Assembly (NCBI GenBank): GCA_964493305.1
Contig: CAZBLW010000001.1
Span: 17,743 to 81,742, forward strand
Direction of reading: 5' to 3'
Length of the DNA: 64,000 nucleotides
DNA from: an uncultured Gammaproteobacteria bacterium
GTDB taxonomy: Bacteria > Patescibacteriota > Patescibacteriia > S139-126
In this document: positions 1-64,000 of the stretch, one piece after another
Layout of the letters: every line of letters starts with the position of its first letter
How positions within the stretch are numbered: position 1 is the stretch's first letter
Translations under genes and position numbers: made by a program
The notes under the pieces: model-generated
What the model was told of the DNA's origin: nothing
The model's database searches: none
Seen by the model: only the letters and a program-made list of their open reading frames with translations

Positions 1-492
1 CTTGATCTCGTCTTCGGTTAAAAATTTACTTTCTTTGATTTTAAATAGTTTCAACAGCATTATATTGAAACTTCTTAACAACCAAACTACTGGAAAAAAT
101 AATATATAAATAAAAAATAAAAACGGGGCGAAATTTTGTGCAATTTTAATATTATTTTTTTGGGCAAACGATTTAGGTACAATTTCACCGAATATTAAAA
201 TTATCAAGGTAACCAAACCAGTAGCCAAACCAATACCAAAGCTTCCAAAAAGATTTACTGCGATATAGGTGGCTAAAGACGCAGCTAATATATTAACAAT
301 ATTATTACCGAGTAAAATTGTTATAAGAGTTTTTTGTGGCCATTTTTTTAATTTATAAATTAAATTGGCGTTTTTCTGTTTTTTTTGTAAAAGCAGACGA
401 ACTTGAGCGTGGTTAAGAGAAAACATGGCAATTTCTGCGGCAGAAAAAAAACCGGACAAAATAACTAAAATTATAAAAATAAAATATATCAT
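1..492 (-). CDS. CNNM/CorC/HlyC-family (DUF21 transmembrane domain) protein, N-terminal part; continues beyond window start
   Basis: Minus-strand frame open to the window edge. The ATG at 490-492 follows an in-frame TAA. Translation MIYFIFIILVILSGFFSAAEIA...SLNHAQVRLLL...ILLGNNIVNILAASLAT matches the DUF21 N-terminal TM pattern (FFSxxExA ... RxxL ... LIGNNxVNIxA). Not in the ORF track, probably because it is partial. Confidence 0.6.
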   Translation of the reverse strand, partial: MIYFIFIILVILSGFFSAAEIAMFSLNHAQVRLLLQKKQKNANLIYKLKKWPQKTLITILLGNNIVNILAASLATYIAVNLFGSFGIGLATGLVTLIILIFGEIVPKSFAQKNNIKIAQNFAPFLFFIYILFFPVVWLLRSFNIMLLKLFKIKESKFLTEDEIK

Positions 493-544
493 AACTAAAT
501 TTTAACATGTCTCACACAATTTTAAATATTATTTTACGACACTT

Positions 545-564
545 AATGTTCTACGTAGAACATT
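545..564. promoter_or_regulatory. 20-nt perfect palindrome AATGTTCTACGTAGAACATT, operator-like site upstream of the DUF21 gene
   Basis: Perfect dyad symmetry read directly from the sequence. It shares the core TGTTCnACGTnGAACA with a second palindrome at 1227-1242. Confidence 0.4.
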
Positions 565-587
565 GTGTTTCTGTTTATAAAGACAAA

Positions 588-607
588 ATCAGGGGCTGGC
601 CCCTGAT
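588..607 (-). terminator. GC-rich hairpin (ATCAGGGG-CTGG-CCCCTGAT), probable terminator of the minus-strand gene 710-1081
   Basis: 8-bp perfect stem in an AT-rich intergenic region. On the minus strand it is followed by a T-rich stretch. Confidence 0.45.
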
Positions 608-709
608 CTTATCGTGTTTATCTTAATACAATTGACAAATTTTGACAAGTGTATATTTACATTTTTTTATTTAATAAACTCTGATAATTGAATTAAAATT
701 ATTTTTTTA

Positions 710-1081
710 CTATTGATTTAATCCTACCCAAAACAAGAAAGCTCCAATTAAAAATATAACTGTACCCCAAAGTATTTGACCACCTTTAAACATTTGCGCT
801 TTTTTATTAACTCGATCGGGAAAACCGATTTTTTCTATACCTTTGAATAATGTAACCCAGCCTAATATTGTAATTGCAACTTCCCAACTCCAAACCCAAA
901 TATTATGAGCCACAACAGTGGCCAAACCGAGTAAAAAGGTAATGTAACCTGTTGAAATGGTTATGGTGCGCTCTTCAGTATATTCAATTATTCTTCCTAA
1001 CAACTTTGAGCCAATTGACATTGCCCCCAGAAGCATAAACAGACTTCCCCAAAATTTGGCTAAAAATATAGATATTTCCAT
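710..1081 (-). CDS. small polytopic membrane protein, function unknown
   Basis: ORF-track entry 710..1243 trimmed to the Met at 1081 (MEISIFLAKFWGSLF...). The upstream part of that frame runs through tRNA-Ala. The protein is hydrophobic with 3-4 predicted helices. Its start lies 23 nt downstream of the tRNA. Confidence 0.5.
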   Translation of the reverse strand: MEISIFLAKFWGSLFMLLGAMSIGSKLLGRIIEYTEERTITISTGYITFLLGLATVVAHNIWVWSWEVAITILGWVTLFKGIEKIGFPDRVNKKAQMFKGGQILWGTVIFLIGAFLFWVGLNQ

Positions 1082-1103
1082 AAAAATGAAAAATAATCTA
1101 ACT

Positions 1104-1180
<77 letters not shown>

Positions 1181-1195
1181 GGATATGCCGTAATA

Positions 1196-1225
1196 ATTAT
1201 GTCTTATCAAAAAAATATTGTCAAA
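1196..1225 (-). promoter_or_regulatory. putative sigma70-type promoter for the tRNA-Ala(GGC) unit
   Basis: Minus-strand TTGACA (plus 1220-1225), a 17-nt spacer, then CATAAT (plus 1196-1201), about 15 nt upstream of the tRNA 5' end. Confidence 0.4.
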
Positions 1226-1226
1226 A

Positions 1227-1242
1227 TGTTCCACGTGGAACA
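1227..1242. promoter_or_regulatory. 16-nt perfect palindrome TGTTCCACGTGGAACA immediately upstream of the -35 element of the tRNA-Ala promoter
   Basis: Perfect dyad. Same half-site family as 545-564 (TGTTCnACGTnGAACA). Confidence 0.4.
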
Positions 1243-1409
1243 ACTAATCAGAAAAATACATAAGTTTAAAGCGGTTACTTAAAAATTAAAATCATAGAAT
1301 AAATCAACGTTTTTATAATTTTAACAAAATAAAAGTAAATATTTGGAATTTATCGGGGGAATTAAATAAATTATTGAATATTTAATGATTTTTAACAAAT
1401 AGCCAAACT

Positions 1410-1742
1410 TTAAAAAATTAAGCTAAATAACCCAATTATCCAGCCGATAATCCCAATCCCAAAAATAACCTTCAAAACAAGTTCTAGCCATCTGTGCTTA
1501 ACCGCTATTATATTAATAACTTTCTGACCTTTTATTAAAAAAATAAAAATCAAGAGAATTATGATCTTTAATCCCCAAGAAAAAACAGGACTTTTAATAA
1601 AATTTTCCAATTTAACCAAATTGTAACCGAAAATTTCAAGTGGGACTACGATAAGCAAAAACCATCCGACAAGGTTTAAAATATATAAAGCAATTTTTAA
1701 TCTTAAAATTATGCTTTCTTTAAACTTTTGTTTCATATTCAA
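1410..1742 (-). CDS. small polytopic membrane protein, function unknown
   Basis: 110-aa ORF, strongly hydrophobic (LLIVVPLEIFG..., IIILLIFIFLI..., GIGIIGWIIGLFSLIF). Its start lies 25 nt downstream of tRNA-Ala(CGC). Confidence 0.5.
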   Translation of the reverse strand: MNMKQKFKESIILRLKIALYILNLVGWFLLIVVPLEIFGYNLVKLENFIKSPVFSWGLKIIILLIFIFLIKGQKVINIIAVKHRWLELVLKVIFGIGIIGWIIGLFSLIF

Positions 1743-1766
1743 CTTAGCTCAAATATTGATCTAGAT

Positions 1767-1843
1767 TGGTGGACCCGAGGGGAGTTGAACCCCTGACCTC
1801 TGCAATGCGAATGCAGCGCTCTAGCCAACTGAGCTACGGGCCC
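1767..1843 (-). tRNA. tRNA-Ala (anticodon CGC), CCA encoded
   Basis: Identical to the 1104-1180 tRNA except for the anticodon arm (CUGCA-UUCGCAU-UGCAG). G3:U70 is present. 77 nt. Confidence 0.9.
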
Positions 1844-1863
1844 AATTACCAATTACTAAGAAA

Positions 1864-1938
1864 TGGTGACCCCACCAGGAATTGAACCTGGATCTAAAAC
1901 TTAGGAGGTTTTTGTTTTATCCGTTAAACTATGGGGTC
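1864..1938 (-). tRNA. tRNA-Arg (anticodon CCT), CCA encoded
   Basis: Fold GACCCCA-UA-GUUU-AACGGAUA-AAAC-A-AAAAC-CUCCUAA-GUUUU-AGAUC-CAGGU-UCAAUUC-CUGGU-GGGGUC-ACCA. Confidence 0.85.
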
Positions 1939-2103
1939 TTTATTTAATATTAGCCAAAATATAAGTGTCGTAAAATATAATAAATTACTTAAACGTTTAT
2001 CAACTCAAAGTTTATCATGGTTTTAGCTTTTTTTCCAGGTCAAAAAACTTTTGTTTTTATGCTAAAAGATTTAAAATAATATTACTAATAATTAAATTAA
2101 AAT

Positions 2104-2460
2104 ATGAAAGATAAAAATTTAAACGAATCTCAAACAATCATCGGTCACGGAGTTAGTGTTGAGGGTGATTTTACTGGTCAAGGCGATGTTATAGTTGAAG
2201 GTAAATTAAAAGGTAATATCAAGACGACACAAGATCTTACTGTTGGTAAGGATGCTGAAATTGAAGCTAATATTAGTGCAGAAAATGCTACAATTTCTGG
2301 CGTGGTAAAAGGTGATGTAAAAATTGCTCACAGTCTTTTAATAACCAAAACCGCTCGAATAGAAGGAAACATCACCTGTGATATTTTAACTATTGAAGCT
2401 GGTAGTTATTTTCAAGGTAATTGCCAAATGTCGACCAAAAAACCAATAGAAAACGCATAA
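2104..2460 (+). CDS. bactofilin-family cytoskeletal protein
   Basis: 118 aa with a repetitive beta-helix pattern (GDxxVEGKLKGNIKT...VGKDAEIEANI...ISGVVKGDVK...ARIEGNITCD) typical of bactofilin (DUF583). Confidence 0.75.
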   Translation: MKDKNLNESQTIIGHGVSVEGDFTGQGDVIVEGKLKGNIKTTQDLTVGKDAEIEANISAENATISGVVKGDVKIAHSLLITKTARIEGNITCDILTIEAGSYFQGNCQMSTKKPIENA

Positions 2461-2476
2461 TAATTGATATTTTTTT

Positions 2477-3232
2477 ATGTACTATTATGTGTACGATCAT
2501 TTTGTTGGCGAAAAAAAATATCAACCGCTGATAGCTAAAATTGAAAATCGATTAACTGATTTGGAAATAAAAGGTAAGATTGGACGTTTAAGTTTATTAA
2601 ACAACCCTCAAGAATTAATTGAGGATGAAATAAAAAAGGGCGCTAAAACAATTGTGGCAGTTGGCGACGACACAACAGTAAGTAAGGTTATAAATGTCTT
2701 AGCTTATCACAGCGATGTTTGTTTAGGTATTATTCCTATCGGTCAAAATTTAAAAATCGCTCAAACCCTTGGTCTTAACAATCCGGTAGAGGCTTGTAAT
2801 GCTTTGGCGTCAAGGATTATAAAAAAAATTGACATGGGTAAAATCAAAAATTTCTTTTTTTTGTCACAATTAGAAGTACAACCGGGTGAAGTTGTTTTAG
2901 AATGTGATGATTCATATAAAATTACAGTTGATCAAAAAAATCAGGTGACAATTTATAATTTTAATTATTGGTCCGATGATCACTTAGCCAACCCTACCGA
3001 CGGTTTGTTGGAAACAACAATTTTCAACTATAAGAAAAATTTTTTGAATAAACTTACAACTAAAAATTTTATACCTACTTTATTAAAAAACAAAAAAATT
3101 ATTATCCAACATAAAAATGAGGCGGTACAAGTAAAAATTGATGGGCAACAGACAATGAAAACGCCACTTTTGGTAGAAGTGGCTAGCGAAAAATTAAAAA
3201 TTATTATGGGAAAAAATAGGATCTTTACCTGA
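2477..3232 (+). CDS. diacylglycerol-kinase catalytic-domain (DAGK_cat, YegS/BmrU-like) lipid kinase
   Basis: VAVGDDTTVSKVINVL...LGIIPIGQNLKIAQTLG matches the DAGK_cat ATP-binding region. Confidence 0.55.
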   Translation: MYYYVYDHFVGEKKYQPLIAKIENRLTDLEIKGKIGRLSLLNNPQELIEDEIKKGAKTIVAVGDDTTVSKVINVLAYHSDVCLGIIPIGQNLKIAQTLGLNNPVEACNALASRIIKKIDMGKIKNFFFLSQLEVQPGEVVLECDDSYKITVDQKNQVTIYNFNYWSDDHLANPTDGLLETTIFNYKKNFLNKLTTKNFIPTLLKNKKIIIQHKNEAVQVKIDGQQTMKTPLLVEVASEKLKIIMGKNRIFT

Positions 3233-3234
3233 TT

Positions 3235-3546
3235 TTATTGGGTAATATCAATAAAAACCACCGGGCTAGGATCTTCTACCGGTGTATTTTTTTGCTTATT
3301 TTTCCTTTTAATAATTTTGACAACATCTTCTTCAACTATCATTTTTGTGCTGTTGATTTCAATTACTTGCCTGGGGGAAATCAATAAAACTGCAGATACA
3401 AATTGACCAAAAGCACTTGACTTGACGGCATACTTTTCAACAATATGTTCTTTTTCATTAATTTCTATAAAACTTACTTTGCCAATTTTTGTTCCGGATT
3501 CAGTGAAAACTGGTAAATTAGTCAGTTGTTTTGAGTTTAGAGTCAT
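3235..3546 (-). CDS. small PRC-barrel-like domain protein (YlmC/YmxH-like)
   Basis: 103 aa with the pattern L..LPVFTESGTKIGKVSFIEINEKEHIVEKYAV. It sits immediately downstream of yidC, where Jag/PRC-type small proteins often occur. Confidence 0.35.
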   Translation of the reverse strand: MTLNSKQLTNLPVFTESGTKIGKVSFIEINEKEHIVEKYAVKSSAFGQFVSAVLLISPRQVIEINSTKMIVEEDVVKIIKRKNKQKNTPVEDPSPVVFIDITQ

Positions 3547-4255
3547 GGTGGTTGTTTTTAAACACGATTAATTGCTGTAAACCGGTTAGAACAGTATTGA
3601 TAAACCAATATAAGGTGAGGCCTGCTGGAAAAGACAAGCCAATAAAAACGGTAAATATCGGCATAACATAAATCATCTGCTTGTTCATAATTGCGGCTAG
3701 GTTTTCATCTTTTGATCCGGGAGTATTTATTTCTGGTCGTTTAGTTGACAACATTCTTCCTTGCCAAAACTGAGCAGCTCCTGCTAGTAAAGCCAACCAA
3801 ATGCTTCTTTGCGACAATTCGATAAAACCAAAAGCCAAGGTATTTAAACTACCGGGATTATGTATAAAAGGATACAAATATTCTAAATAACCATTGGCTA
3901 GTCCGGTACGAAAGACTTGATAAACAGCTATTAAGAAGGGGAGTTGAACCAAAATTGGCAAGCAAGATGAGGCGGGATTAATTTTTTCGTTTTTATATAA
4001 CTCCATGGTGGCCTTGGCTTGAGCTTCTCTATCTTGACCATACTTTTCTTTGATAGCGGTAAGTTTGGGTTGTAATTCTTGTAAGGCCTTTTGTGATATA
4101 ATCGCCTTTTTATTAAGTGGGTACAGTAATAATTTGATTAATATTGTGAGAACTATTATTGCCAAGCCCAAATCAGACCAAGGCAAAACGTCGTATAGCC
4201 AAACCAACAAGTTTAGTAATGGTACATAAAAAATTGTTTTAAAAAATTCAATCAT
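3518..4255 (-). CDS. yidC: membrane protein insertase YidC (short Gram-positive/Oxa1 type)
   Basis: 245 aa with LLYPLNKKAIISQKALQELQPKLTAIKEKYGQD...MELYKNEKINPASSCLPILVQLPFLIAVYQV. Conserved rnpA-yidD-yidC order. Confidence 0.9.
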   Translation of the reverse strand: MIEFFKTIFYVPLLNLLVWLYDVLPWSDLGLAIIVLTILIKLLLYPLNKKAIISQKALQELQPKLTAIKEKYGQDREAQAKATMELYKNEKINPASSCLPILVQLPFLIAVYQVFRTGLANGYLEYLYPFIHNPGSLNTLAFGFIELSQRSIWLALLAGAAQFWQGRMLSTKRPEINTPGSKDENLAAIMNKQMIYVMPIFTVFIGLSFPAGLTLYWFINTVLTGLQQLIVFKNNHHDSKLKTTD

Positions 4256-4259
4256 TTAT

Positions 4260-4517
4260 TTATTTTATAGGATCATAACCTCCCTTGCTAAAAGGGTGAC
4301 ACCGCAACAATCGATAAAAACCAAGCCCCAGACCTTTTATTAGACCCTTTTTGTTTATAGCATCCACAGTGTATTGTGAACAGGTGGGATAAAAACGGCA
4401 AGTGCCATAAGGTTTTAAAATTTTTATATACCCATGATCAAGCGAAAAAATTTTCTGATAAACTTTTATTATCAAAATAAGGGCCTGGCTTATTTTCTTT
4501 TCTAATTTCAATAACAT
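4260..4517 (-). CDS. yidD: membrane protein insertion efficiency factor YidD
   Basis: [41 protein letters not shown] is the DUF37/YidD signature. Confidence 0.9.
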
Positions 4518-4834
4518 ATTTTATTTAAATCCGCCGAAATCTCTTGATGGGTCTTACCAATAGCTGAATTTTTAACAACCAACATATAATCAAAAGGCGG
4601 AATTTTATCTTTAATCTTATATAAGTCGCTTTTTATCCAACGACGCAATAAATTACGTTTAGTGGCTAGTTTAGATGTTTTCTGGGAAATTACTATACCA
4701 AAACGTGGGTTTTTTTGTTCTGGTTTTGATTTATAAATATAAAAAATAAAAAAGTTTGAATGTCTTTTTTTTCCTTTTTTAGCCACTTGGGCAAAATCCG
4801 CTTGCCTTTGTAAACGATAGGCCGGTGATAACAT
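4508..4834 (-). CDS. rnpA: ribonuclease P protein component RnpA
   Basis: 108 aa, basic, with the [17 protein letters not shown]...[10 protein letters not shown] pattern. Sits between rpmH and yidD. Confidence 0.9.
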
Positions 4835-4838
4835 AGCT

Positions 4839-4979
4839 TTAACTAACGCTCAATCGTTGTCTTTGTTTGTTTCTTCTTCTTTTTAGGACTTTTTTGCCTT
4901 TGGTTGAAGAGTTTCTTGCTCTAAAACCGTGTGTTTTTATTCTTTTTCTTTTTTTTGGTTGATAGGTTCTTTTAGGCAT
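4839..4979 (-). CDS. rpmH: 50S ribosomal protein L34
   Basis: Not in the ORF track. Hand translation of the minus strand gives [46 protein letters not shown] (46 aa), the canonical L34 pattern. It lies immediately upstream of rnpA. Confidence 0.9.
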
Positions 4980-5169
4980 ATTTTTAATTAGTAAAATAAA
5001 TATATCAAGAAGTTATCATTAGGTCAAAAAAATAATTTTGTTTTTGTTTTTTCAGTTTTCACAATTTTTCAACATCTTATCACCTTTTTAAATTAATTGG
5101 ATGGTTTTTAAAAATAATCAGCAATGCTATAATGTGAAACGTTATTAGTAAAAAATAATTAAAACAAAT

Positions 5170-6540
5170 ATGGACTCAAAACAACTTTGGGAGGCAATCT
5201 TAGGCGAACTAGAACTCAGTCTGAGCAAAGCTAATTTCACTACCTGGTTCAAAAATACTTTTATTTTACAAATGAATGATCACGAAATTATTGTGGCCGT
5301 TCCAAACGCTTTCACCAAAGCTTGGTTAGAAAAAAAATATCACAAATATATTACTGATGCTCTAAAAAATGTTAGTGATAAAACCTTTACCAAGGTTAAT
5401 TATGTCGTAGAAACCAAAGAAAAACAAGCTGTTAACCCAAACACTGAAAATGATTTTGGTCTAATAGAAAATCAGCCCGTCTCTACACCAAATAATCACC
5501 CGGTTACCAATAATAAAGTCGGTCTAAATCCAAAATACACATTTGAAAGTTTCGTGGTTGGTAAGGGTAATGAGTTGGCACACGCTGCTTGTTTGGCAGT
5601 AGCAAAAAAACCGGGTGAAGTTTATAACCCGCTTTTTATTTATGGAGGGGTGGGTTTAGGTAAAACCCATTTAATGCAAGCGGTGGGTAATTTTATTTTA
5701 AACGAACAAACCAACAAAAAGGTCCTTTATGTTACCAGTGAAAAATTTACCAATGACTTCATACAACTAGTGCAACAAGGTGAAGCCAAAAAATTCAAAG
5801 AAAAATATCGCAACATTGATGTTTTGTTGGTTGATGATATCCAATTTTTAGCTGGCAAAGAGCAAACTCAAGAAGAATTTTTCCATACCTTCAATACCCT
5901 TCATCAAGAAAACAAACAAATAATTATTTCTTCTGATCGACCACCCAAAGCTATTCCTGCGCTGGAACAAAGGCTTATTTCTCGTTTTGAATGGGGGATG
6001 ATTGTTGATGTAAATGCCCCTGATTTAGAGACCAGAATTGCTATTATTGCTACTAAAATGAAGGAAAAAAACCTATCTTTATCTGATGAAATTGTCCGTA
6101 TAATTGCTACTTCGGTACAAAATAATGTGCGGGAATTGGAAGGAATCCTAAATAAAATTATTGCCTTTCATCAACTTAATAACACCCCACCGACAGAAGA
6201 CAGTGTAAAAAGTATAATTTCCTCCTTGTCCACTAATATTAAAAGAAGTCATATTACTCCTAAAAAATTAATTCAGACTGTTGCTGCTTACTTTGATATT
6301 GATACTGATGGTCTGGTGGGGAATAGCAGAAAAAAAGAATTGGTAGTGCCTAGACAAATAGTCATGTTTTTAATGAGAGAAGAATTAGACGCGTCTTATC
6401 CTAATATCGGACAAGAGTTGGGAGGAAGGGATCATACTACTGCAATGCATGCTTGTAACAAAATTAGTAAGGAAGTTGAAAGTGATGAAAAGATTGCTCG
6501 TGACATCGAAATGATTAAACAGCGCTTATACAATGGTTAA
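5170..6540 (+). CDS. dnaA: chromosomal replication initiator DnaA
   Basis: 456 aa. N-terminal MDSKQLWEAILGELELSLSKANFTTWF, AAA+ Walker A GGVGLGKTHL, Walker B LLVDDIQFL, and a C-terminal DNA-binding domain. Confidence 0.95.
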   Translation: MDSKQLWEAILGELELSLSKANFTTWFKNTFILQMNDHEIIVAVPNAFTKAWLEKKYHKYITDALKNVSDKTFTKVNYVVETKEKQAVNPNTENDFGLIENQPVSTPNNHPVTNNKVGLNPKYTFESFVVGKGNELAHAACLAVAKKPGEVYNPLFIYGGVGLGKTHLMQAVGNFILNEQTNKKVLYVTSEKFTNDFIQLVQQGEAKKFKEKYRNIDVLLVDDIQFLAGKEQTQEEFFHTFNTLHQENKQIIISSDRPPKAIPALEQRLISRFEWGMIVDVNAPDLETRIAIIATKMKEKNLSLSDEIVRIIATSVQNNVRELEGILNKIIAFHQLNNTPPTEDSVKSIISSLSTNIKRSHITPKKLIQTVAAYFDIDTDGLVGNSRKKELVVPRQIVMFLMREELDASYPNIGQELGGRDHTTAMHACNKISKEVESDEKIARDIEMIKQRLYNG

Positions 6541-6775
6541 TTTATTTAAAAGCTGTTAATAAGTTACTGAAAGGTTTGTTATTTTCTTTTGATAATTTTT
6601 AGATAAAAGGTTAACAAAAAAATAAAAAAAATAAAAAAATTTCTTTTCAATATTTTATACACTTTTTTTACTAGGAGAAGCAAAAAATTTTTTTACTTAA
6701 GATTATATAAAATTTTTTATTTTCCACTGTTTCCACAACACCTATTATTATTGCTTTTAAAATTATTTATAATAT

Positions 6776-7879
6776 ATGAAATTCATATGCACTCAAGAAA
6801 ATTTAAAAAGAGGTTTGGGTTTGGTTTCACACCTAGCAGGTAGAAATCAAAATTTACCAATTCTTAATAACGTTTTATTGGAAGCCAAGGGTGGTGGTTT
6901 AATTTTATCAACTACTAATTTAGAAATAGGTATTAAAAGCAATATTAGAGGCAAGGTAGAAAAAGAAGGTTCGCTGACGGTACCTGCGCGTTTATTTTTT
7001 GATTATATTCAAAGTATTAGAGGTGAAAAAATTGAGATCGAAAGCAAAGGAAACAATTTGGAAATAAAAACGGAAAGTTCCCAAACAGTACTCAAAGGGC
7101 TGGATTATTCAGAGTTTCCACTTATTCCAGAAATTGAAAAAAAAATATCAATAACCCTAAACGCAGGTGAACTCAAGGAAGCCCTTAACCTAGTTTTATT
7201 TGCTACAGCAATGGACAACGCCAGGCCAGAAATAAGCGGAGTATTATTTAATTTTGAAAACAATCAACTTACTCTTGCTGCCACTGACAGCTATCGTTTG
7301 GCCGAAAAGAAAATTAATATAAAAAATAGTTTGGAAAAAGAAAAAAAATTAATAATTCCCGCCTTTACCTTACAAGAATTAAGCAGACTAATAAGTGAGG
7401 TTGATAAAAAAGAAAGTTTACAAATGAATATCAATGAAAACCAAGTGAGCTTTGAGTGTGATGCTACCGTTATGATATCTCGTATAACCGAAGGGGAATA
7501 TCCTGATTATAAACAAATAATACCTCAAGACACCAAAACCAAAGTAACCGTGGATAAAAATATTTTACAACAGAACATAAAAGCAGCGAGTTTGTTTTGT
7601 AGACAAGGAATCAATGATCTTAATTTATTTTTTTATGAAAATAAAATTGAAATCAGGGCGCTAAACGACCAGTTGGGTGAAAGTAAAAACGTTGTTGAGG
7701 GCAAAATAGAAGGAGAAAAAAACCAAATTATTTTTAATTATCATTACTTACTAGATGTTTTATCTAGTATGAGTTCTAACGAAGTGGTAATAAAAATAAA
7801 TAATCCCGAAATGCCGGGATTAATAAAGCCTTTAGCCGGAGAGGATTATTTGTATATAATTATGCCAATTAAACAATAA
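6776..7879 (+). CDS. dnaN: DNA polymerase III beta sliding clamp DnaN
   Basis: 367 aa with a three-domain clamp pattern. Directly downstream of dnaA. Confidence 0.9.
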   Translation: MKFICTQENLKRGLGLVSHLAGRNQNLPILNNVLLEAKGGGLILSTTNLEIGIKSNIRGKVEKEGSLTVPARLFFDYIQSIRGEKIEIESKGNNLEIKTESSQTVLKGLDYSEFPLIPEIEKKISITLNAGELKEALNLVLFATAMDNARPEISGVLFNFENNQLTLAATDSYRLAEKKINIKNSLEKEKKLIIPAFTLQELSRLISEVDKKESLQMNINENQVSFECDATVMISRITEGEYPDYKQIIPQDTKTKVTVDKNILQQNIKAASLFCRQGINDLNLFFYENKIEIRALNDQLGESKNVVEGKIEGEKNQIIFNYHYLLDVLSSMSSNEVVIKINNPEMPGLIKPLAGEDYLYIIMPIKQ

Positions 7880-7880
7880 A

Positions 7881-10442
7881 CTATTCCTTGATAATTTTAA
7901 GCCAGGCTAGGGCCGAGTTTTCATACTCATCATAAATTACTACTTTCAAATAATGGTCGCCACTGGCAAAAGAAGACAAATCAATTGATAATTGTGTTGT
8001 ACCCACCGAGATGTTTTCCCAGGATTTGATTAATAAATCGTCAACAAAAACCTCTAGTTTTTTAAAGGGGTTTTTTGTTTGCCAATTTAATCTAATAAGC
8101 AAATTATTATCAACCACTTGATCTGGCCAAGGTTCAAGTATATCCACCCATGGCTTGCTGTCGCTGGTGTGTAAATTATCAAACTCAGTTGGCGGTTTTT
8201 CATTGGTTATTATGTTGTTTTCTTTTGCCCAGCGCATGACCGCCTCTTCCCAGTTAGCGTATTGAGGGTCGTTTGATTGTGATCCAGGAATTGGCCCCAG
8301 GGGGTTGTTAATATTTACAAAATACAAAATATTATGAATCTCTCGATAGGTTTTTTTTACCTTTAAATTTTCCGGAGTATAATCTGTAGCCAGTAAACCA
8401 CTTAGCGAATCAATAGTAACCACTGTCTCTGCCCCAACCGAACCATTTAGCATGGGTTTATCAGAAATTTCATACTCTGGTTGTTTAAATGTTTCTACTG
8501 GCGTTCCTTGTAAGACTCGGTTCATAAAATTATGCCAAATTGGAGCGGCGATAATTGAACCATCAGCGCCTCTTTTCATTTCTGAGAAGTCGTTGTTACC
8601 CACCCAAACTCCGGTTACTAATGAAGGCGTATAACCCACCGTCCAAGCATCGCGGTAGTCATTAGTTGTTCCTGTTTTAACTGCTACTGGCCTGTCAGGT
8701 AAAGTTAAAATGCCACCAGTGCCAAAAACAAAAGATCTTGCTTGGTCGTCAGATAAAACCGAATTGGTGATTCTGGCAACCTTCTCATCTACCACTTGAG
8801 TGGGTTCTTTTGGTTGATGTTCAAAAATAGTATTACCCTCATTATCTACCACCTTCAAAATAGCTACAGTATCTGCTTTTTTTCCTTCTCTGGCTAATGC
8901 CCCAAAAGCCGCAGTGTGTTCTATTAGTTTTACCTCTCCACCACCCAACACTAAAGACAGACCAAAGCGCGAACGATCAGAAAAAGTGGTGTAGCCCATT
9001 TTTTCTGCCAAATCCAAAACGCTATTGATACCAGTTAAATACAGAGTTTTAACGGCCGGAATATTTAGAGAGCCCTGCAGTGCTTGGCGTAAAGAAATCG
9101 GACCATGTTCTTTAAGATCATAGTTTTTTGGTTCATAATCTTTTCCAATTTCAGTTTTGAATTTGGTAACCACATCATAAACAACCGTTTCGGGCACAAA
9201 ACCTTTAAGCCAAGCTGCGGTATAGACAATTGGTTTAAAAGAAGACCCGGGTTGCCTTGGTCGCAAAACAACATTTACTTGACCGTCAATAGACTCATCA
9301 AAAAAATCTTTGGAACCAACCATAGCTAAAATTTCACCAGTTTTCGGATCAAGTGACACCAGAGCGGCATTACTAGCTTGCCAATTTTTTTGATTGATTT
9401 CAGCTTGGGTTTTTACAACTTCTTCAGCAATATTTTGTTTATAGAGATCAAGAGTGGTGTAGACCTTAAGACCACCTTGTTCCACCAAACGTTCACCATA
9501 AATTTGTGTTAGCAATTCTTTAACATACAAAACAAAGTGAGGAGCTTTAATATTTCCTAACGATTTTTTAAATTCCACCGGTGCTTGACTGGCCGCCTCA
9601 GCTTCTTCTTTGGTAATAAAATTCATATCAACCATTTCGTTTAAAACAAATTTTTGTCTGGCTAACAATTCCTCGACGTGATTGCCGTAAGGAGAATAAT
9701 AAGTTGGCCTTTGTATCATAGCTGCTAAAATAGCGCTTTCTGACAAGTTTAAATCACGAGCAGACTTGCCAAAATAAGTTTGGGCTGCTGACTCAATGCC
9801 ATATGCCGTTGAACCAAAAGGAATATCATTGAAATAGAGCTCTAAGATTTCTTGTTTGGTGTATTTTTTTTCGATTTGATAAGAGAGTATCCATTCTTTC
9901 ATTTTTCTTACAGCCGTTTTTTCATTGGTGAGAATAGAGTTTTTAACAAATTGTTGAGTCAAAGTAGAACCACCAGGAACCAACCCATTGTATAGACCAA
10001 TCTTGTTTAAACCGTAAAGAAAAATTGCTTTGACGATATGTTTAATAGACAGACCTTTGTGTTCAAAAAAGTTTTTATCTTCCAGAGCGATAAAAGCATC
10101 AATGGTGTGTTGGGGTATCTCATCAATTTTAATCAAGGTTCTTTTTTGATCGCCATGAATTTCGTACAATAAATTTTCGCCGGTACGATCATATATTTTG
10201 GTGCTTTCCACAACTAAACGTTGTTGCAATTTTCCTGGTTCTGGCAAACTGCGAGAAATCCAGGCAAACATAATCAGCGCTCCTAGCATGCCAACAACTA
10301 GTAGTAGAGAACCCAAAATTAATAAATTTTTAAAAAGGTTTTTTTTGCTAAATTTTAACCAACTTAAAAAACGGGCGGAAGGTTTGTTCTTCTTACCACG
10401 CCAGTTATTGGGAGAATAGATGTTGTGGGTATTATTTAACAT
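7881..10442 (-). CDS. class A penicillin-binding protein (PBP1A-type transglycosylase/transpeptidase) with a C-terminal extension
   Basis: N-terminal TM segment. GT51 motifs EDKNFFEHKG and GGSTLTQQ. Transpeptidase SxxK (GSSFKP), SLN and KTGTT motifs. Confidence 0.9.
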   Translation of the reverse strand: MLNNTHNIYSPNNWRGKKNKPSARFLSWLKFSKKNLFKNLLILGSLLLVVGMLGALIMFAWISRSLPEPGKLQQRLVVESTKIYDRTGENLLYEIHGDQKRTLIKIDEIPQHTIDAFIALEDKNFFEHKGLSIKHIVKAIFLYGLNKIGLYNGLVPGGSTLTQQFVKNSILTNEKTAVRKMKEWILSYQIEKKYTKQEILELYFNDIPFGSTAYGIESAAQTYFGKSARDLNLSESAILAAMIQRPTYYSPYGNHVEELLARQKFVLNEMVDMNFITKEEAEAASQAPVEFKKSLGNIKAPHFVLYVKELLTQIYGERLVEQGGLKVYTTLDLYKQNIAEEVVKTQAEINQKNWQASNAALVSLDPKTGEILAMVGSKDFFDESIDGQVNVVLRPRQPGSSFKPIVYTAAWLKGFVPETVVYDVVTKFKTEIGKDYEPKNYDLKEHGPISLRQALQGSLNIPAVKTLYLTGINSVLDLAEKMGYTTFSDRSRFGLSLVLGGGEVKLIEHTAAFGALAREGKKADTVAILKVVDNEGNTIFEHQPKEPTQVVDEKVARITNSVLSDDQARSFVFGTGGILTLPDRPVAVKTGTTNDYRDAWTVGYTPSLVTGVWVGNNDFSEMKRGADGSIIAAPIWHNFMNRVLQGTPVETFKQPEYEISDKPMLNGSVGAETVVTIDSLSGLLATDYTPENLKVKKTYREIHNILYFVNINNPLGPIPGSQSNDPQYANWEEAVMRWAKENNIITNEKPPTEFDNLHTSDSKPWVDILEPWPDQVVDNNLLIRLNWQTKNPFKKLEVFVDDLLIKSWENISVGTTQLSIDLSSFASGDHYLKVVIYDEYENSALAWLKIIKE

Positions 10443-10495
10443 AGCTCTCTTTTTATTATAACAATATTTAGATATAATAAAAAAGAAGTAATTTT

Positions 10496-11695
10496 ATGGC
10501 CAAAGTATCAACTGATTCTCAAAAAATTAAAGCATTACTATCACTTGGTGTAAGTGAGGTTTTGGTGAAGAATGACTTGCAGAAAAAATTGGCAAGCGGC
10601 AAGGTATTGCGTATCAAACACGGAGTAGACCCCACCTCCAAAGACCTGCACCTTGGTTACGGAGTAGTTTATCATAAATTGAGAGAATTTCAAGAACTGG
10701 GGCACCAGATTGTCTTTTTGATTGGTGGGTTTACCGGTCGTTTTGGTGACCCAACTGACAAAGACAAAAAAAGAGAATTAAGGTCAAAAACAGAGGTGCA
10801 CGCGCTGACCAAAAATTACTTAAAACAATTGTCCAAAATTTTAGACATAGATCGAGTAGAGGTAAGAGACAACAGTGAGTGGTATGACCAATGGAGTTTT
10901 GAAAGAGGCTTACAGCTTTTATCCAATTTTACCGTAGCCCGAATGTTAGAAAGAGACATGTTTGTTAAAAGACAAGCCCAGGCCAAAGAAATATATTATC
11001 ATGAACCCGTTTATCCTATGTTACAAGGCTGGGATTCGGTAGAAATTAAAAGTGATGCCACAGTAATTGGTTTGGATCAAAAATTTAATGAGTTGCAAGC
11101 TAGACCGCTTCAAGAAGCGCAAGGTCAAGCGCCACAAGATATAGTTGCGGTACCATTATTGGTTGGTACTGATGGTAGGGTAAAAATGAGCCAATCCCTA
11201 GGCAATCACGTTGGGCTTAACGACTCACCGGCTGATCAATTTGGTAAGATCATGTCCATACCCGACGAGGCTTTATTGTCTTATTTTGAGTTAGCTGCCC
11301 GCTATAGTGATGCGGAACTCTCAAGGGTTAGGCGCGAATTAAAAGAAGGTAAAAACCCCAAAGAATTGAAAATTGAGTTAGCACAGGCGGTTGTTGCCAT
11401 GTATCATTCTCAATTAGCTGCCAGTCAGGCGGCTAAAGATTTTCACAATCTTTTTTCTCAAAAAAATATACCTAACAATTTACCCATTGTACAGTTAAAA
11501 AATAAGCAGGTTAGTTTGTTGGATTTTTTAACCAGCCAGCAATTTTGTGCTTCCAAAGGAGAAGCTAGAAGATTGATTCAACAAGGCGGTTTAAAAATAA
11601 ACAATAAAAAGATTTTACAGTACGAACAAACGTTTAATTTTCAATCAGACGATATAGTACAAATTGGTAAAAGAAAATTTGTAAAAATTAAATGA
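10496..11695 (+). CDS. tyrS: tyrosine--tRNA ligase
   Basis: HLGY HIGH-type region, KMSQS (KMSKS) motif and a C-terminal S4 domain. Confidence 0.9.
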   Translation: MAKVSTDSQKIKALLSLGVSEVLVKNDLQKKLASGKVLRIKHGVDPTSKDLHLGYGVVYHKLREFQELGHQIVFLIGGFTGRFGDPTDKDKKRELRSKTEVHALTKNYLKQLSKILDIDRVEVRDNSEWYDQWSFERGLQLLSNFTVARMLERDMFVKRQAQAKEIYYHEPVYPMLQGWDSVEIKSDATVIGLDQKFNELQARPLQEAQGQAPQDIVAVPLLVGTDGRVKMSQSLGNHVGLNDSPADQFGKIMSIPDEALLSYFELAARYSDAELSRVRRELKEGKNPKELKIELAQAVVAMYHSQLAASQAAKDFHNLFSQKNIPNNLPIVQLKNKQVSLLDFLTSQQFCASKGEARRLIQQGGLKINNKKILQYEQTFNFQSDDIVQIGKRKFVKIK

Positions 11696-12084
11696 AGGTA
11701 AAAGCAAAAAAGTATTTCTTGATTTTATTTACCATCGCCTGTTTCCACGCTTTAGGCGTATTTTTTTTATACGACATTTTTCCCAACTATGATATTTTTA
11801 TGCACGGCGGTACTGGTATCGCCCTAAGTTATATTTTAGCTGACCACTGGGGACGACAAATTAATCAGCGCAGTATTAGATATGTTTTTATTTTTAGTGT
11901 CCTAGTTTGTTTGGGGGTAATTTGGGAATTAGGAGAGTATGTTTGGGACCAAACTATTTCCACCTCTTTCAATTTAACTTTTTTACAATTGAGTCTGCGC
12001 GACACCATGGGCGATTTAGCTTTGGATATGGCGGGATCGTTAATTTTTTTGCTTTATTATCATCAGCACAGACTTGACAAATAA
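11692..12084 (+). CDS. hypothetical membrane protein
   Basis: 130 aa, hydrophobic. Its ATGA start overlaps the tyrS stop. Confidence 0.45.
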   Translation: MKVKAKKYFLILFTIACFHALGVFFLYDIFPNYDIFMHGGTGIALSYILADHWGRQINQRSIRYVFIFSVLVCLGVIWELGEYVWDQTISTSFNLTFLQLSLRDTMGDLALDMAGSLIFLLYYHQHRLDK

Positions 12085-12143
12085 TTATTTTTTGCTAAAA
12101 TTAGACATTAAAATTGTTCATTTAAAAATCAAGGAGGCGCGTT

Positions 12144-12716
12144 ATGAGTTTGGTTAAGGAAGTAAAAAAATTGCCCTGGAATTTATCCACGGCTATCACT
12201 TTATTTGGCTTTTTATTGTGGCCATTGGTTTTAAAAACCGTTGGCAAATTCGATTTCTATTTATGGTCAGCTCTATCAGTTTTAGTTGACTTACTGGACG
12301 GAGGAATTGCCGTAATTTTAAAAGAAGAAAATTACAGCCGTCGTTTGGTTGACACCATTAGAGATAAGCTAATTTTTTTTAGCACCCTGACGTTATTGTT
12401 TTATTATGACTATGTTCCTGGTTTTCTTTTTTGGTGGGTAATTGCTTATTTTTCTATTCTTACAGTTGGAGGCTATTTATCTCACGTTTATATAAATTAC
12501 CTACCGGCCTCTGACCACCTGGGTCGTATTTCTCTGATTATTTTATTATTTTTGATAGGCTACTATTATACCACCAGCGTAAACAACCCTGCTCGTTTAT
12601 TTGTCTTTGATTCTCAATTAAATACAGTATTAATATTAATTACCTTAGTTTTGAATATTAGTTGTATTATTAATTACGGCTTTAAAATTTTAGCGGCCAA
12701 AAATAAACCTCTCTGA
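12144..12716 (+). CDS. hypothetical polytopic membrane protein (weak CDP-alcohol phosphatidyltransferase-like DxxDGxxA motif)
   Basis: 190 aa with multiple TM helices. DLLDGGIAV...RRLVDTIRDKL resembles the CDP-OH transferase motif, but the match is incomplete. Confidence 0.4.
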   Translation: MSLVKEVKKLPWNLSTAITLFGFLLWPLVLKTVGKFDFYLWSALSVLVDLLDGGIAVILKEENYSRRLVDTIRDKLIFFSTLTLLFYYDYVPGFLFWWVIAYFSILTVGGYLSHVYINYLPASDHLGRISLIILLFLIGYYYTTSVNNPARLFVFDSQLNTVLILITLVLNISCIINYGFKILAAKNKPL

Positions 12717-12744
12717 TCTAGAGAGGTTTTTTAAATGATATAAA

Positions 12745-13680
12745 TTATTTTTTTCGGTAAAAACGGGCAGCCGTTTCTGGGGGAATAGAATTAATAACTA
12801 GTCCCGCGCCTAGTTCTAGTCCGGCCCAAATAGACTCGCGCGGTTGAATTTTTATATAGAAGTGTTGACTACGATCGGGAATTGATTGGTGCATAAAAAA
12901 GTTATAGGGCATGTTATATCTATTTAGTTTTGCCAAAATCATTTTCATGCCTTTAGCTAAGGAGGCCAATTCACCTTTAGTCAGCTCGGTAATATTATCC
13001 CTTTGTTTATAGGGAAAAATCCAAACCTCATAATGATACAGTGATGCGTAAGGGCAAAAAATAATAATATTTTTGTCATCCCAAACAAAACGAGCAGAAT
13101 TTTTTTCTTTATTTATTATGTCTTGATAGACACTGTGGCCGTGTCTAATTTTATACTCCTGGGCTTTATCAAGTTCATGAAATACATCCGGCGGGGTTTT
13201 TTTGCTAGCAAAAATTTGTGAATGAGCGTGCAATAGCGATGCTCCGGCTGGACCACCCATGTTTTTAAAAATAAGAATATACTCAATATCTTTGATAGTA
13301 CTTAATTTTTTTGTCCGACGACGGTACATATTTAAAACTTGTAAAATTTCTTTATAACTCATATCGCCCAACTCACGACCGTGAATGGGTGTTTCCACTA
13401 CCACTTCTTGTTGCCCGTAGGCTTTAGGGTTGGACAAAGATACGGCCGGAAATTTATTGAGCAAAGTAATTACTTGCCAATTTTTTTTGCCGCCCCACCG
13501 GTCGGTGATTAAATCTTTTTCAATCATAGTAGGACAAAGCACACAGGCTTTGCCTGGTTCACGATGTGAGGTTTCAGTAACGTCTCGGGGACGTTTGGTT
13601 CTGGCCGGCGTTATAATAACATAACGATCTAAAAAATAATCTTTTCTTATTTGAGTTTTGTGATCATAAACAATGGGCAT
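12745..13680 (-). CDS. GalT-like HIT-superfamily nucleotidyltransferase (galactose-1-P uridylyltransferase / ADP-glucose phosphorylase family)
   Basis: 311 aa. N-terminal zinc knuckle CVLCP plus HxHxQ (LHAHSQ), the GalT class I pattern. Last gene of the glycogen-type operon. Confidence 0.6.
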   Translation of the reverse strand: MPIVYDHKTQIRKDYFLDRYVIITPARTKRPRDVTETSHREPGKACVLCPTMIEKDLITDRWGGKKNWQVITLLNKFPAVSLSNPKAYGQQEVVVETPIHGRELGDMSYKEILQVLNMYRRRTKKLSTIKDIEYILIFKNMGGPAGASLLHAHSQIFASKKTPPDVFHELDKAQEYKIRHGHSVYQDIINKEKNSARFVWDDKNIIIFCPYASLYHYEVWIFPYKQRDNITELTKGELASLAKGMKMILAKLNRYNMPYNFFMHQSIPDRSQHFYIKIQPRESIWAGLELGAGLVINSIPPETAARFYRKK

Positions 13681-13687
13681 AAAAAAA

Positions 13688-15121
13688 TTATTTTTTTATT
13701 AATTGTTCATAAAGTAATGCATATTTACGCGCGGATTGTTTCCAGGAAAAATCTTTTTGCAAGCAGTTAATTTGTAGTTCTCGCCAATCGTTTTTATTAT
13801 TGTATACTTTTAGAGCTTTGACAATCGTTTTGTATAATGCCAGTGAGTTTTCTTGTTTAAACATAAAACCAGTGCCATAAATTTTATTTTTTAATTTTTT
13901 GTATTGATCGACAGTATCCTTTAGTCCGCCGGTTGATCGCACAATCGGTATAGCACCATAACGCATGGCTATCAATTGGGTTAAACCACACGGTTCAAAG
14001 CGAGAGGGCACCAAAAACACATCACTGCCCGCATAAATTTTTTGCGCTAAAGCAGGGTCAAAATCAATAATTGATTTTAATGTTGCGGGATATTTTTTTG
14101 CTTGGCTGATTAATTTATTTTCAATATTTTTATCACCAGTTCCTAAAACTACCACCTGGATTTGGTGTTTAGCTAATTTAGGTATAACGCTGATTAACCA
14201 ATCCAGCCCTTTTTGTTCAAACAGTCTAGAAACAACACCAACGAGCATCTTGTCTTGGTTGGTTGTAAATCCCAATTCTTTTTGTAAAGCAGATTTATTG
14301 ACGTTTTTATTGTTGATACTTTTTATAGTGTAATTTTTTTTAATTAATTTGTCGGTAGCAGGGTTGAATTCATCCGTATCAATACCGTTTAAAATCCCAC
14401 TTATTTTTTGCCGTTCAATTTGTAATAGCGAGGCAAGGTTATAACCGAATTTTTTGGTCAAAATTTCTTTAGCATAGGTTTCACTGACAGTATTGACATG
14501 GTCCGAATAAATTACGGCCAACTTCATAAAGTTAATATGTTGAGAATTTATTTTTTCAATTGGCAGACCAATTTTTTGAGCAGATGATTTTCGCCATACA
14601 CCCTGATTGGCAATATTGTGAATAGTAAATAAAGTTTTAATATGGCTTAAAGCAGGATCTTTTTTTATAAGTAAAGGCAACAATCCAGCATGCCAGTCGT
14701 GACAGTGTAAAACAGCTGTGGTTGGTTGGTATTTTTTTATAAACTCTTTAACTGCCAGATTGAATAGGGCGAAGCGACCCTGGTTGGTGTCCGAAGAGTG
14801 CCCGTGTCCGTGTAAATAAATCGGTCCCCGAGAAAGACTGGGGTGATAGAATAAATATAAATTAACCCGAGTGCCTGGTAGGAAAGTTTTGTAGATTTTT
14901 ATATATCCGAAATTGTCTAATTTAAATTCTCCTACAAAGTTAGTTGGTTTTTTGAAATTGGTTAGTTGTTCATAAAGAGGCAAACAAACAGAAACTTTGA
15001 GACTTTTTATTTTAATTAATGCTTTTGGTAATGCACCGACCACATCCGCCAGCCCTCCAACCTTAGCAAGCGGATTTAATTCAGCGGCTACCATTAGAAT
15101 GTTTATTTTTTTTCTAACCAT
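13688..15121 (-). CDS. glgA: glycogen/starch synthase (GlgA-like, GT5)
   Basis: N-terminal KVGGLADVVGALPKAL (K-x-G-G-L) motif and a GT-B C-terminal domain. Confidence 0.85.
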   Translation of the reverse strand: MVRKKINILMVAAELNPLAKVGGLADVVGALPKALIKIKSLKVSVCLPLYEQLTNFKKPTNFVGEFKLDNFGYIKIYKTFLPGTRVNLYLFYHPSLSRGPIYLHGHGHSSDTNQGRFALFNLAVKEFIKKYQPTTAVLHCHDWHAGLLPLLIKKDPALSHIKTLFTIHNIANQGVWRKSSAQKIGLPIEKINSQHINFMKLAVIYSDHVNTVSETYAKEILTKKFGYNLASLLQIERQKISGILNGIDTDEFNPATDKLIKKNYTIKSINNKNVNKSALQKELGFTTNQDKMLVGVVSRLFEQKGLDWLISVIPKLAKHQIQVVVLGTGDKNIENKLISQAKKYPATLKSIIDFDPALAQKIYAGSDVFLVPSRFEPCGLTQLIAMRYGAIPIVRSTGGLKDTVDQYKKLKNKIYGTGFMFKQENSLALYKTIVKALKVYNNKNDWRELQINCLQKDFSWKQSARKYALLYEQLIKK

Positions 15122-15684
15122 GTTATTATTTGATTTAAAATTTTTTTATTGGGTAAATTGGTGGTATTTATCTGCAAACAAGGTAGTTGACTCTTTTGTA
15201 AGAAAAAATCGTAATTTTTTTGTTGGACAATGTATTGTTTGGGCGTTTGTTTGATGCGATTATAGTGGGGGTATAATTGTAACCTTTCTTCTAAGCGGTG
15301 TTGAAAAAGCCCGACATCATTGTCAACAGATAAATAGATTATTTTAAAGTTTAATTTTTTTAAAATTTTTTCAACATTTTTATAATCCACTTTTTTATGT
15401 CGATATAACCAAGAGTACACTTGATCGCTGATGTGAAATTTTTCAAAAATTAGGTTGTCAGGCCTTAATTTTTTAGCCATATCAAGATAACTGTTGATTA
15501 GTGCTTTTCCTTTAGTTGATCCAAAAATGCCAATGTCAGCATTGATCCAGAAACAGCCATCCAATAAATATGGATATTTTTTGGAAGAATATTTTTTTTC
15601 TAAATAATTATAAACTTGGCTAATTACATAACTTTTACCGGTTAATTCAGCACCCTCAAAAATTAAATGGTATGGTTTAGTCAT
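15103..15684 (-). CDS. P-loop nucleoside/nucleotide kinase-like protein
   Basis: 193 aa with Walker A FEGAELTGKS. Overlaps neighbours on both sides and is operonic with the glycogen genes. Confidence 0.4.
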   Translation of the reverse strand: MTKPYHLIFEGAELTGKSYVISQVYNYLEKKYSSKKYPYLLDGCFWINADIGIFGSTKGKALINSYLDMAKKLRPDNLIFEKFHISDQVYSWLYRHKKVDYKNVEKILKKLNFKIIYLSVDNDVGLFQHRLEERLQLYPHYNRIKQTPKQYIVQQKNYDFFLQKSQLPCLQINTTNLPNKKILNQIITWLEKK

Positions 15685-17731
15685 GTTTTTGGGTTAATAT
15701 TTTTTTTACCAATCGTAAATTTTCAACCGGATCATTGGTTATATTTTTATATAAATAGCTAATTTTTTTTAAGTCATAAACCACCAGCTCGAACTTTTTT
15801 TCCAAAAAATTAAGATTAATATTTTTTATAATCCCCATAATAATATAAAAATTTAGACTAGTAATTATATCCCGATCAAGTTTTATGTTATTGAGTTTGA
15901 GATAAGTAGCTAAAAATTGACGACGCAAATATATCGAATTTTTATAAAGAATATTTTTATAGTTAATTTGATTTAAAAAATTCCCGACATCGATTAATGG
16001 GTCGTTTATTTCCGCATTGTCAAAATCAATCAATTTTAATTTGTTTCGATATAAAATTAGGTTTTGTAACTGGAAATCACCGTGGATAAATTTATATTTA
16101 TTTTTTCTAAATCGACTGACTTTCGCTTGTAAAGTTAATAAATTTTTTAGTAAAGTGATATTTTTTTTATTATTGAAACGCTTGTTTTTTTTGATATTAT
16201 TTGAGAACCAGTTTAATTGTTCCGAAATATTATAATTATTGGTAAATTTAATATTGCTAAAATTTTTAGTAGGTAACTTATGTAAGATTGACATTGTTTG
16301 GGCTGATTTTTTGATTAGGGGAGTCAGGTTTTTTTTAGTTTGATAATTTTTATTGGTGATTAAATCGGCCAAAGAACGACCTAAGGTTTTTTCGTAAATA
16401 TATAATTTTTGTTGAGGAAAGTAACCAAGCGGTTGACTTATTAATTTATGACCATTAGGTGAAAGCCAGATAGTTTTAATTATTTGGTATGATTGTCGAG
16501 CTAAATCGTCACCTCGTTCCCAGCGAATTTTTCCCATTATGCTCGTAGTTTTTTTGCCGTTACTGAATAAATATTCGGTTATCAATTTTTGATCACCGGT
16601 TCTAACTACCAGACGGTGGTTAATAATTTCTTTTAAATGCCAAGCTTTTTTTAAGCCAAATATTTTTTTATATTTATTTATGAAATGGTTCGCTGATTTA
16701 AAAGTTGATAAGGTTTCTATTGATCTTACTGTTGAATTGGGTTTTTGCCAGAGTGATAAGTATTCGGAAATTCTTTCTGCCTCTTCAACGTAATAAGCAA
16801 TAGCCTGCCGAGCAATTTTTTTAAATTTAATTTCTGTATTCGGTAAGATGTGTTTGTTTTTTCTATCCAGCTTCAAGCCGGTTATAGAGTTTTCCATTAT
16901 CCGAATATTGCGGGGAATCAATAGTAGTCTATTGAGTAAAAATAGGTGATAAGGGTTATCAATTTCTGGAAAACCATTGGCAATATTGGATTTAATGTCT
17001 TGTTTTATTTCTGGTCTATTCCAAGCAAATAAATACAAGCAACTCAAATCATACAAAGGATTGTTGAGGTGTGCTTCTGACCAATCGATTAAAGCTAATT
17101 TACGATCAGTCAAGATGAGGTTTTTAGGATTTATATCACCGTGGGTCAATACCAACGAAGTGTTGTTTAAAAAGTTTTTTTGTTGTCTCAACAAATTTGT
17201 AACAGTTTGAAAAAGATTTTGGCTAGCATATTTATGAAAATAAACTTTGTTTTTATTGAAGGTGGTAAAATTTGATTTAAAAAACTTTTTTTCCAAAAAT
17301 AATTTATTAGGAATTTTGACTCGTTGTAGTTTTTTTAAAACTTGAAAGAAATTTGTAGCTAAAAAATTTTTTGTAGCTCGTTGACCAATATTAATATAAA
17401 AACCATTTAGGGGATAACCGTTGATATATTTGTACAGTAGATATTCCGGTTGGTTGGCTATATTGCTACTAAAAATTTTTGCGGTTACCAGTCCCTTGAT
17501 TGATTTTTTTTCTAAAAATTTGATTAACTCTATTTCATTTGTAAATTTTTTTTGTGCAACCGCCTGATTATTTAGCCTAATTTTTATTAAAAATTTTTGT
17601 TTTCCGTGTTGCAACATCATAACTAAAAATTCACCACTAGTGCTCATAATGTGTTTTGGTTTTAAATCATATTTTTGCAAAACTTTATTGAGTACGTTAT
17701 TAACCGCATTTGTTGAGAATTTATTGACCAT
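15677..17731 (-). CDS. protein with tandem aminoglycoside-phosphotransferase/choline-kinase-like (APH-family) kinase domains
   Basis: 684 aa. Two Brenner/APH motifs, HGDINPKNLIL...IDWSEA and IHGDFQLQNLILY...LIDFDNAEINDP. Maltokinase-like enzymes of glucan metabolism belong to this fold. Confidence 0.6.
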   Translation of the reverse strand: MVNKFSTNAVNNVLNKVLQKYDLKPKHIMSTSGEFLVMMLQHGKQKFLIKIRLNNQAVAQKKFTNEIELIKFLEKKSIKGLVTAKIFSSNIANQPEYLLYKYINGYPLNGFYINIGQRATKNFLATNFFQVLKKLQRVKIPNKLFLEKKFFKSNFTTFNKNKVYFHKYASQNLFQTVTNLLRQQKNFLNNTSLVLTHGDINPKNLILTDRKLALIDWSEAHLNNPLYDLSCLYLFAWNRPEIKQDIKSNIANGFPEIDNPYHLFLLNRLLLIPRNIRIMENSITGLKLDRKNKHILPNTEIKFKKIARQAIAYYVEEAERISEYLSLWQKPNSTVRSIETLSTFKSANHFINKYKKIFGLKKAWHLKEIINHRLVVRTGDQKLITEYLFSNGKKTTSIMGKIRWERGDDLARQSYQIIKTIWLSPNGHKLISQPLGYFPQQKLYIYEKTLGRSLADLITNKNYQTKKNLTPLIKKSAQTMSILHKLPTKNFSNIKFTNNYNISEQLNWFSNNIKKNKRFNNKKNITLLKNLLTLQAKVSRFRKNKYKFIHGDFQLQNLILYRNKLKLIDFDNAEINDPLIDVGNFLNQINYKNILYKNSIYLRRQFLATYLKLNNIKLDRDIITSLNFYIIMGIIKNINLNFLEKKFELVVYDLKKISYLYKNITNDPVENLRLVKKILTQKHD

Positions 17732-18884
17732 ATTTTTTCCAGTGGGTAGTCCACAGTAAGTACTTAAGTTGATGATAAATTTTTTCAGCTTTAAATTTTA
17801 TGTTTTTTTTGGTATTTAAGGTGCGGATAGTTTTGACCAGCTCTAAGGCCCCCTTTTCCACCTCTTCTGGATGCCAAGCTGGAGCACCAAATAATTTAAA
17901 ATCTTTGTTTGAGGCCCACCAAAAAGTACAACTCGCTAGTCCGCGATTTAGGTGATTTTCCGCCCAATAGTAATTATTGTCTTGAGGGTTATTGAATAAT
18001 TCTTGACTGGCCAATTTTGCCAGTTGCCACAATAATTGGTGAATTTTATTTTTTTGCCCTCGCCAAAGCGGAAAAATGAATTTTTGTTTTAATTCTTTTT
18101 CCAAACTTTCCCAATTGCCAGCTTGAGGGTCGGCAACAATTTCTTCGTTTAGTTGTTTTAAATATTGGTTTATACTAAGAGTTTGGATTTCTTGGTTTTC
18201 TAAAATTTTTCCTAACCAGCCTTGCCAGTCGATAAATCTCAAGCCATATAATTCAGCATCGGTGGCGGTGACTAAATATGGGGGCAATGGTTTTAGTTCC
18301 AAAGTTTTAACCAATTTTCTGGGTGGATAATCGAGCGACCAATCGCGCGACCGGAATACCAAGTTTAAGTTTGAATTTTTTAACTTATATTTTTTTTGCC
18401 AGTCAACTTGATTTAATTTTCCAGTTAAATTTATTTCGTCTAAAATCAGCCACTTATAATTATAGTCAGCAATCAACTGACCAATTTTTTTATTGTAGGC
18501 CATTTCTGGTAAAAAAAATCCCGATGCTTTAGTAGCAAAGTATTGTTGATTTATCTGTTGTTGTAGTTTTATTTGTTGGTGAACAATTTTTTCATCTACC
18601 AATGGTGCAATAGGATGATGCGACAAAGAGTCAACCAACTCTAACTGGCCGCTGGCAATCAATTTTTTAAAGCGCGTAATAATATCTTGATAACCATGAT
18701 CAACAAGTAGTTTTGTAAGACAGCCCGTCAGGTTTAAGCTAAAATGCCAGTTGGGATATTTTTCTGCCATCAACAAAATCCATTCGTAACTTTTTTTTAC
18801 CGCCTCATCTAATTTATCTTGGTCGGTGGTGGGTGGTAGATAAAAGTGTAAAAAATTTACCCAATAGTAAGTATTTTTTTTCAT
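17721..18884 (-). CDS. glycoside hydrolase family 57 (GH57) alpha-glucan-active enzyme
   Basis: Matches GH57 region II (GQLELVDSLSHHPIAPL) and region III (FFLPEMAY, candidate nucleophile Glu). Confidence 0.65.
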   Translation of the reverse strand: MKKNTYYWVNFLHFYLPPTTDQDKLDEAVKKSYEWILLMAEKYPNWHFSLNLTGCLTKLLVDHGYQDIITRFKKLIASGQLELVDSLSHHPIAPLVDEKIVHQQIKLQQQINQQYFATKASGFFLPEMAYNKKIGQLIADYNYKWLILDEINLTGKLNQVDWQKKYKLKNSNLNLVFRSRDWSLDYPPRKLVKTLELKPLPPYLVTATDAELYGLRFIDWQGWLGKILENQEIQTLSINQYLKQLNEEIVADPQAGNWESLEKELKQKFIFPLWRGQKNKIHQLLWQLAKLASQELFNNPQDNNYYWAENHLNRGLASCTFWWASNKDFKLFGAPAWHPEEVEKGALELVKTIRTLNTKKNIKFKAEKIYHQLKYLLWTTHWKKYGQ

Positions 18885-18888
18885 TGTT

Positions 18889-20376
18889 TTATTTTGAACG
18901 CAAGGCTTTTCTAAAAAGCAATAAATATTTTTCAGCTGGTATTTCCCAAGAAAAAGATTGTTGCATGGCTTGTCTGACCATTTTTAGCCAGCTTTCTCGG
19001 TGCCGATGATTGACAATAGCTCTGGTAATAGCTATCAACAAGTCGCGGGAATCATATTTTTTGAAAACAAAACCATTACCTTTATTGTTGCGGGGATTGT
19101 AATCAGAAATAGTATCAACTAACCCGCCGACCGCATGCACCACTGGAATAGCGCCGTAACGTAAGCTTTTAAGTTGAGCGAGGCCACAGGGTTCAAACCT
19201 AGAGGGTAAAAGAAAAATATCAGCCCCAGCTAAAACCATGGTTTCTTTTTGATTATCAAAGTCAAAAATTGCTGCGATTTTTTTGGGATGTTGTTTGCTT
19301 ATCTTAGTAAAATAATCAGTATATTTTTTTGCTCCCTCGCCCAAAATTACTAATTGAATATCCATTCTTAGTAGCGGTTCAATTATTTCTATTATAAGTT
19401 CAATGCCTTTTTGTTCAGTCAGACGTGAAGTCCAGCCGATTAAAGGTATTTTGGGATTTTGTGGCAAACCAACCAATTCTTGCAAATGTAATTTATCTTT
19501 TGTTTTATTGGCCAGTGAATCATAATCATATCTTTCAACCAGACCCGGATCAGTTGAAGGATTCCAATCGGCGTAATCGATGCCATTGACTATACCAAAT
19601 ACCCGATGTTTTTTTTGTTTTAATATTCCGTGCAAACCGTTGCCGAATTTTTTAGTCATAATTTCCTCAGCGTATTTTTCTGACACCGTATTGATTATGT
19701 CCGCATTGGCAATACCTCTTTTGGCAAAATTTACTTTATTAATTAATTCTTCATTTTGAAACAAAGGCAAAGGACGGCGTTCGTCATCCCTAGTGGTTGA
19801 AGGGATTTCCCACCAGTTACCACCCATTTGATAAGTTAGGTTATGAATGGTAAAAATTGTGGCTGCATCCGCGAATCTAGCTTCATTGTGATAACGAGTT
19901 TTTAAATAATAAGGAAGTAAACCCGCTTGCCAATCATGACACTGAATTATATCTGGTTTGATGTCCAACAATTTCATACTTTCGATTACAGCCAAATTAA
20001 AAATTATAAACCTTTGGTTGTCTCTTTTGCCCAAGTAAATATCACTGGGTTTTTTTTGTTCCGGATATAAACGCGATAAAAATTCAGATTCTTCGATTAA
20101 ATAAATAGGTAAGCCGTCACTTAACCACCCTTGCCAGACGGAAAAACTCACAGTTTTACTGTCATCAATCTGTAAAGGAATGTTTTGATAAAGTAATTTT
20201 AATTGAAATTTTGATTTATCAATTTGTGGATACAAGGGCATAAACACACGAACAAAATGCCCCTGTCTTTTTAAGGCTTTTGGTAATGATCTGGCCACAT
20301 CAGCCATACCACCGGTTTTGGCAAAGGGGTCAACTTCACTACAAACTGAAATTATTTTAAGTTTGTTACTTTTCAT
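18889..20376 (-). CDS. glgA: glycogen/starch synthase (second GlgA-like GT5 paralog)
   Basis: KTGGMADVARSLPKAL motif and a GT-B fold C-terminus. Confidence 0.85.
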   Translation of the reverse strand: MKSNKLKIISVCSEVDPFAKTGGMADVARSLPKALKRQGHFVRVFMPLYPQIDKSKFQLKLLYQNIPLQIDDSKTVSFSVWQGWLSDGLPIYLIEESEFLSRLYPEQKKPSDIYLGKRDNQRFIIFNLAVIESMKLLDIKPDIIQCHDWQAGLLPYYLKTRYHNEARFADAATIFTIHNLTYQMGGNWWEIPSTTRDDERRPLPLFQNEELINKVNFAKRGIANADIINTVSEKYAEEIMTKKFGNGLHGILKQKKHRVFGIVNGIDYADWNPSTDPGLVERYDYDSLANKTKDKLHLQELVGLPQNPKIPLIGWTSRLTEQKGIELIIEIIEPLLRMDIQLVILGEGAKKYTDYFTKISKQHPKKIAAIFDFDNQKETMVLAGADIFLLPSRFEPCGLAQLKSLRYGAIPVVHAVGGLVDTISDYNPRNNKGNGFVFKKYDSRDLLIAITRAIVNHRHRESWLKMVRQAMQQSFSWEIPAEKYLLLFRKALRSK

Positions 20377-20392
20377 TGCTAGTAAAAGTCAG

Positions 20393-20917
20393 CTATTTAT
20401 AGGATTTAATGGCTTGTAGTCCACAATAGGCGATCGCCAGCGCATCGGCGGCATCATCTGGTTTGGGTAAAGTGGGCAAAGAGAAAATCAACTGTACCAT
20501 TTTTTGGATTTGTTTTTTTTCTGCCCGACCGTGACCGACCAACGCTTGTTTTACTTGCAGGGGTGTGTAATTGAAAATTTTTAGTTTAGCCAACGTAGCC
20601 ACCAATAGGATTACCCCCCTAGCTTCACCAACCAATAAGGCAGTTTTGGCGTTATTGTAAAAATAAATATTTTCAATAGCCAAAATATCAGGTTGATAGT
20701 GTTTAATAATTTTTTCCAATTCATTTTTGATGAAAATAAGCCGATCGGTAAAAGCCTCTTTGGCGTGAGTAACGATCACACCGTGATCTAAATGAGAGAT
20801 TTTTTGGCCATCAGTTTTGATAACCCCATAGCCAGTTAAGGCATAACCAGGATCAATACCTAGAATTGTGTGATATTTATTCTTCACCATTGGTGTAATA
20901 GTTTTGGATATCATCAT
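20393..20917 (-). CDS. ruvC: crossover junction endodeoxyribonuclease RuvC
   Basis: ILGIDPGYALTGYGV N-terminal motif with conserved acidic residues. The true start is probably the Met of MVKNKYH (about 20890). Confidence 0.85.
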   Translation of the reverse strand: MMISKTITPMVKNKYHTILGIDPGYALTGYGVIKTDGQKISHLDHGVIVTHAKEAFTDRLIFIKNELEKIIKHYQPDILAIENIYFYNNAKTALLVGEARGVILLVATLAKLKIFNYTPLQVKQALVGHGRAEKKQIQKMVQLIFSLPTLPKPDDAADALAIAYCGLQAIKSYK

Positions 20918-21602
20918 CCTGATCTAATTCGTCAATAAAACCTTGCCATTTATTTGAATCTTGAATCTTAATCGTTTCTTTAGGTAAATACTCTAGTTCA
21001 TTGGAAAAAATTGTTTCGGAATTTTTTTCTAAAACCGAGATAACTTTTTGCATGTTGGTTGGCTGGCAATAAACAATCAATTTGTTTTCTTGATCGGATT
21101 GATTTTGTTCCCAGTCTTCAGCGCCAGCATCAATCAGTTGGAGTTGTAAGTTATCGTCCAGCGCTTTAGTTAGACTGCTTACCACCACTCCTTTTCTATC
21201 AAACATCCAAAGCAATGATCCGTTGGCTGCCAATTGACCACCGTGTTTTCCTAGGATGTGTTTAAGATTAGATACGGTGCGGTTACGATTGTCTGTAATC
21301 GCTTCTATTATAATAGCTAATTTTTCTGGCCCTAACCCCTCATAGGTTAGTTGTTCCAGTTGAGCTTCATTACTTTTGCCGCTACCTCTACTAATTGCCC
21401 GTTCAATATTACTTTTCGGCATATTGGCAGTTTTGGCTTTATCAATAGCAATCTTTAGTTTGAAATTACTATTAGGATCAGAACCGCCTTCGCGCACCGC
21501 TAAAGCAATAATATTTGATAGTTTGGTAAAGGCATTGGCTTTTTTAGCATCAACTACTGCCTTTTGTCTTTTAGTGGTGGCCCACTTAGAATGACCTGAC
21601 AT
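20877..21602 (-). CDS. yebC: YebC/PmpR-family transcriptional regulator
   Basis: MSGHSKWATTKRQKAVVDAKKANAFTKL is the canonical YebC N-terminus. Confidence 0.9.
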   Translation of the reverse strand: MSGHSKWATTKRQKAVVDAKKANAFTKLSNIIALAVREGGSDPNSNFKLKIAIDKAKTANMPKSNIERAISRGSGKSNEAQLEQLTYEGLGPEKLAIIIEAITDNRNRTVSNLKHILGKHGGQLAANGSLLWMFDRKGVVVSSLTKALDDNLQLQLIDAGAEDWEQNQSDQENKLIVYCQPTNMQKVISVLEKNSETIFSNELEYLPKETIKIQDSNKWQGFIDELDQDDDIQNYYTNGEE

Positions 21603-21759
21603 AAAAAAAACCCCAAAAAATGGTGGTAAATTAATAATCTGATAAATTTATTATAACAAAAATGTCCAAAAAAATCAATATTTGTTAATTGTTTTGCCAA
21701 ATATTTTTTTATCGTGTAAGCTGAAGATTGCCTATTGTTAATCACTAAAATATTGTTCT

Positions 21760-23040
21760 ATGGATTATACTATTCAAGATAATGGTCACAGCGTCAAAAT
21801 TATTACAGTTAATTTACCACCAACTTATTTTCAGCCCTGGTTAGATAAGGCGGCAAAAAATTTAAGCAGTCAAAAACCAATTGCTGGTTTTAGGCCGGGC
21901 CAAGCACCGAGAAATTTGGTAGAGAAAAAATTTGGCACCATGGCGCTGTTAGAAAATGTAATTGATGAAATTTTATCACAAAGTTATTATGACATTCTTC
22001 AAAAAGAAAAGTTGATGGTGGTGGGTAAGCCGAAAATTGAGATTAAAAAAATGACGCCAGACGAAACCCTGACCTATACCGCGGAGATATCGTTGTTGCC
22101 AGAAGTTACCTTGGGGGAGCTGTCAAATTTGAAAATCAATATGGAAAAACCGGTTGTGACCGAGAAAGATATTGATGAGGTTTTATTGGATTTAAGAAAA
22201 TCGCGCGTTGAGGAAAAAATAATTGATGAGCCAGCGAAAATGGGTGACAAAACAATTATTGATTTTACAGTTAAATTGGACGGGGTTGTTATTGAGGGCG
22301 GACAAGGCAAGGATTATCCCTTAGTTTTGGGCGAAGGAGTATTTATTCCTGGATTTGAGGAAAAATTAGTTGGTAAAAAAGCTAAGGACAAAATCGATTT
22401 TAAACTAAACTTTCCCCAAGATTATAAAGCTGATCTGGCTGGCAAAGAAGCAGATTTTTCGGTAGAAATAAAGTCTGTTCTGCAAAGAATATTACCGGAA
22501 ATAAACCAAGACTGGTTAAATTCATTAGGCAATTACCAGAGTCTTGATGAGTTAAAAGCGCAGATTAAACAGAATTTGTTATTGGATAAAGAACAAAAAG
22601 CTGATCAAAAATTTGAAATCAATTTATTTGAAGAATTGATAAAAAACTCTACCTTTACTGACATCCCGGAGGTATTAATTGACAATGAATTACACCGCAT
22701 GAAACACGAACTAACTGACAGTTTACAACCTCAAGGACTAACCCTCGGCGATTATTTGCAACGTTTAGGTAAGACCGAGGCAGATTTAAAAAAAGAATGG
22801 CGTGAGGCTGCTATAAAAAGGATAAAAACCGCATTGGTGGCTAGAAAGTATGCTGAAGAAAATAAAATCGCAGCAACCAAAGAGGATATTGATCAAGAAA
22901 TAGCCGTTTTAGAAAAAAATTATCAACAACAGCCAGAAATTTTGAAAAATATTCAGTCTCCAGAATTTCGTGACTACCTTTTTCACACCTTAACCAATCG
23001 TCAGGTAGTCAATCATTTAAAGAAAATAGTAATTAAATAG
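21760..23040 (+). CDS. tig: trigger factor
   Basis: 426 aa. The GFRPGQAP ribosome-binding signature and a PPIase-like middle domain. Confidence 0.85.
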   Translation: MDYTIQDNGHSVKIITVNLPPTYFQPWLDKAAKNLSSQKPIAGFRPGQAPRNLVEKKFGTMALLENVIDEILSQSYYDILQKEKLMVVGKPKIEIKKMTPDETLTYTAEISLLPEVTLGELSNLKINMEKPVVTEKDIDEVLLDLRKSRVEEKIIDEPAKMGDKTIIDFTVKLDGVVIEGGQGKDYPLVLGEGVFIPGFEEKLVGKKAKDKIDFKLNFPQDYKADLAGKEADFSVEIKSVLQRILPEINQDWLNSLGNYQSLDELKAQIKQNLLLDKEQKADQKFEINLFEELIKNSTFTDIPEVLIDNELHRMKHELTDSLQPQGLTLGDYLQRLGKTEADLKKEWREAAIKRIKTALVARKYAEENKIAATKEDIDQEIAVLEKNYQQQPEILKNIQSPEFRDYLFHTLTNRQVVNHLKKIVIK

Positions 23041-23042
23041 TT

Positions 23043-23897
23043 ATGAAAATTGGCGTACACGTATCAGCCGCTGGTGGTTTAGTAAACGCCCCGCTTAATG
23101 CCAAAACTCTTGGTTGTGAAACCTTTCAATTTTTTTCACGTTCTCCTAGAGGAGGCAAGCCAACTCCATTGACCAAGTCTACTGTTAAGGAATTTAAACA
23201 GCGTTGTATGGAGTATGGTTTGGTTGATTATTATATTCACACTCCTTATTATATTAATTTTGCCTCAAGTAATCAGCGTATACGTCACGGTTCGATTGAG
23301 GTGGTGAGACAAGAATTAGAACGGGGAGAACTCTTGGGGGTTAGGGCCACTATGACCCACTTAGGCAGTGCCAAGGATTTATCACCCCAACCAGCTTTGA
23401 AACTGGTTGCTCAGGGAATTATCGAAGTTTTGGCTAATTATAAAGGAAAAAATAGATTATTGCTGGAAATATCAGCCGGTAGTGGGCAGGTAATCGGTGC
23501 AAATTTTACTGAACTTGCTGAGCTAATAAAATTGATAGAACAGAAAATAAAACATCATCAGGTTGGTGTGTGTTTTGATACTGCGCATGCTTTTGCTTCG
23601 GGTTATGATTTGCGTAATGATGCCAAGGTTAAACAAACTTTAAAAAAATTTGATCAAATAATCGGATTAAATCGTTTGGTATTAATTCACGCCAATGACT
23701 CGAAAGCCGATTTTAATTCTCATAAAGATAGACACGAAAATATTGGTCAAGGTAAAATTGGTCGTCAGGGTTTTGCCGCCTTGGTAAGTTATCCCAAATT
23801 GAAAAAAGTTAATTTTATTCTGGAAACACCCTGGGATAATGAAAATATAGTCAAAAAAGATTTGCACACCCTCAAAAAATTGCGTGATAAAAAATAG
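23043..23897 (+). CDS. nfo: deoxyribonuclease IV (endonuclease IV)
   Basis: MKIGVHVSAAGG... TIM-barrel AP endonuclease 2 pattern with His/Asp/Glu metal ligands. Confidence 0.85.
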   Translation: MKIGVHVSAAGGLVNAPLNAKTLGCETFQFFSRSPRGGKPTPLTKSTVKEFKQRCMEYGLVDYYIHTPYYINFASSNQRIRHGSIEVVRQELERGELLGVRATMTHLGSAKDLSPQPALKLVAQGIIEVLANYKGKNRLLLEISAGSGQVIGANFTELAELIKLIEQKIKHHQVGVCFDTAHAFASGYDLRNDAKVKQTLKKFDQIIGLNRLVLIHANDSKADFNSHKDRHENIGQGKIGRQGFAALVSYPKLKKVNFILETPWDNENIVKKDLHTLKKLRDKK

Positions 23898-23978
23898 TGT
23901 GCTAAGATAAGGACAAGAAAATTTTCCCCATGCCTATGTTGCCTATCAGCCAAAGAAAGGAGGTTATATTTTTTTACT

Positions 23979-24003
23979 AACGGGTTTATGCGCCCGTTTT
24001 TTG
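23979..24003 (+). terminator. rho-independent terminator after nfo
   Basis: AACGGG-tttatgcg-CCCGTT followed by a T-run. Confidence 0.5.
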
Positions 24004-24036
24004 TTATTTAAAAATCCATTTATTCCAGGAGGAGTT

Positions 24037-24549
24037 ATGTTATCAGATAACAACAGCCCCGCTAGTAGCGGTGAGTCGTCGGTTGTTCTACCGCCTTTGA
24101 CCAATATTGTCTTTTTTGACGTTAATGTTTGGTTTACTAAGGATACGATGACCGAAATTGAGAAAATTCTCTCCACTATGAAGGTTTTTTTAAACCAACA
24201 ACTGTCCGTCAATAAATTCATTGATATGAAAGATGAAGAGATATTTACTTGGTTACTATTGAACTATCCCACCAAACGAATTTGGTTATTTACTAGAGAC
24301 AAAAAGATGTTTCGCCATGTACCTAGAGAGTATGAAAATAATGTTGCCCTATTTCACCAGTTAGTTAAAGGGAAAAACTATGAACCCTTAAAGCAAAGTT
24401 TATTGATTATTGTCGTAATTGAAGATTTGCAAAGCTTTTTCTTTCGCAAAAAGCCCAAAGAAAAAATTTTTTACAACAAACAAAATCTAGTAACTTTAAT
24501 TACTGATATTCATAACCAACTTATCAAGCCACTTCTACAGGCTGCCTAA
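24037..24549 (+). CDS. hypothetical protein
   Basis: ORF-track entry 24001..24549 trimmed to the ATG at 24037 (MLSDNN...), which has an AGGAGG 7 nt upstream. The region upstream of 24037 overlaps the nfo terminator. Confidence 0.4.
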   Translation: MLSDNNSPASSGESSVVLPPLTNIVFFDVNVWFTKDTMTEIEKILSTMKVFLNQQLSVNKFIDMKDEEIFTWLLLNYPTKRIWLFTRDKKMFRHVPREYENNVALFHQLVKGKNYEPLKQSLLIIVVIEDLQSFFFRKKPKEKIFYNKQNLVTLITDIHNQLIKPLLQAA

Positions 24550-24615
24550 TATTTTGGGGAAGGTTATAAACCTTCCCATTTTTTGTTACAATAATAATAG
24601 TTAATTTATTAATTT

Positions 24616-25116
24616 ATGTTGATTGGAATATTTTCTGATTCACATGACAATTTAGTAAATATCCAAAAATTTTTAGATTATGCCGAAAACAACAATTTTG
24701 CGGAACTTATTTTTTGTGGAGATTTATGCGCACCAGCAACTTTGAAAAAAGCGATTGCTCCCAATTTTAAAAAAACTATCCATATGATTATGGGAAATGT
24801 GGCCGATAGAGATTTGCTTCCCCAAGTGGCCGCAAGTATACCCCAAGTAAAATTTTATGGTGATCAAGGTGAATTTGTAATTGATGATTTGAAAATTGCC
24901 ATCAATCACTATCCTCAAGCAGCTAAAGAATTAGCCAGTAGCGGAAAATATGACTTTGTTTTTTATGGTCACAATCACACTCCTTGGGAAGAAAAAATTG
25001 GCCAAACGGTTTTAGCTAACCCCGGTACTCTAGCCGGACTATTCAATAAAGCCACTTTTGCCGTACTAGATACCAAAACAAAAAATTTATCATTAAAAAT
25101 TTTAGAAAAATTATGA
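24616..25116 (+). CDS. YfcE/MJ0936-family metallophosphoesterase
   Basis: The ligand set D-x-H-D...GDL...GNV/H...GHNH is the calcineurin-like phosphoesterase pattern. Confidence 0.8.
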   Translation: MLIGIFSDSHDNLVNIQKFLDYAENNNFAELIFCGDLCAPATLKKAIAPNFKKTIHMIMGNVADRDLLPQVAASIPQVKFYGDQGEFVIDDLKIAINHYPQAAKELASSGKYDFVFYGHNHTPWEEKIGQTVLANPGTLAGLFNKATFAVLDTKTKNLSLKILEKL

Positions 25117-25910
25117 ATGGCAGTATCAACAAACAAGCTCACAATCTAGCTGTACAGGCACTCAAACAAGCTGGTTATGAATTGAAAAAAATATACAATA
25201 AAACGGAAAGAATAAATACCGGACTAAAAAGTAAACACCAAGTAGTTACCAAGGCTGACCGAGTGGCTGAAAAAATAATAATAGATAAAATTAGAAAAAA
25301 ATTTAGAAACCACTCAATATTATCTGAAGAAATTGGGTCAATTAATGCTGGAAAGGATTATTTATGGATTATTGACCCCCTAGATGGAACAACCAATTTT
25401 GTTATGAAAAACCCCTTGTTTGCCACCACAGTATCTTTAGTTTATAAAAATAAAACCAGCTTTGGTTTAATTTATGCACCACTATTGAATGAGTTTTACC
25501 AAGCATTGGCTGGGGAAGGTGCTTATTTCAATCAACATAAAATTAAGGTGTCCAACGTCAAACAAACAAATAAAGGTTTTCATACTTATTGCTACGGTAG
25601 TGCCAAAAGTAAATTTGCTAAACAAGCTCTTAATTATTACCAAACTATGTTCAATCAAGGTAATGAAATTCGTCAGTTGGGAGCTGCTACTTTAGAATTA
25701 GCTCGAGTGGCTCGTGGTATTACTGACAGTATAGTGATACCTGGAGCTAATGCTTGGGATGTAGCCGCCGGCGCTTTGCTAGTTAGTGAAGCAGGTGGTC
25801 GAGTAACTGATTTCAAAAATCAGCGTTGGCAATTAGGCAGTGGTGATATTATTGCTTCCAACGGATTTATTCATTCGCAATTATTGAAGATTATCAATGG
25901 AAAAAAATAG
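25113..25910 (+). CDS. inositol monophosphatase family protein (SuhB-like)
   Basis: WIIDPLDGTTNFV metal-binding motif and a WDVAAG C-terminal motif. Confidence 0.85.
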   Translation: MNGSINKQAHNLAVQALKQAGYELKKIYNKTERINTGLKSKHQVVTKADRVAEKIIIDKIRKKFRNHSILSEEIGSINAGKDYLWIIDPLDGTTNFVMKNPLFATTVSLVYKNKTSFGLIYAPLLNEFYQALAGEGAYFNQHKIKVSNVKQTNKGFHTYCYGSAKSKFAKQALNYYQTMFNQGNEIRQLGAATLELARVARGITDSIVIPGANAWDVAAGALLVSEAGGRVTDFKNQRWQLGSGDIIASNGFIHSQLLKIINGKK

Positions 25911-26172
25911 TCAGCAAATCTTATTGCCTGTTAAAGTTATTACCAAAGCTAAAAATAATAAAATCATAGGTTGGCAGGGAGAATTTTTGAAGATTCAAAT
26001 AAATACTTCGCCCGTTAAGGGTAAAGCCAACGACCAATTGATTAATTTACTGGCTGATTATTTAGATTTACCGAAAAAACAAATAACAATTGTCAGAGGT
26101 AACACCACTAAAACAAAGTATATTGATTTACCCAAGGATAGTTTGGTTAGGTTGCAGAAAACAATATTTTAA
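25897..26172 (+). CDS. DUF167/YggU-family protein
   Basis: 91 aa with the KVKPxAKxNxL...LPKxxIxIxxGxTSRxK pattern. Confidence 0.65.
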   Translation: MEKNSQQILLPVKVITKAKNNKIIGWQGEFLKIQINTSPVKGKANDQLINLLADYLDLPKKQITIVRGNTTKTKYIDLPKDSLVRLQKTIF

Positions 26173-26212
26173 AAGAGAAAACCCTGTTATTTTTACAGGG
26201 CTTTCTCTTTTA
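26172..26212 (+). terminator. 15-bp hairpin (AAAGAGAAAACCCTG / CAGGGCTTTCTCTTT), probable terminator of the suhB-DUF167 unit
   Basis: Near-perfect inverted repeat read directly from the sequence. Confidence 0.5.
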
Positions 26213-26375
26213 ATCTGTCGGTCAGACTGAAAGGACAAAAATAAATTGTCTTACTGTCAGTGTACTGATAGATCGACAGAAAAATTTTAAGGGCGCATTT
26301 GTTTGCGCTATTTTTTTGGTGAGAAGCTTAGCTTCCCATGATTGATAATTAAAGTATTTTTTTGTTTTGTTTACG

Positions 26376-26462
26376 TGGTGCCGGGAGGGAGAATCGAACT
26401 CCCACGAGATTGCTCTCATTGGATTTTAAGTCCAACGCGTCTGCCAATTCCGCCATCCCGGC
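26376..26462 (-). tRNA. tRNA-Leu (anticodon TAA), class II long variable arm, CCA encoded
   Basis: Fold GCCGGGA...UUGGA-CUUAAAA-UCCAA-UGAGAGCAAUCUCGUG-GGAG-UUCGAUU-CUCC-UCCCGGC-A-CCA. Confidence 0.9.
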
Positions 26463-26480
26463 AAATATAAATTCGATTTA

Positions 26481-26510
26481 ATAATATTGTAAGTTAGCTA
26501 ATTTTGTCAA
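26481..26510 (-). promoter_or_regulatory. putative sigma70-type promoter for tRNA-Leu
   Basis: Minus-strand TTGACA (plus 26505-26510), an 18-nt spacer, then TATTAT (plus 26481-26486). Confidence 0.3.
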
Positions 26511-26594
26511 TTATATTTATTTAAATTTAAAACAGCTTAGCAAAGCTGTTTATATAAGCCAACTGACAACAACAAATTATAAGTGACAAATAAC

Positions 26595-26640
26595 TGGAGC
26601 GGGTGATCCCGCGTCCGCGGGACGACCTTTTCCTTAAAGG
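26595..26640 (-). pseudogene. partial copy of the tRNA-Gly 3' half (anticodon-loop 3' side to CCA) with the T-arm replaced by a GC hairpin CCCGCG-ga-CGCGGG
   Basis: Minus-strand sense CUUUAAGGAAAAGGUCG-UCCCGCGGACGCGGGA-UCACCCGCUCCA compared with the intact tRNA-Gly CCAAGGAAAAGGUCG-CCGGUUCGAAUCCGG-UCACCCGCUCCA. It lies 11 nt downstream of the intact gene. Confidence 0.7.
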
Positions 26641-26651
26641 TAATAAATAAA

Positions 26652-26728
26652 TGGAGCGGGTGACCGGATTCGAACCGGCGACCTTTTCCTTGGCAAGGAA
26701 ACGTTCTAGCCAACTGAACTACACCCGC
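26652..26728 (-). tRNA. tRNA-Gly (anticodon GCC), CCA encoded
   Basis: GCGGGUG-UA-GUUC-AGUUGGCUA-GAAC-G-UUUCC-UUGCCAA-GGAAA-AGGUC-GCCGG-UUCGAAU-CCGGU-CACCCGC-U-CCA. Confidence 0.9.
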
Positions 26729-26823
26729 CTACGCTGAAGCTCGGCGGGCAGGCCCGCCAAACTATTACTTATTTTGAAAGCTAATTTATTTTAGCAATTA
26801 AAACAAATTAGTCAATAATATTA

Positions 26824-28677
26824 TCAATTAACAACCGTCTCGGTATTGGTAGCGGTTTGTTCTTCGGTTTGTGGTTCTGATATTTTTTCTACTCCAATCA
26901 AGCAAACTGCACCCCAGGGACGATAATGACTTTTAAAAATTTCTTGTTTAGTCTCACCAGTTGGATAAGTTACAGTATAGGTAAATTCAGCATCAGCACC
27001 AGCGTGAGCACTTTCCGTGCATTTTTTTTGTCCCACAGCCAAGTCAGTAGTCTCTATATAAGTTGTAGCTGGCGCCGGTGTTATATTATAAATTTTGGGA
27101 TCAGTTTGTTCTACTTTTCTGCCATCCTTAGTACCCCAAAATTCAAAAATTAGATCATCACCTTCAATTCTGGTTTGGATCAAAACATGGTTGGGTGTGT
27201 CGTTAAGAAATCTATAGTCAGGTTTAGGATCGTATATAGTAGCATCAGTACCAGCTGGTTCATAGTAGCTAACCCGATAAGAGTGATTGCGTCTTTCTAA
27301 AATAGGCAAACCAGTGGCCAAAGTAGCCCGGAAGGTAGTAGTACCTATTTGACACAAACCCCCACCATATTCAGGCACAGTTTTAGTGCCTTTGATTACC
27401 AATTCTGGCAAATATCCACTAGCCGCATCAATTTCACCAAGCGCAGAAATCAAAGAAAATTCTTCACCCGGTTTAATAATTATTCCATTTAAGGTATCAG
27501 CTCCTACTTTTATGTTGTGTCGACGGTTGGTTGGACTGCCAGCAAAATTTGATTTACCCACCCCAATTATTTCGGTGATACCCAAATTGTTGATATCTTT
27601 GGTCGTCACTCTAGCTTTGTCAGGGCTGACAATCAAATTTGTTTTATATTCACCCGCAATAAAATTTTGATTAATTTTTTCTATTGTTTCTGAAATATTT
27701 AAAATTTGTCCGTCGCGACTACCTTGAAATTCAACCACCCGACCATTGGTTATTTCTAATTTGGCATTTTGTGCCGGTTGGTTAACGCTGTTTTTTATTT
27801 CATCTTCCAAATAGTTGGTTAATTTATTTTTATCTAAAACCAAAGCAACTGTATCTTTTTGTTTACTAAAAATTAACCAAGTTGATAGAGTTGACCAATC
27901 AATATTCCAATTTTCTTTTTCATAACTCAGAGTCAAGGTAGGTTTTAAAGCAATTAAGTCTGCCACTTTTTCGGCGTGTTGACTGGCTTGTCCATAATCA
28001 ATTTCTGCTTTTTGATCAATTAGCACTAGCGGAATATTGACAATATCAAGATTGGCTAGTTGTAAGGATAAATTTTTTTCTAGCACCAGCCAGTCGATTG
28101 TTTGTCCGTCAACTTCAGGCTTAACTACAAAAGTATTGTTAGTGATGGTCAGACTGGCATTTTGCGGATAGGTGATAATTTGCGACATATCGCGCTCAAT
28201 AATATTTTTTATTTCTGGTAAATTTATATCATAGTCAATCGGTAAATTATAACCCAATAAAATCAGGCGACTAGTTTGTCCAAGACGTTTGAGAGCAGAA
28301 GTATCATGACCTAATGATAAAGCCCGCGCTACGCTGATGGGAATATTAAATTCCACCAATTCTGTGCTTATGTCCGGATCTTCTAAGGACAGTATCGTAT
28401 TGCGAATATTGATTTTTTGTTGATTGTTGGTAAAGGTAAAGCCAGCTGCCAGGACACTTTCCGTTTGTTGCCGAATTTTAGTCAGAGCCGCGGTCTTATC
28501 AAGTCCACCGACTTGGACATTGCCAATTTTTATGTTGGGTAATATTTTATTTTCGTAGCGCCAATTAAAGTACAAATCAAAAGAAAAAACCATTAAAAGT
28601 AATATGCTAAAAAGGGTTAATATAAATATTAACCCCAACTTGTTTACTGGCAAATTCTTTTTGATATCTTTAGTCAT
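26824..28677 (-). CDS. VanW-family protein (N-terminal TM anchor, peptidoglycan-associated)
   Basis: 617 aa. N-terminal TM helix and a C-terminal YGGGLCQIGTTTFRATLATGLPILERRNHS VanW signature. Confidence 0.7.
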   Translation of the reverse strand: MTKDIKKNLPVNKLGLIFILTLFSILLLMVFSFDLYFNWRYENKILPNIKIGNVQVGGLDKTAALTKIRQQTESVLAAGFTFTNNQQKINIRNTILSLEDPDISTELVEFNIPISVARALSLGHDTSALKRLGQTSRLILLGYNLPIDYDINLPEIKNIIERDMSQIITYPQNASLTITNNTFVVKPEVDGQTIDWLVLEKNLSLQLANLDIVNIPLVLIDQKAEIDYGQASQHAEKVADLIALKPTLTLSYEKENWNIDWSTLSTWLIFSKQKDTVALVLDKNKLTNYLEDEIKNSVNQPAQNAKLEITNGRVVEFQGSRDGQILNISETIEKINQNFIAGEYKTNLIVSPDKARVTTKDINNLGITEIIGVGKSNFAGSPTNRRHNIKVGADTLNGIIIKPGEEFSLISALGEIDAASGYLPELVIKGTKTVPEYGGGLCQIGTTTFRATLATGLPILERRNHSYRVSYYEPAGTDATIYDPKPDYRFLNDTPNHVLIQTRIEGDDLIFEFWGTKDGRKVEQTDPKIYNITPAPATTYIETTDLAVGQKKCTESAHAGADAEFTYTVTYPTGETKQEIFKSHYRPWGAVCLIGVEKISEPQTEEQTATNTETVVN

Positions 28678-28886
28678 GATTGCATTATTTTATTTAGAAC
28701 CTCTTGGGCAGTTTGATTTTGTTTTTGTTTGTACTCAGCTTGAGTTGTAAATTCAATCACTATATTATCGCCAACAGTAATCTGCGCAGGCAAAATAGAT
28801 GTGCTAACAGTAATTTGTTCGCCGTTACTTAGTTGAATTTGTGCTTGCTGGTTATTGATTTGTTTGATAGTGGCTTCAATCATCAA
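28674..28886 (-). CDS. small hypothetical protein
   Basis: 70 aa. Overlaps both neighbours by 4 and 11 nt (translational coupling). No recognisable motif. Confidence 0.35.
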   Translation of the reverse strand: MMIEATIKQINNQQAQIQLSNGEQITVSTSILPAQITVGDNIVIEFTTQAEYKQKQNQTAQEVLNKIMQS

Positions 28887-29355
28887 TTTTTACTTTTATA
28901 GAAACAGCTTTAGTTGGTTTGGCTTTTGGCAAGATAACTGTCAAAATGCCATTTTTTAATTCAGCTTTGGTTTCTTCGATTTTTACTTCTACTGGCAAAA
29001 TTATAGAACGAGAAAATGAACCCCAATAACATTCTTGATAAAAATAATCTTCTTGTTTGATACTAGTATCGGCTTCACGTTTTCCCTTGATAGTCAGCAG
29101 ATCGTTTTGTAAAGATATATCAATATCTTCAGGTTTGACACCGGCAATGGTAGATTTGATAATAATATTATCCTTATCTTGAAATACATCGACCGACAAC
29201 TGACCTTCAACGTCTTCATCTAACCATTCTTGGTTATTGTTGGCGGTAGTAGCAGTAGGAGTAAGTTGGGAAAAATCATCTGACTCATTGGTCTTTTCAT
29301 CGACCAGGTCGTTTTGGTCTTTGGCTTTGCTAAATAGATTTTTAATTTTGGCCAT
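28876..29355 (-). CDS. Hsp20/alpha-crystallin-family small heat-shock protein
   Basis: Alpha-crystallin domain pattern: LSVDVFQDKDNIIIKSTIAGVKPEDIDISLQNDLLTIKGKRE...GSFSRSIILPVEV...NGILTVILPK. Confidence 0.85.
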   Translation of the reverse strand: MAKIKNLFSKAKDQNDLVDEKTNESDDFSQLTPTATTANNNQEWLDEDVEGQLSVDVFQDKDNIIIKSTIAGVKPEDIDISLQNDLLTIKGKREADTSIKQEDYFYQECYWGSFSRSIILPVEVKIEETKAELKNGILTVILPKAKPTKAVSIKVKIDD

Positions 29356-29499
29356 AAAATTTATTTAATAAATAAAATGTATATACATTATAATAAATAT
29401 GTAAGTTACAGGCAAACGTTCTAGGCTAGGGTTGATTTATTTTAAATTTTTGTTAGTATAATTAGGTTATAGCTTAGTTTACGGTTGAGAAATGATTAT

Positions 29500-29590
29500 G
29501 GCGCCATCGTCCCCGCCTCGCCTTGACGAGCAAGGCGAGTCGAGGCGGGCCAGCCTCGACTAGACTGCGAGGCTAGGCGGGTAGGAGGTT
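29500..29590 (+). repeat. GC-rich nested-hairpin module beginning with a 12-nt copy of the tRNA-Glu 5' end (GGCGCCATCGTC) and ending in AGGAGG
   Basis: Perfect 9-bp stem CTCGCCTTG/CAAGGCGAG and 7-bp stem AGCCTCG/CGAGGCT, strongly GC-rich in an AT-rich window. The 16-nt stretch ttatGGCGCCATCGTC is identical at 29496-29511 and at 29856-29871, the start of the real tRNA-Glu. Confidence 0.7.
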
Positions 29591-29609
29591 AGATAAAATC
29601 TACTTTTTT

Positions 29610-29855
29610 ATGTATACTATTTACTGGTTAATAAATGAACAAAGAAATAAAACCTACATTGGTTTAAGTAAAAATTTTAAACAAAGAATATTGGAACATA
29701 AAAGTAAAAAAGTTAAAACTACGATTAATTTTGGAAATTTTACTTACCACATATTGGAAAAGATAGATGTTATAACTAAAGCACGGCAAAGAGAAAAATA
29801 TTGGAAATCATCTGCCGGTAGAAGAAAATTGAAAAATTTATATAAAAATATTTAG
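29610..29855 (+). CDS. small GIY-YIG nuclease-superfamily protein (YhbQ/UPF0213-like)
   Basis: 81 aa. N-terminal YTIYWL...KTYIGLSKNFKQRILEHK (GIY-YIG ... R ... H) and C-terminal REKYWKSSAGRRKLKNL. It is a paralog of the 54707-54979 protein. Confidence 0.75.
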   Translation: MYTIYWLINEQRNKTYIGLSKNFKQRILEHKSKKVKTTINFGNFTYHILEKIDVITKARQREKYWKSSAGRRKLKNLYKNI

Positions 29856-29859
29856 TTAT

Positions 29860-29934
29860 GGCGCCATCGTCTAGGGGTTAGGACACCAGGTTTTCATCCT
29901 GGTAACCGGGGTTCGATTCCCCGTGGCGCTACCA
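29860..29934 (+). tRNA. tRNA-Glu (anticodon TTC), CCA encoded
   Basis: GGCGCCA-UC-GUCU-AGGGGUUAGGAC-ACCAGG-UUUUCAU-CCUGGU-AACCGGGG-UUCGAUU-CCCCG-UGGCGCU-A-CCA. Confidence 0.85.
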
Positions 29935-29943
29935 TAAAAAATT

Positions 29944-29970
29944 CATTCATTTTGTGAATGGATTTTTTAT
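29944..29970 (+). terminator. rho-independent terminator after tRNA-Glu
   Basis: CATTCA-tttgt-TGAATG followed by GATTTTTTATTTG. Confidence 0.55.
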
Positions 29971-29978
29971 TTGTAATA

Positions 29979-30121
29979 GCAGGGGAATCGAACGGGCAGG
30001 AATGAGCAACGAAATTTAGTTCGGAAGCGAATGTCGCACAAAGCGAGCGAGCGTAGCTTTGTGCGCTGCCCAGGGCAAGTCCCGCTAATAGCGGGACGCG
30101 GAATTCCCCGTGGCGCTACCA
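29979..30121 (+). repeat. second GC-rich nested-hairpin module ending in a 20-nt copy of the tRNA-Glu 3' end including CCA
   Basis: 10-bp perfect inverted repeat CGCACAAAGC/GCTTTGTGCG (30035-30065) and 7-bp GTCCCGC/GCGGGAC (30079-30097). 30102-30121 (ATTCCCCGTGGCGCTACCA) matches the tRNA-Glu 3' end. The 24-nt motif AGGGGAATCGAAC(C)GGGCAGGAATG is repeated at 29981-30004 and 30176-30198. Confidence 0.7.
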
Positions 30122-30273
30122 AGAGAAAAGGATTTAATTTTGAATTATGTCCTTTTTTCTTTGTCAGATTTTAGAGGGGAATCGAACCGGCAGGAATGCC
30201 CGCAGGCTGGCTTTTGTAAATTTTTTTAATAAAAAACTGCTGGCATTTGTGTCAGCAGTATAAAAGATTATAG

Positions 30274-30507
30274 TTATAAAATAATATAAAGTGTGGAAAT
30301 AATAAGAAAAAATCCGACGATTTCCATCCAGATGGAATTTTCTATTTTTTTGATCGGCCCAAACCAGCCATAAAAAAATGAAAACAAACCGATTAGCAAA
30401 CCAATATAACTTGAAATATTTATTATATTCACTGGTATCTCCTGTAAAATAATTGTTAAGGAAATTGATTGATACAAAATCTTAGTAAGATTTACATAAC
30501 TTGTCAA
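30274..30507 (-). CDS. small membrane protein (2 TM helices)
   Basis: 77 aa, hydrophobic. A 7-bp hairpin plus T-rich tract lies downstream (30238-30265 on the minus strand). Confidence 0.4.
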   Translation of the reverse strand: MTSYVNLTKILYQSISLTIILQEIPVNIINISSYIGLLIGLFSFFYGWFGPIKKIENSIWMEIVGFFLIISTLYIIL

Positions 30508-30597
30508 ATTTGATTAGCAATATTTTTTTACCTTGACGAGGGTTAATTTTAATGTTATTTTAAGTTGAATTTTCTTTAAAAATCAAAAGGTAAAAAT

Positions 30598-30906
30598 ATG
30601 TTATTAGTGAAATCAGATTTCGATAGATTGGAGGAACACGCCGCCATGCATTTGGCTGACGATGAGGAAGTAGGTATAATCTGGCGTTGTCTTCAGACCA
30701 AGGCAACAATTTTATTTGTAGACTTTGAGCTTGAGGTTGATTATGGCATAGCAATAAAATCAGTGACAATTGATCGTCCGTATTGCCCCGAGTGCAATCC
30801 CCAAGCCAAAGACAAACCAGATATATTTTTACCCAGTTTAATCGAACCGTTACCTTACCAATATTTGATAAGCATACCTCGCCATCCAAATTTAAAACCG
30901 ATTTAA
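30598..30906 (+). CDS. hypothetical acidic protein with a CPEC motif
   Basis: 102 aa with AAAGG 10 nt upstream of the ATG. Preferred over the overlapping antisense ORF 30560..30889, which is W/C-rich and not protein-like. Confidence 0.35.
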   Translation: MLLVKSDFDRLEEHAAMHLADDEEVGIIWRCLQTKATILFVDFELEVDYGIAIKSVTIDRPYCPECNPQAKDKPDIFLPSLIEPLPYQYLISIPRHPNLKPI

Positions 30907-31092
30907 AAAAATCGGTTTTTCTTATGTTAAATTATGTAAAATAGGTTCACACTAGGTGCTATTTTGTAATCCCTTGATTGAAGAGTTAAAGTTGTGGGTT
31001 GAGTCAATGGTAATGTGTTAATATTGACTTTTTCGTGAAAATATGCTATTATATCAAATTAAAGTTTTTTAAAAATAAAAAGGAATAAAGTA

Positions 31093-31383
31093 ATGATAGA
31101 AAAAAAATTAAAAATATTATTAAGCAATAATCAAACAAAAGAAATAATTTTTGAAATTGATGAAAACGGTTATACTCGTTTTCAAAGTGTAGCAATTAAA
31201 ATTTTAAACAAACAAAATCAATATGCTAGTAGGTATGTAGACGGTGCCTTCGGAGAATATCCAAATTTAGGAGAAGGATTAAGAATTAAAGGTAAATCTG
31301 ATGATTACCACGAAATGAAAATACATATTGATGATATTGAAGAATTCTGTAAAAGATATTTTGATTATATAAAAAATAGCTAA
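31093..31383 (+). CDS. hypothetical protein
   Basis: 96 aa with a good AAGGA RBS. Followed by a hairpin and T-run terminator at 31388-31416. Confidence 0.45.
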   Translation: MIEKKLKILLSNNQTKEIIFEIDENGYTRFQSVAIKILNKQNQYASRYVDGAFGEYPNLGEGLRIKGKSDDYHEMKIHIDDIEEFCKRYFDYIKNS

Positions 31384-31439
31384 ATTTAAACCGCCCTTCT
31401 CGGAGCGGTTTTTTCTATGTAAAACTATATAAAATGGAG

Positions 31440-31830
31440 TAGCTAGCGGAAATCGAAATGGTATGAATTATTGACTAATTTTTAACCCTGATATATAAAT
31501 AATACACAAAAAGTTCATTGCATTTTGCCAAAAGCATGGAAAGAGGAAAGTACCACTGACACCATTTCACAGGGAGGGTTTAGCTAGACTGAGACTAAAC
31601 CTGAAACAGGCCAGGCCGGGAAGTTCCCTCTGGAGCTGGATAACTGAAAATTTAGTAGGTTATCACGGGCGTTCCCGTTACAGAACTAACATATTTCTTT
31701 TTGAGTATGTGAAAGCGTTCTGAAAATTTTTTCAGAAAAATTAAGGTGGTACCGCGGATAGCGTTTGGAAAAGCGCTCTTCGTCCTTAAGTCAAATCTTG
31801 GATTTGAGGACAAAGAGCGCTTTTTATTTT
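31440..31830 (+). promoter_or_regulatory. T-box riboswitch leader (stem III, F-box, T-box sequence, terminator)
   Basis: T-box core AAGGTGGTACCGCGG at 31743-31757 against the consensus AGGGUGGNACCGCG. F-box CCGTTA at 31675-31680. Stem III TTCTGAAAA/TTTTCAGAA at 31718-31737. A 14-bp terminator stem GCGCTCTTCGTCCT/AGGACAAAGAGCGC plus T-run at 31773-31830 overlaps the antiterminator 3' side. Confidence 0.7.
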
Positions 31831-31862
31831 GCACATTAACAAACTAAATGTAAGGAGTAGTT

Positions 31863-32057
31863 ATGGAAAAGGTAGAAAAAAAACAAGCCGAATCACTTTT
31901 GATCAATCAATCCCATCAGTCGGATACCAAATTAAAACCAGAATTCAGACAAGGTATTTGTTCGGAAAAATACAATCAGAAATTGGTTGATCAATATAAA
32001 GAAGTGATTGAAAAAATCTTAGCAGAAGTGAGAGGCAAAAATTCACACGCCTGCTAA
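31863..32057 (+). CDS. small ORF (64 aa) downstream of the T-box leader, function unknown
   Basis: AGGAG RBS 8 nt upstream. Followed by the bidirectional terminator 32061-32088 (9-bp stem CCCCTCAAG/CTTGAGGGG). Confidence 0.4.
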   Translation: MEKVEKKQAESLLINQSHQSDTKLKPEFRQGICSEKYNQKLVDQYKEVIEKILAEVRGKNSHAC

Positions 32058-32103
32058 CAAAAACCCCTCAAGAGTCTTGAGGGGTTTTAATATTGGGAAA
32101 AAT

Positions 32104-33618
32104 TTATTCCAACAGATCGCCAGTTTGGTAAGTGTCCAGATCTTTAGCAGAGACTATGCCAATTGGTTGATATTGTAGATTGTTGTTAGATAAGGCAGTG
32201 CTATTTTTGATAGGTCTTTTAAGGCTTTCTTGCAATAAATAAACAGTTGGTTTATTGGCTTCTTTAACCAATACAATGTCAGGATAAGCCGCTAGGTCGT
32301 TTTCACTGATAGTAATAACTTTTTTGAAAGAATTATCGCGGTAAGAGTAAAAAGCATTTTCGCTCAAAATAACTTTTTTTCTTTGGTAATTATGATAAAG
32401 AAAATAAACAGCCGAACTATCTGGAGTTTTTACTAGTTTAGCCTCAGGGTATCTAGCTAATTCTTTAGCGCTTATAGTTTTGACCTGTGACCAGCTAAAA
32501 CCATAACCAGTAAAGATACTAGGGGATTTGATTAAATATTTTTGGTTTTTGACAAGGACATAAATGTTATTATCCCCACTAGCTTTAACTAGTTGATAGC
32601 TTTGTCCGTAAAAATTTTTTTGGCTATCATTTCCATATTCGTATCCCAAAACTTTTGGAGTTCTGGTTTGAAAAGAGATATCATTGGTTTCAAATTTTTT
32701 GCCAAACACATCACGACAGTATATCCGATATTGGTAGTCAGTACCAGTTTTTAGATCCTCAGCGATAAAGGAGTGTTCCCAAGTTTCATATCCAGTTTCC
32801 ACCAACTTTTTTTTGTATTTATTTTTCTCACCATATAAAAACTCACAATAAGCGGGTCGGGAAGTTAACCAGCTGGCCTTAATACTAACATCCGTAATAA
32901 AAGAGTCATTGTTGGACAAGGGTTTTTGGTTAAGCAGTTTTAAAGCCTCACTATCTGCTTGAGACCTAGTTGTAAAGTTGAGTACAGCGGTTTTGGTGGT
33001 GTTTTTACTAGTATCAGTGATAGTTACTTCATAATAATAAGTAGTATTTGGCTGCAGGCGGGATAAATTAATTTTAGCTTGAAAATCTTTGTTTTTATCA
33101 GAACTGGTACGAGCAGATTTGCTTTGTGATAAATCAGAGTAAAGGCTGTATTTTACTTCCGCACTTGTTTGTTCATTGGTTTGCCAAATTAAAAATGCAT
33201 TTGTATTATCAACGTATAAAATTTTCGGTATCGCCAAAAATGTCGGTGCTTTAGTATCAACAAATTTTTCTACTTTATAGTTGAAGGCAAATGAAATAAC
33301 TCTTTCTCCGGTAGCACTTTCGGCAATCACCCGATAATGATAAGTAGTTTTTTCTTTGGGCAATAAAATAGTTGCCTCTTGATAAGTGTTAAGGGTATTG
33401 GCGTGACTTACCCATAAATATTTTTCTGGTTCCAGTCCCACCTGTAACCAACCTTGAGCCGGTTGACTGGTTGTCCACTGGATAGTCAATTGGTTGTTAT
33501 CCAATTCTTTTACACCAATATTTAAAAATTCCAAATTAGCCGCTTGTGCTTGATAAACATCAAAATTACTAGCGGTTAAAATAAATAATATTAATAAAAT
33601 TGTTTTAAGTGATTTCAT
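32104..33618 (-). CDS. secreted protein with tandem fibronectin-type-III-like beta-sandwich repeats
   Basis: 504 aa. N-terminal signal peptide (MKSLKTILLILFILTASNFDVYQAQA) and repeated TTYYYEVTI / TTYHYRVIA motifs. Confidence 0.5.
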   Translation of the reverse strand: MKSLKTILLILFILTASNFDVYQAQAANLEFLNIGVKELDNNQLTIQWTTSQPAQGWLQVGLEPEKYLWVSHANTLNTYQEATILLPKEKTTYHYRVIAESATGERVISFAFNYKVEKFVDTKAPTFLAIPKILYVDNTNAFLIWQTNEQTSAEVKYSLYSDLSQSKSARTSSDKNKDFQAKINLSRLQPNTTYYYEVTITDTSKNTTKTAVLNFTTRSQADSEALKLLNQKPLSNNDSFITDVSIKASWLTSRPAYCEFLYGEKNKYKKKLVETGYETWEHSFIAEDLKTGTDYQYRIYCRDVFGKKFETNDISFQTRTPKVLGYEYGNDSQKNFYGQSYQLVKASGDNNIYVLVKNQKYLIKSPSIFTGYGFSWSQVKTISAKELARYPEAKLVKTPDSSAVYFLYHNYQRKKVILSENAFYSYRDNSFKKVITISENDLAAYPDIVLVKEANKPTVYLLQESLKRPIKNSTALSNNNLQYQPIGIVSAKDLDTYQTGDLLE

Positions 33619-33698
33619 ATTTATATTCTAAAAACATTCAATCTTAGCATATTTTTTGGCTTTTGTCAAGACTAGTTGGTTTGTGCTAACTTAATTAT

Positions 33699-34739
33699 AT
33701 GGCATATATTTTAGGTATAGAAACATCTTGTGATGAAACCGCGGCGGCGGTAATTGCAGCTAATAAAAAACAGATTACTGTTTTGTCGCACGTAGTTAAT
33801 TCACAAATAAAAATTCACGAACAATTTGGTGGCGTTGTCCCCGAAGTGGCGGCCCGACAACACATAGTCAACATTTTGCCGATAATCAACCAAGCTTTAA
33901 AACAAGCTGATTTAAATATAGAAAAAATAACTGCCATCGCCGGAACACAAGGACCGGGTTTGGTTGGTTCTTTGATGGTTGGTTTTGAAACTGCCAAAAC
34001 TTTAGCGTGGTTAAAAAACTTACCTTTATATGAAGTTAATCACTTAGTAGGTCATCTGTGGTCGTGGTTATTGCCAACAGCAGGTGAATCAAAACCCCTA
34101 CAAATTATTTATCCGTTTTTAGCTTTGGTGGTTTCGGGTGGTCATACAGAATTGGTTTTGGTCAAAAGCGCAACTGACTATCAAATAGTCGGACAAACCC
34201 TGGATGATGCTGCTGGTGAAGCTTTTGATAAAGCTGCTAAAATTTTGAATTTAGGTTATCCGGGTGGACCTATTTTAAGCAAACGTGCTGTTACTGGCGA
34301 TCCGCAAGCTCATTCCTTTCCCCGGCCGCTACTACAACATAAGGATTTTAATTTTTCTTTTTCTGGTTTAAAAACATCTTTGCTATACAGATTAAAAGAC
34401 TTTACTGAATTGGATGATCAATTGATAAATGATTTGTGTGCCAGTTGGCAAGCTGCTGTAGTCGAAGTATTGGTTGAAAAAACCATCCGGGCAGCCGCAT
34501 TTTATCAGGTTAAAGCCGTAGCTGTAGTAGGCGGAGTAAGTGCCAACCAATCTCTGCGTCAAGCCATGGCTATTCGCTGTCAGGAAAATGATTGGGAATT
34601 ATTGTTGCCAGCTCTAACCTACACTGGCGACAATGCCACCATGATTGCTTTGGCCGGATTTATGACTTATGATATAGGACAAACTAAGTTAAATAAAAAT
34701 TTTATCTCATCAGCAGTTAATCCGAATTTAAATATATGA
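33699..34739 (+). CDS. tsaD: tRNA N6-adenosine threonylcarbamoyltransferase TsaD (Kae1/Gcp family)
   Basis: ILGIETSCDETAAAV N-terminus and HxxGH metal motif (VNHLVGHLW). Confidence 0.9.
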   Translation: MAYILGIETSCDETAAAVIAANKKQITVLSHVVNSQIKIHEQFGGVVPEVAARQHIVNILPIINQALKQADLNIEKITAIAGTQGPGLVGSLMVGFETAKTLAWLKNLPLYEVNHLVGHLWSWLLPTAGESKPLQIIYPFLALVVSGGHTELVLVKSATDYQIVGQTLDDAAGEAFDKAAKILNLGYPGGPILSKRAVTGDPQAHSFPRPLLQHKDFNFSFSGLKTSLLYRLKDFTELDDQLINDLCASWQAAVVEVLVEKTIRAAAFYQVKAVAVVGGVSANQSLRQAMAIRCQENDWELLLPALTYTGDNATMIALAGFMTYDIGQTKLNKNFISSAVNPNLNI

Positions 34740-35158
34740 TTAGAACTAGTTATTCTATCCACGATACCAGAAGAATCGCCAGAGAAATTTTACGTCAGCT
34801 GGGTAGGCGCCATATTATTTTATTGAGCGGTCAGTTGGGTACTGGAAAAACCGTCACCGTCCAAGCCATGGCTGAAGAATTAGGTGTTAACGATGATGTC
34901 AACAGTCCAACTTATGTTTTAATGAAAATTTATCCCTTAAACAACCGTGAATTTGATCGTTTGGTACATGTTGATTTATATCGAATTGAGTACAATCAAG
35001 ATACAGATGAGTTGGGGCTAACTGATTACTTACAAGATGAGCGCTCCCTGGTTATGGTTGAATGGCCCGAACGGATTTTAGGCAGTTGGCCCAGTGATGC
35101 TTTGTTGGTTCAATTTGATTATGGTGACAAAGAAACTATTCGTACCATTGACTTTTGA
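34736..35158 (+). CDS. tsaE: tRNA threonylcarbamoyladenosine biosynthesis ATPase TsaE
   Basis: 140 aa, P-loop LSGQLGTGKT. Overlaps the tsaD stop. Confidence 0.8.
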   Translation: MIRTSYSIHDTRRIAREILRQLGRRHIILLSGQLGTGKTVTVQAMAEELGVNDDVNSPTYVLMKIYPLNNREFDRLVHVDLYRIEYNQDTDELGLTDYLQDERSLVMVEWPERILGSWPSDALLVQFDYGDKETIRTIDF

Positions 35159-35164
35159 TAGGCA

Positions 35165-35382
35165 ATTTAATAATCTGTTAGTACAAGTAAATAACAGACC
35201 TTCATTGGGAGTTAATGTCGCCCAATGTGTCGGCAGCAGAAAATTTATTTTAAATTAGTAGACCTGCCCGGGGTACGCCCGTTACAGCGTCCAAATCAAG
35301 TTTTTCAATTTTTTGAAAAATCGAGATGGTACCGTCCCTGTTTTGGGACTCTCGAAACACCTTAGGGGTGTTTTATTTTTTT
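35165..35382 (+). promoter_or_regulatory. T-box riboswitch leader of valS
   Basis: F-box CCGTTA at 35279-35284. Stem III TTTTCAA/TTGAAAA at 35302-35319. T-box-like GATGGTACCGTC at 35324-35336. Terminator AACACC-ttag-GGTGTT plus T9 at 35356-35382. Confidence 0.55.
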
Positions 35383-35416
35383 AGAGTAAAATTACTAAAT
35401 ATGCTAGGATAAATCT

Positions 35417-38053
35417 ATGGAAATACCAAAAGCTTATGAAGCAAAAAATTATGAAAATGATATTTACGCTCGTTGGGAACAAAGCGGTTATTTTAACCCT
35501 GATGTATTGATTGAAAATAAGCTAATTAAATCAACCGCCCCGGTATTTACTATTATTTTGCCCCCGCCCAATGTTACCGGTCAGCTTCACTTAGGTCATG
35601 CGGCTATGTTGGCATATGAAGATTTGATGATTCGTTACCACCGTCTGCAAGGTTACCAAGCTTTGTGGTTACCGGGTACTGACCATGCCGCTATTGCCAC
35701 GCAAACTAAAGTCGAGAAAATAATTTCTGCCCAAGGCCAAAAAAAAGAAGATTTGGGTAGAGAAAAATTTTTACAAACTGTCCGAAATTATGTTGACGAA
35801 TCAAAAACAACTATTCGCAATCAAATTAGAAAAATGGGTTCATCACTTGATTGGTCGCGAGAAAAATACACTCTAGATGAAGACATTTCACAGACCGTTT
35901 ATCAGGTTTTTAAAAAAATGTATGATGACGGTTTGATTTATCGAGGCAATAGAATCGTCAACTGGTGCCCTCGTTGTCAATCAACTTTGGCTGATGATGA
36001 AGTTGAATACGAACAACAACAAGCCAATCTTTATTATCTTAAATACGGACCCGTAGTCATTGCCACTACCAGGCCAGAAACCAAACTAGGTGATACTGGA
36101 CTAGCTGTTAATCCAACTGATAAACGCTACCAACATTTATTGGGAAAAGAGTTAGAAATAAATTTTGGGGTAAGCAGTATTAGAGTAAAAGTTTTTGCTG
36201 ACAGCGAAGTAGATCCAGAATTTGGTACAGGGGCAATTGGCGTGACCCCGGCGCATTCGCAAGTAGATTTTGCTTGGGCAGAAAAATATCAATTGCCGAT
36301 AGTAAAAATAATCGATGAACAAGGAAAAATGACAGCTCAAGCCGGAAAATACGTAGGACAAGATGTTCTAGTTTGTCGTGACAATTTTTTAGCGGATTTA
36401 AAGCAAGCGGGTTTGTTGGGAAAAATAGAACCAATAACCAACAACATTTCTCTTTGTTATCGCTGTCATACTCCGATTGAACCGCTCACTTCACGTCAAT
36501 GGTTTATTGCTGTCAATAAAAAAATTCCTAAGTTAAATAAATCTTTGAAAGAGTTGTCACTAGACGCAGTCCGAACTGGACTAGCTAACAGGAGTGACAA
36601 AAAAATTGAAATTATACCAGAACGTTTTAACAAAGTTTATTTTCACTGGATGGAAAATTTACGTGACTGGTGTATTTCCCGACAAATTTGGTGGGGTCAT
36701 CGCATCCCCGTGTGGTACAAAAATCAAGAACAAGGAGTAAACAATCAGGGACAAGTAGATCAGGCAGCAGAAATTTATGTTGGCGTTGAGCCACCTCCAG
36801 GTGAGGGCTGGGTGCAAGATGAGGATACTTTAGATACTTGGTTTTCTTCGGCTCTGTGGACGTTTTCTACATTAGGTTGGCCACAAGGCAATGATTTTAA
36901 ACGTTTTCATCCTACGCAAGTCTTGGAAACAGGTTATGATATTTTATTTTTTTGGGTAGCGCGAATGATTATTATGACCACTTATACTACTGGACAGATT
37001 CCTTTTCACAAAGTTTATTTGCACGGCTTGGTACGCGATCGGCAGGGGCGGAAAATGAGTAAATCTTTAGGCAACGGTATTGATCCCTTGGCGATGATTG
37101 ATAAGTTCGGCGCTGATGCTTTGCGACTGTCGATGATAATTGGCGTAACTCCAGGAAATGATTTAAGTTTATATGAAGAAAAAATTGCTGGTTATCGAAA
37201 TTTCGTCAATAAACTTTGGAACATATCGCGTTATATATTGATGAATTTATCTGAACCGAAATTGACTGATAAATTTCCCCCAGCAAAAACTTTAGCTGAT
37301 GAATGGCTATTGTCAGAATTTAACAATTTAATTTTCCAAGTAACTACTGAACTAAATAAATATAGATTTTCTCAAGCTATAGAAATACTGTATGAATTTG
37401 TCTGGTCAAAGTTGGCTGATTGGTATTTGGAAATTGCCAAAATTGAAACTGATAAAGAAGAAATATTGAATTACATTTTACAAAAACTGTTAATTCTAAT
37501 ACATCCGTTTGTACCCTTTGTCAGTGAAGCAATATGGACTGAAGTTTTCAATCCGTCTAAGCAAAACAGGTTGTTGCTGATGGTACAAAGTTGGCCCCAA
37601 GCAGAAAAAGTCAAAACCACCAAACAAGTAAAATTGTTTTCAGTCTTACAAAAGTTAATCGTCAATATAAGATCAATAAAAAATAGCAGTGGTTTATCCA
37701 GTAGTCAAATTGTACCTGTAGATATTTTCACTACTGATTATTTAGTCGTTTTCCAACAACATCAAGAGATTATTGAAAAATTAGCTCGAGTAAAGATTAG
37801 TTGGTTGAAAAAAAATCCGACCAAAAATAATCAACTTATAATTGCTCCCGAGTATAGCTTTATTTTTAAGTTGGATATAAAACCTAAAGATCAAAGCAAG
37901 GAAATAGAAAATTTAGAAAAATTTATTAATGGTTTAGAAAAAAAGTTAAACAATAAAGAATTTACAAAAAAAGCACCAGCAGAAGTGGTTGCCAAAGAAA
38001 AGAAAAAATTGGCAGAAGCTAAGAAAAAATTAAAACAAATAAAAAACCCTTAG
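35417..38053 (+). CDS. valS: valine--tRNA ligase
   Basis: 878 aa. PPPNVTGQLHLGHA (HIGH), KMSKSLGN and a C-terminal coiled-coil. Confidence 0.95.
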   Translation: MEIPKAYEAKNYENDIYARWEQSGYFNPDVLIENKLIKSTAPVFTIILPPPNVTGQLHLGHAAMLAYEDLMIRYHRLQGYQALWLPGTDHAAIATQTKVEKIISAQGQKKEDLGREKFLQTVRNYVDESKTTIRNQIRKMGSSLDWSREKYTLDEDISQTVYQVFKKMYDDGLIYRGNRIVNWCPRCQSTLADDEVEYEQQQANLYYLKYGPVVIATTRPETKLGDTGLAVNPTDKRYQHLLGKELEINFGVSSIRVKVFADSEVDPEFGTGAIGVTPAHSQVDFAWAEKYQLPIVKIIDEQGKMTAQAGKYVGQDVLVCRDNFLADLKQAGLLGKIEPITNNISLCYRCHTPIEPLTSRQWFIAVNKKIPKLNKSLKELSLDAVRTGLANRSDKKIEIIPERFNKVYFHWMENLRDWCISRQIWWGHRIPVWYKNQEQGVNNQGQVDQAAEIYVGVEPPPGEGWVQDEDTLDTWFSSALWTFSTLGWPQGNDFKRFHPTQVLETGYDILFFWVARMIIMTTYTTGQIPFHKVYLHGLVRDRQGRKMSKSLGNGIDPLAMIDKFGADALRLSMIIGVTPGNDLSLYEEKIAGYRNFVNKLWNISRYILMNLSEPKLTDKFPPAKTLADEWLLSEFNNLIFQVTTELNKYRFSQAIEILYEFVWSKLADWYLEIAKIETDKEEILNYILQKLLILIHPFVPFVSEAIWTEVFNPSKQNRLLLMVQSWPQAEKVKTTKQVKLFSVLQKLIVNIRSIKNSSGLSSSQIVPVDIFTTDYLVVFQQHQEIIEKLARVKISWLKKNPTKNNQLIIAPEYSFIFKLDIKPKDQSKEIENLEKFINGLEKKLNNKEFTKKAPAEVVAKEKKKLAEAKKKLKQIKNP

Positions 38054-38071
38054 TAGTTGCTAAGGGTTTTT
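38045..38071 (+). terminator. rho-independent terminator after valS
   Basis: AACCCTTAG-tagttg-CTAAGGGTT followed by TTTT. Confidence 0.6.
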
Positions 38072-38074
38072 GAT

Positions 38075-38248
38075 TTATCTTTTAGTCAGCTCAGAGGCTG
38101 CCTGAATAATTTGTGCGTGAGTAAGGTTTAATGTTTTTTTTATTTGCTCCATTTCAGCGGTAGGGGTAAGAGAATTATTCTCTCTTTTATTTTTGGCAGC
38201 CAAAGCAACATATTTTAAAATCAACTGATTTTTATTGTTGGTTGTCAT
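38075..38248 (-). CDS. small ORF (57 aa), hypothetical
   Basis: Below the ORF-track threshold. Hand translation gives MTTNNKNQLILKYVALAAKNKRENNSLTPTAEMEQIKKTLNLTHAQIIQAASELTKR. Its start overlaps the stop of the upstream gene by 17 nt. Confidence 0.25.
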   Translation of the reverse strand: MTTNNKNQLILKYVALAAKNKRENNSLTPTAEMEQIKKTLNLTHAQIIQAASELTKR

Positions 38249-38708
38249 TGGTATTTTCCTTATATTTTAAAAGTTCTAAATAGGTATTTTGTAAAGCAAG
38301 ACCTGCGTAGGCAGCTCGGTTTTCTTTGGGTGGCAATTTAGCTAACATATCTTTATTTGCCAAATTTCTAATTAATATATTGACACTATCGATCATCGCG
38401 TTGTGCGTATAATGCTGAATTTCATCCCAATTTTTTTTCTGTTCTTTAATTTCTTCCCCTTCTAAATTTTTATCCGAAATAATTTTATATTCACAAACCG
38501 ATTCAGTATATTTAAAAAAGTAATCAATCATTTCACTTAGTAATTTTTCTAGTTTTTCATCGTTTTCACAAAGTTGTTTAAGTTCATCTATCGTAATTAT
38601 TGGTTTAATTTCGTGTTTGCCAAACTCAACTTCAATATCTTCGCTTTCTTTAGGAAACCTTTTTTTAAAATCCTGGGTATGATTTTTTATGAATTCTTCA
38701 TTGAACAT
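38232..38708 (-). CDS. hypothetical protein
   Basis: 158 aa, acidic/helical, no recognisable motif. Confidence 0.4.
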   Translation of the reverse strand: MFNEEFIKNHTQDFKKRFPKESEDIEVEFGKHEIKPIITIDELKQLCENDEKLEKLLSEMIDYFFKYTESVCEYKIISDKNLEGEEIKEQKKNWDEIQHYTHNAMIDSVNILIRNLANKDMLAKLPPKENRAAYAGLALQNTYLELLKYKENTNDNQQ

Positions 38709-38841
38709 AGCGGTTTAATATAGCAGCTAATTAAAAGCTTGTCAATATTATTATAAAATAGTCTTGACAGCTAGCCAAATAAATAATACCATAAAATCAA
38801 GCTAGTATTTATACTAGTTTTTTTTATTCTAAAAATATTTT

Positions 38842-40152
38842 ATGAGTACCAATCCTATCATGGCCGCAATTCAGCAGATTTGTGATGAAAAAGGCCTAAA
38901 AAAAGAATTAGTCATTGAAACTATTGAAGCGGCCCTGGCAGCAGCTTTTCGCAAAGATTTTGGCAACAAAGAACAAAATATAAAGGTGCAGTTTAATCCC
39001 GAAACTGGCGGGGCTAGAGTGTTTGATGAGAAAACCGTGGTTGAGGATATTGATTTGGAAGAATTGGAAAAACAACGCGAAGAATTGCGTTTACAAAAAG
39101 AAGATTGGCTGACACGCAAGAAAGAGGCTGAAAGTCAGGATAAAAATTTTGACGAACCAGATCCCATGGAAATTTCTGATATAAAAAAATATAATCCCAA
39201 AACTGACATTATGTTGTCGGCTGCCAAAAAAATTGATAAAAAAGCCGACATTGGTGATGTCTTAACTCAAGAACTGGAAGTACCAGCTGATTACGGTCGT
39301 GTGGCAGCCCAAACCGCCAAACAAGTAATTATACAAAAGTTGAGAGAGGTGGAAAGGGATACTATTTTCAATGATTATAAAACCAAAGAAGGTGAGCTGG
39401 TCAATGGTACTATTCAAAGGATAGAAGGTCGCCTGATATTTATTGATTTGGGGAAAGCTTTTGCTTTGTTGCCACCAGAAGAGCAAATTCCCAATGAGCA
39501 GTATCGTCCCGGTATGAGAATCAAAATTTATATTGTTTCGGTTACTCGTGGCAATAAAGGGCCCGAAATTATTGCTTCCCGCTCTCATCCGGAAATTTTA
39601 CGTAAATTATTTGCTTTGGAAGTACCAGAAATTATGGCCGAAACCGTAGAAATCAAAGCAGTCTCCCGAGAGGCAGGAGCAAGAGCTAAAATCGCTGTTG
39701 TAGCTCATCAGGAAAATATTGATCCGATTGGTTCTTGCGTGGGTCAACGCGGCACTCGAGTACAAACTGTTATCAATGAACTCAATGGAGAAAAAATAGA
39801 TATTATTGAGTGGAACGAACAACCCGAAGAATTTATTAGTAACGCTTTATCACCAGCTCAAGTCCTAACAGTTGAACTTGATGAGGCTGAGCACAAAGCA
39901 GTAGCCACCGTCAAAGAAGATCAATTATCTTTGGCAATTGGTAAATCTGGACAAAATGTTAGGTTAGCTGCTAAGTTGACCGGTTGGAAAATTGACATTG
40001 CCTCTGATAAAGGTGAAGTCGTACAAACCTCAACTGAAAACAAAGCTGCTGAAACTGAAGAAAAAGATGAAGCTGCAGTCGAGCCGACCGATGAGGCGAC
40101 AGTAGAAACAGCAACGGAAGATAGTCAAGCCGAAGATTCAAATAAACAATAA
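38842..40152 (+). CDS. nusA: transcription termination/antitermination factor NusA
   Basis: 436 aa with N-terminal, S1 and two KH domains (GxxG loops) and an acidic C-terminal tail. Confidence 0.85.
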   Translation: MSTNPIMAAIQQICDEKGLKKELVIETIEAALAAAFRKDFGNKEQNIKVQFNPETGGARVFDEKTVVEDIDLEELEKQREELRLQKEDWLTRKKEAESQDKNFDEPDPMEISDIKKYNPKTDIMLSAAKKIDKKADIGDVLTQELEVPADYGRVAAQTAKQVIIQKLREVERDTIFNDYKTKEGELVNGTIQRIEGRLIFIDLGKAFALLPPEEQIPNEQYRPGMRIKIYIVSVTRGNKGPEIIASRSHPEILRKLFALEVPEIMAETVEIKAVSREAGARAKIAVVAHQENIDPIGSCVGQRGTRVQTVINELNGEKIDIIEWNEQPEEFISNALSPAQVLTVELDEAEHKAVATVKEDQLSLAIGKSGQNVRLAAKLTGWKIDIASDKGEVVQTSTENKAAETEEKDEAAVEPTDEATVETATEDSQAEDSNKQ

Positions 40153-40192
40153 TTTGCGCAGAGCGCATTTAAATAATTATTAATCTTTTATT

Positions 40193-42154
40193 ATGCATTA
40201 CATGTATGGGGTATTAGCTGGGGCAGTTGGCTTAATCTATGCCGGTATCCTAGCTTACCAAATCAAACAGATAAAAGTGGAGAGTGAAAAAGTCAAAGAG
40301 ATTGCTGGTTATATTCACGAAGGATCAATGGCTTTTTTGAATAAAGAGTATCGTATTTTAATCGCCTTTGTACTAATTGTGGCTTTGGTGATTGGTTTTT
40401 CACCCTTGGGTTGGGTACAGGCTGGTTGTTTTTTGTTGGGTTCAGTTATTTCAGCTTTAGCTGGCAATATTGGTATGCGGATTGCAACCCTGGCCAATGC
40501 CCGAACCGCTGAATCAGCCAAGGAGAGCTTATTTGCGGGATTGAAAGTCGCTTTTTCTTCCGGTTCAGTCATGGGTTTATCAGTAACTGGTCTGTCTCTG
40601 GTAGCGATTGGTATTTTGTACGCTCTAATTAAAGACCCCAATGTAATTTATAGTTTTGGTTTTGGTGCTTCGTCAGTAGCTTTGTTTGCCAGAGTGGGCG
40701 GAGGCATTTATACCAAAGCAGCCGATGTGGGAGCTGACTTAGTAGGTAAAGTTGAAGCCGGAATTCCTGAAGATGATCCCAGAAATCCAGCCACTATTGC
40801 TGATAATGTTGGTGACAACGTTGGTGATGTTGCTGGTATGGGAGCAGATTTATTTGAGTCTTATAGTGATTCCTTGATTGCCGCTATGGCTTTGGGAGCA
40901 GCCGCTACTTATTTACTTGGTGATGAGGCAGTAGTTTTACCTTTGCTAATTTCTGGACTCGGGGTGATTGCTTCTTTGATTGGTAATGTAGTTATCAAAG
41001 TAAGAAAATCAGGAGCAGTACACAATATTTTGAATTCAGGTATTTGGGTAGCAGCAATTGTGGTGGCAATTTTTTCTTTTTTTATAGTCAAATATACAGT
41101 TGGTAATCTAGGTGTTTATTGGTCCATTTTAGTCGGTCTAGTATCTGGTATTGTGATTGGTTTAGCAACTGAGTTTTATACTTCAGAAAAAAATAAACCA
41201 GCCCGAGGTATTGCTGAGGCTTCAAAAACTGGTCCGGCCACCAATATTATCGCTGGTTTTTCTCTAGGATTGATGTCTACGGTTATTCCGGTATTGGCTG
41301 TTTGTGTGGCAATCTGGATATCTTATGCGCAAGCAGGTATTTATGGTATTGCTATTGCTGCCGTTGGTATGTTAGCAACTTTGGGAATTACTTTAGCTAC
41401 TGATACTTACGGTCCGGTAGCTGACAATGCCGCTGGTATTGCTGAAATGGCTGGCTTGGGTCATGAAGCCAGAGCTAGAGCTGAAGAGCTTGATGCGGTT
41501 GGTAATACCACTGCCGCTATTGGTAAAGGATTTGCAATTGGTAGTGCAGCTTTGACCGCCTTGGTATTACTTATTACTTACGGTCATGTGGTCAATTTAA
41601 ATACAGTTGATGTGCTTGATCCCAAAGTATTAATCGGTTTGTTTATTGGAGCATTGTTGCCTGCTGTTTTTTCTGCATTGACTATGAAATCAGTCGGTAC
41701 TTCTGCCCAAGAGATGGTGACAGAAGTCAGACGACAATTCAAAGAAATTCCTGGTATTATGGACGGTTCTGCCAAACCTGAGTATGCCAAGTGTGTAGCT
41801 ATTTCTACCGCCAGTGCTTTGAAACATATGATTGTGCCGGGAGTACTTGCAGTCTTGATGCCTTTGTTGGTTGGTTTGATTTTAGGTAAAGCTTCTTTGG
41901 CTGGTATGTTAGCTGGTTCAACCATTACCGGATTTTTATTGGCGGTAATTATGGCCAATGCTGGTGGCGCTTGGGACAATGCAAAAAAATATGTAGAAGC
42001 TGGCAACTTAGGTGGAAAAGGTAGCGATGTTCATAAAGCAGCAGTCGTGGGTGATACGGTGGGTGATCCGTTTAAAGACACTTCTGGACCCAGCTTGAAT
42101 ATATTGATTAAATTGATGGCGATAGTAGCGATTGTGATCGCGCCCTTACTCTAA
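40193..42154 (+). CDS. hppA: membrane-bound proton/sodium-translocating pyrophosphatase
   Basis: 653 aa. [20 protein letters not shown] and DNVGDNVGD signatures, about 15 TM helices. Confidence 0.95.
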
Positions 42155-42164
42155 ACTTAATTTA

Positions 42165-42197
42165 AATTCCCGCCTTACAGACAGGCGGGAATTTTTA
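42165..42197 (+). terminator. rho-independent terminator after hppA
   Basis: 10-bp stem AATTCCCGCC/GGCGGGAATT plus T-run. Confidence 0.6.
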
Positions 42198-42225
42198 TTA
42201 TACAATTAGTTTAGAAATAATTTTT

Positions 42226-42939
42226 ATGCTTTATATAATTTTGCCAACCTATAATGAAAAAGAAAATATCCAAGAATTGTTGACGGCTATTTTTTCTTTG
42301 TCCATTATTGATTTAAAAGTAGTTGTAATTGATGACAACTCACCGGATGGCACAGCTGCTGTCGTGAAACAAATGCAGTCTCAGTATAATCTTGAGTTGA
42401 TTGAGCGACCCGGTAAAATGGGCTTGGGTAGTGCTTATGTAACTGGTTTTCAAAAAGCTTTATCTTCGGGAGCTAGTTATATCATGGAAATGGATGCTGA
42501 TTTTTCTCACCTGCCAACTGATATACCAAAGTTGTTAGCAGCGGTTGAGAGTGGAGCTGATTTAGCAATTGGTTCCAGGCGGGTACCGGGTGGGCAAATT
42601 ATCGGTTGGAGTTGGTGGCGGTTGTTTATGAGTTGGGGCGCTATGAGTTTTTCTAGAGTTTTATTGGGACTAAAAACCAAAGATGTAACCGCTGGCTTTC
42701 GTTGTTACCGACGGGAAGTACTGCAACAGATTCCTTTGGCTAAAATCAAAAGCAATGGTTATTCTTTTCAAGAAGAAATGTTGTTTTTAGTAGAGAAGCT
42801 GGGCGCCAAAGTGGTTGAAGTGCCAGTGGTTTTCAATGATCGCCAAAAAGGTAAATCAAAACTAGCCAAAAAAGATATCTTAGATTTTTTTCTGATTGTA
42901 TTTAAATTAAAGTGGCAGCATGTTAAAAAATATCATTAA
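42226..42939 (+). CDS. GT2 polyprenol-phosphate glycosyltransferase (dolichol-phosphate mannosyltransferase-like)
   Basis: 237 aa with MLYIILPTYNEKENI, VVVIDDNSPDGT and a DxD-containing core. Confidence 0.8.
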   Translation: MLYIILPTYNEKENIQELLTAIFSLSIIDLKVVVIDDNSPDGTAAVVKQMQSQYNLELIERPGKMGLGSAYVTGFQKALSSGASYIMEMDADFSHLPTDIPKLLAAVESGADLAIGSRRVPGGQIIGWSWWRLFMSWGAMSFSRVLLGLKTKDVTAGFRCYRREVLQQIPLAKIKSNGYSFQEEMLFLVEKLGAKVVEVPVVFNDRQKGKSKLAKKDILDFFLIVFKLKWQHVKKYH

Positions 42940-44566
42940 AAATTGGACCAAACAGGAGTGGTGGGGACTGATAATTATTTCAGTGGTTTTATTGCTACTG
43001 ACCTGGTTACCCTATATTTATTTAGCCAGTCAGACACCTGAAGATTTTGTTTACAATTCTTCTACCTTTGTTAACCCTGGTGATAACACGGTTTATTTTT
43101 CTTATATCAGGCAAAGTGCAGAAGGTAAGTGGTTAATGGATAATATGTATACGACTGAATTGACGCAACCAGTCTTACATCCTTTTTGGACATTGCTGGG
43201 TAAGGTTGCTAATATTTTTTCCCTTACCCCGCCGACTATCTTTCATTTAGCTAGATCGGTGTTAATACCAATTTTTATTTTTTTCTCTTGCTTATTTATC
43301 AGTTATTTTTTATCCAACCGCGTGGCCAGGCAGGTGGCTTTGTGGTTTTTTAGTTTGGGGGCCGGTTGGGGATGGTTGTTTGTTTTAGCCAAACCGTTTT
43401 TTTGGTTTGATAATGCTTGGCACAATGTACCGTTTGATTTTTTTATTCCCGATGCTTTCCCGTTTACTAGTATGGTTATCTCACCCCATTTTATTTTGTC
43501 GTGGCTACTACTGCTTATTACTTTAAATTTTGGTTTTTTGGCCTTGCGTTACAATAGTTATTTTTATGCTGGTTGGTCAGGATTGATTGGGGCAGTATTG
43601 ATTTTATTGCATCCTTTTTATATACCGACCATATTTAGTATTTTAGGAATGTATTGGTTGGTTTTGTCACTCAGACAAAAAACTTTTTTGTGGTCGGGGA
43701 CTATAAAAATTTTCTTAATTGTTCTGGCTTTTTTACCCAGCGTGGGGTACTATTTTTATTTGTATTTTTTTGATCCAGTGACCAATATAAAAACTTTACA
43801 AAATTTTTTACCATCACCCAAACTACTCATTACCTTTTTGAGTTTTGGCATAACTTTTTTACTATCTTTGGTAGGTTATTGGTGGTGGCAACGACAGCAG
43901 AAAAATTCGCAAGACATAGAATTTTTGTTGATTTGGTCAGTACTTACCGCTGGTTTATTGTACACACCGTTTTTGTGGCAACGTCGTTTGGCTGAAGGTT
44001 GGTTTTTTCCCTTGGCCATTTTAGTTAGTTGGTTGTTGGTGGAGGTTGATAAAAAATTATATTTACGGATAAAAGATTTTTATCTTTGGCGGTGGTTTGT
44101 TTGGTTGCCATTGCTTTTAGTTTATCTCATGAGTAATTTGAATTTTTTGGGATTAAATTTTTTTTATATTCAAAAACAGAGCTATGCTTATTTTTATTAT
44201 CCGCAAAAGTTTACTTCACTAGCTAATTGGTTGGCACAAAATACCGATCAAGAGCAAACAATTTTTACCAATTATGATATGTGGTTTAGAACTGCCCCAG
44301 CCCTAGTTAGTCGTAAACAGTACTTAGGACATTTGGTCGAAACGGTTGATTCACATAAAAAATATTTGGAAATGAAATGGTTTTTTCAAAACGATCATCA
44401 AACTGAAAAAAAATACGAATTTTTGCAACAAACCGGAATTGATTATCTGGTGTATTATTCGCATGCACCGGAATTCAATATTTTTCAACCGCAGGAAAAA
44501 GATTTTTTGCAACCAGTTTTTACCGATGGTGATTTTAGTATTTATGAGGTTAAAAACAAATTATGA
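42920..44566 (+). CDS. large polytopic membrane protein, putative GT-C fold glycosyltransferase (paralog A)
   Basis: 548 aa with more than 10 TM helices. N- and C-terminal regions are clearly homologous to the next gene (…PGDNTVYFSYIRQ… / …DYLVYYSHAPEFNIFQPQEKDFLQPVF…). Confidence 0.45.
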   Translation: MLKNIIKNWTKQEWWGLIIISVVLLLLTWLPYIYLASQTPEDFVYNSSTFVNPGDNTVYFSYIRQSAEGKWLMDNMYTTELTQPVLHPFWTLLGKVANIFSLTPPTIFHLARSVLIPIFIFFSCLFISYFLSNRVARQVALWFFSLGAGWGWLFVLAKPFFWFDNAWHNVPFDFFIPDAFPFTSMVISPHFILSWLLLLITLNFGFLALRYNSYFYAGWSGLIGAVLILLHPFYIPTIFSILGMYWLVLSLRQKTFLWSGTIKIFLIVLAFLPSVGYYFYLYFFDPVTNIKTLQNFLPSPKLLITFLSFGITFLLSLVGYWWWQRQQKNSQDIEFLLIWSVLTAGLLYTPFLWQRRLAEGWFFPLAILVSWLLVEVDKKLYLRIKDFYLWRWFVWLPLLLVYLMSNLNFLGLNFFYIQKQSYAYFYYPQKFTSLANWLAQNTDQEQTIFTNYDMWFRTAPALVSRKQYLGHLVETVDSHKKYLEMKWFFQNDHQTEKKYEFLQQTGIDYLVYYSHAPEFNIFQPQEKDFLQPVFTDGDFSIYEVKNKL

Positions 44567-46236
44567 TTTTTAACCCATTTAAAAAAATAGCTCTTAATAA
44601 ATCTGAGTGGCATTTTATTTGGTGGTTAAGCGGAGTAGTTATAATTATTACCAGTGTACCCTATTTGTTGGGTTATTTTTTTACACCAGAGGGTAGTTTT
44701 TACAATGGTTTGCACGCACTTAGTCCTGGTGATATACCGGTTTATTATTCTTATTTGCGTCAGATTAAGTTGGGTAATTTTTTATTATACGATTTTTTTA
44801 CTTCTGAACCGCAGACCATGGGTACTTTAAATGTTTGGTGGTTGTTGGTGGGTTTATTGGCGAAATGGTTTAATTTATCGTTGCCGATAATTTTTCAACT
44901 CAGTAGAATTCTAATGATACCCGTACTGGTTATAACAGCCTATATTTTTTTTAGTTATTTTTTTATTAGTCAGCAGGTTAGACGTTTGGCAATAATATTT
45001 TTATCATTTTCGGCTGGTATTGGCGCTAGTCTAGCTCCTTTTTTACAAACTAGCAATCCTACCAGAGATGCTTTAGCCTGGCCAATAGATTTATGGATTA
45101 CTGAGGCCACGACCTTTACTGCCCTTTATCATTCATCACACATGATTGCTTCGTTGACCTTGATGTTAATAATCTTATTATTGATTTATTTAGGACTCAA
45201 TCAGTTGAAATTTATTTTCGCCATAGTTTGTGGATTGGTGTCATTGATATATTTTAATTTTCATCCTTATTATTTGCCAGTGATTTATGGAGTCTTGTTG
45301 CTTTATTTATTTTTTTTAACCCTAAAACAGAGAAAAATAATTTGGCAACAAGTAACCTGGTCACTGATTGTCATAGTAATATCGATTCCCTCAGCTTGGT
45401 ATCATATCTGGTTAATCGCTTCTGATCCAGTTATTTTCCTACGCGCAATGCAAAACGTTACCCCGCTATCTCCTTGGTTTTATGTGTTGGTAGGTTATGG
45501 TTGGCTGTGGGTGGGGTTGTTATTTAGTTTGTTAATTAGAATAAAAAAAAGGAAAATCACTCAACCTTATTTATTTATGATCAGTTGGTTATTGGTAAAT
45601 TTAACTCTTTTAATTTTGCCATTACCTTTTAGTAGTCGTTATACTCAAGGCCTGCAAGTAATTTTGGTATATTTTACTATCGACGCTTTAGTTTATGTTT
45701 ATCATTATGGTCAAGTAAATTTTAACGGTTGGTGGCAAAAATATATTCATAAAAATTTTGTCTTGCTTGGTATTTTATTTATTTTATTTTTTGCTATGAG
45801 TACCATTTTCCATTTAGTTAGAGATAGCTATTATTTTACCGCCCAACCAAATAACACAGCTAAAATATTTTATTTACCCAATGATTTAGAGAGAGCTTTC
45901 TATTGGCTTGATCAACAACCAGATGAGCAAATAGTGTTGGCAGCTGATATTCCAGCTAAATTTATACCCGGTTACGCTGGACAAATTGCTTATGTAGCCC
46001 ATAATCATGAAACCATTTTCTATTACCCTAAAGCTTTGTTTACTCGTTGGTTTTATGCTGACAATGATTTTAAAAATGACGAAAAAAAACACGCCTGGTT
46101 ACAGCGTGAAAAAATTGACTATATAATCTATTCTCCTTACGAGAAAGAGTTGGGTGATTTTCAACCCCAAGAAAAAGATTATTTACAACCCGTTTTTTCC
46201 AGTGGCGAGACAACTGTTTATCAAGTTTTACCTTAG
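44563..46236 (+). CDS. large polytopic membrane protein, putative GT-C fold glycosyltransferase (paralog B)
   Basis: 557 aa. Tandem paralog of 42920-44566 (…PGDIPVYYSYLRQ… / …DYIIYSPYEKELGDFQPQEKDYLQPVF…). Confidence 0.45.
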   Translation: MIFNPFKKIALNKSEWHFIWWLSGVVIIITSVPYLLGYFFTPEGSFYNGLHALSPGDIPVYYSYLRQIKLGNFLLYDFFTSEPQTMGTLNVWWLLVGLLAKWFNLSLPIIFQLSRILMIPVLVITAYIFFSYFFISQQVRRLAIIFLSFSAGIGASLAPFLQTSNPTRDALAWPIDLWITEATTFTALYHSSHMIASLTLMLIILLLIYLGLNQLKFIFAIVCGLVSLIYFNFHPYYLPVIYGVLLLYLFFLTLKQRKIIWQQVTWSLIVIVISIPSAWYHIWLIASDPVIFLRAMQNVTPLSPWFYVLVGYGWLWVGLLFSLLIRIKKRKITQPYLFMISWLLVNLTLLILPLPFSSRYTQGLQVILVYFTIDALVYVYHYGQVNFNGWWQKYIHKNFVLLGILFILFFAMSTIFHLVRDSYYFTAQPNNTAKIFYLPNDLERAFYWLDQQPDEQIVLAADIPAKFIPGYAGQIAYVAHNHETIFYYPKALFTRWFYADNDFKNDEKKHAWLQREKIDYIIYSPYEKELGDFQPQEKDYLQPVFSSGETTVYQVLP

Positions 46237-48053
46237 GGTAAGTTTACAATTTCACTAACCGGAGTGATTTTAAAATTGGCATCCGTGCCGCGCCAACTGT
46301 CAATTTCAATATAACCATCTAGCTCTACAATTTGCAGAGATATTTTTTGTTCGGGCATGATTGGCAGTAGGGAATTATAAGAGTATTTATTTTCCCAGGT
46401 GCTGGTAGGATAAAAATACAATAACGGCCTTATGTAACTTTGGTCCTGATTGTCAGTTATTTGTAAAAAATAATCTTTGGTGGTTGTAGTTTGCTTTTGC
46501 CAACTAAGTTCTAGTAGATTATTTTTCTTGTTTATATTTAGAGAAAAATCTCCTAGATTATATTTATCTCCAACTTGATCAGTATAGGCATAAACCGATT
46601 CAAAAATAGTTGCTTGGTCATTATTTTGCCAGACCATAATATCTTGGTTAAAATATTTCAATTCATAACCACTAAGTAATTTTCTGATATTTTGAAAACC
46701 AGCCGGGTAATACTGATGATAAGATTTTGAAGACGGAAACTGCAGGGCATAATATAACATGTCATCAGGATCCAGCACTATATAGTCAGGTTTAGTAAAG
46801 TCGTATTTTTTTGTTGAGAATTGTTGGTGATCGGTAAATATATAGTGCAAGGAAAAAATATTTTCTCGACTGGAAAGATTGGGTAAATATTTATAACCAG
46901 CAGCGATACTTGCTTGCGCTGGAATATTTTCTAAAATTTTTAATTGATAGTTTGGTTTGGTTATGTGTTTTATAATTCCCCACCCAGGTCCCAAAAAAAA
47001 CACTAAGTAAACCAAACTCACTGCCACTATCAATTTAGTCAAACCAATATCAAAATATAACCACTTGGCTAGTTTGGTTTTTCTGTTTTGGATATTTTGG
47101 ATTGCCCAAATCGAGCTGATGATCAGACTGGGTATAAATAGTGCTGAGTAATGAGTATCGATTATAATATTGCTCCCGCCGGGTTCACCTAAAATAAACT
47201 GTACTAGTGGCCCTAAAGCCAATACTAAATATCGGCTAGCCAGTAGGGGTAAAAATAAAAAGGCCAAAAGTAAGCCCAGTAACATTTCTACATTGCCCAA
47301 AGAAAAAAAGTGCAAGATAATCTGTCCCAAATTAGTATTGAGGAGCCATTCATAGTAGACGCTAAAGCGAGATCCGCCAGTATTGAAATAGGCGATTATT
47401 GCATTGCTAATTGTAAAATATATTAAACTGCTAAGCAGGGGCGTTAACCACCAGCGCCATGATTTTTTTTCTAGCCAGGCTAGGAGAAAAAATCCTCCCA
47501 CAGCCAAAGCCACATCTTCTCTGACTAGCAGGGCTAGTAATAGAAAAACAAAATAGTATTTAAAATTGTTTTTTAAATAAAAATAATATGCTAGTAGCAA
47601 AAGGGGAATAGCCAGGGGAAGCAGATGCCACTCGTGTAAATTTATGTTCCAAGTTAGGGGATTTATCAGCCAAGCTAAAGCCAAAATAACAGCCAGTTTT
47701 TTATTTAGAGTATTTTTGGCAATGAAATAAATTGGCACGGCGGCGCTGGCTAGAATAATACTCTGCCAAAACAGCAGATTGAGTGGTGATCTAAACAGCC
47801 AATAAAAAGGCAGTAGTAGATAAAGCAGAGGTTCAAAGTGATCAGCAAAGTAGTGATGTCCTTGGATACTGGACCAGAAGCCATTATCATTAACGGCATT
47901 GAAAAAAGCATTGTTATAAATTGCCAAATCCAGAGCATTGTAGCCCAGTTGCCAATATTTATACCAGCAAATGGTCGTCAGGGTTAACACATAAATTATC
48001 ATGCCAACAGGCAGGGTATATTTTTTGTCTAAAATTTGGCTAAGCTTATTCAT
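46233..48053 (-). CDS. polytopic membrane protein, DUF2079-like (putative polyprenol-dependent glycosyltransferase)
   Basis: 606 aa with GYNALDLAIYNNAF...GHHYFADHFEPLLYLLLP in the N-terminal region and about 12 TM helices. Confidence 0.4.
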   Translation of the reverse strand: MNKLSQILDKKYTLPVGMIIYVLTLTTICWYKYWQLGYNALDLAIYNNAFFNAVNDNGFWSSIQGHHYFADHFEPLLYLLLPFYWLFRSPLNLLFWQSIILASAAVPIYFIAKNTLNKKLAVILALAWLINPLTWNINLHEWHLLPLAIPLLLLAYYFYLKNNFKYYFVFLLLALLVREDVALAVGGFFLLAWLEKKSWRWWLTPLLSSLIYFTISNAIIAYFNTGGSRFSVYYEWLLNTNLGQIILHFFSLGNVEMLLGLLLAFLFLPLLASRYLVLALGPLVQFILGEPGGSNIIIDTHYSALFIPSLIISSIWAIQNIQNRKTKLAKWLYFDIGLTKLIVAVSLVYLVFFLGPGWGIIKHITKPNYQLKILENIPAQASIAAGYKYLPNLSSRENIFSLHYIFTDHQQFSTKKYDFTKPDYIVLDPDDMLYYALQFPSSKSYHQYYPAGFQNIRKLLSGYELKYFNQDIMVWQNNDQATIFESVYAYTDQVGDKYNLGDFSLNINKKNNLLELSWQKQTTTTKDYFLQITDNQDQSYIRPLLYFYPTSTWENKYSYNSLLPIMPEQKISLQIVELDGYIEIDSWRGTDANFKITPVSEIVNLP

Positions 48054-48169
48054 AATCTAATCATACTGACAAATCAATTCATTGACAAATACTTAAAAAT
48101 AAGTTATATTGATATGATTTCTTAGTAGATTAATAATTTAATTATCAAAAAAATAATAGGAGATATGTC

Positions 48170-48559
48170 ATGAAAAATTTATTGATTTTGTTGGTTGCTT
48201 TAGTAGCTGTTAGTTTGTTGGTTGGCTGTGCTTCAACTGTTGAATATACAATTAAGACTTCAAATTCTGAAGTCAAAGGAAATCTCAAAGCTTTCAACAG
48301 CGAAGAAATTAATGCTACTACTAAACAGGTAGCTACTTTGATTACTATTAATGATTCTTCATTAACTGCCTCTGACCGGGCATTGCAACTTATGTATATT
48401 ACGACGATGAAGGACAGAGATGTCCAAATTATAGTTCCTTACGGAAATTATGGTGGTGGCTACTACGGTTACCAAGGCTCGCGGCAACAGACGAGAGATA
48501 TGGAAATCGATGCTATCAATCGGTATCAACAATACAAACAAAAGCAACTAAATAAATAA
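48170..48559 (+). CDS. lipoprotein, function unknown
   Basis: Signal peptide with lipobox LLVGC. 129 aa. Followed by the terminator 48575-48601 (AAAGCGGAAA/TTTCCGCTTT). Confidence 0.55.
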   Translation: MKNLLILLVALVAVSLLVGCASTVEYTIKTSNSEVKGNLKAFNSEEINATTKQVATLITINDSSLTASDRALQLMYITTMKDRDVQIIVPYGNYGGGYYGYQGSRQQTRDMEIDAINRYQQYKQKQLNK

Positions 48560-48617
48560 TTTTTCAAAATAAAAAAAGCGGAAAAAAATTTCCGCTTTTT
48601 AGTTTGTTTGAAAAAAA

Positions 48618-49037
48618 TTAGTAATACGGTTGATAAGTGGCCCACAGAATTGATCTAAAAATCCAAGTTGATAGCGCGTAAGCCAGTACCACAATCAATA
48701 GCCCAATAGTGGCTTGGGTCAAAATTTTTCTAGCTTTTTCTACTTGTTGATCATTACCGGCTGCAGTCATCCACAAAAAACCACCGTAGATAATAAGTAC
48801 CGTAAATAAAACTCCCAAAAATCCAAGCAGGGCATTGATAATCAATGCCACAACTTCGCGTACGTCAGTATCAGCATTGCCTAGTTCAGCTGCTACACCA
48901 GTATCAATAATACCTTGTTTGATTTTAGTACCAGCATTTTGTCCAGTGGTCGTGGCTAGCGCTGGTAAAGCAGCCGGGAATATCAACAATCCGAGAATAA
49001 AAGTAGTGATAATTATGGAAAAGATATTTTTTTTCAT
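48618..49037 (-). CDS. two-helix pilin-like membrane protein, paralog 1 (T4SS-pilin/VirB2-like topology)
   Basis: ORF trimmed to MKKNIFSIIITTFILG (signal-like). Conserved core LGFLGVLFTVLIIYGGFLWMTAAGNDQQVEKARKILTQATIGLLIVVLAYALSTWIF. Confidence 0.55.
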   Translation of the reverse strand: MKKNIFSIIITTFILGLLIFPAALPALATTTGQNAGTKIKQGIIDTGVAAELGNADTDVREVVALIINALLGFLGVLFTVLIIYGGFLWMTAAGNDQQVEKARKILTQATIGLLIVVLAYALSTWIFRSILWATYQPYY

Positions 49038-49041
49038 ATTT

Positions 49042-49425
49042 TTAAACTGAGCCGGTAGCTGAGAGTATAACATTGATAATAAATAATGATAAACCATAAG
49101 CCAAAATCACTATCAACAGTCCTACTGTGGAACTGGTTAAAATCTTCCTCGCCTTATCAATTTGTTGATCATTGCCAGCTGCGGTCATCCACAAAAAACC
49201 ACCGTAGATAATAAGGACCAAAAAAATCGTACCCACAAAACCCAGGGCATATTTGATAATATTACCGACTAAAAATGCCGGATCTTCAGCTTCAGCAAGT
49301 CTGGCTTTATCGTTGGTCGCTTGGGCAGTAGTTAAGGCATCTTGCAGTACGGAAGCTTTTACTAAGCTAGGCCAGGTAAATAGGAGGCCAACAAGTAAAT
49401 AAAATTTAATTTTTAGTTGATTCAT
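49042..49425 (-). CDS. two-helix pilin-like membrane protein, paralog 2
   Basis: ORF trimmed to MNQLKIKFYLLVGLLFTWPSLVKA, with GGGGGT upstream. Core FLVLIIYGGFLWMTAAGNDQQIDKARKILTSSTVGLLIVILAYGLS. A 40-nt stretch is nearly identical to paralog 1. Confidence 0.55.
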   Translation of the reverse strand: MNQLKIKFYLLVGLLFTWPSLVKASVLQDALTTAQATNDKARLAEAEDPAFLVGNIIKYALGFVGTIFLVLIIYGGFLWMTAAGNDQQIDKARKILTSSTVGLLIVILAYGLSLFIINVILSATGSV

Positions 49426-49427
49426 AA

Positions 49428-49757
49428 TTATACCCCCGAAGCAATTAAGGTTTTTAAAACAAATTGAGTGATAGCAAAAGCCAGGGCCACAATCAGTAAA
49501 CCAATAGTAGAAGAGCGGATAGTTTTTTGGGCTTTTTGAATTTTCTCCTCGTTGCCCGCTGCAGTCATCCAATTAAAACCAGCATAAATAATCAAAACCA
49601 AAAAAACTGTACCCAAAATTCCTAAAATAGAGTTAATAATTCCTCCCACTACATCTGGAAGTGATGGATTGGTAAGACCAGTAGCACGTTGAGCATCAGA
49701 TAGCTGTTGGTCCATCGAAGGGATTTGAGCGTAAGCTTGCTTAATAAATTTAAACAT
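49428..49757 (-). CDS. two-helix pilin-like membrane protein, paralog 3 (no N-terminal signal segment)
   Basis: Core GTVFLVLIIYAGFNWMTAAGNEEKIQKAQKTIRSSTIGLLIVALAFAITQF. Confidence 0.5.
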   Translation of the reverse strand: MFKFIKQAYAQIPSMDQQLSDAQRATGLTNPSLPDVVGGIINSILGILGTVFLVLIIYAGFNWMTAAGNEEKIQKAQKTIRSSTIGLLIVALAFAITQFVLKTLIASGV

Positions 49758-49760
49758 AAA

Positions 49761-50369
49761 TTAAATACAGATATAAAGACTACTACACAGTTCAGCACAA
49801 GTAGCGTTTGGTCGAAAAAGATCGCCATTGGTGCAGCTAGCACTAGTTTGTCCATTTAGACAAGTATATTCAGTAGTATTAACCGGATGTAGACAAGCGC
49901 CAGTGGTAGTTGTACCCCCACTGCCAGAAGAAGCCTTATTGTAAGATTGGATAAAAAAGTTTGTCAAAGCAAAAGATAAAAATACCAATATAAAACCAAC
50001 TACCGCACTAGCTAAAATTTTGGTAGCTTGTCTAACTTTTTCTTCATTGCCACCAGCAGTCATCCAAGTAAAACCGCCATAGATAAATAGTACCAGCATC
50101 ACCACCCCGATAATACTTAAAATCCCGTTGATAATCGTGCCAATTCTAGTACCCAAAGAAACGTCAGATTTTAAACTACCAGCCGCTTTATCAAGATTTG
50201 ATAGGGCATCAGCGCGGGCTAGTAAAGTATAATTTGTGTTTGTTTCAGCGGCCGATACCTCAGTCGCTAAGACAAACAATCCACCAATAAACACGGTGGC
50301 TATCAAAATGACAGCCACCGTGTTGTGGAATATAAGTTCTTTTATTTTATTTGAAAAATAAAAATTCAT
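49761..50369 (-). CDS. two-helix pilin-like membrane protein, paralog 4, with a Cys-rich C-terminal extension
   Basis: ORF trimmed to MNFYFSNKIKELIF... (TM/signal). Core VVMLVLFIYGGFTWMTAGGNEEKVRQATKILASAVVGFILVFLSFALT. Tail ...TGACLHPVNTTEYTCLNGQTSASCTNGDLFRPNATCAELCSSLYICI. Confidence 0.5.
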   Translation of the reverse strand: MNFYFSNKIKELIFHNTVAVILIATVFIGGLFVLATEVSAAETNTNYTLLARADALSNLDKAAGSLKSDVSLGTRIGTIINGILSIIGVVMLVLFIYGGFTWMTAGGNEEKVRQATKILASAVVGFILVFLSFALTNFFIQSYNKASSGSGGTTTTGACLHPVNTTEYTCLNGQTSASCTNGDLFRPNATCAELCSSLYICI

Positions 50370-50377
50370 TACAGTAA

Positions 50378-50731
50378 TTATGTAGTAGCACCAATGATTA
50401 CGCTGAAGATCCAAGTAGAAAGTGCGTAAGCGATGATAATAATTAATAAACCAATTACGCCAGCGCTGATAATTTTCTTAGCCTGTGCAACAGCTTCTTC
50501 GTTACCACCTGCGGTCATCCAACGGAAACCACCAGCAATGATAATCAAAGTCACTACGATACCCAAAATGCCTAAAACTACATTGATAATACGAGCGATG
50601 GTTTCTCGGACGTCTTGAGTGCCAAGACCGATTAAGCTACCATAGCCAGTACCAAATGGGTCACCAGCCATAGCGGCGACTGGAGCTAATAAAAGTGACA
50701 AAAGACCAAAAGCTAAAAGTTGTTTTTTCAT
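50378..50731 (-). CDS. two-helix pilin-like membrane protein, paralog 5
   Basis: Strong AAGGAGG RBS and signal peptide MKKQLLAFGLLSLLLAPVAAMA. Core GIVVTLIIIAGGFRWMTAGGNEEAVAQAKKIISAGVIGLLIIIIAYALSTWIF. Confidence 0.6.
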   Translation of the reverse strand: MKKQLLAFGLLSLLLAPVAAMAGDPFGTGYGSLIGLGTQDVRETIARIINVVLGILGIVVTLIIIAGGFRWMTAGGNEEAVAQAKKIISAGVIGLLIIIIAYALSTWIFSVIIGATT

Positions 50732-50829
50732 AATGTCACCTCCTTTCTAAAGTATAATTTTTAATTTTAATACCTCAATACCTTGAGGTATATATTTATT
50801 ATAATATATTTTTATGATTTTGTAAATAG

Positions 50830-51396
50830 CTAATTGGTTTTGGGCATACAACAACTTCTATCTAGCCCGCCCGTACACAAATTGGGAACAAAATCACAAT
50901 TGTTTGTATATTGATTTGGTTGAGTACAAGGAATAGGTTGACCTTGAGTATCAATACAGTTGACGCACTGGCCGCCGTTTTCAATACAACCTATTTCCGG
51001 ATTATTACTGGGTTCCAGTTGATAAACATTTTTTACGCCAATAAATTTTTGTAAGTTGACCACAACCACGTAGCTACCTAGTACAATTGCTAGTCCCACC
51101 ACAGTACCTACCATAATTTGTTTTCCTCTAGTAATTCTTTCTTGATTGCCACCGGAAGTAATAAACATCACCCCACCAATTACCAGTAATAGTAGCCCTA
51201 GTGCTCCCAGGTATTTAACTAAAAAAGTATAAAAGTTGGCAAACATTTGTACCAAATCCACCAGATCACATTTTTCTGCATTGCCTACTAAGCAATCAGA
51301 GGGAATAATAGCCGAAGTTTGAGCAAAAGCAACCAGTGGCAAAATGCCCAGTAATATTAGCACTAAAATCACAATTGACTTGGTTTTAATTGGCAT
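50830..51396 (-). CDS. two-helix pilin-like membrane protein, paralog 6, with a Cys-rich C-terminal extension
   Basis: Signal peptide MPIKTKSIVILVLILLGILPLVAFA. Core LGLLLLVIGGVMFITSGGNQERITRGKQIMVGTVVGLAIVLGSYVV. Tail with 10 Cys (…CIENGGQCVNCIDTQGQPIPCTQ…CDFVPNLCTGGLDRSCCMP). Confidence 0.55.
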   Translation of the reverse strand: MPIKTKSIVILVLILLGILPLVAFAQTSAIIPSDCLVGNAEKCDLVDLVQMFANFYTFLVKYLGALGLLLLVIGGVMFITSGGNQERITRGKQIMVGTVVGLAIVLGSYVVVVNLQKFIGVKNVYQLEPSNNPEIGCIENGGQCVNCIDTQGQPIPCTQPNQYTNNCDFVPNLCTGGLDRSCCMPKTN

Positions 51397-52792
51397 AAGT
51401 TGGTTTTATATAAGTTTGTTTAAGTTGTTCTACACTGTTGCGCAATAGTAAGTTTAGATTGGAGAAATTGCCTTGGTTGATAGCGGCAATTAGTTGTTTC
51501 AAGATTTCTTCAGCGGCGACTGAGTTGTAACCTCGATACCAACTATCAGCAGTTAAGGCTTGTTGAGTAAAGACTGAAGCGTTGGGTTCGGTTTGTTGTT
51601 TGGCAATCAATTCTTTCAAAGCCGGTGCTTTACCTGCTTTGGTTAAATAAGTTTCGTTTTGTTCTGGTTTGGTAGTAGCAAACAAAATAAAATCCCAAGC
51701 CGTGTCTTTAACTTGTTGTTCACCTCGAGGCGAAACTCCTAACATCCAGTAGTTAGCGAAGTTGAATTTTTTTGCCAAGGGATCAATTTGTGGTAGCGGA
51801 GCAATACCAAAATCTATTTTTGGACCCCGGGCTCTAATCAGCGGGGCGTGATAGGAGTAGCCAAACATCATAGCTGTGCGACCTTGGGCAAAAGCTTCCA
51901 AGGAGTTCGGGAAAGTTTGATTCCAAGTATAAACTTCTTTGATGGGGTTGGCAAAATCAGTATAAAAAATCAAAGCTTGTTGACCAGGGTTATAGTCTTG
52001 ACCGCCACCGGGGGGGATTTTGTCAAAAGCTGGTAAATTGTCAGAGCCAATCATTTGGGCGCCATTTTGCATCATCAAAACTGACAATAAATCAGTCCCG
52101 CGTTCTACATTGTCACCTCTGCCCATAGCTACTGCACTTCTGACGATATTGTTATTTTCATCCAATCTGGTTAGAGACAGAACTGCTTGTTTGAACTCAG
52201 CCCAAGTAGAAGGAGGAGTAGGGATATTAGCATCACTAAATAAGGTTTTATTGTAAAAAAGTGCCAAAGTATCAAGTCCCAAGGGTAGTCCGTAAATTTT
52301 ATTGTCCCTGATCGCATCATCTTTGACCACTTTGACAAATTTTTCATCCACTTGCGCTGGAGTCAAAGTAGGGAAATTTTTTAGTTCCCAAATCACTTCT
52401 TTTTTAAAACTGCCTTTCACAGTTTGCACTGGCAAAGCAATAGTAGCAGGTAGTGGTTCTAATTTTGTTTGGTAGGCAGTTATCCAGGTATTGTGGACCA
52501 TAAAAATATCAGGGCCGCGGTTTTCTGCCCAAGCTTCTAGCAGGGCTCGTTCGTATTCTTCAATCCTTAGTTTACGGTATTCAAAACTGACATTGGGTCG
52601 GGTTTTTTTGTATTCAGTAAAAATATCTTGCAATAAATCTTGTTCGTCCCAGACGCCCCAGATTTTTAAGGTAATAGGTACCGCTGCTTTTTGTGCTTCG
52701 GGATCACCACCTTTGCAGCCCACGCCCAGCAAGGGCAATGGCAACATGATAATCACTAGACCAATTAATTTTATTTTAGTCAGCTGTTTCAT
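51386..52792 (-). CDS. extracellular solute-binding lipoprotein (ABC-transporter SBP family 1-like), orphan
   Basis: 468 aa. Lipobox LLGVGCKG and an SBP_bac_1-like fold pattern. No adjacent permease or ATPase genes. It overlaps the first pilin-like gene by 11 nt. Confidence 0.55.
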   Translation of the reverse strand: MKQLTKIKLIGLVIIMLPLPLLGVGCKGGDPEAQKAAVPITLKIWGVWDEQDLLQDIFTEYKKTRPNVSFEYRKLRIEEYERALLEAWAENRGPDIFMVHNTWITAYQTKLEPLPATIALPVQTVKGSFKKEVIWELKNFPTLTPAQVDEKFVKVVKDDAIRDNKIYGLPLGLDTLALFYNKTLFSDANIPTPPSTWAEFKQAVLSLTRLDENNNIVRSAVAMGRGDNVERGTDLLSVLMMQNGAQMIGSDNLPAFDKIPPGGGQDYNPGQQALIFYTDFANPIKEVYTWNQTFPNSLEAFAQGRTAMMFGYSYHAPLIRARGPKIDFGIAPLPQIDPLAKKFNFANYWMLGVSPRGEQQVKDTAWDFILFATTKPEQNETYLTKAGKAPALKELIAKQQTEPNASVFTQQALTADSWYRGYNSVAAEEILKQLIAAINQGNFSNLNLLLRNSVEQLKQTYIKPTYAN

Positions 52793-52802
52793 AAAAATAA
52801 AT

Positions 52803-53687
52803 TTAAATTAATTTTTGCAAATATTTTTTTAACTCAGTTTTGGTTTCTTTGTCTTTAAGACCAAAAGCGATATTGGCTTTCAACCAAGTCAACTTGTTGC
52901 CGGTATCATAGTAGACCCCATCTACAATTTTGGAATAAATTGGGCGTTTTTTACCCAAAGCATCCACGGCATCAACCAACCAGAGTTCATTGCCTTTGCC
53001 CAGTTTAGTTTTTTCCAATATCGGGAAAATATCAGGCGTTAGTACATAGCCACCCAGATTGGCAATCAGCGAGGGGGTATTTTGGGGCCCTGGTTTTTCT
53101 ACTATTTTTTCTACTTGGTAAACAGTTGGTTCTACTTTTATGCCTTTGAGCATGCCGTATTTAGCCGCATCATTACGGGGGACTTGATAGCCAGTAGTTA
53201 CGGGGTCACCGTATTTTTGAAATACCTCAATCAGTTGTAACAGTCTGGGTTTTTTGGGGCAGTCAAATACTTCATCGCCCCAGAGCATGGCAAAAGGTTC
53301 GTTACCAACAATAGGTTTGGCATTTAAAATCGGGGTGCCGTTGCCATAGGGGCCTTTTTGTCGGATATAAATAAAATTGGCTTGGCGGGAAATATTTCTG
53401 ATTTTTTCGTATAAATCTTTTTTAGCAGGATTGTTTTTCAAGGTTTCTTCCAGTTCGGGGGAGCGATCAAAGTGATCTTCACAAGCCCGCTTGGTATAAG
53501 AGGTAACAAAGATAATATCAGTAATTCCCGAGGCGACTGCTTCTTCCACGACGTATTGCAAAATCGGTTTATCCAAAATTGGCAACATCTCTTTGGGGAT
53601 GGCTTTGGTGGCTGGTAAAAATCTAGTACCCAAGCCGGCTACTGGGATCACTACTTTTCTGATCGGATGAGTAAATTTTTTGGTCAT
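52803..53687 (-). CDS. galU: UTP--glucose-1-phosphate uridylyltransferase
   Basis: VIPVAGLGTRFLPATKAIPKEMLPILDKP N-terminal signature. Confidence 0.9.
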   Translation of the reverse strand: MTKKFTHPIRKVVIPVAGLGTRFLPATKAIPKEMLPILDKPILQYVVEEAVASGITDIIFVTSYTKRACEDHFDRSPELEETLKNNPAKKDLYEKIRNISRQANFIYIRQKGPYGNGTPILNAKPIVGNEPFAMLWGDEVFDCPKKPRLLQLIEVFQKYGDPVTTGYQVPRNDAAKYGMLKGIKVEPTVYQVEKIVEKPGPQNTPSLIANLGGYVLTPDIFPILEKTKLGKGNELWLVDAVDALGKKRPIYSKIVDGVYYDTGNKLTWLKANIAFGLKDKETKTELKKYLQKLI

Positions 53688-53742
53688 GAATAAACAATTA
53701 GTTTAATTTATTATAACAAAAAACAACACTTTTATCCAAATT

Positions 53743-53764
53743 AACCCCGCCAGCTGGCGGGGTT
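53743..53764. terminator. palindromic GC hairpin AACCCCGCCAG/CTGGCGGGGTT, bidirectional terminator
   Basis: 11-bp perfect palindrome between galU (minus) and the SDR gene (minus). Confidence 0.5.
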
Positions 53765-53829
53765 AATTAATTTACTCTGTTTTAATTTTTACTTATGCAG
53801 AAAATTCGCGGAAATTTAAGAAAAATATT

Positions 53830-54570
53830 TTAACGCAAAGTCCAACCACCATCCACCACAATAGTTTGGCCAGTGATATAGCTAGCTTGGGGGGAAGCTA
53901 AAAATATAACCGCTCCAGCAATATCTTCTGGTTGACCCATGCGTGCCAGAGGAATCATCGCCACGGTTTGTTTGATAGTTTCTTCTGAAGAGGAGCTACT
54001 AGCACCCGGAGTTGAGATAGCACCTGGAGCTACGTTGTTTACAGTAATATTTTTATCAGCCACTTCCAAGGCCAAGGCTCGGATCATAGCATTGAGTGCT
54101 CCTTTGGTAGCACAGTAATGGGTAAGCCCTGCAAAACCTACCACACTGGCAATCGATGAGATGTTGATAATCCGACCACCTTTGGGCATAACTGGTAAAA
54201 CCATTTGGCTGGTAAAATAAACACTTTTGAGATTGACATTCATCACTTTGTCCCAATCACTCTCGGTCATATTGGCAAAAGGGACAAACGGGAAAATGCC
54301 AGCGTTGTTTACCAAGACGTCAACTTGTTTAAATTTTTTTACGGTTAAATTAATCATAGCTTTGACCTCAGTTTTTTTGGAGACATCACATTTAACTGCC
54401 AATGCATCTCCTCCTATTTTTTTGATTTCTTTGACTACTTGTTGGCAGGCTACTAAATCTAGGTCAGCCACTACCACGTTGTATTTATTTTTAGCCAGCA
54501 TTAGAGCAATGCCTTTGCCAATGCCTTGTTTGGCACCGGTGACAATTGCATTTTTTTTATTGGTGGGCAT
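53830..54570 (-). CDS. short-chain dehydrogenase/reductase (FabG-like 3-oxoacyl-ACP reductase family)
   Basis: [12 protein letters not shown] Rossmann motif, NNAG, catalytic S...YxxxK. Confidence 0.85.
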
Positions 54571-54610
54571 AAATTTTTTGGTTAATAATTAATATTTTGA
54601 ATAAATTTAT

Positions 54611-54700
54611 TGGCGGAGGCGGAAGGATTCGAACCTTCGATACCCGTTAAGGTATACCGCATTTCGAGTGCGGCCCATTCAACCACTCTGGCACGCCTCC
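54611..54700 (-). tRNA. tRNA-Ser (anticodon CGA), class II, CCA encoded
   Basis: GGAGGCG-UG-CCAG-AGUGGUUGAAUGG-...-CCGCA-CUCGAAA-UGCGG-UAUACCUUAACGGGUAUC-GAAGG-UUCGAAU-CCUUC-CGCCUCC-G-CCA. Confidence 0.9.
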
Positions 54701-54706
54701 TTAGTA

Positions 54707-54979
54707 CTAACTTTTTTTAATGATATCTTTATATTGTAATCGTAACAACCGGTTACCTTCTGTGGTTTTTAAATATTTTTCTCTTCTTAAAGCATCACTT
54801 TTTAATAAATAAGCTTCATAACCAATTATTTTAAATGGTCGATAGTTTTTAGTAGATTTTACCTGACCAGATTGGTGTTGCTTTAATCTAATTTTTAAGT
54901 CAGTACATGAACCTTTATAAATATCTTTGTTTGATAATAATAAAAAATAGACGTAGTGCATAGATATTATTAAAATCAT
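54707..54979 (-). CDS. small GIY-YIG nuclease-superfamily protein (YhbQ/UPF0213-like), paralog of 29610-29855
   Basis: 90 aa with YVYFLLLSNKDIYKGSCTDLKIRLKQHQ (GIY-YIG..R..H) and REKYLKTTEGNRLLRLQ. Lies 6 nt upstream of tRNA-Ser on the same strand. Confidence 0.75.
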   Translation of the reverse strand: MILIISMHYVYFLLLSNKDIYKGSCTDLKIRLKQHQSGQVKSTKNYRPFKIIGYEAYLLKSDALRREKYLKTTEGNRLLRLQYKDIIKKS

Positions 54980-54981
54980 TT

Positions 54982-55057
54982 CGTCACGTCATGCGACGTG
55001 ACGCCCCGTCGAATGATGGGGCGAGTGCGGCGCCTTCAACCACTCAGCCACCTCTCC
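54982..55057 (-). repeat. GC-rich hairpin module plus degenerate 36-nt copy of the tRNA-Ser 5' half
   Basis: 9-bp perfect hairpin CGTCACGTC-atgc-GACGTGACG (54982-55003) and CGCCCC/GGGGCG (55002-55023). 55022-55057 matches tRNA-Ser positions 1-36 (acceptor, D-arm, anticodon 5' side) at 30/36 identities. Confidence 0.7.
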
Positions 55058-55251
55058 GGATTAGTATTATGAATTACGAATTAAGAATTAAGAATTAAGG
55101 TTTATTAATTATAAATCATTAGTAATTTATATTATATCTTTAAAATAATATTAAGACAAAGATTGACAAAATGCCAAAAAAATGCTAATATTGTTGGTCA
55201 TTTAGTTTTTTAAAAAATATTTTTTTATTCACCAAACAAAAGGAGATAAAA

Positions 55252-55728
55252 ATGTTCGAGAAATCTATTTTTGAAAAATTACCTCTCAGGGTAGTAGTAT
55301 TTGAAGACACGCCAGCTGAGCAAGTAGCCGCTGGCAAAGCATTGGAAGCCGTTGGCTTAAAATGTGAAATTGTTGATCACTTTGAAACAGATGCTATCAG
55401 TGATGATAGCTCAGTAGTCGGAGTACTAACCGATGTATTTTTAACCGCTGAGCCTGAAGGTTTTGGGATTGCAGCTCATTGTGCCAAGTACAATATCCCG
55501 TGTTGTGTTGTTACACAACAAGTCAATCATAATTTTTCTCCCTGGCAAAGAGCGGTGTTGGAAGTATGGGATATGATAAATATCCAAATTTTTGTATCAT
55601 CTACTTCTCCCAAAAATTGGGAAAGCGCAGCACTATATTTAGCGGAAAAAATTCATAACGAGTTATTAAAATCATCCACACCACTGGGTAAAAGTTATCA
55701 AAGATATTTTTATCACCTCACTCAATAA
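55252..55728 (+). CDS. hypothetical protein
   Basis: 158 aa with an AAAAGGAG RBS. Followed by a hairpin and T-run terminator (55734-55766). Confidence 0.45.
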   Translation: MFEKSIFEKLPLRVVVFEDTPAEQVAAGKALEAVGLKCEIVDHFETDAISDDSSVVGVLTDVFLTAEPEGFGIAAHCAKYNIPCCVVTQQVNHNFSPWQRAVLEVWDMINIQIFVSSTSPKNWESAALYLAEKIHNELLKSSTPLGKSYQRYFYHLTQ

Positions 55729-55821
55729 AAAATAAAGGACTCTAATTATAGGGTCCTTTTTTTTTATATTAATTGAATTTAAATCCACCCAGTGTCATAC
55801 TAAAAATATAATCAAAAATAT

Positions 55822-56217
55822 ATGAACTCTTACAATTGGTATCAAACTCTTATCAAACCAGCCTGGGCACCGCCGTCTTATTTGTTTGGTCCCGTCTGGA
55901 CGGCACTCTATACTATTATCGCCATCTCTTTTGGCACGGTGTTTTACAAAATTTTCACCAAACAATTACCCCTGACTCTGGCTTGGCCGTTTGCTTTGAA
56001 TTTAGTTTTCAACTTTGCTTTCACTCCCTTGCAGTTTGGTTTGAAAAACAATCTGCTGGCGGCAATAGATATTGTATTAGTGTTAGCTACCTTGGTCTGG
56101 GCACTAGTGGCGATTTATCCGCATCTCAAATGGGTAACTTGGGTCAATATTCCTTATTTACTCTGGGTGTGTTTTGCGACGGTTTTACAACTTACTATCA
56201 CTTATTTAAATAAGTAG
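55822..56217 (+). CDS. tspO: TspO/MBR-family tryptophan-rich membrane protein
   Basis: WYQTLIKPAWAPPSYLFGPVWTALY N-terminal signature. 131 aa, about 4-5 TM helices. Confidence 0.75.
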   Translation: MNSYNWYQTLIKPAWAPPSYLFGPVWTALYTIIAISFGTVFYKIFTKQLPLTLAWPFALNLVFNFAFTPLQFGLKNNLLAAIDIVLVLATLVWALVAIYPHLKWVTWVNIPYLLWVCFATVLQLTITYLNK

Positions 56218-56270
56218 CTTACTTATATATAAGGAGTATAATTAAGCTATAAGTATTAAAATTAATAAAT

Positions 56271-56528
56271 ATGAAATTCAAAAAAAATGAAGGTACAATT
56301 GACCGAATTATTCGCGTAGTAGTGGGACTAGCGCTTATTGCTTTGGGTATGCAATATGGTACGACTTGGATGTGGATTTTGGGATTGGTGGTACTAGCCA
56401 CCGGAGCAATTGGTTGGTGTGGAATATATCAGGTACTTGGTATTTCCACCTGCAAAGTAAAACCTGCTGAAGTCAAAGATCAAACACCGCCCACTGAACC
56501 ACCTACCAACACCCCACCAGTGATGTAA
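56271..56528 (+). CDS. DUF2892 (YgaP-like) small membrane protein
   Basis: DRIIRVVVGLALIALG ... LVVLATGAIGWCGIY pattern. Followed by a terminator (56550-56576). Confidence 0.55.
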   Translation: MKFKKNEGTIDRIIRVVVGLALIALGMQYGTTWMWILGLVVLATGAIGWCGIYQVLGISTCKVKPAEVKDQTPPTEPPTNTPPVM

Positions 56529-56639
56529 AATTATTTTTCGACAAACAAAAACTACGGTTGACGCCGTAGTTTTTTTGTGCTAATTTATTCTATTCTTTCT
56601 TTAATAATAAATATTCATTCATAAAAAAAGAGGTGTCTC

Positions 56640-57086
56640 ATGCAATTTATAGATTTAACTCTGAAAGAAGTCATGGTTCCGTACTATGAAGTAAAAGGTA
56701 TACCAATGCTTATTACTTCCATAATTGTGTTTATTGGACTTATCGCCGCAATGGCGTTTCTACCTGGACCCAAGGTCGGTCCTACTCCTCCAACTTTAAT
56801 TCATATTTTTTGGTCTTTATTTACATTTATTTTTTTAATCGCCATAATTTTTTGGGCTCTGTATCTATGGATACGAAGTTTTTGGTGGCGAAAGGTACAA
56901 AAAAATTTAGATCAGGAACAATATGTTTTAGCCAAAGAGTATGGCCTGATTGCTAAATCTGAAGCAACAAAAAAAATACTGCAAGATTTTCCTGATATTG
57001 AACAACAAACAGAAAATGTTGGCTTAGTGCTCATTCTCTACAAAGGAAAATATTTACTCTACCAAAAAGTTTGGGGGATAAAATGA
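56640..57086 (+). CDS. hypothetical membrane protein (2 TM helices)
   Basis: 148 aa. Its end overlaps the cupin gene start. Confidence 0.4.
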   Translation: MQFIDLTLKEVMVPYYEVKGIPMLITSIIVFIGLIAAMAFLPGPKVGPTPPTLIHIFWSLFTFIFLIAIIFWALYLWIRSFWWRKVQKNLDQEQYVLAKEYGLIAKSEATKKILQDFPDIEQQTENVGLVLILYKGKYLLYQKVWGIK

Positions 57087-57421
57087 AACTCGTAGCTCAT
57101 GAATGGTTAAACAATCCAATTACCTCCTCTACCGGAGAAAAAATTTTTGAAATAATTGGTCTACCCCAGATATTGGGTGGTAGTAAAGAAGTTAGTGTAG
57201 CCAAAGTAGAGTTGGCTCCGGGTGTAAAATCACCCAGACATATAAACAAAGGCGCTGAAGTATATATTATGATTGAGGGCATTGCCGACATTTATGTTGA
57301 TACTTATAAAGGTATTATGCACGCTGGCGATGTTTTGTACATTGCCCCTCAAGAACCTCACCAAATTGTAAATAATACTTTAGTACCAGTAAAATTTTAT
57401 GTCATCTCCGCTCCGGCTTGA
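57071..57421 (+). CDS. cupin-domain protein
   Basis: 116 aa. G(X)5HXH-like and GDVLYIAPQEPHQIVN cupin motif 2. Confidence 0.55.
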   Translation: MGDKMKLVAHEWLNNPITSSTGEKIFEIIGLPQILGGSKEVSVAKVELAPGVKSPRHINKGAEVYIMIEGIADIYVDTYKGIMHAGDVLYIAPQEPHQIVNNTLVPVKFYVISAPA

Positions 57422-57454
57422 CGCGCTGAAGACCAAATTATTTTATGAAAAAAT

Positions 57455-57483
57455 AAAGGACTCAAAAATTTGAGTCCTTTTTA
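57455..57483. terminator. bidirectional terminator between the convergent cupin and radical-SAM genes
   Basis: 9-bp stem AAGGACTCA/TGAGTCCTT, flanked by A-run and T-run. Confidence 0.6.
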
Positions 57484-57485
57484 AT

Positions 57486-58913
57486 TTATTCGCAACAAGG
57501 TTGACATGATATATCACAGCGTTCACAACCATCACAACGAGTATCGCAAGATTGGCAGTTTTGTTCACATCGTGATTGACAGCGATATTCACAAGTAGTC
57601 TCACAGTTATTATCGCAGCCACCTTGGCAAGTGTAACAATTTTGGCAAGTATTACATTCTTCACAATCCTCACAGCGATAACAATTTTGGCAAGTGTAAC
57701 AGGTGCCACACATTTTCATATCTTGTTCATTTTCTTGATTATTGTCGCAACTGGTGACACAAAAACCATCGCAGTATTCACAGCCTTGGCAAAAATATTC
57801 GCAGTTATTATGAGTGATAGCTTTGTTCGCTTGTGGTTGTGGAGATAGGTGTTGCCCAATCTGTTTGGCAGTCAAAATACGTAGAGCACATTCGATAGGT
57901 ACCGGTGAAGTTGAAAGTTTGTTAGTCAGATAGTTGTCAGCCCAACAGCCGCCGTTGCAAAACTCCAGCGCGGGACAGTTTTGGCAAGTTTCGTTTATTG
58001 ATTTGTCACTGGGTGGGAGAGTTGATTTTTTGATTGCTAAGGTAATTTCTTCTGGAGTAGCTGTCGCTGCATCAATAATCATATTTGCACGATTATTAGT
58101 TAAATGGTGACAATGATACAGTCCACCTTCAATATCTAGAGCCCATAGGCCCCGGCCAGCTCCGCAATAAGTGAATTCACTTTTTTTGCCATGATATTTA
58201 ATCAGGGTGCTAATTTTTTTTCTGCCATAGCGTTCAAAACATTGTTTGATTTGTTCCCCCCAAATATTGAGAGTTTCTTCAGTCCAGTTCATATTGAAAG
58301 CAGGAAAAAGTCCTACGACTTTGAAACCTTGATTAAGTAAAAATTCTGATATTTCCATCAGATAATAAACGCTATCAGGAGTGACAGTGACACGAGCGGT
58401 ATCATTGGGGGTAATATTTAGGGCAAAAGGAATATTTTTAACAACATCAGCAAATGAACCACGACCATTGACATAGGGTCGTTGTTTATCTTGAATATGA
58501 GCCGGTCCATCAATTGAGCAGTGAATGCCCGCTCCTTGTGATATCATCACTTTCATTTTTTGTTCATCTAACGCTATTAAATTTGAAGTCATGCCCCAAC
58601 TGAATTTTATTTTTTGTAAATCAAATGATTGTTTAGCTAGAGTGTTGAGTTGTTGAATTTCATCCCAAGCTAACATAGGCTCGCCCCCCATATAATAGAA
58701 GCTGACTTCTTTTAATGTTGATAGTTGTGCTGCTAAAAAATTTTGTACGGCTTGCCAAACTTTAAATACATTCATTTTGCGTTTACCTTTGTCACCGAAG
58801 TAACAATAAGTACATAGTAGTTGGCAGATATTGGTAGCATCAATCATAAAGTTGATACTTGCTTGATTGTTTTTAGCCAAGGTTTTGGCGGGTTGTTTGA
58901 CCATGGTTTTCAT
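57486..58913 (-). CDS. radical SAM / SPASM-domain enzyme with a fused ~105-aa CxxC-repeat tail
   Basis: CxxxCxxC (CQLLCTYCYF) radical-SAM cluster motif. SPASM CQNCPALEFCNGGCWADNY. The final ~105 residues contain about 38 Cys in a period-3 CxxC pattern (…CGTCYTCQNCYRCEDCEECNTCQNCYTCQGGCDNNCETTCEYRCQSRCEQNCQSCDTRCDGCERCDISCQPCC). Confidence 0.75.
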   Translation of the reverse strand: MKTMVKQPAKTLAKNNQASINFMIDATNICQLLCTYCYFGDKGKRKMNVFKVWQAVQNFLAAQLSTLKEVSFYYMGGEPMLAWDEIQQLNTLAKQSFDLQKIKFSWGMTSNLIALDEQKMKVMISQGAGIHCSIDGPAHIQDKQRPYVNGRGSFADVVKNIPFALNITPNDTARVTVTPDSVYYLMEISEFLLNQGFKVVGLFPAFNMNWTEETLNIWGEQIKQCFERYGRKKISTLIKYHGKKSEFTYCGAGRGLWALDIEGGLYHCHHLTNNRANMIIDAATATPEEITLAIKKSTLPPSDKSINETCQNCPALEFCNGGCWADNYLTNKLSTSPVPIECALRILTAKQIGQHLSPQPQANKAITHNNCEYFCQGCEYCDGFCVTSCDNNQENEQDMKMCGTCYTCQNCYRCEDCEECNTCQNCYTCQGGCDNNCETTCEYRCQSRCEQNCQSCDTRCDGCERCDISCQPCCE

Positions 58914-59057
58914 GGTATTTCTCCTTTCTTTGGAATTTAGTTGTTAAATAGCAAATCAGCTTATCTTAGCACTAAATTTGCTTTTGTAAAGAGGTAAGAT
59001 TTGGTTAGAGTAAAATTTGCTAGAATGATTTTTTTGTGAAACAATAAAATAAATTTT

Positions 59058-59963
59058 ATGAAACTAAACCCCTTAACTCCAGCTGAAAAGCAGATTATCA
59101 TCGACAAAGGCACAGAACTGCCTGGCAGTGGCGAGTATGATAATTTTTTTCAAGAAGGCATCTATACTTGTAGGCAGTGCAACGCCTGGCTTTATCGTTC
59201 GGCTGATAAATTTTCCGCCCACTGCGGTTGGCCCAGTTTTGATCAAGAAATTGCGGGAGCGGTTAAAAGACAAACTGATGCTGATGGTACGCGCACGGAG
59301 ATTTTGTGTGCGCGCTGTGGGGGACACTTGGGACATGTGTTTACGGGCGAAAAATTTACGCCTCGTGATACGCGGCACTGTGTGAACTCTTTGTCTTTGC
59401 GTTTTGTACCTGCTGAAAAATTACCTAGCAACAAACAAACTATTGTTTTGGGCGGCGGGTGTTTTTGGTGTTTGGAAGCTTATTTTTCCCAAGTGCGAGG
59501 AATACTGGAAGTGAAATCAGGTTATGCTGGCGGCAATATTGCCAATCCCACTTATGAGCAGGTTTGCAGAGGTAAGACCAATCATGCGGAAGTGGTAGAA
59601 ATAACTTTTGACCAAACTCAAGTTGCTTTGGAAATGATTCTGCAAATATTTTTCACTCTGCATGATCCTACCACGCGCAATCGCCAGGGTGCTGATGTAG
59701 GGAGTCAGTATCGCTCGATCATTTTGGCAAGTGATGATGAACAAAAAGAAATTGTGGAAAATTTTATTGCCAAACTAACTGCAGAAAAATTTTATTCTGA
59801 ACCGATTGTCACTGAAGTAAAACTTTTGGCTAAATTTTATCAGGCGGAAGATTATCACCAAGAGTATTTTAAAAATCATCCTGAAGCCGCTTACTGTCAG
59901 GCGGTGATTTCGCCAAAAATGGCCAAACTTAGAAAGCATTTCTCCACCCTTTTAAAACCCTAA
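59058..59963 (+). CDS. msrAB: bifunctional peptide-methionine sulfoxide reductase MsrB-MsrA fusion
   Basis: N-terminal SelR/MsrB zinc motifs (CRQCNAWL...CARCGGHLGHVF). C-terminal MsrA GGGCFWCLEAYF active site. Confidence 0.9.
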   Translation: MKLNPLTPAEKQIIIDKGTELPGSGEYDNFFQEGIYTCRQCNAWLYRSADKFSAHCGWPSFDQEIAGAVKRQTDADGTRTEILCARCGGHLGHVFTGEKFTPRDTRHCVNSLSLRFVPAEKLPSNKQTIVLGGGCFWCLEAYFSQVRGILEVKSGYAGGNIANPTYEQVCRGKTNHAEVVEITFDQTQVALEMILQIFFTLHDPTTRNRQGADVGSQYRSIILASDDEQKEIVENFIAKLTAEKFYSEPIVTEVKLLAKFYQAEDYHQEYFKNHPEAAYCQAVISPKMAKLRKHFSTLLKP

Positions 59964-59964
59964 A

Positions 59965-59990
59965 ACTGCTCTAAAATAAGAGCAGTTTTT
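59965..59990 (+). terminator. rho-independent terminator after msrAB
   Basis: ACTGCTCT-aaaata-AGAGCAGT followed by TTTT. Confidence 0.55.
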
Positions 59991-60184
59991 GGTTGATTTT
60001 TATGGTCAAAAATGGTGAAATAAAGACAAGAAGATAATTATTAATTACTAATAACTAATTACGAATCAATTAATTAATTTTTAATTATTTAACTTCTAAT
60101 TCTTTATTCGTAATACGTAATTCTTAATTCCTAATTCTTATCGTAATTCGTAATACGTAATTCTTAATTCTTAAATTTATTAAC

Positions 60185-60934
60185 ATGCGAAAAAATATAT
60201 ATATCATAGTTGTTCTTTTGCTTCTCCTTCTTTTGGGGGTGATAGCTTTTTGGTGGTGGCAGCAAGCAAACAATAAAAAAGTTTCCGATTCAACCAGTCA
60301 AACTGATAGTCAAACAGTCCAAGTGGTTGAACCAGAAGAGTTTACCCCAACAGAAGATATTGTAGTGGATGATGCAACTGAAACAGGTGAGGTGGTGATA
60401 GTAGATGAACCAGTAAATAATGAACCAGTGGTAACAGACAACCAACCGCAACAGAACAATCAAGACAATCAAGCTCCCAACAATCAGCCCCCAGCTCAAG
60501 AACCGCCAAGCAATGTTTGCCAAACTGACACTGACTGCCAAACCAATTTTTATTGTGAATATGCCAAAGGCCAGTGTGGTGGTAGTGGTGAGTGTGTAGC
60601 CAAATCTGAGGCATGTACTTTGCAGTATGCTCCAGTGTGTGGTTGTGATGGTAAAACCTATGGCAATTCTTGTCAGGCTAGAGCCGCGGGAGTGAGTGTC
60701 GAGTATGACGGGCAGTGTCAAAATACTTGTCAGTCAAGTAATGATTGTGACGCCAATGAATATTGTGCCAAAGAAGTAGGACAGTGTAACCAAGTAGGTG
60801 AGTGTAAAACCAAACCCCAAACTTGTACGATTATTTATTCTCCAGTCTGCGGGTGTGATGGTGAAACTTATGGCAACAGTTGTCAAGCAACCCTGGCTGG
60901 TATGACTGTTTCCTCCGCCGGCGCTTGTCAGTAG
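60185..60934 (+). CDS. secreted/membrane-anchored protein with two Kazal-type protease-inhibitor-like domains
   Basis: N-terminal TM/signal, a Pro/Gln/Asn-rich linker, then two copies of C-x-Y-x-PVCGCDG-x-TYGNSCQA (the Kazal signature). Confidence 0.75.
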   Translation: MRKNIYIIVVLLLLLLLGVIAFWWWQQANNKKVSDSTSQTDSQTVQVVEPEEFTPTEDIVVDDATETGEVVIVDEPVNNEPVVTDNQPQQNNQDNQAPNNQPPAQEPPSNVCQTDTDCQTNFYCEYAKGQCGGSGECVAKSEACTLQYAPVCGCDGKTYGNSCQARAAGVSVEYDGQCQNTCQSSNDCDANEYCAKEVGQCNQVGECKTKPQTCTIIYSPVCGCDGETYGNSCQATLAGMTVSSAGACQ

Positions 60935-60993
60935 TTTACCTGTCTAAGATTGTCATTCCGTATTTAGTACGGAATCTAAAAAAAAGAATTTCT

Positions 60994-61046
60994 GAATTTA
61001 TTCCTGAATTAATTCAAGAGCTATTACTTTCAACTTTATAAACTTT
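60994..61046 (+). repeat. copy 1 of a 52-nt direct repeat (leader of the NYN gene)
   Basis: GAATTTATTCCTGAATTAATTCAAGAGCTATTACTTTCAACTTTATAAACTT is identical to 61679-61730, and each copy ends about 20 nt before an ATG. Confidence 0.8.
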
Positions 61047-61065
61047 CTAACTTTAAACTAAATTA

Positions 61066-61567
61066 ATGTCGACAAAAGAAAAAAAATTACGCCTTTATAG
61101 ATAGTCAAAATTTAAATCTTGGCATTCAAAGTTTAGGTTGGAAACTTGATTATAGAAGGTTCAGAAGATATCTAAAAGAAAAGTATCAAGTTGACGTTGC
61201 GTATTTATTTATTGGTTATATGCCTGAGAATCAGGATTTGTATTCGGCTTTGCAGTCATATGGATATGTCTTGATATTTAAACCGACTTTGTCAGATAAA
61301 GATGGAAATGTGAAAGGCAATGTGGATGCAGATTTGGTTTTACAAGCTATGATTGATTATGAAAAATATGATAAAGCATTAATAGTATCTAGCGACGGAG
61401 ATTTTTATTGTTTAGTAAAATATTTATATAAACAAGAGAAATTAAAAGTAGTTATTAGTCCTTATGTAAAAACCTGCTCTATTTTATTGAAAAAAACTGC
61501 TAAAGAAAAAATAATATTTATGGATAATCTGCAAAATAAATTGGCCTATAAAGAAAAACACCGCTAG
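61066..61567 (+). pseudogene. NYN/LabA-like domain protein gene disrupted by a frameshift in an A8 homopolymer (61079-61086)
   Basis: The ATG at 61066 reads MSTKEKKLRLYR*. The +1 frame has no start codon but reads ...YAFIDSQNLNLGIQSLGWKLDYRRFRRYLKEKYQVDVAYLFIGY... into ORF 61220..61567 (NVDADLVLQAMIDY...IVSSDGDFYCLVKYL is the NYN motif). Removing one A restores a single ~166-codon ORF. Confidence 0.65.
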
Positions 61568-61634
61568 GGGACAAAACCCAAAGAGGTGTTCTTCAATGTG
61601 TATTCTGTAGATATTATATATTTTTTTAATAAAT

Positions 61635-61666
61635 TTGTCAATATTAGGGTATATAAATGTTATAAT
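61635..61666 (+). promoter_or_regulatory. near-consensus sigma70 promoter with extended -10 (TTGTCA-17-TGtTATAAT)
   Basis: -35 TTGTCA at 61635-61640, TG at 61658-61659 and -10 TATAAT at 61661-61666. It lies 13 nt upstream of repeat copy 2. Confidence 0.5.
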
Positions 61667-61678
61667 TAAAATATTCAC

Positions 61679-61730
61679 GAATTTATTCCTGAATTAATTC
61701 AAGAGCTATTACTTTCAACTTTATAAACTT
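61679..61730 (+). repeat. copy 2 of the 52-nt direct repeat (leader of the AbrB-like gene)
   Basis: Identical to 60994-61045. Confidence 0.8.
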
Positions 61731-61750
61731 TTAACTTTTAACTAATTACC

Positions 61751-61936
61751 ATGGGCCGTCGTGTACTAAATCAAAATAATATACGCAAACTAACAAAAAC
61801 AGGTGGTGGTAAGTCCATCGCGGTGACTATTCCCATTGAAATGGTGAGGGAATTGAAGTGGCGGGAAAGGCAGAAGGTAGTGGTGACAAAACGAGGAAAG
61901 AGTATTATTATAAAGGATTGGAAAAAAATAATATGA
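61751..61936 (+). CDS. AbrB/MazE/SpoVT-family (swapped-hairpin) DNA-binding protein
   Basis: 61 aa with GGGKSIAVTIPIEMVRELKWRERQKVVVTKRGKSIIIK, the swapped-hairpin barrel pattern. Confidence 0.6.
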   Translation: MGRRVLNQNNIRKLTKTGGGKSIAVTIPIEMVRELKWRERQKVVVTKRGKSIIIKDWKKII

Positions 61937-61993
61937 CAAATTTTATTCATAGTGCAAATAGCAAGGTATAAAGTGAAATATTAAAATTTAATA

Positions 61994-64000
61994 ATGTTAA
62001 ATTTAAAAAATATTGAAATAAAAAAGAATTATGATTCAGATAAGGACGATCTTCTTAAAGATTTTTTTATTCCTGTATTATCAACAGCCGTACTCTACAG
62101 AAGACTTGCGGGATTTTTTTCTTCAGGTATATTTTCCGCAGCTTCTAGGGGCATTAAAGAGCTAATTGATAATAATGGTAAAATGCAGTTGATTATAGGC
62201 GTTCAAGTTAATGAAGAAGACTATTTGATGTTAAAAAAAATAGTTAAAGAATCAAAAGAATTGCCTGAGAAGTACATAACAAATAAAATTGATAATTTAG
62301 AGGAATTTTTAAAAAGTGAACATGTTGAAGCTATGGGATGGATGATTTTAAATAATTTATTAGATATAAAATTTGCAGTTACTAACCGTGGTGGTATTTT
62401 TCATATGAAGGTAGGAATAGTTACTGATAAAAATGGTGATAGTTTATCATTTAGTGGTAGTGATAATGAAACTCCTTCTGGTTGGAAGCATAATGTTGAG
62501 GAGTTTAAAGTGTTTCGTAAATGGATAGATTCAGAAGCTGACTATTTTAATGCCGATGAAGAAAAGTTTAATCGTTTTTGGAATGATAAAGGTAATAATG
62601 TAACTATTTTTGAATTACCAAAAGCAATAAAGGAAAAAATTGTTAAAAGTGTACCAAAAGAACAAAGTGATTTAAAAATATTTAAAAATGAAAATAATTT
62701 AGATAGTAATATATATTTAAATACTCCTGTTGAAATTAAATTAAGACCTCACCAAAAGGAAGCAATAAAAAAATGGGAAAATAATAGTTATAAAGGAATA
62801 TTAGCCATGGCTACTGGTTCAGGAAAAACAAAATCAGCATTATATGCAGTTAAAAATTTATTAAATAATGACAAATCTCTATGTGTAATTATTGCTGTTC
62901 CATTTGGTCATTTAATAAATCAATGGATAACTAATGATATTAGACTTCAATTTCCAGATATTTCTATTATTGAAGCGAGTTCAGAAAATACTAAATGGCG
63001 AAGTCAATTAAAATTGATGTTAGAAGGATATTCAAAAAATATTACAAAAGTTTTTTTTATTGTAACTACATATGCAACCTTATCGTCAGATGATTTTATT
63101 AATATTTTTCTACATAAATATAATAATAACCTAAATTATTTTTTAATTGCTGATGAAGTCCATAATCTTGGAGCAAAAGAAACTCAACGAGCAATGTTAG
63201 TAGAGTATAACTATAGAATGGGATTAACCGCTACACCTAAACGACACTTTGATGATCTAGGAACGGATAAAATAATTAAATATTTTAATAAGATTGTGTA
63301 TGAGTATGAATTAAAAGACGCAATAAGAGATGGTTATCTCGTAAAGTATAAATATTATCCTATTATTATTGAGATGACAGATGAAGAATATGATGAGTAT
63401 AATAATATATCACAAAAGATAAGTAAGCGGGCGGCTATATTAAATTTACGAAAATCAGATATATTAATAAATAATGATTTAAGTTTACAAATTTTATTAC
63501 AAAAAAGAAGTAAAATAATAAAGGAGTCATCTGCAAAAATTCCAATATTAGATAAGACTTTAAAAGAAATGAAAAAAAAGGGATCAATCGATCATTTGTT
63601 AATTTATTGTGATAATATTAAACAATTAGAAAAAGTACAAGTAATACTATATAATGAAGGTATAATTAGTCATCAGTTTACGAAAGAGGAAAGTCTAAAA
63701 GAAAGAAGAAATATACTTGATCATTTTATACAAGGTAATTATAAGTGTTTGGTAGCTATTAAATGTCTTGATGAAGGTGTTGACGTACCTTCTATAAAAA
63801 CAGCAATTATTATAGCTAGTACAACCAATCCTCGGGAGTATATACAAAGAAGAGGGAGAGTATTAAGAAAAGAGCAAAATAAAGAAAATGCCATAATATA
63901 CGATTTTATAGTAATACCTAAGCTTGCAAGAAGTAGTGAAATAGATCAATATGAAAAACAGATATTACGAAAAGAATTAACTAGAGTATTAGATTTTATA
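61994..64000 (+). CDS. PLD-family (HKD) nuclease domain fused to an SF2 DEAH/ResIII-type helicase; partial, continues beyond window end
   Basis: Frame from the ATG at 61994 (MLNLKNIEIKK...). The ATG at 62031 is out of frame and hits a stop. HKD motif IFHMKVGIVTD. Helicase motif I AMATGSGKT, II IADEVHNL, III GLTATP, VI QRRGRVLR. Confidence 0.7.
   Translation, partial: MLNLKNIEIKKNYDSDKDDLLKDFFIPVLSTAVLYRRLAGFFSSGIFSAASRGIKELIDNNGKMQLIIGVQVNEEDYLMLKKIVKESKELPEKYITNKIDNLEEFLKSEHVEAMGWMILNNLLDIKFAVTNRGGIFHMKVGIVTDKNGDSLSFSGSDNETPSGWKHNVEEFKVFRKWIDSEADYFNADEEKFNRFWNDKGNNVTIFELPKAIKEKIVKSVPKEQSDLKIFKNENNLDSNIYLNTPVEIKLRPHQKEAIKKWENNSYKGILAMATGSGKTKSALYAVKNLLNNDKSLCVIIAVPFGHLINQWITNDIRLQFPDISIIEASSENTKWRSQLKLMLEGYSKNITKVFFIVTTYATLSSDDFINIFLHKYNNNLNYFLIADEVHNLGAKETQRAMLVEYNYRMGLTATPKRHFDDLGTDKIIKYFNKIVYEYELKDAIRDGYLVKYKYYPIIIEMTDEEYDEYNNISQKISKRAAILNLRKSDILINNDLSLQILLQKRSKIIKESSAKIPILDKTLKEMKKKGSIDHLLIYCDNIKQLEKVQVILYNEGIISHQFTKEESLKERRNILDHFIQGNYKCLVAIKCLDEGVDVPSIKTAIIIASTTNPREYIQRRGRVLRKEQNKENAIIYDFIVIPKLARSSEIDQYEKQILRKELTRVLDFI

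What the first reader, a model, noticed from the sequence alone, without database searches (positions are those of the whole stretch)
54611..55100. Second instance of the same architecture: tRNA-Ser, a paralogous GIY-YIG gene, GC hairpins and a degenerate copy of the tRNA 5' half
Read on the minus strand the order is: a 36-nt degenerate copy of tRNA-Ser positions 1-36 (55022-55057, 30/36 identical, ending in the anticodon loop), then GC-rich perfect hairpins (CGTCACGTC/GACGTGACG and CGCCCC/GGGGCG), then a 90-aa GIY-YIG ORF, then 6 nt later the intact tRNA-Ser(CGA). This is the same order as the tRNA-Glu locus, and the two GIY-YIG proteins are clear paralogs (shared C-terminal REKYxKxxxGxRxLKxLYK). 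Recurrence at two unrelated tRNA genes on opposite strands argues that this is a system and not a one-off accident. An AT-rich heptamer array (GAATTAA x3) directly abuts the copy at 55066-55100.
Basis: partly seen in the sequence, partly recalled or inferred. Interest (0 to 1): 0.8.

Follow-up and report, generated by a model that had tools for sequence, protein, structure and literature searches.

The report
tRNA-gene-targeting GIY-YIG selfish mini-element
This is one copy of a widespread, apparently undescribed selfish DNA element of ultra-small (CPR/Patescibacteria) bacteria: a tiny nuclease gene plus a conserved double hairpin that lands inside a tRNA gene, pushes aside part of the resident tRNA and brings a complete replacement tRNA with it.

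Summary
On the minus strand the order is native tRNA-Ser promoter and flank, first 36 nt of a tRNA-Ser(CGA), two GC hairpins, an 84-aa GIY-YIG gene, 6 nt, and an intact tRNA-Ser(CGA).

The 36-nt piece is not a decayed duplicate. It is 36/36 identical to the only tRNA-Ser(CGA) of element-free relatives, and homology to their locus stops exactly at the hairpins. The intact tRNA is a different allele, 90/90 identical to that of another relative.

The hairpins are a conserved 38-bp module (CG-hairpin-CG-hairpin-CG). I found 101 unique copies, mostly in T-loops (TTCG^A) or CG-containing anticodon loops of tRNA copies, with strong stem covariation. A filled-versus-empty comparison shows a 2-bp CG duplication.

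Of 124 related ORFs, 87 directly abut a same-strand tRNA. ORF-less derivatives and tandem arrays are common. The ORF is under purifying selection (dN/dS about 0.1).

Best reading: a free-standing, homing-endonuclease-like element whose tRNA-derived arms let it invade cognate tRNA genes without destroying them. Nuclease activity, the repair route and the hairpin's role are inferred. Phage T4 SegB is the closest precedent. I found no description of this architecture in the searchable literature.

The parts
55131..55159 (-). Promoter-like site (TTGTCT-17-TATAAT) of the resident tRNA-Ser gene. It now lies upstream of fragment, module, ORF and tRNA.
   Evidence: Consensus scan. The same sequence lies upstream of the intact tRNA-Ser in element-free L162 and in L163. 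Use as the promoter of the whole unit is inferred.
55022..55057 (-). Displaced 5' part (nt 1-36, ending in the anticodon C34-G35... CTCG) of the resident tRNA-Ser(CGA), allele 1.
   Evidence: 30/36 identical to the neighbouring tRNA. 36/36 identical to the sole tRNA-Ser(CGA) of element-free relatives L162 and L159. Collinearity with the L162 locus runs from 55290 to exactly 55022. 36/36 conserved in L163.
54984..55021 (-). Double-hairpin module M. H1 is 55004-55021, the central CG is 55002-55003, and H2 is 54984-55001.
   Evidence: It belongs to a family of 101 unique copies with the form CG-18 nt-CG-18 nt-CG. Stems covary: 97.8% paired, 12/14 pairs with double changes, 0/500 shuffles.
54977..54983 (-). 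Duplicated CG (54982-54983) plus a 5-nt stub AAATG (nt 37-41) of the resident tRNA.
   Evidence: The empty site in L162 reads CACTCGAAATGCGG. The window reads CACTCG-[M]-CGAAATG and then unrelated sequence.
54962..54976 (-). AT-rich spacer between the stub and the start codon.
   Evidence: Sequence. The stub+spacer segment 54962-54983 is 19/22 conserved in L163.
54707..54961 (-). GIY-YIG nuclease gene, 84 aa, catalytic domain only (Slx1/UPF0213 branch).
   Evidence: Pfam PF01541 E=3.5e-12. Invariant Y5, Y15, G17, R25, H29, E49. AF2 pLDDT 95. Best structural matches are UPF0213, Slx1 and the I-TevI catalytic domain. dN/dS 0.10 against L163.
54701..54706 (-). Short tRNA leader (TACTAA) between the stop codon and the tRNA. 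It repeats the leader found in front of the displaced fragment.
   Evidence: Window ...ATACTAATCC|GGAGAGG compared with ...TAGTACTAA|GGAGGCG. L163 has TACTAATCC in both places.
54611..54700 (-). Intact tRNA-Ser(CGA), allele 2, the functional gene that accompanies the ORF.
   Evidence: ARAGORN and Rfam. 90/90 identical to the only tRNA-Ser(CGA) of the element-free relative L161, and different from allele 1 in the acceptor stem, D stem and variable arm.

Best explanation
The segment 54611-55057 is a copy of a tRNA-gene-targeted selfish mini-element built around a free-standing GIY-YIG nuclease gene.

**Proposed mechanism**
1. The nuclease makes a 2-nt staggered double-strand cut at a CG inside a loop-coding part of a tRNA gene. 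Here that is the anticodon loop, CTCG^A. In most relatives it is the T-loop, GGTTCG^A.
2. The break is repaired by copying from an element-bearing chromosome. In that donor the nuclease gene lies between two tRNA-derived segments that act as portable homology arms.
3. The recipient keeps its own tRNA sequence up to the cut. This is the displaced fragment, still behind the native promoter.
4. The recipient gains the 38-bp double-hairpin module M, which sits exactly at the cut with CG duplicated, then a short stub, the nuclease gene and a complete tRNA from the donor.
5. tRNA function is never lost, and the ORF and the new tRNA ride on the tRNA promoter.
6. M splits the target site in the displaced arm, so the arm is not re-cut or recombined away.
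7. Internal deletion of the ORF produces non-autonomous, MITE-like copies.

**Shown:** the anatomy, recurrence at many tRNAs, filled and empty sites, the allele swap, the CG duplication, hairpin covariation, ORF-less derivatives and purifying selection.

**Inferred:** nuclease activity and cut site, the repair route, co-transcription and the role of M.
For: **tRNA association.** Of 124 family ORFs in 164 loci, 66 lie just upstream of a same-strand tRNA and 21 just downstream. Most of the rest are inner copies of tandem arrays, at contig ends, or 70-200 nt from a same-strand tRNA; a few have no tRNA detected nearby.

**Partial copies.** The far side of the ORF carries a partial copy of that same tRNA ending at M. 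Several copies are 100% identical to the intact tRNA, e.g. 72/72 and 69/69.

**Module M.** There are 101 unique copies. 81 have the exact form CG-H-CG-H-CG, 66 lie in T-loops, and the others are mainly in anticodon loops that contain CG (Ser-CGA, Arg-NCG).

**Filled versus empty site.** L162, L159, L160 and L165 carry allele 1 without an ORF. L161 carries allele 2 without an ORF. The window carries allele-1 nt 1-36, then M with a CG duplication, then the ORF, then full allele 2. A simple insertion would have produced a chimeric tRNA. The fully converted 3' part fits break repair with co-conversion.

**Derivatives.** ORF-less forms arise by internal deletion (L138) and tandem arrays occur.

**Selection.** GIY dN/dS is 0.10, and its dS of 0.69 is comparable to 1.0 in the neighbouring SDR gene. 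The fragment is 36/36 and M 36/38 conserved between the window and L163.

**Protein.** It has a GIY-YIG fold with the catalytic residues.

**Precedent.** T4 SegB is a GIY-YIG homing enzyme that recognises the tRNA T-arm motif GGTTCRANTCC and leaves 2-nt 3' overhangs (PMC2330249).
Against: - No cleavage has been measured.
- The intact tRNA next to the ORF keeps the same CACTCGAAATG target, so there is no sequence immunity. Tandem arrays suggest repeated hits.
- The protein is only a catalytic domain and lacks the DNA-binding domain that gives I-TevI/Seg enzymes their specificity. Its nearest structural relatives include the structure-specific nuclease Slx1. It falls below the cutoff of the group I intron endonuclease model.
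- Long-term purifying selection in a copy that looks vertically inherited is not what a purely selfish, fixed homing gene predicts.
- The nearest-neighbour ORF shares tRNA isotype in only 45/87 cases. Elements therefore often change tRNA species, which needs illegitimate events that the model does not explain.
- M is far more conserved than mere site disruption requires.
Confidence: 0.6

Rival explanations
1. M-centred 'cut-and-ligate' transposon. The Slx1-like nuclease is structure-specific. It cuts at CG next to or within extruded hairpins: the module's own hairpins, and the arm-and-loop hairpins that tRNA genes can form. The 38-bp module with CG sticky ends is the real mobile unit, re-ligated by host ligase. 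The tRNA duplication and the ORF position arise secondarily, because only cells that keep an intact tRNA copy survive.
For: - CG flanks and separates both hairpins, and CG is duplicated at the target.
- M's consensus is reverse-complement symmetric, like a pair of terminal inverted repeats.
- Stems covary with no excess of G.T over A.C mismatches, so the signal is DNA-level or strand-neutral.
- Single hairpins are also inserted alone in old fragments (L065, L109).
- Insertion sites are concentrated in the T-, anticodon- and D-loops.
- Structural neighbours are Slx1 and UPF0213.
- One M copy lies in a non-tRNA context (L083).
Against: - M is not dispersed. There is one copy in the 64-kb window, and copies are almost always inside a tRNA copy beside an intact tRNA.
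- No otherwise complete tRNA carrying M as its only lesion was seen, apart from decayed L100.
- The allele swap of the whole 3' part of the tRNA points to recombinational repair.
- Hydrolytic excision plus ligation has no known precedent as a transposition route.
Confidence: 0.2
2. Host-beneficial or domesticated module. The small GIY-YIG protein and the fragment+hairpin transcript serve tRNA-locus biology, for example repair or gene conversion of tRNA genes, pre-tRNA processing or decoy functions, or transcription control. The association with tRNAs would then reflect function rather than mobility.
For: - dN/dS is 0.10 over a divergence similar to a housekeeping neighbour.
- The displaced fragment and M are conserved far above the neutral level between the window and L163.
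- The ORF is forced into the same transcription unit as the tRNA, with 6 nt between them.
- H2 followed by a T-rich tail scores as terminator-like.
Against: - Presence and absence vary among close relatives at the same locus.
- Pseudogenised and internally deleted ORFs exist (L100, L138).
- There are tandem arrays, many different tRNA isotypes and two mirror configurations.
- Family members occur in MAGs labelled as other phyla as well as Patescibacteria, e.g. Omnitrophica, Kiritimatiellae, Victivallales and Cloacimonadota.
- M lies upstream of the ORF in one configuration and downstream in the other, which argues against a fixed mRNA-level role.
Confidence: 0.12
3. Coincidence or an ordinary relic: a tandem tRNA-Ser duplication that decayed, next to an unrelated ORF, or the scar of an integrase-type island or of a group I intron.
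For: tRNA fragments are common scars of integrative elements. Group I introns do occur in Patescibacteria tRNA genes (PMC13011429).
Against: - The same layout recurs in more than 100 loci.
- The fragment ends exactly at a conserved module.
- No integrase gene lies in or next to the ~450-bp unit in the ORF list of 53000-57000, and there is no intron or other Rfam match in the window.
- The unit is only about 450 bp.
- The fragment is the 5' part of the tRNA, not the 3' part used by integrases.
Confidence: 0.03

Closest known systems
Phage T4 SegB (free-standing GIY-YIG homing endonuclease in the tRNA gene cluster)
   Same: It is a GIY-YIG enzyme encoded between tRNA genes, outside any intron. 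It recognises the conserved tRNA T-arm motif GGTTCRANTCC, leaves 2-nt 3' overhangs, cuts many tRNA genes including one of its own genome, and drives inheritance of itself together with neighbouring tRNA genes (PMC2330249).
   Different: - SegB is a phage protein. By analogy with I-TevI/Seg enzymes (my own knowledge, not checked here) it has a DNA-binding part in addition to the catalytic domain.
- SegB cuts towards the CCA end rather than inside the T-loop.
- It has no hairpin module, no displaced tRNA fragment and no ORF-less derivatives.
- The window protein has no phage homologue at E<=1e-3.
Mobile endonuclease ORFs of fungal mitochondria that create hybrid genes, and double-hairpin elements (Allomyces, Glomus)
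   Same: An endonuclease ORF arrives together with a replacement piece of the target gene, and the resident piece is left behind as a remnant. Short GC-rich double-hairpin elements are mobile in the same AT-rich genomes. Sources: PMC3787672, which cites Paquin et al. 2000 and Beaudet et al. 2013, and Paquin et al. 1994 from my own knowledge.
   Different: The targets there are mitochondrial protein genes. The hairpin elements are dispersed rather than fixed at the cut site. No tRNA targeting or CG duplication has been described. There is no sequence relationship.
Slx1 / UPF0213 (COG2827, YhbQ-like) small GIY-YIG proteins
   Same: These are the best sequence and structure matches: 1ZG2 E=2e-11, 1YWL, and the Slx1 nuclease domain at rmsd 2.2-2.5 A. 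They share the single-domain size.
   Different: Bacterial UPF0213 proteins have no established function or genomic habit. Slx1 works with Slx4 on branched DNA. None is known to be mobile or linked to tRNA genes.
tRNA-gene-targeting genomic islands and prophages (tyrosine integrases)
   Same: They use a tRNA gene as the landing site and carry a tRNA segment that restores the gene, leaving a direct repeat of tRNA sequence.
   Different: - They are kilobases long with an integrase, and they duplicate the 3' part.
- Here the unit is about 450 bp with no recombinase.
- Either the 5' or the 3' part is duplicated.
- The whole tRNA can be replaced by another allele.
REP/REPIN elements with RAYT transposases; MITEs
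   Same: They have short GC-rich palindromic doublets in inverted orientation, with non-autonomous copies depending on one protein gene.
   Different: REPINs are dispersed in intergenic DNA and use a Y1 HUH transposase. M copies sit in tRNA copies and the associated protein is a GIY-YIG hydrolase.

Membership tests
GIY-YIG nuclease superfamily (PF01541) | Profile match above the curated threshold | tested here: met
   46.9 bits against a 22.6 cutoff for the Ser-locus protein, and 47.0 for the Glu-locus protein.
GIY-YIG nuclease superfamily (PF01541) | Conserved catalytic residues (Tyr of GIY, Tyr of YIG, Arg, His/Tyr, Glu) | tested here: met
   Y5, Y15, G17, R25, H29 and E49 are invariant in 23 sequences. 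The metal-binding Asn was not assigned.
GIY-YIG nuclease superfamily (PF01541) | GIY-YIG alpha/beta fold | tested here: met
   AF2 model pLDDT 95.3. Foldseek top hits are UPF0213 (1ZG2, 1YWL), Slx1 (7CQ3, 6SEH) and the I-TevI catalytic domain 1LN0.
Free-standing homing endonuclease gene (intronless homing, T4 Seg type) | Gene lies outside an intron or intein, next to its presumed target gene | tested here: met
   The ORF is 6 nt from the tRNA. No intron model matches.
Free-standing homing endonuclease gene (intronless homing, T4 Seg type) | Presence/absence polymorphism at the same locus in close relatives | tested here: met
   L159, L160, L161, L162 and L165 lack it. The window, L163 and L164 have it.
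Free-standing homing endonuclease gene (intronless homing, T4 Seg type) | Co-conversion of flanking markers with the endonuclease gene | tested here: met
   The tRNA 3' of the cut is entirely allele 2, while the displaced 5' piece is allele 1. That this arose by co-conversion is an inference.
Free-standing homing endonuclease gene (intronless homing, T4 Seg type) | Protein cleaves the ORF-less allele site-specifically | not testable with these tools
   Only indirect evidence: the 2-bp CG duplication and the constant position of M.
Free-standing homing endonuclease gene (intronless homing, T4 Seg type) | Catalytic domain joined to a separate DNA-binding domain (I-TevI/Seg architecture; NCBIfam TIGR01453) | tested here: not met
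   The protein is 84 aa and consists of the catalytic domain only. TIGR01453 scores 18.3 bits against a 56 cutoff.
UPF0213 / COG2827 / Slx1-like branch | Closest sequence and structure relatives are in this branch; single-domain size of about 85-110 aa | tested here: met
   1ZG2 E=2e-11 and 1YWL E=1.7e-9. Foldseek ranks 1-5.
Integrase-type tRNA-targeting island | Tyrosine or serine recombinase gene within the element | tested here: not met
   The unit is about 450 bp with a single 84-aa ORF.
Group I intron in a tRNA gene | Intron ribozyme between two tRNA exons | tested here: not met
   No group I intron match at the gathering threshold or at E<=1. No 3' exon follows the fragment.
REP/REPIN-RAYT or MITE | Many dispersed copies per genome; Y1 transposase partner | tested here: not met
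   One M copy in 64 kb. Copies are confined to tRNA copies. The partner protein is GIY-YIG.

The most novel reading that the evidence does not exclude
This would be a new class of minimal mobile element. An Slx1/UPF0213-type GIY-YIG hydrolase and a 38-bp dyad-symmetric double hairpin together insert at CG dinucleotides in the loop-coding parts of tRNA genes. The nuclease may recognise DNA structure (hairpins or a cloverleaf formed by the displaced strand of a transcribed tRNA gene) rather than sequence. The element always rebuilds the tRNA from a carried copy, and it has its own non-autonomous derivatives. If so, the long-orphan bacterial UPF0213 family would gain its first function, and the mechanism would be neither classical homing nor any known transposase chemistry.
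Probability: 0.25. Interest if true: 0.9.

Novelty: new variant of a known kind. Interest (0 to 1): 0.75.

Why it matters
- **Unexplained annotation features.** It would explain why 'GIY-YIG nuclease family protein' genes sit beside tRNAs, and why tRNA pseudo-fragments, GC-rich hairpins and contig breaks cluster at tRNA genes in Patescibacteria/CPR assemblies.
- **A compact selfish strategy.** It shows how a selfish gene can colonise essential, single-copy genes in streamlined genomes without killing the host. It also moves tRNA alleles between lineages.
- **An orphan family becomes testable.** It gives a concrete, testable activity to a protein family with solved structures but no known role.
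- **A possible tool.** It offers a very small nuclease with a defined, conserved target.

Tried and rejected
- **Rfam.** Searches at gathering and at E<=1 found no family for the hairpin module or the fragment. A sub-threshold aspS-motif hit on the Glu-locus module (29.1 against 42.5 bits) was not reproduced in 16 other loci, so I treat it as weak or chance.
- **Long-hairpin fold.** An alternative fold pairing H1 with H2 has no covariation.
- **RNA-specific selection.** G.T (7) is not in excess over A.C (10) mismatches.
- **Phage or defence origin.** There was no tblastn hit in 50,697 phage records and no PHROG or PADLOC family.
- **Literature.** Eight of the 10 allowed literature searches were run. 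Those aimed at GIY-YIG plus tRNA genes, Patescibacteria, fragments, UPF0213/COG2827 and adjacency terms found no description of this architecture. Non-indexed journals cannot be excluded.
- **Loop variant versus target.** By eye I saw no link between M loop variants (ATTC/ATCC) and the target sequence. This was not quantified.
- **Group I intron, split or permuted tRNA.** Rejected, because an intact tRNA is present and the fragment belongs to another allele.
Full report
**1. What is in the window**

The window is AT-rich (35% GC). The homologues of its genes come mainly from Patescibacteria/CPR metagenome-assembled genomes.

Read on the minus strand, the locus has this order:
- a promoter-like TTGTCT-17-TATAAT (55159-55131);
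- an AT-rich flank with a heptamer array (55066-55099);
- 36 nt that match nt 1-36 of tRNA-Ser at 30/36 (55057-55022);
- hairpin H1 (55021-55004), CG, hairpin H2 (55001-54984);
- CG plus AAATG (54983-54977);
- a 15-nt spacer;
- a GIY-YIG ORF (54961-54707, 84 aa from the start codon that homologues use);
- 6 nt;
- tRNA-Ser(CGA) (54700-54611).

The second GIY-YIG gene of the window, at the tRNA-Glu locus, is 33% identical to this one (E=2e-11).

**2. The association with tRNA genes is general**

A protein search found 195 small stand-alone homologues, of which the 120 listed are 62-146 aa. A scan of one genome per species returned 80 loci.

In these loci, plus those fetched later, I found 124 family ORFs. 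Of these, 66 end within a few bases of the 5' end of a same-strand tRNA, often overlapping it. Another 21 start 0-20 nt after the 3' end of a same-strand tRNA. Most of the remaining 35 are inner members of tandem arrays, lie at contig ends, or sit 70-200 nt from a same-strand tRNA; a few have no tRNA detected nearby. The tRNAs include Ser, Arg, Lys, Asn, Gln, Glu, Thr, Gly, Leu, Ile, Pro, Tyr and Met.

On the side of the ORF away from the intact tRNA there is nearly always a partial copy of that same tRNA. Several copies are 100% identical to the intact gene (72/72, 69/69, 56/56, 36/36), so those events are recent.

**3. The 'GC hairpins' are a conserved module at a defined site**

The junction sequences share a 38-bp module M:

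CC-NN-GTC-ATYC-GAC-NN-GG, CG, CC-NN-GTC-GRAT-GAC-NN-GG

M is flanked by CG on both sides, and its consensus is its own reverse complement.
- I collected 101 unique copies. Of these, 81 have the exact form CG-H-CG-H-CG.
- 66 sit in a T-loop with both flanks recognisable (GGTTCG-M-CGAATCC).
- The rest are mostly in anticodon loops that contain CG (Ser-CGA as here, Arg-CCG/TCG/GCG).

After M the tRNA sequence continues for only a short stub.

Two mirror configurations exist:
- **A:** [tRNA 5' part][M][stub][spacer][ORF][intact tRNA]. The window has this form.
- **B:** [intact tRNA][ORF][spacer][stub][M][tRNA 3' part].

The stems covary strongly: 97.8% of cells are paired, 12 of 14 pairs show changes on both sides, and 0 of 500 shuffles reach this. 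A fold pairing H1 with H2 has no support. G.T mismatches are not favoured over A.C, so nothing points specifically to an RNA role.

**4. M also occurs without the ORF, but not without a tRNA**

I scanned metagenome contigs with the M pattern alone. This gave 78 loci and 82 copies:
- 26 have the ORF within 150 nt;
- 16 are too close to a contig end to tell;
- 40 have no ORF.

The ORF-less copies still lie inside a partial tRNA copy, 10-60 nt from the intact tRNA, in both configurations. L138 shows a tandem pair in which the second unit has an internal ORF deletion (ATGCACTAT|CGCGAC...). The ORF-less forms are therefore deletion derivatives.

Tandem arrays of two to four units occur in L012, L039, L065 and L109. 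Other GC-rich palindromic modules, and single hairpins, are found inside older fragments.

**5. Filled versus empty site: the decisive test for this locus**

I used the neighbouring SDR gene to find relatives. The same locus turned up in three states.
- **L162, L159, L160 and L165** have one tRNA-Ser(CGA), allele 1 (GGAGAGG...), and no GIY-YIG gene.
- **L161** has one tRNA-Ser(CGA), allele 2 (GGAGGCG...), and no GIY-YIG gene.
- **The window, L163 and L164** have the element.

The comparisons give four results:
- Window 55290 to 55022 is collinear with the L162 flank plus tRNA nt 1-36 (89% over 270 nt), and homology stops exactly at the M boundary.
- The 36-nt piece is 36/36 identical to allele 1.
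- The intact tRNA of the window is 90/90 identical to allele 2 of L161.
- The empty site reads CACTCGAAATG, whereas the window reads CACTCG-M-CGAAATG. M insertion therefore goes with a 2-bp CG duplication.

So the '30/36 copy' is the displaced 5' part of the resident gene, still on its native promoter, and the functional tRNA came in with the ORF. A plain insertion at position 36 would have produced a chimeric tRNA with a mismatched acceptor stem. The fully allele-2 3' part fits recombinational repair with co-conversion.

**6. The protein**

It matches Pfam GIY-YIG. Y5, Y15, G17, R25, H29 and E49 are invariant. The AF2 model has pLDDT 95.

The nearest solved structures are the orphan UPF0213 proteins BH0048 and EF2693, then the Slx1 nuclease domain (rmsd 2.2-2.5 A), then the I-TevI catalytic domain. 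It has no extra DNA-binding domain and falls below the cutoff of the group I intron endonuclease model. It has no phage, PHROG or PADLOC relatives. An exhaustive search finds 3,367 clusters at E<=0.001 and 229 at E<=1e-10.

Between the window and L163 the ORF has dN 0.07 and dS 0.69, a ratio of 0.10. The neighbouring SDR gene has dS 1.0. The gene is therefore old at this locus and kept by selection. Over the same divergence the fragment is 36/36 and M 36/38 conserved, far above neutral expectation.

**7. Mechanism**

I commit to a homing-type model at confidence 0.6. It has three steps:
1. The nuclease makes a 2-nt staggered cut at a CG in the T-loop or anticodon loop of a tRNA gene.
2. The break is repaired from an element-bearing donor, whose two tRNA-derived segments serve as homology arms that work in any genome carrying the cognate tRNA.
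3. M fills the cut site of the displaced arm and protects it.

The tRNA promoter would then drive the fragment, M, the ORF and the new tRNA.

The best precedent is T4 SegB. It is a GIY-YIG homing enzyme that recognises GGTTCRANTCC in tRNA genes and leaves 2-nt 3' overhangs (PMC2330249). Fungal mitochondrial endonuclease ORFs that create hybrid genes, together with the mobile double-hairpin elements of the same genomes, are a second analogy (PMC3787672).

Several points remain open:
- how the intact tRNA escapes re-cutting, since its site is unchanged;
- how a catalytic domain alone finds its target;
- how elements change tRNA species, given that the nearest ORF shares isotype in only 45 of 87 cases;
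- why M is so strongly conserved.

These gaps keep alive a rival in which a structure-specific, Slx1-like nuclease moves M by cut-and-ligate (0.2), and a host-function rival (0.12).

**8. The tRNA-Glu locus and other scars**

The Glu locus has the same order, but with a different and larger module inserted in the D-loop after C12. That module shows no CG duplication and is followed by a stub (TAGGAGGTTAGA). Relatives of its protein sit at tRNA-Glu genes in configuration A, configuration B and in tandem, with the same CCCGCCTCG...CGAGGCGGG module. The phenomenon therefore comprises at least two protein subfamilies with their own modules.

**9. Novelty**

The searchable literature links GIY-YIG genes to tRNA genes only through SegB and mitochondrial intron ORFs. 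I found no description of this architecture. I rate it a new variant of a known kind (free-standing GIY-YIG homing elements), with features that could define a new class if the biochemistry is unusual.

Noticed in passing
window 29500-29934 (+): The tRNA-Glu locus follows the same logic with different parts. A 12-nt 5' copy (29500-29511) is followed by a ~70-nt module CCCGCCTCG...GGCGGG (29512-29581) inserted in the D-loop, then a stub TAGGAGGTTAGA (29582-29593), an 81-aa GIY-YIG ORF (29610-29855) and the intact tRNA-Glu. There is no CG duplication. Relatives L169-L172 show configurations A, B and tandem units at tRNA-Glu genes.
   Followed up: partly
window 29979-30121 (+) and 30173-30211; L162:2255-2445: A ~125-nt GC-rich non-coding element lies between tRNA-Glu and a perfect 19-nt copy of its 3' end (30103-30121). 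It begins with an inverted copy of the T arm (GGGGAATCGAAC). It is about 70% identical to an element downstream of tRNA-Ser in relative L162, so it is a third kind of tRNA-associated insert. A partial further copy follows at 30173-30211. It has no Rfam match.
   Followed up: partly
window 26595-26635 (-) and 26743-26758 (-): tRNA-Gly(GCC) (26652-26728) is followed, after 16 nt, by an ORF-less copy of its own 3' part in which the T arm is replaced by the hairpin TCCCGCGGACGCGGGA. Another hairpin, GGCGGGCCTGCCCGCC, lies 14 nt upstream of the tRNA. So 3 of the 7 tRNA genes in the window carry such scars.
   Followed up: no
window 55066-55099: The heptamer array (period 7, 4.9 copies) is part of the native tRNA-Ser upstream flank. 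Similar AT-rich heptamers precede the tRNA in element-free L162 and L161, and L163 has a single unit. It is a variable microsatellite, not part of the element.
   Followed up: yes
window 54720-54748 (-): A promoter-like TTGTTA-17-TATCAT lies inside the last codons of the GIY-YIG ORF, ending 20 nt before the tRNA. This stretch is almost unchanged in L163 (TTGTTA-17-TATTAT). The conserved C-terminal coding sequence might double as a promoter for the downstream tRNA.
   Followed up: no
window 54977-54979 (-): The ATG that gives the 90-aa reading of the ORF is the ATG of the tRNA stub CGAAATG, in frame by chance. Homologues start at the next ATG (54961).
   Followed up: yes
window 29507-29578 (-): The Glu-locus module gives a sub-threshold match to Rfam aspS RNA (RF02930, 29.1 against 42.5 bits), sharing two hairpins and a GUCUA loop. 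The match was not reproduced in 16 related loci.
   Followed up: partly
L083:1000-1060; L100:7440-7955: These are rare exceptions. L083 has an M copy in a coding-like, non-tRNA context. L100 has a full-length dead tRNA-Ser(TGA) with M in its T-loop, followed by a pseudogenised ORF and no intact tRNA beside it.
   Followed up: no
L004, L011, L044, L041, L066 and others (contig ends): Many public contigs end within a few bases of the GIY-YIG ORF or the module. This suggests that these repeated units break metagenome assemblies at tRNA genes.
   Followed up: no
L159:2100-2500, L165:1270-1670: In two element-free relatives the tRNA-Ser gene and its upstream region are inverted relative to the SDR gene, so this intergenic region is rearrangement-prone.
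   Followed up: no
window 31528-31790 (+): An ordinary T-box leader (Rfam 110 bits), unrelated to the finding.
   Followed up: no

What the first reader, a model, noticed from the sequence alone, without database searches (positions are those of the whole stretch)
60994..61750. Identical 52-nt leader duplicated in front of two different genes, one copy behind a near-consensus extended -10 promoter
GAATTTATTCCTGAATTAATTCAAGAGCTATTACTTTCAACTTTATAAACTT occurs at 60994-61045 and 61679-61730. Each copy ends about 20 nt before an ATG (the NYN gene and the AbrB-like gene), and the downstream ~20 nt are also similar. Copy 2 sits 13 nt after a TTGTCA-17-TGtTATAAT promoter, so the repeat is most likely a shared 5' UTR. 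This suggests a common post-transcriptional control element (sRNA or protein binding site) or a duplicated cassette boundary in a defence island.
Basis: seen in the sequence. Interest (0 to 1): 0.5.

Follow-up and report, generated by a model that had tools for sequence, protein, structure and literature searches.

The report
Duplicated repressor-binding leader flanking NYN cassette
An exact 53-base repeat sits in front of two neighbouring genes at the edge of a defence island, and it most likely carries the DNA binding sites of the small AbrB-type regulator encoded right behind it, so that one regulator would control itself, the defence genes downstream and an inserted NYN nuclease gene.

Summary
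The repeat is real. It is 53 nt exact (60994-61046 and 61679-61731), or 68 nt at 97%. Each copy ends 20 nt before an ATG. It is not a dispersed element: there are two copies in the window, the same two in one related MAG, and no true copy in the viral, genome or metagenome scans.

Its 5' half is a 12-bp-periodic array (GAATTTATTC-CT-GAATTAATTC) with an 18-bp near-palindrome. Arrays of this build lie upstream of the 59-aa AbrB/MazE-fold gene in all nine lineages examined, several with the same CTGAATTAATTCAG core. The best reading is therefore the operator of the AbrB-like protein encoded behind copy 2.

Copy 1 is the ancestral operator position. The NYN cassette lies between the copies, and a relative carries a NERD gene there instead. 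The leader RNA is unstructured and matches no Rfam family, so a DNA-level operator is favoured over an RNA element.

It is the complement of a consensus promoter on the minus strand, conserved behind NYN genes across CPR bacteria.

Verdict: a new member of a known kind (autoregulated AbrB-type repressor plus operator, duplicated onto a second gene). Interest is moderate.

The parts
60994..61046 (+). Repeat copy 1 (53 nt exact), ending 20 nt before the NYN ATG
61679..61731 (+). Repeat copy 2 (53 nt exact), ending 20 nt before the ATG of the AbrB-like gene and starting 12 nt after TGtTATAAT
60981..61019 (.). Operator array at copy 1: partial unit GAATTTCT, then GAATTTATTC-CT-GAATTAATTC. Includes the 18-bp near-palindrome TCCTGAATT|AATTCAAGA (61002-61019). 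Positions 60981-61012 are 97% identical to the single array upstream of the AbrB gene in L003/L004, so this is the ancestral position.
61679..61704 (.). Operator array at copy 2: two 12-bp-spaced units, with the palindrome at 61687-61704. It lies about +6 to +32 relative to the start site predicted from TGtTATAAT.
61047..61065 (+). Diverged tail of copy 1 (TCTAACTTTAAACTAAATTA). Its counterpart at copy 2 is 61732-61750. The tails show 5 differences in 21 positions, against 0 in 53 in the core.
61066..61567 (+). NYN (LabA-like) nuclease gene, frameshifted in the A8 run 61079-61086. The restored protein is 166 aa. It is 100% identical to the L006 protein and about 80% identical to thousands of Patescibacteria proteins.
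61553..61594 (.). Bidirectional terminator / conserved 3' stem-loop of the NYN cassette, with an inner GGGACAAAACCC.
61613..61641 (-). Consensus promoter on the minus strand, TTGACA-17-TATAAT, pointing into the 3' end of NYN.
61658..61666 (+). Extended -10 promoter TGtTATAAT for the AbrB-like gene. There is no -35 at 16-18 nt.
61751..61936 (+). 61-aa AbrB/MazE-fold DNA-binding protein, the proposed repressor.
61994..64000 (+). PbeA (PLD-helicase), the first gene of the variable defence cargo. It runs off the end of the window.
60955..60975 (+). Weak hairpin after the Kazal-domain gene, just upstream of copy 1. No recognisable promoter lies in front of copy 1.

Best explanation
The repeat is a duplicated regulatory leader. 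Its 5' half (about 30 nt) is the operator of the small AbrB/MazE-fold protein encoded directly behind copy 2. The operator consists of two to three 12-bp-spaced CTGAATT-type units, including an 18-bp near-palindrome.

At copy 2 the operator lies just downstream of a strong extended -10 promoter. There the protein would autorepress its own gene and probably the defence genes behind it (PbeA and onward), in the way a restriction-modification controller protein or a TA antitoxin does.

Copy 1 sits at the ancestral operator position. A roughly 630-nt NYN-nuclease cassette, together with a new promoter, came to lie between the old leader and the AbrB gene, and the leader was duplicated in the process. 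As a result NYN now sits behind the same binding sites and would be co-regulated with the regulator.

What is shown: the repeat itself, the fold of the protein, the operator-like arrays upstream of homologues in nine lineages, and the presence/absence polymorphism of the cassette. What is inferred: binding, repression, co-regulation of NYN, and the route of the duplication.
For: Upstream arrays. All nine AbrB-homologue lineages examined have an array of 2-4 palindromic 12-mers at 12-bp periodicity within 150 nt upstream of the gene. L097 and L100 (68% aa identity) carry the perfect palindrome CTGAATTAATTCAG 12-16 nt before the ATG. The window has CTGAATTAATTCAaG. L102, L113 and L103 have GTAATTAATTAC-type units. 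L112 and L005 have AACTCATGAGTT-type units. The periodicity-plus-palindrome score reaches or exceeds nearly all shuffles in every locus: 0/500 in six loci and at most 7/500 in the others.

Selective conservation. The 32 nt at 60981-61012 are 97% identical in L003/L004. The flanking Kazal and AbrB genes there are only 76-83% identical and the rest of the spacer is unrelated.

The protein. It hits Pfam PF04014 above threshold. The AF2 model (pLDDT 84) best matches MazE, the AbrB N-domain, SpoVT and VapB. All 9 substitutions against L006 are synonymous.

Position. The operator sits right after the -10 element, as in L100, where TAAAAT is followed by the array.

Core versus tail. The core has 0/53 differences and the tail 5/21, and both are already fixed in the relative. 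This indicates selection or gene conversion acting on the core.

Against an RNA role. The leader RNA is unstructured and matches no Rfam family.
Against: There are no binding or transcript data. No promoter is recognisable upstream of copy 1, so NYN transcription must come from read-through or from a weak promoter inside the repeat (TATAAA lies 23 nt before each ATG). In the latter case the repeat would be promoter plus operator rather than a 5' UTR.

Only about 30 of the 53 identical nt are explained by the operator. The two genomes that carry the duplication are 99.8% identical over this segment, so they count as a single observation. NYN loci elsewhere lack AbrB-type arrays. The NYN copy in the window is frameshifted. 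Residue-to-operator covariation is only hinted at, by a one-residue loop deletion in the GTAAT-type proteins.
Confidence: 0.6

Rival explanations
1. The repeat is a neutral scar of cassette insertion. It would be the duplicated junction left when the NYN cassette was recombined into the AbrB leader, by a Campbell-type or unequal homologous exchange. Copy 2 still serves the AbrB gene, but copy 1 has no regulatory meaning for NYN.
For: The repeats exactly bracket a present/absent cassette: NYN in the window and L006, NERD in L003. NYN is a promiscuous gene, about 80% identical all over Patescibacteria, found in unrelated contexts and with a conserved 3' flank. Duplicated promoter regions flank NYN in two other lineages: L105 (97% over 35 nt) and L102. 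The 60800-61790 segment was recently exchanged between genomes of about 80% ANI. NYN is frameshifted in the window.
Against: There are 0/53 differences in the core against 5/21 in the tail, which is not expected for a neutral duplicate of a single age. Copy 1 keeps the fuller, ancestral operator array. This explanation is largely compatible with the best one as an account of origin; it differs only on present function.
Confidence: 0.22
2. The repeat acts at the RNA level. It would be a shared 5' UTR targeted by an sRNA or an RNA-binding protein, or an unstructured A/U-rich translation enhancer for mRNAs without a Shine-Dalgarno sequence.
For: Copy 2 starts 12 nt after a strong -10 element, so it is probably transcribed. 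Most genes in the window lack a Shine-Dalgarno sequence. The 3' part holds three AACTTT motifs and is unstructured, which suits ribosome loading.
Against: There is no stable fold (z +1.46) and no Rfam match. No other copies exist in the related MAG or in the large collections. The part conserved across lineages is a DNA-type palindromic, periodic array, and the 3' part is not conserved even in the closest relative without NYN. No promoter lies upstream of copy 1.
Confidence: 0.08
3. The palindrome is a site-specific recombination site (att/dif/attC-like), and cassettes are swapped at it by a recombinase.
For: There are direct repeats around a single-gene cassette of about 0.7 kb. Homology with L003 ends within 2 nt of the palindrome centre. 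The cargo on both sides is variable.
Against: No recombinase was seen near the locus in the window, L003 or L006. There is no attC-like core. The same arrays occur upstream of AbrB homologues in non-mobile contexts, for example between cca and nusA or in front of radA. Recombination tracts between the window and L006 end inside the Kazal and AbrB genes, as expected for homologous exchange.
Confidence: 0.07

Closest known systems
Autoregulated SpoVT/AbrB-fold antitoxins and regulators (MazE, VapB, AbrB) with palindromic operators in their own promoters
   Same: Same fold: Pfam PF04014, and the AF2 model best matches MazE 1ub4, AbrB-N 2k1n, SpoVT 2w1t and VapB2-DNA 3zvk. The gene is small and preceded by palindromic or repeated sites at its promoter. 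It neighbours PIN-like/NYN, NERD or UPF0102 nuclease genes in several lineages.
   Different: At 59-61 aa the protein has no C-terminal toxin-binding tail; instead it has a basic N-terminal arm. In the window the nuclease gene is upstream, 184 nt away, behind its own copy of the leader, rather than in a bicistronic operon. Many homologues sit in front of non-toxin genes (HsdM, PbeA, RadA, NUDIX). No sequence-level match to any solved structure was found.
Controller (C) proteins of restriction-modification systems and their C-boxes
   Same: A small autoregulatory DNA-binding gene sits at the head of a restriction/defence operon, with tandem palindromic operators immediately upstream. This holds in front of type I RM (L006), type IIG/I RM (L103, L113 region) and Pbe (window).
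   Different: C proteins are Xre-type helix-turn-helix proteins, whereas this one has the AbrB swapped-hairpin fold. Co-transcription with the defence genes is not shown. The family also occurs away from RM genes.
Type I toxin-antitoxin loci with a convergent, 3'-overlapping antisense RNA (txpA/RatA, bsrG/SR4 type; from general knowledge)
   Same: Behind NYN lies a conserved convergent consensus promoter plus a bidirectional terminator. Together they predict an antisense RNA of about 60 nt over the stop codon and 3' UTR.
   Different: The 'toxin' would be a 166-aa NYN nuclease rather than a small membrane peptide. Neither the RNA nor any toxicity has been demonstrated. This feature concerns the cassette between the repeats, not the repeat itself.
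Integron gene cassettes / attC sites
   Same: A single-ORF unit of about 0.7 kb is bracketed by repeats that contain an imperfect palindrome, in a region of variable gene content.
   Different: No integrase, no GTTRRRY core and no attC-type bipartite structure are present. Only two copies exist, and their sequence is the operator type of the neighbouring regulator.

Membership tests
SpoVT/AbrB (MazE/VapB/AbrB) DNA-binding domain family | Sequence match to the SpoVT-AbrB/MazE domain profile above the curated threshold | tested here: met
   PF04014 scores 27.5 bits against a cutoff of 24.7, E 3e-6, over residues 19-55. Many homologues carry precomputed PF04014 hits.
SpoVT/AbrB (MazE/VapB/AbrB) DNA-binding domain family | Swapped-hairpin beta fold | tested here: met
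   The AF2 model has pLDDT 84.1 and the order beta-beta-alpha-beta-beta. The top Foldseek hits are all MazE, AbrB-N, SpoVT or VapB; the best is 1ub4_C with TM 0.67 and rmsd 1.6 over 49 columns. This is model-level evidence, and the E-values are weak because the domain is so small.
SpoVT/AbrB (MazE/VapB/AbrB) DNA-binding domain family | Binds DNA as a dimer or tetramer at repeated or palindromic sites | not testable with these tools
   Only indirect evidence: 12-bp-periodic palindromic arrays lie upstream of the gene in all nine lineages examined.
Type II toxin-antitoxin module (VapBC/MazEF type) | The antitoxin has a toxin-neutralising extension beside the DNA-binding domain | tested here: not met
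   The family is 57-61 aa and ends right after the last beta-strand (DWKK). The only extra segment is a 13-aa basic N-terminal arm.
Type II toxin-antitoxin module (VapBC/MazEF type) | Two adjacent genes in one operon, with tight spacing | tested here: not met
   In the window NYN is upstream, is separated by 184 nt containing a terminator and two promoters, and has its own leader copy. L097 (AbrB to NERD/UPF0102, 17-nt gap) and L102 (AbrB to NYN, about 100 nt) look more TA-like.
Type II toxin-antitoxin module (VapBC/MazEF type) | Toxicity of the partner and its neutralisation by the antitoxin | not testable with these tools
R-M controller (C) protein / C-box circuit | Helix-turn-helix (Xre-type) C protein | tested here: not met
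   The fold is AbrB/MazE-like, not HTH.
R-M controller (C) protein / C-box circuit | Tandem palindromic operators upstream of the regulator gene, which precedes the restriction/defence genes | tested here: met
   Arrays lie upstream of the gene. The gene directly precedes HsdM (L006), PbeA (window), SLFN_AlbA_2 (L005) and RM-containing islands (L102, L103). Co-transcription was not tested.
Structured cis-regulatory RNA leader (riboswitch, T-box, sRNA-target family) | Conserved secondary structure or a match to a curated RNA family | tested here: not met
   No Rfam hit at gathering threshold or at E<=1 in 60900-61800, apart from a chance SAM-II match inside NYN. MFE is -2.7 kcal/mol, and 193 of 200 shuffles fold at least as well.
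Dispersed repeat / MITE / shared leader family | Multiple copies in the genome or in related genomes | tested here: not met
   There are 2 copies in the window at up to 3 mismatches. The 21-mer core occurs only at the same two places in one related MAG, plus one chance hit in a coding sequence among 185,579 species genomes. There are 0 hits in viral contigs. The 90 metagenome hits to a 19-mer are all chance matches that do not extend, many lying in coding sequence where the 19-mer reads EFIPEL.
Integron cassette / attC | An integrase nearby and an attC core (GTTRRRY) with bipartite inverted repeats | tested here: not met
   No such core is present on either strand of the repeat (sequence). No integrase was found among the neighbouring genes of the window, L003 or L006.

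The most novel reading that the evidence does not exclude
The 59-aa AbrB-like gene and its operator would form a conserved 'head' of swappable defence cargo in CPR bacteria, acting as a fold-unrelated analogue of R-M controller proteins. The NYN gene between the repeats would be a widespread mobile, promoter-less cassette made of the ORF, a conserved 3' stem-loop and a consensus antisense promoter. This cassette would insert behind host promoters or leaders and duplicate them, as seen independently in the window, L105 and L102, and would be kept in check by a cis-antisense RNA. That would make it a new nuclease-type, type-I-like addiction or defence module.
Probability: 0.2. Interest if true: 0.7.

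Novelty: new member of a known kind. Interest (0 to 1): 0.42.

Why it matters
Gene regulation in CPR/Patescibacteria is almost unstudied. This locus offers a small regulator family (at least 257 detected homologues) with a readable operator code: three site types seen so far, always at 12-bp periodicity. The regulator is often placed at the head of restriction, CBASS, Pbe or CRISPR-adjacent genes. That gives a directly testable handle on how these organisms control defence genes, using EMSA and reporters in a surrogate host.

The locus also shows how a regulon can grow: duplicating a leader captured a horizontally mobile nuclease gene. In addition it marks a recombination-prone island boundary, where a 1-kb tract is 99.8% identical between genomes that are about 80% identical elsewhere.

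Tried and rejected
- Search for more copies. The 21-mer core and the 24-mer 3' part gave 0 hits in viral contigs. The genome scan found only the orthologous pair in one MAG and one chance hit in a Hungatella coding sequence. The 19-mer metagenome scan gave 90 hits, all chance matches that did not extend (many in coding sequence reading EFIPEL). L089 (AT-rich, unrelated) and L049 (an ImmA-like coding sequence) were inspected and rejected.
- RNA structure and known RNA families: nothing found.
- The leader as the tail of an ORF (it reads EFIPELIQELLLSTL*). Rejected: the frame is closed just upstream of copy 2, and at copy 1 it overlaps the Kazal gene.
- The shared TTGTCA 39 nt upstream of both copies as evidence for a longer duplication. 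Rejected: the intervening 38 nt are about 32% identical, which is random, and at copy 2 the motif belongs to the antisense promoter.
- Misassembly. Rejected because an independent assembly has the same architecture.
- AbrB and NYN relatives in viral contigs. None were found for AbrB. One distant NYN (58% identity) appeared in a 'viral' contig, and the NYN 3' flank pattern gave 0 hits.
- Sequence search of solved structures with the family profile: no significant hit. NCBIfam: no meaningful hit.
- Literature searches for AbrB in Patescibacteria, and for NYN with TA or antisense RNA, found nothing on this family.
- A promoter upstream of copy 1: none found by scan or by eye.
Full report
**1. Observation**

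Identity extends to 53 nt. With one indel the repeat is 68 nt at 97%, and the repeat finder reports 74 nt at 88%. The copies are 685 nt apart.

Each copy ends 20 nt before an ATG. Copy 1 precedes a NYN-domain gene (Pfam PF01936, E 2.8e-14). Copy 2 precedes a 61-aa gene with a SpoVT-AbrB/MazE domain (PF04014, 27.5 bits against a cutoff of 24.7). Next comes PbeA (PADLOC E 4e-227), the first gene of a Pbe-type defence system. That family was described as a phosphorothioation-based antiviral system in PMC6459918.

Two details of the finding need correction.

- The TTGTCA is 20 nt, not 17, from the TATAAT hexamer. The plus-strand signal is therefore an extended -10 (TGtTATAAT, 61658-61666) without a properly spaced -35, and the scan did not call it.
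- The NYN reading frame is broken in an A8 run (61079-61086). With A7 it reads MSTKEKNYAFIDSQNL....

**2. The repeat is not a dispersed family**

- There are only two copies in the window, even at 3 mismatches or with blastn-short.
- A 21-mer core and a 24-mer from the 3' part have no match in the viral collection.
- In one genome per 185,579 species, the 21-mer occurs only in one MAG contig (CAZINS010000009.1) and once by chance inside a Hungatella coding sequence. In the MAG there are two copies 684 nt apart in the same architecture.
- A 19-mer scan of the metagenome collection gave 90 hits. None extends beyond the 19-mer; many lie in coding sequence, where the 19-mer reads EFIPEL.
- The leader RNA is essentially unstructured (MFE -2.7 kcal/mol; 193 of 200 shuffles fold at least as well). 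No Rfam family matches.

Together these results speak against a shared RNA element.

**3. What relatives show**

The organism looks like a member of the CPR/Patescibacteria. GC is about 35%, most genes lack a Shine-Dalgarno sequence, and the best hits of both genes are from Patescibacteria. The taxon is inferred, not determined.

The related MAG (L002/L006) has Kazal gene, leader, NYN (intact, A7), promoter, leader, AbrB gene, followed by a type I R-M system instead of Pbe. Identity to the window varies along the region:

| Segment | Identity to window |
|---|---|
| Core flanking genes | about 80% |
| msrBA | about 90% |
| Kazal gene | about 97% |
| 60800-61790 | 99.8% (two substitutions, two homopolymer indels) |
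| 3' half of the AbrB gene | about 93% (nine substitutions, all synonymous) |
| Beyond 61932 | no homology |

So a tract of about 1 kb that holds both repeat copies was exchanged recently between different species. The AbrB gene is the right-hand anchor, beyond which the cargo varies.

A third lineage (L003/L004; AbrB-like protein 86% identical) has Kazal gene, NERD gene, one array, AbrB gene, followed by an HATPase/methylase/ResIII system. Its single array, AAAAAGAATTCCTGAATTTATTCCTGAATTAA, is 97% identical to window 60981-61012. That is copy 1 together with its left flank. The rest of the spacer is unrelated, and the flanking genes are 76-83% identical.

Hence copy 1 sits at the ancestral position of the regulatory region of the AbrB gene. 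The NYN cassette plus the TGtTATAAT promoter lies between that region and the gene, and copy 2 is the derived duplicate.

**4. The 5' half is the operator type of the AbrB-like family**

The family has at least 257 detected members of 57-61 aa, mostly from CPR bacteria. I read the region upstream of the gene in nine independent lineages:

| Locus | Array upstream of the AbrB-like gene |
|---|---|
| Window / L006 | GAATTTATTC-CT-GAATTAATTC-AAG (18-bp near-palindrome TCCTGAATT\|AATTCAAGA) |
| L003 | CCTGAATTTATT CCTGAATTAACT ACTGAATAAAAT |
| L097 | ACTGAATTAATT ACTGAATTAATT CAGTAATTAAAT, 2 nt before the ATG |
| L100 | TAAAAT-att-ACTGAATTAATT CAGTAATTAAAT |
| L102 and L113 | GTAATTAATTAC GTAATTAAATAA GTAATT... 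|
| L103 | GTAATAGATTAC GTAATACATTAC |
| L112 | AACTCAGTATTT AACTCATGAGTT AACTCAGGAGAT |
| L005 | AACTCTAGAGCT GGCTCTAGAGTT |

I combined 12-nt periodicity and palindromy into one score. No shuffle of 500 reached it in six loci, and at most 7 of 500 did in the other three. The perfect palindrome CTGAATTAATTCAG is shared by lineages whose proteins are only 68% identical to the window's.

The AlphaFold model (pLDDT 84) has the beta-beta-alpha-beta-beta order. Its best structural matches are MazE, the AbrB N-domain, SpoVT and DNA-bound VapB. The proteins with GTAAT-type sites share a one-residue deletion in the G-GGKS loop, which hints at covariation.

I conclude that the array is the protein's own operator. 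This is an inference from comparative data, with confidence of about 0.75 for copy 2. In the window and in L100 the array lies just after the -10 element, which is the position of a repressor roadblock.

**5. What the duplication does**

With the same array in front of it, NYN would be repressed together with the regulator and, probably, the defence genes behind it.

In favour of function rather than a mere scar, the 53-nt core has no difference between the copies, while the 21-nt tails up to the ATGs have five. If all 74 nt were duplicated at once and evolved neutrally, the chance that all five differences fall in the tail is about 0.001 (my calculation). The same state is fixed in the relative.

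Several points speak against a function, or remain open:

- No promoter is recognisable upstream of copy 1.
- Only about 30 of the 53 nt are explained by the operator.
- The remaining part contains a TATAAA 23 nt before each ATG. That distance is typical for -10 boxes in this genome, so the repeat may be promoter plus operator rather than a pure 5' UTR.
- The NYN copy in the window is frameshifted. This may be a homopolymer error, because a second A-run is also one base longer than in L006.

**6. Relation to toxin-antitoxin and controller systems**

The AbrB-like gene is repeatedly adjacent to small nuclease-type genes:

- NYN (window, L006, L102);
- NERD (L003);
- NERD/UPF0102 (L097);
- SLFN_AlbA_2 (L005);
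- a truncated AbrB-like remnant lies 1.1 kb from NYN in L107.

This resembles VapB (AbrB fold) paired with VapC (PIN), since NYN is PIN-like. However, the protein has no toxin-binding tail, and the window's gene order and spacing are not those of a type II operon. Other homologues precede hsdM, pbeA, radA or a NUDIX gene, or sit beside cas1.

It therefore works like an autoregulated antitoxin or an R-M controller protein, but it fails defining features of both families. See the membership table.

**7. The cassette between the repeats (noticed while following the finding)**

The NYN protein is about 80% identical to thousands of Patescibacteria proteins, yet it sits in unrelated neighbourhoods. 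Its 3' flank is conserved at the DNA level in four independent lineages. That flank holds:

- a bidirectional terminator (61553-61594; -20.8 kcal/mol, z -3.4 on the minus strand) with an inner GGGACRAAACCC, which is kept even in a 58%-identical homologue whose outer stem is different;
- a minus-strand consensus promoter at a fixed distance, its -10 ending 45-46 nt past the stop codon. It scores 12/12, 11/12, 12/12 and 10/12 in the four lineages, and 12/12 at 56 nt in the 46%-identical L102.

This predicts an antisense RNA of about 60 nt over the NYN stop codon.

In two other lineages the sequence in front of NYN is a copy of the neighbour's promoter. In L105, 35 nt are 97% identical in front of NYN and in front of a PLD-helicase gene. 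L102 has three related units. Duplication of the host's regulatory region around NYN therefore seems recurrent. The mechanism is unknown.

**8. Verdict**

The best explanation is a duplicated operator-containing leader of an AbrB-type autoregulator that brings an inserted NYN nuclease gene under the same control (confidence 0.6). The main rival is that copy 1 is only a recombination scar (0.22). An RNA-level element (0.08) and a site-specific recombination site (0.07) are less likely.

This is a new member of a known kind of circuit. Interest is moderate. It rises if the AbrB-headed island boundary and the antisense-controlled, promoter-duplicating NYN cassette prove to be general.

Noticed in passing
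window 61079-61086 (also 60978-60985): The NYN gene is frameshifted by an A8 run; the related MAG has A7 and an intact 166-aa ORF. A second A-run upstream of copy 1 is also one base longer than in the relative. This is either a homopolymer sequencing error or phase variation.
   Followed up: partly
window 61553-61641 (minus strand); L105 3546-3575, L107 3546-3573, L110 3547-3575, L102 4829-4856: A perfect TTGACA-17-TATAAT promoter on the minus strand points into the 3' end of NYN. It is conserved at a fixed distance behind NYN genes in independent CPR lineages, and with the bidirectional terminator it predicts an antisense RNA of about 60 nt over the NYN stop codon.
   Followed up: partly
window 61553-61594; L116 1980-2025: The NYN 3' stem-loop keeps an inner GGGACRAAACCC hairpin even where the outer stem has a completely different sequence (in a 58%-identical homologue). 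It may be a conserved RNA element rather than just a terminator.
   Followed up: partly
L105 2935-2975 and 3923-3963; L102 3836-3874, 4234-4272, 4890-4928: In two other Patescibacteria loci the promoter in front of NYN is a near-copy of the promoter of the neighbouring defence gene (97% over 35 nt in L105). Duplication of regulatory regions around NYN recurs with unrelated sequences.
   Followed up: partly
window 60800-61790 versus L006 9050-10045: This tract of about 1 kb is 99.8% identical between two genomes whose core genes are about 80% identical. The cargo to the right of the AbrB gene differs in every relative: Pbe, type I RM, or an HATPase/methylase/ResIII system. The locus is a recombination-prone island boundary.
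   Followed up: yes
window 60036-60180: Tandem 7-nt repeats (TAATTCG/TAATACG/TAATTCT) with inverted copies lie upstream of the Kazal-domain gene. They are partly shared, in either orientation, with L003 (3334-3396 and 5936-5989).
   Followed up: no
window 57486-58913 (minus strand): A radical-SAM gene with a long Cys-rich C-terminal tail (CxxC repeats) is present in the window but absent from the otherwise syntenic relative L006.
   Followed up: no
L107 4690-4825: A truncated remnant of an AbrB-like gene (PIDIIRKWRWREKQKV...DWKPKS) lies between an NYN-linked 338-aa gene and an NmeDI-type restriction enzyme gene. It was not called as a gene.
   Followed up: partly
L102 3925-3985: A GC-rich long hairpin (CAGGTGTCGGGTATC...GATACCTGACACC) lies between the operator array and the AbrB start codon. 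It may be a structured leader specific to that lineage.
   Followed up: no
L100 2960-2990: A second array of the other site type (GTAATAAATTAC GTAATTAATTAC GTAATTC) lies directly in front of a small ORF about 1 kb upstream of the AbrB-like gene, which itself has CTGAATT-type sites.
   Followed up: no
window 5170-7879 and 31528-31790: dnaA and dnaN (judged by eye from the N-terminal sequences; probable replication origin region) and a T-box leader (110 bits) are present in the window.
   Followed up: no

Follow-up and report, generated by a model that had tools for sequence, protein, structure and literature searches.

The gene examined here lies in a 64,000-nucleotide stretch of DNA (hereafter the window, meaning the whole stretch analysed) and is split between two reading frames (Table 1). 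Read directly from the plus strand, its authentic start codon is the ATG at 61066–61068. From there frame 0 reads ATG TCG ACA AAA GAA AAA AAA TTA CGC CTT TAT AGA TAG, or MSTKEKKLRLYR*, a mini-ORF of 12 codons (the start and 11 sense codons) closed by the TAG at 61102–61104. The NYN/LabA-like domain occupies the +1 frame, which is open after the TAA at 61064–61066 and up to the TAG at 61565–61567; this body has zero internal stops, and its acidic motifs FIDSQN, GNVD and SSDGDF are undamaged. The earliest ATG, GTG or TTG in the +1 frame is the ATG at 61220, 3′ of the first catalytic motif, FIDSQN. With start and domain in different frames, the NYN domain cannot be translated in the window as a single ORF from a start codon of its own.

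The original prediction had placed the start and seven codons in one frame and an NYN body lacking its own start in the other. Its description was exact throughout. The proposed switch point, the homopolymer AAAAAAAA (A8), likewise lies at exactly the coordinates given for it, and removing one A does produce the expected intact gene, a 501-nt ORF of 166 codons. In the sister genome described below, an in-frame A7 is read as GAA AAA AAT (Glu-Lys-Asn, codons 5–7), and the window tract holds one A more. The product of the window's frame 0 and the intact sister protein have their first six residues, MSTKEK, in common, and the repaired protein runs from MSTKEK into NYAFIDSQNLNLGIQSLGWK across the frame junction. 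Because the repaired ORF matches its family in both length and N-terminal architecture, the split is real and not a chance pattern of ORFs. The annotation should list a frameshifted NYN gene in place of a 115-aa protein.

Table 1. Features at the split NYN locus, in window coordinates.
Feature	Position	Strand	Basis
R1, left copy of the 74-nt direct repeat, in the upstream/promoter region	60983..61056	+	Repeat search, flank BLAST; also in the sister genome
Frame-0 mini-ORF, MSTKEKKLRLYR*	61066..61104	+	Sequence read; N-terminus equals that of the sister protein
A8 homopolymer	61079..61086	+	One A above the in-frame A7 of the sister genome
+1-frame NYN body, Asn7 to TAG 61565–61567	61085..61567	+	Pfam, PADLOC NYN, PDB 2qip, identity to the sister genome
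Convergent promoter and hairpin element	61544..61648	-	Promoter scan, 29-locus alignment, covariation, covariance model, fold
R2, right-hand copy of the 74-nt direct repeat, immediately 5′ of the AbrB/MazE-like gene	61668..61741	+	Repeat search
AbrB/MazE-fold small DNA-binding protein gene, 61 aa	61751..61936	+	Pfam PF04014; conserved in the sister genome
PbeA-like helicase, runs off the window	61994..64000	+	Pfam ResIII/SNF2 helicase domains; PADLOC on an identical contig

The NYN protein and its family

Against the Pfam NYN model PF01936 the repaired protein scored 54.3 bits (E 2.8e-14, residues 10–142; cut-off 24.2 bits), which bears out the NYN/LabA-like identity proposed at the outset. 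PADLOC also scores the gene as NYN, and the protein matches PDB 2qip, the uncharacterised NYN structure of VPA0982, with an E of 8.4e-11. The acidic metal-binding residues (the D of xIDxxN, the D of GxxD, and DGD) are present, with FIDSQN, KGNVDAD and SSDGDF aligning to 2qip. The function of the NYN family as a whole is undefined (PMC5499597); judged from these motifs, the product is a putative RNA-cutting enzyme.

Relatives of the repaired protein abound in Patescibacteria, where 7,972 of 8,000 scored candidates matched. These 166-aa proteins are about 80% identical to it over 100% of their length; the best 120 of the 7,972 show 74–84% identity, 166 aa being their commonest length. Relatives have the N-terminal architecture M-x4-[EK]-[KN]-N-Y-A-F-I-D-S-Q-N-L in common. 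NCBIfam has no model specific to this 166-aa Patescibacteria protein, sequenced phages include no carrier of the family, and plasmids carry NYN genes only at 28% identity.

At all loci examined, the neighbours of NYN were unrelated from one locus to the next, and the family is accessory, solitary and non-syntenic. Decayed copies were found at five loci (L045, L047, L048, L050 and L051). At L050, a 5′-truncated NYN (114–515) and a second, divergent NYN (1763–2015) lie within 2 kb of each other, each with the antisense element described below; two copies on one contig indicate that a genome can hold several NYN copies, decayed ones included.

The putative promoters of these genes lie close to their start codons. 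In many homologues (L009, L014–L016, L020, L033, L041–L044) some 7 nt separate the end of a -10 box (TATAAT) from the ATG, and in the window (61054–61065) a TAAACT lies 6 nt upstream of ATG 61066. Leaderless mRNAs need a 5′-terminal AUG, and the spacing of the -10 boxes suggests that NYN mRNAs are of this kind.

Neighbourhood and sister genome

Downstream of NYN the window enters the defence island that had been proposed. On a contig identical to the window (L001), PADLOC called PbeA (E 4.6e-230) and PbeC (4e-81), with a weaker match to 'PLD_Helicase'; the order after the AbrB-like gene (window and L001 1–6235) is PbeA, a 58-aa ORF, PbeC, a Dnd-associated protein, a Dam-type methylase and a DUF3800 protein. 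The PbeA-like helicase opens this defence module and belongs to the surroundings of the NYN gene, not to the gene itself. At other loci NYN is not tied to defence genes. We considered the AbrB/MazE-like gene as a VapBC-like partner of NYN and rejected it: the order is wrong, each gene has a promoter copy of its own, the gap between them measures 183 nt, and at other loci NYN homologues lack an AbrB neighbour.

A scan of species-representative genomes yielded a sister genome, contig CAZINS010000009.1 of a MAG (L006), which aligns to window positions 59015–61932 with 94% identity. This MAG carries a plainly wrong taxonomic label. Homology ends at 61932, right after the AbrB-like gene, and L006 instead has a type I R-M HsdM and a 296-aa ORF at 3685–6355; NYN and the AbrB-like gene thus stand at the conserved edge of a strain-variable island. 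In L006 the tract is A7, the gene is intact, and its product is 100% identical to the repaired window protein. Comparison with related strains had been proposed as a check on the tract, and with A7 in L006 and A8 in the window it is polymorphic. The cluster of this allele in the protein database has exactly two entries, P0121 (115 aa, from ATG 61220) and P0140 (166 aa, from L006).

Only five differences separate the two genomes over 60800–61800, and two of these are in the length of an A-tract; the flanking msrAB gene is about 10% diverged. Within the NYN gene the frameshift is the sole lesion relative to L006. The lack of secondary lesions, together with the small number of differences from L006, indicates that the frameshift is very recent, and the intact A7 of L006 indicates that A8 is the derived state. 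Three homopolymers in all differ from L006, each in the same direction (window +1); the other two are at 60978–60985 (A8 vs A7) and 61922–61928 (A7 vs A6). Changes in tract length thus make up a major class of the variation that separates these lineages.

Several further features of the window were recorded. A 475-aa radical-SAM protein (57486–58913, minus strand) has a highly Cys-rich C-terminal third with repeated CxxCxxC, and its gene (window ~57488–59014) is wholly missing in L006. A 249-aa protein at 60185–60934 combines two Kazal-type serine-protease-inhibitor domains with a hydrophobic segment at its N-terminus and is probably secreted or membrane-anchored; the 3′ half of this gene is nearly identical in L006, and the flanking genes are ~10% diverged. 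Four diverged copies of a 159-nt unit (62–75% identity, 380–950 nt apart) lie over small minus-strand ORFs at 48669–50575 and may represent an array of paralogous genes or a cluster of repeat proteins. By repeat similarity only, tRNA-like repeats were noted at 1089–1180 and 1752–1843 (86% identical, 663 nt apart), with a more distant one at 26666–26722.

Independent checks on the sequence around the A8 tract

Illumina-derived Logan contigs from four SRA runs (SRR9016293, SRR9016294, SRR31189354 and SRR35272830) provided an independent check. They match the window at 99.8–100% identity up to 61023 and from 61702 on, none of them spans the NYN tract, and they bear out both the A8 at 60978–60985 and the A7 at 61922–61928. 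Confirmation of these two homopolymer differences indicates that tract-length polymorphism between the lineages is genuine and frequent. The contigs extend for exactly 30 nt into the repeat core (53 nt, exact) that flanks NYN and stop there, which fits a k=31 de Bruijn break. A Logan unitig between the repeat copies would be expected to measure ~690 nt and the smallest Logan contigs observed were ~900 nt; the inter-repeat unitig was probably below a Logan length cut-off. A metagenome scan for the window allele with A6 to A10 gave zero matches.

We also asked how other tracts behave in the window, which has 35% GC and 64 A/T tracts of at least 8 nt, 50 of them in frame inside long ORFs. When changes of ±1 were simulated at 199 tracts, only gene-junction artefacts were flagged besides NYN. 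Poor homopolymer quality across the window was therefore rejected, NYN being the sole tract-split gene. A junction at 13.7–15.7 kb, considered as a split gene, resolved into two distinct genes, with a complete glycogen synthase among them.

The tract in homologues

The N-terminal leaders of 39 intact homologues had longest A-runs of 2 to 7 (A7 in five, A8 in none), and the codons varied. These differing codons and run lengths mark the tract as a by-product of Lys, Glu and Asn codons. No out-of-frame allele at the tract was found at any of 44 reference-genome loci. Among 241 million metagenome records, at least 8 A directly 5′ of the conserved TTWYGCNTTYATHGAY core occurred in three contigs, all of them in frame and encoding Lys-Lys-Asn. 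Three homologues on long contigs appeared truncated and were considered as recurrent tract frameshifts; L050 and L051 proved to be 5′ deletions, and L052 was intact with a mis-called start.

A conserved antisense element and bracketing repeats

The 3′ end of the gene carries a second conserved feature on the opposite strand. In the window promoter scan, the minus-strand -35 box (TTGACA, 61641–61636) and -10 box (TATAAT, 61618–61613) of a sigma70-type promoter gave a perfect 12/12 score. Read on the minus strand, the layout is TTGACA, 17 nt, (TGn)TATAAT, 6 nt, AGAAUNAC..., a hairpin and a U-run, with a predicted antisense +1 near 61606 (AGAAUAC...). The hairpin (61594–61553, minus strand; 9–14 bp in the family) overlaps the NYN stop codon and is followed by the U-run.

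In an alignment of 29 loci the TTGAC of the -35 box is invariant, as are A2 and T6 of the -10 box. The hairpin covaries: 92% of cells are paired, against 43–63% in slid controls, and compensatory double changes occur in 8 of the 9 core pairs. There are 35 double-change cells, vs 10.3 ± 2.9 in shuffles, and none of 500 shuffles reaches the observed number. The G-U wobbles of the hairpin favour the minus strand (about 26 vs 7), and the window copy folds at -20.8 kcal/mol (z -3.7). A covariance model matched the window with 91.8 bits and found a single copy for each NYN gene, in every case antisense and at the 3′ end, across more than 40 loci; the matches include loci outside the training set, homologues of 39–57% identity and gene fragments. 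The 64-kb window holds no orphan copy, and an Rfam scan of 60000–62200 at E ≤ 1 returned nothing. We found no description that pairs NYN genes with a convergent promoter and hairpin. From its promoter, fold and covariation, the element is a putative cis-antisense sRNA of ~55–60 nt with a bidirectional terminator that it would share with NYN. The perfect preservation of the ORF and of this element also fits a gene that is still used, whether through an assembly error or through switching.

The window gene is bracketed by the direct repeats R1 and R2. R1 contains the 53-nt exact core at 60994–61046, its similarity to R2 goes on almost to the ATG, and R1, NYN and R2 form a 685-nt unit. Both repeats contain a perfect 10-bp palindrome, GAATTAATTC (61006–61015 and 61691–61700), upstream of NYN and of the AbrB/MazE-like gene; this palindrome may serve both genes as an operator, in which case they would be co-regulated.

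Across the window and L006 the repeats measure 68–79 nt with a spacing of 685/684 and reach the ATG of NYN and of the AbrB-like gene. Four other loci have repeats of their own. Those of L025 (19 nt, 2955–2973/3592–3610) end in the start ATGs of NYN and the gene that follows; those of L009 (64 nt, 2912–2975/3578–3641) contain an inverted repeat and then a T-run, resembling the terminator of the upstream gene; those of L040 (90 nt, 1695–1784/2513–2602) are GC-rich and resemble the 3′ end of the upstream coding sequence; and L034 has 18 nt (2927–2944/3575–3592). The repeat sequences are locus-specific and in two cases take in the ATGs of NYN and of the downstream gene; most NYN loci have no bracketing repeats. 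An apparent bracketing repeat at L042, considered as a target duplication, was a second copy of the antisense-promoter motif.

The bracketing repeats look like long, variable target duplications (18–90 nt) of an inserted ~0.6-kb module, although we know of no mechanism that can be named for duplications so long and variable. Identity of ~80% across unrelated contexts, together with the repeats and the antisense element, suggests a compact, horizontally moving module that may resemble a toxin–antitoxin (TA) pair. We raise as a tentative and still doubtful possibility that the ~0.6-kb unit (a leaderless NYN gene, a convergent promoter and a covarying hairpin sRNA) is an undescribed selfish or mobile module of Patescibacteria. 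Its nuclease would be checked by the cis-antisense RNA, and insertion of the unit, at unrelated sites between genes or at gene ends, would leave duplications of 18–90 nt that sometimes include the host ATG. The A8 would then mark a host lineage that has disarmed the nuclease and left the RNA part intact.

Discussion

We consider it reasonably probable that the window carries a recent slipped-strand null allele at an ordinary hotspot, in an accessory gene that is otherwise intact. A very recent slipped-strand insertion of one A would have turned A7 into A8 within the Glu-Lys-Asn codons 5–7. In the sequence as it stands, ribosomes starting at AUG 61066 read 12 codons and halt at TAG 61102, and the nuclease domain is left in the +1 frame with no usable start; the strain would have a null allele or, at best, one with a trace of leakiness. 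The A8 would be a strain-level polymorphism at an ordinary mutational hotspot of an AT-rich Patescibacteria genome; a -1 slip could restore the frame, but the tract would not be a conserved or dedicated regulatory device. The gene itself would belong to a solitary, non-syntenic and probably horizontally moving module of NYN and antisense RNA, of a type that is readily lost. A recent pseudogene had been named as one alternative, and recent inactivation fits best; the additional disabling mutations that would accompany a plain pseudogene are absent from the gene.

Two other explanations concern the tract itself. We judge it rather unlikely that the A8 arose in sequencing or assembly and that the true genome has A7 and an intact, expressed gene. 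Such an error would agree with the A7 of the sole other genome with this allele and with the lack of damage elsewhere in the gene and in its conserved antisense element; the tract falls in 61024–61701, between the ends of the Logan contigs, and all three homopolymer differences from L006 point the same way, two of them Logan-confirmed. Against it, the flanks match four independent short-read assemblies, including the two other +1 homopolymer sites, and 0 of ~50 in-gene A/T tracts of at least 8 nt in the window are out of frame, which indicates a low per-tract error rate. The sequencing indel named in the original prediction thus keeps the A7 of L006 and a tract not covered by contigs on its side, and loses ground to the confirmed neighbouring homopolymers and the in-frame tracts elsewhere. 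The ON/OFF switch that the prediction favoured, with NYN ON at A7 and OFF at A8 at high frequency under selection and possibly tied to the defence island, gained no added support and now seems improbable. A change of ±1 in this tract at the 5′ end of the ORF does toggle the product (166 aa with A7 vs 12 aa with A8), both states occur in close relatives, counted from two genomes, and the gene is an accessory one beside a strain-variable island (PbeA/C here, type I R-M in L006); moreover, 5′ poly(A) tracts have been proposed as general inactivation switches (PMC2831843). However, the tract is neither exceptional for a genome in which A8 is routine nor conserved in orthologues, whose A-runs span 2–7. 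Independent ON/OFF states do not recur in the family: 0 of 44 reference loci are out of frame, 3 of 3 metagenome A8 alleles are in frame, and the truncated homologues are 5′ deletions and not tract frameshifts. Slippage measured at A6/A7 is also ~1e-7, the rate of a hotspot but far under that of classical phase variation (PMC2831843).

The remaining explanations would let the A8 allele make protein. Programmed recoding, by transcriptional slippage or +1/-2 ribosomal slippage on A8 to give full-length NYN, is very unlikely. On an A8, RNA:DNA or tRNA-Lys pairing can survive a slip; if tRNA-Lys shifted by +1 at AAA 61081–83, exactly the wild-type protein (MSTKEKNYAF...) would result, and rescued poly(A) frameshifts are documented (PMC5009743, PMC4256274). 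Yet all homologues are single-frame, and their family shows no conserved slippery site of the kind that needs both frames; the 12-mer made from frame 0 is not conserved, and A7 is intact in the sister genome, which makes A8 derived. Reading by eye, we noticed no obvious Shine-Dalgarno-like or downstream-structure stimulator. Rescue of A8 requires a 1-nt deletion in the RNA, and slippage on A/T runs yields almost only insertions, rising steeply only at 9 nt or more (PMC5574713). It is more improbable still, to the point of being barely credible, that the gene is not really split and is read from a non-canonical start in the NYN frame or by re-initiation at ATG 61220. An ATA at 61097 lies in the NYN frame, and gene callers annotate the 115-aa ORF from ATG 61220 (P0121); but homologues all begin with an ATG ~7 codons before NYAFID, their -10 boxes suggest leaderless mRNAs, and the 115-aa product is without the first catalytic Asp motif.

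A recent null allele, if that is what the A8 represents, is of little weight on its own: it adds another homopolymer indel to those of accessory genes in AT-rich genomes, although the A7/A8 pair offers a concrete, read-checkable case for work on how often tracts slip in Patescibacteria. Of more use is what accompanies the gene of one of the most abundant and uniform small proteins of Patescibacteria, which has no fixed genomic position: the antisense element at every copy and, at some loci, the long target-like repeats. Should the module be a toxin/antisense-RNA pair or a mobile element, it would represent a new class, and one experimentally tractable in E. coli.

The closest precedent for the frameshift is inlA of Listeria monocytogenes (A7 in frame, A6 truncating; Orsi et al. 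2010, PMC2831843), in which a tract in codons 3–5 gives an 8-aa truncated product and slips at 4e-8 to 5e-7 per cell. In both genes a poly(A) stands a few codons after the start, a one-base change leads to a stop after ~10 codons, close strains differ in which allele they carry, and the change could in principle be reversed. They differ in that the out-of-frame state at NYN is the longer tract (A8), known here from the sequences of just two genomes. Contingency loci and phasevarions (poly-G/C or repeats, in Neisseria, Haemophilus and Campylobacter; PMC5084427, PMC8355987) are similar in having a homopolymer in the ORF of an accessory gene near defence or R-M genes. Their tracts are unusually long for the genome, conserved as tracts, heterogeneous in populations and switch at ~1e-2 to 1e-5; the NYN tract differs in its length, which is not unusual, and in its lack of conservation. 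Genes rescued by transcriptional slippage, in Buchnera and Blochmannia and in tssM of Citrobacter rodentium (PMC4256274; reviewed in PMC5009743), are alike in combining an A-run frameshift with an otherwise intact gene, in AT-rich reduced genomes. The rescued cases have longer runs (~9–11 A or more), whereas the A8 of NYN would need the disfavoured deletion in RNA (PMC5574713).

With the NYN/LabA-like PIN-like nucleases (PF01936, equal to COG1432; 2qip; PMC5499597), the protein shares a single domain and conserved acidic motifs. In contrast to that family at large, the Patescibacteria subfamily is very uniform (~80% identity, 166 aa) and has the convergent promoter and hairpin at the 3′ end of its gene. 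In the type I TA systems txpA/RatA and bsrG/SR4 of B. subtilis, antisense RNAs overlap the 3′ end of the toxin mRNA with a bidirectional terminator, and the toxin is a small membrane peptide. The NYN locus resembles these systems in its conserved convergent promoter and in a short, structured RNA, here predicted from sequence, complementary to the 3′ end of the mRNA. It differs from them in its protein, a soluble, predicted nuclease of 166 aa in place of a small hydrophobic peptide of the membrane.
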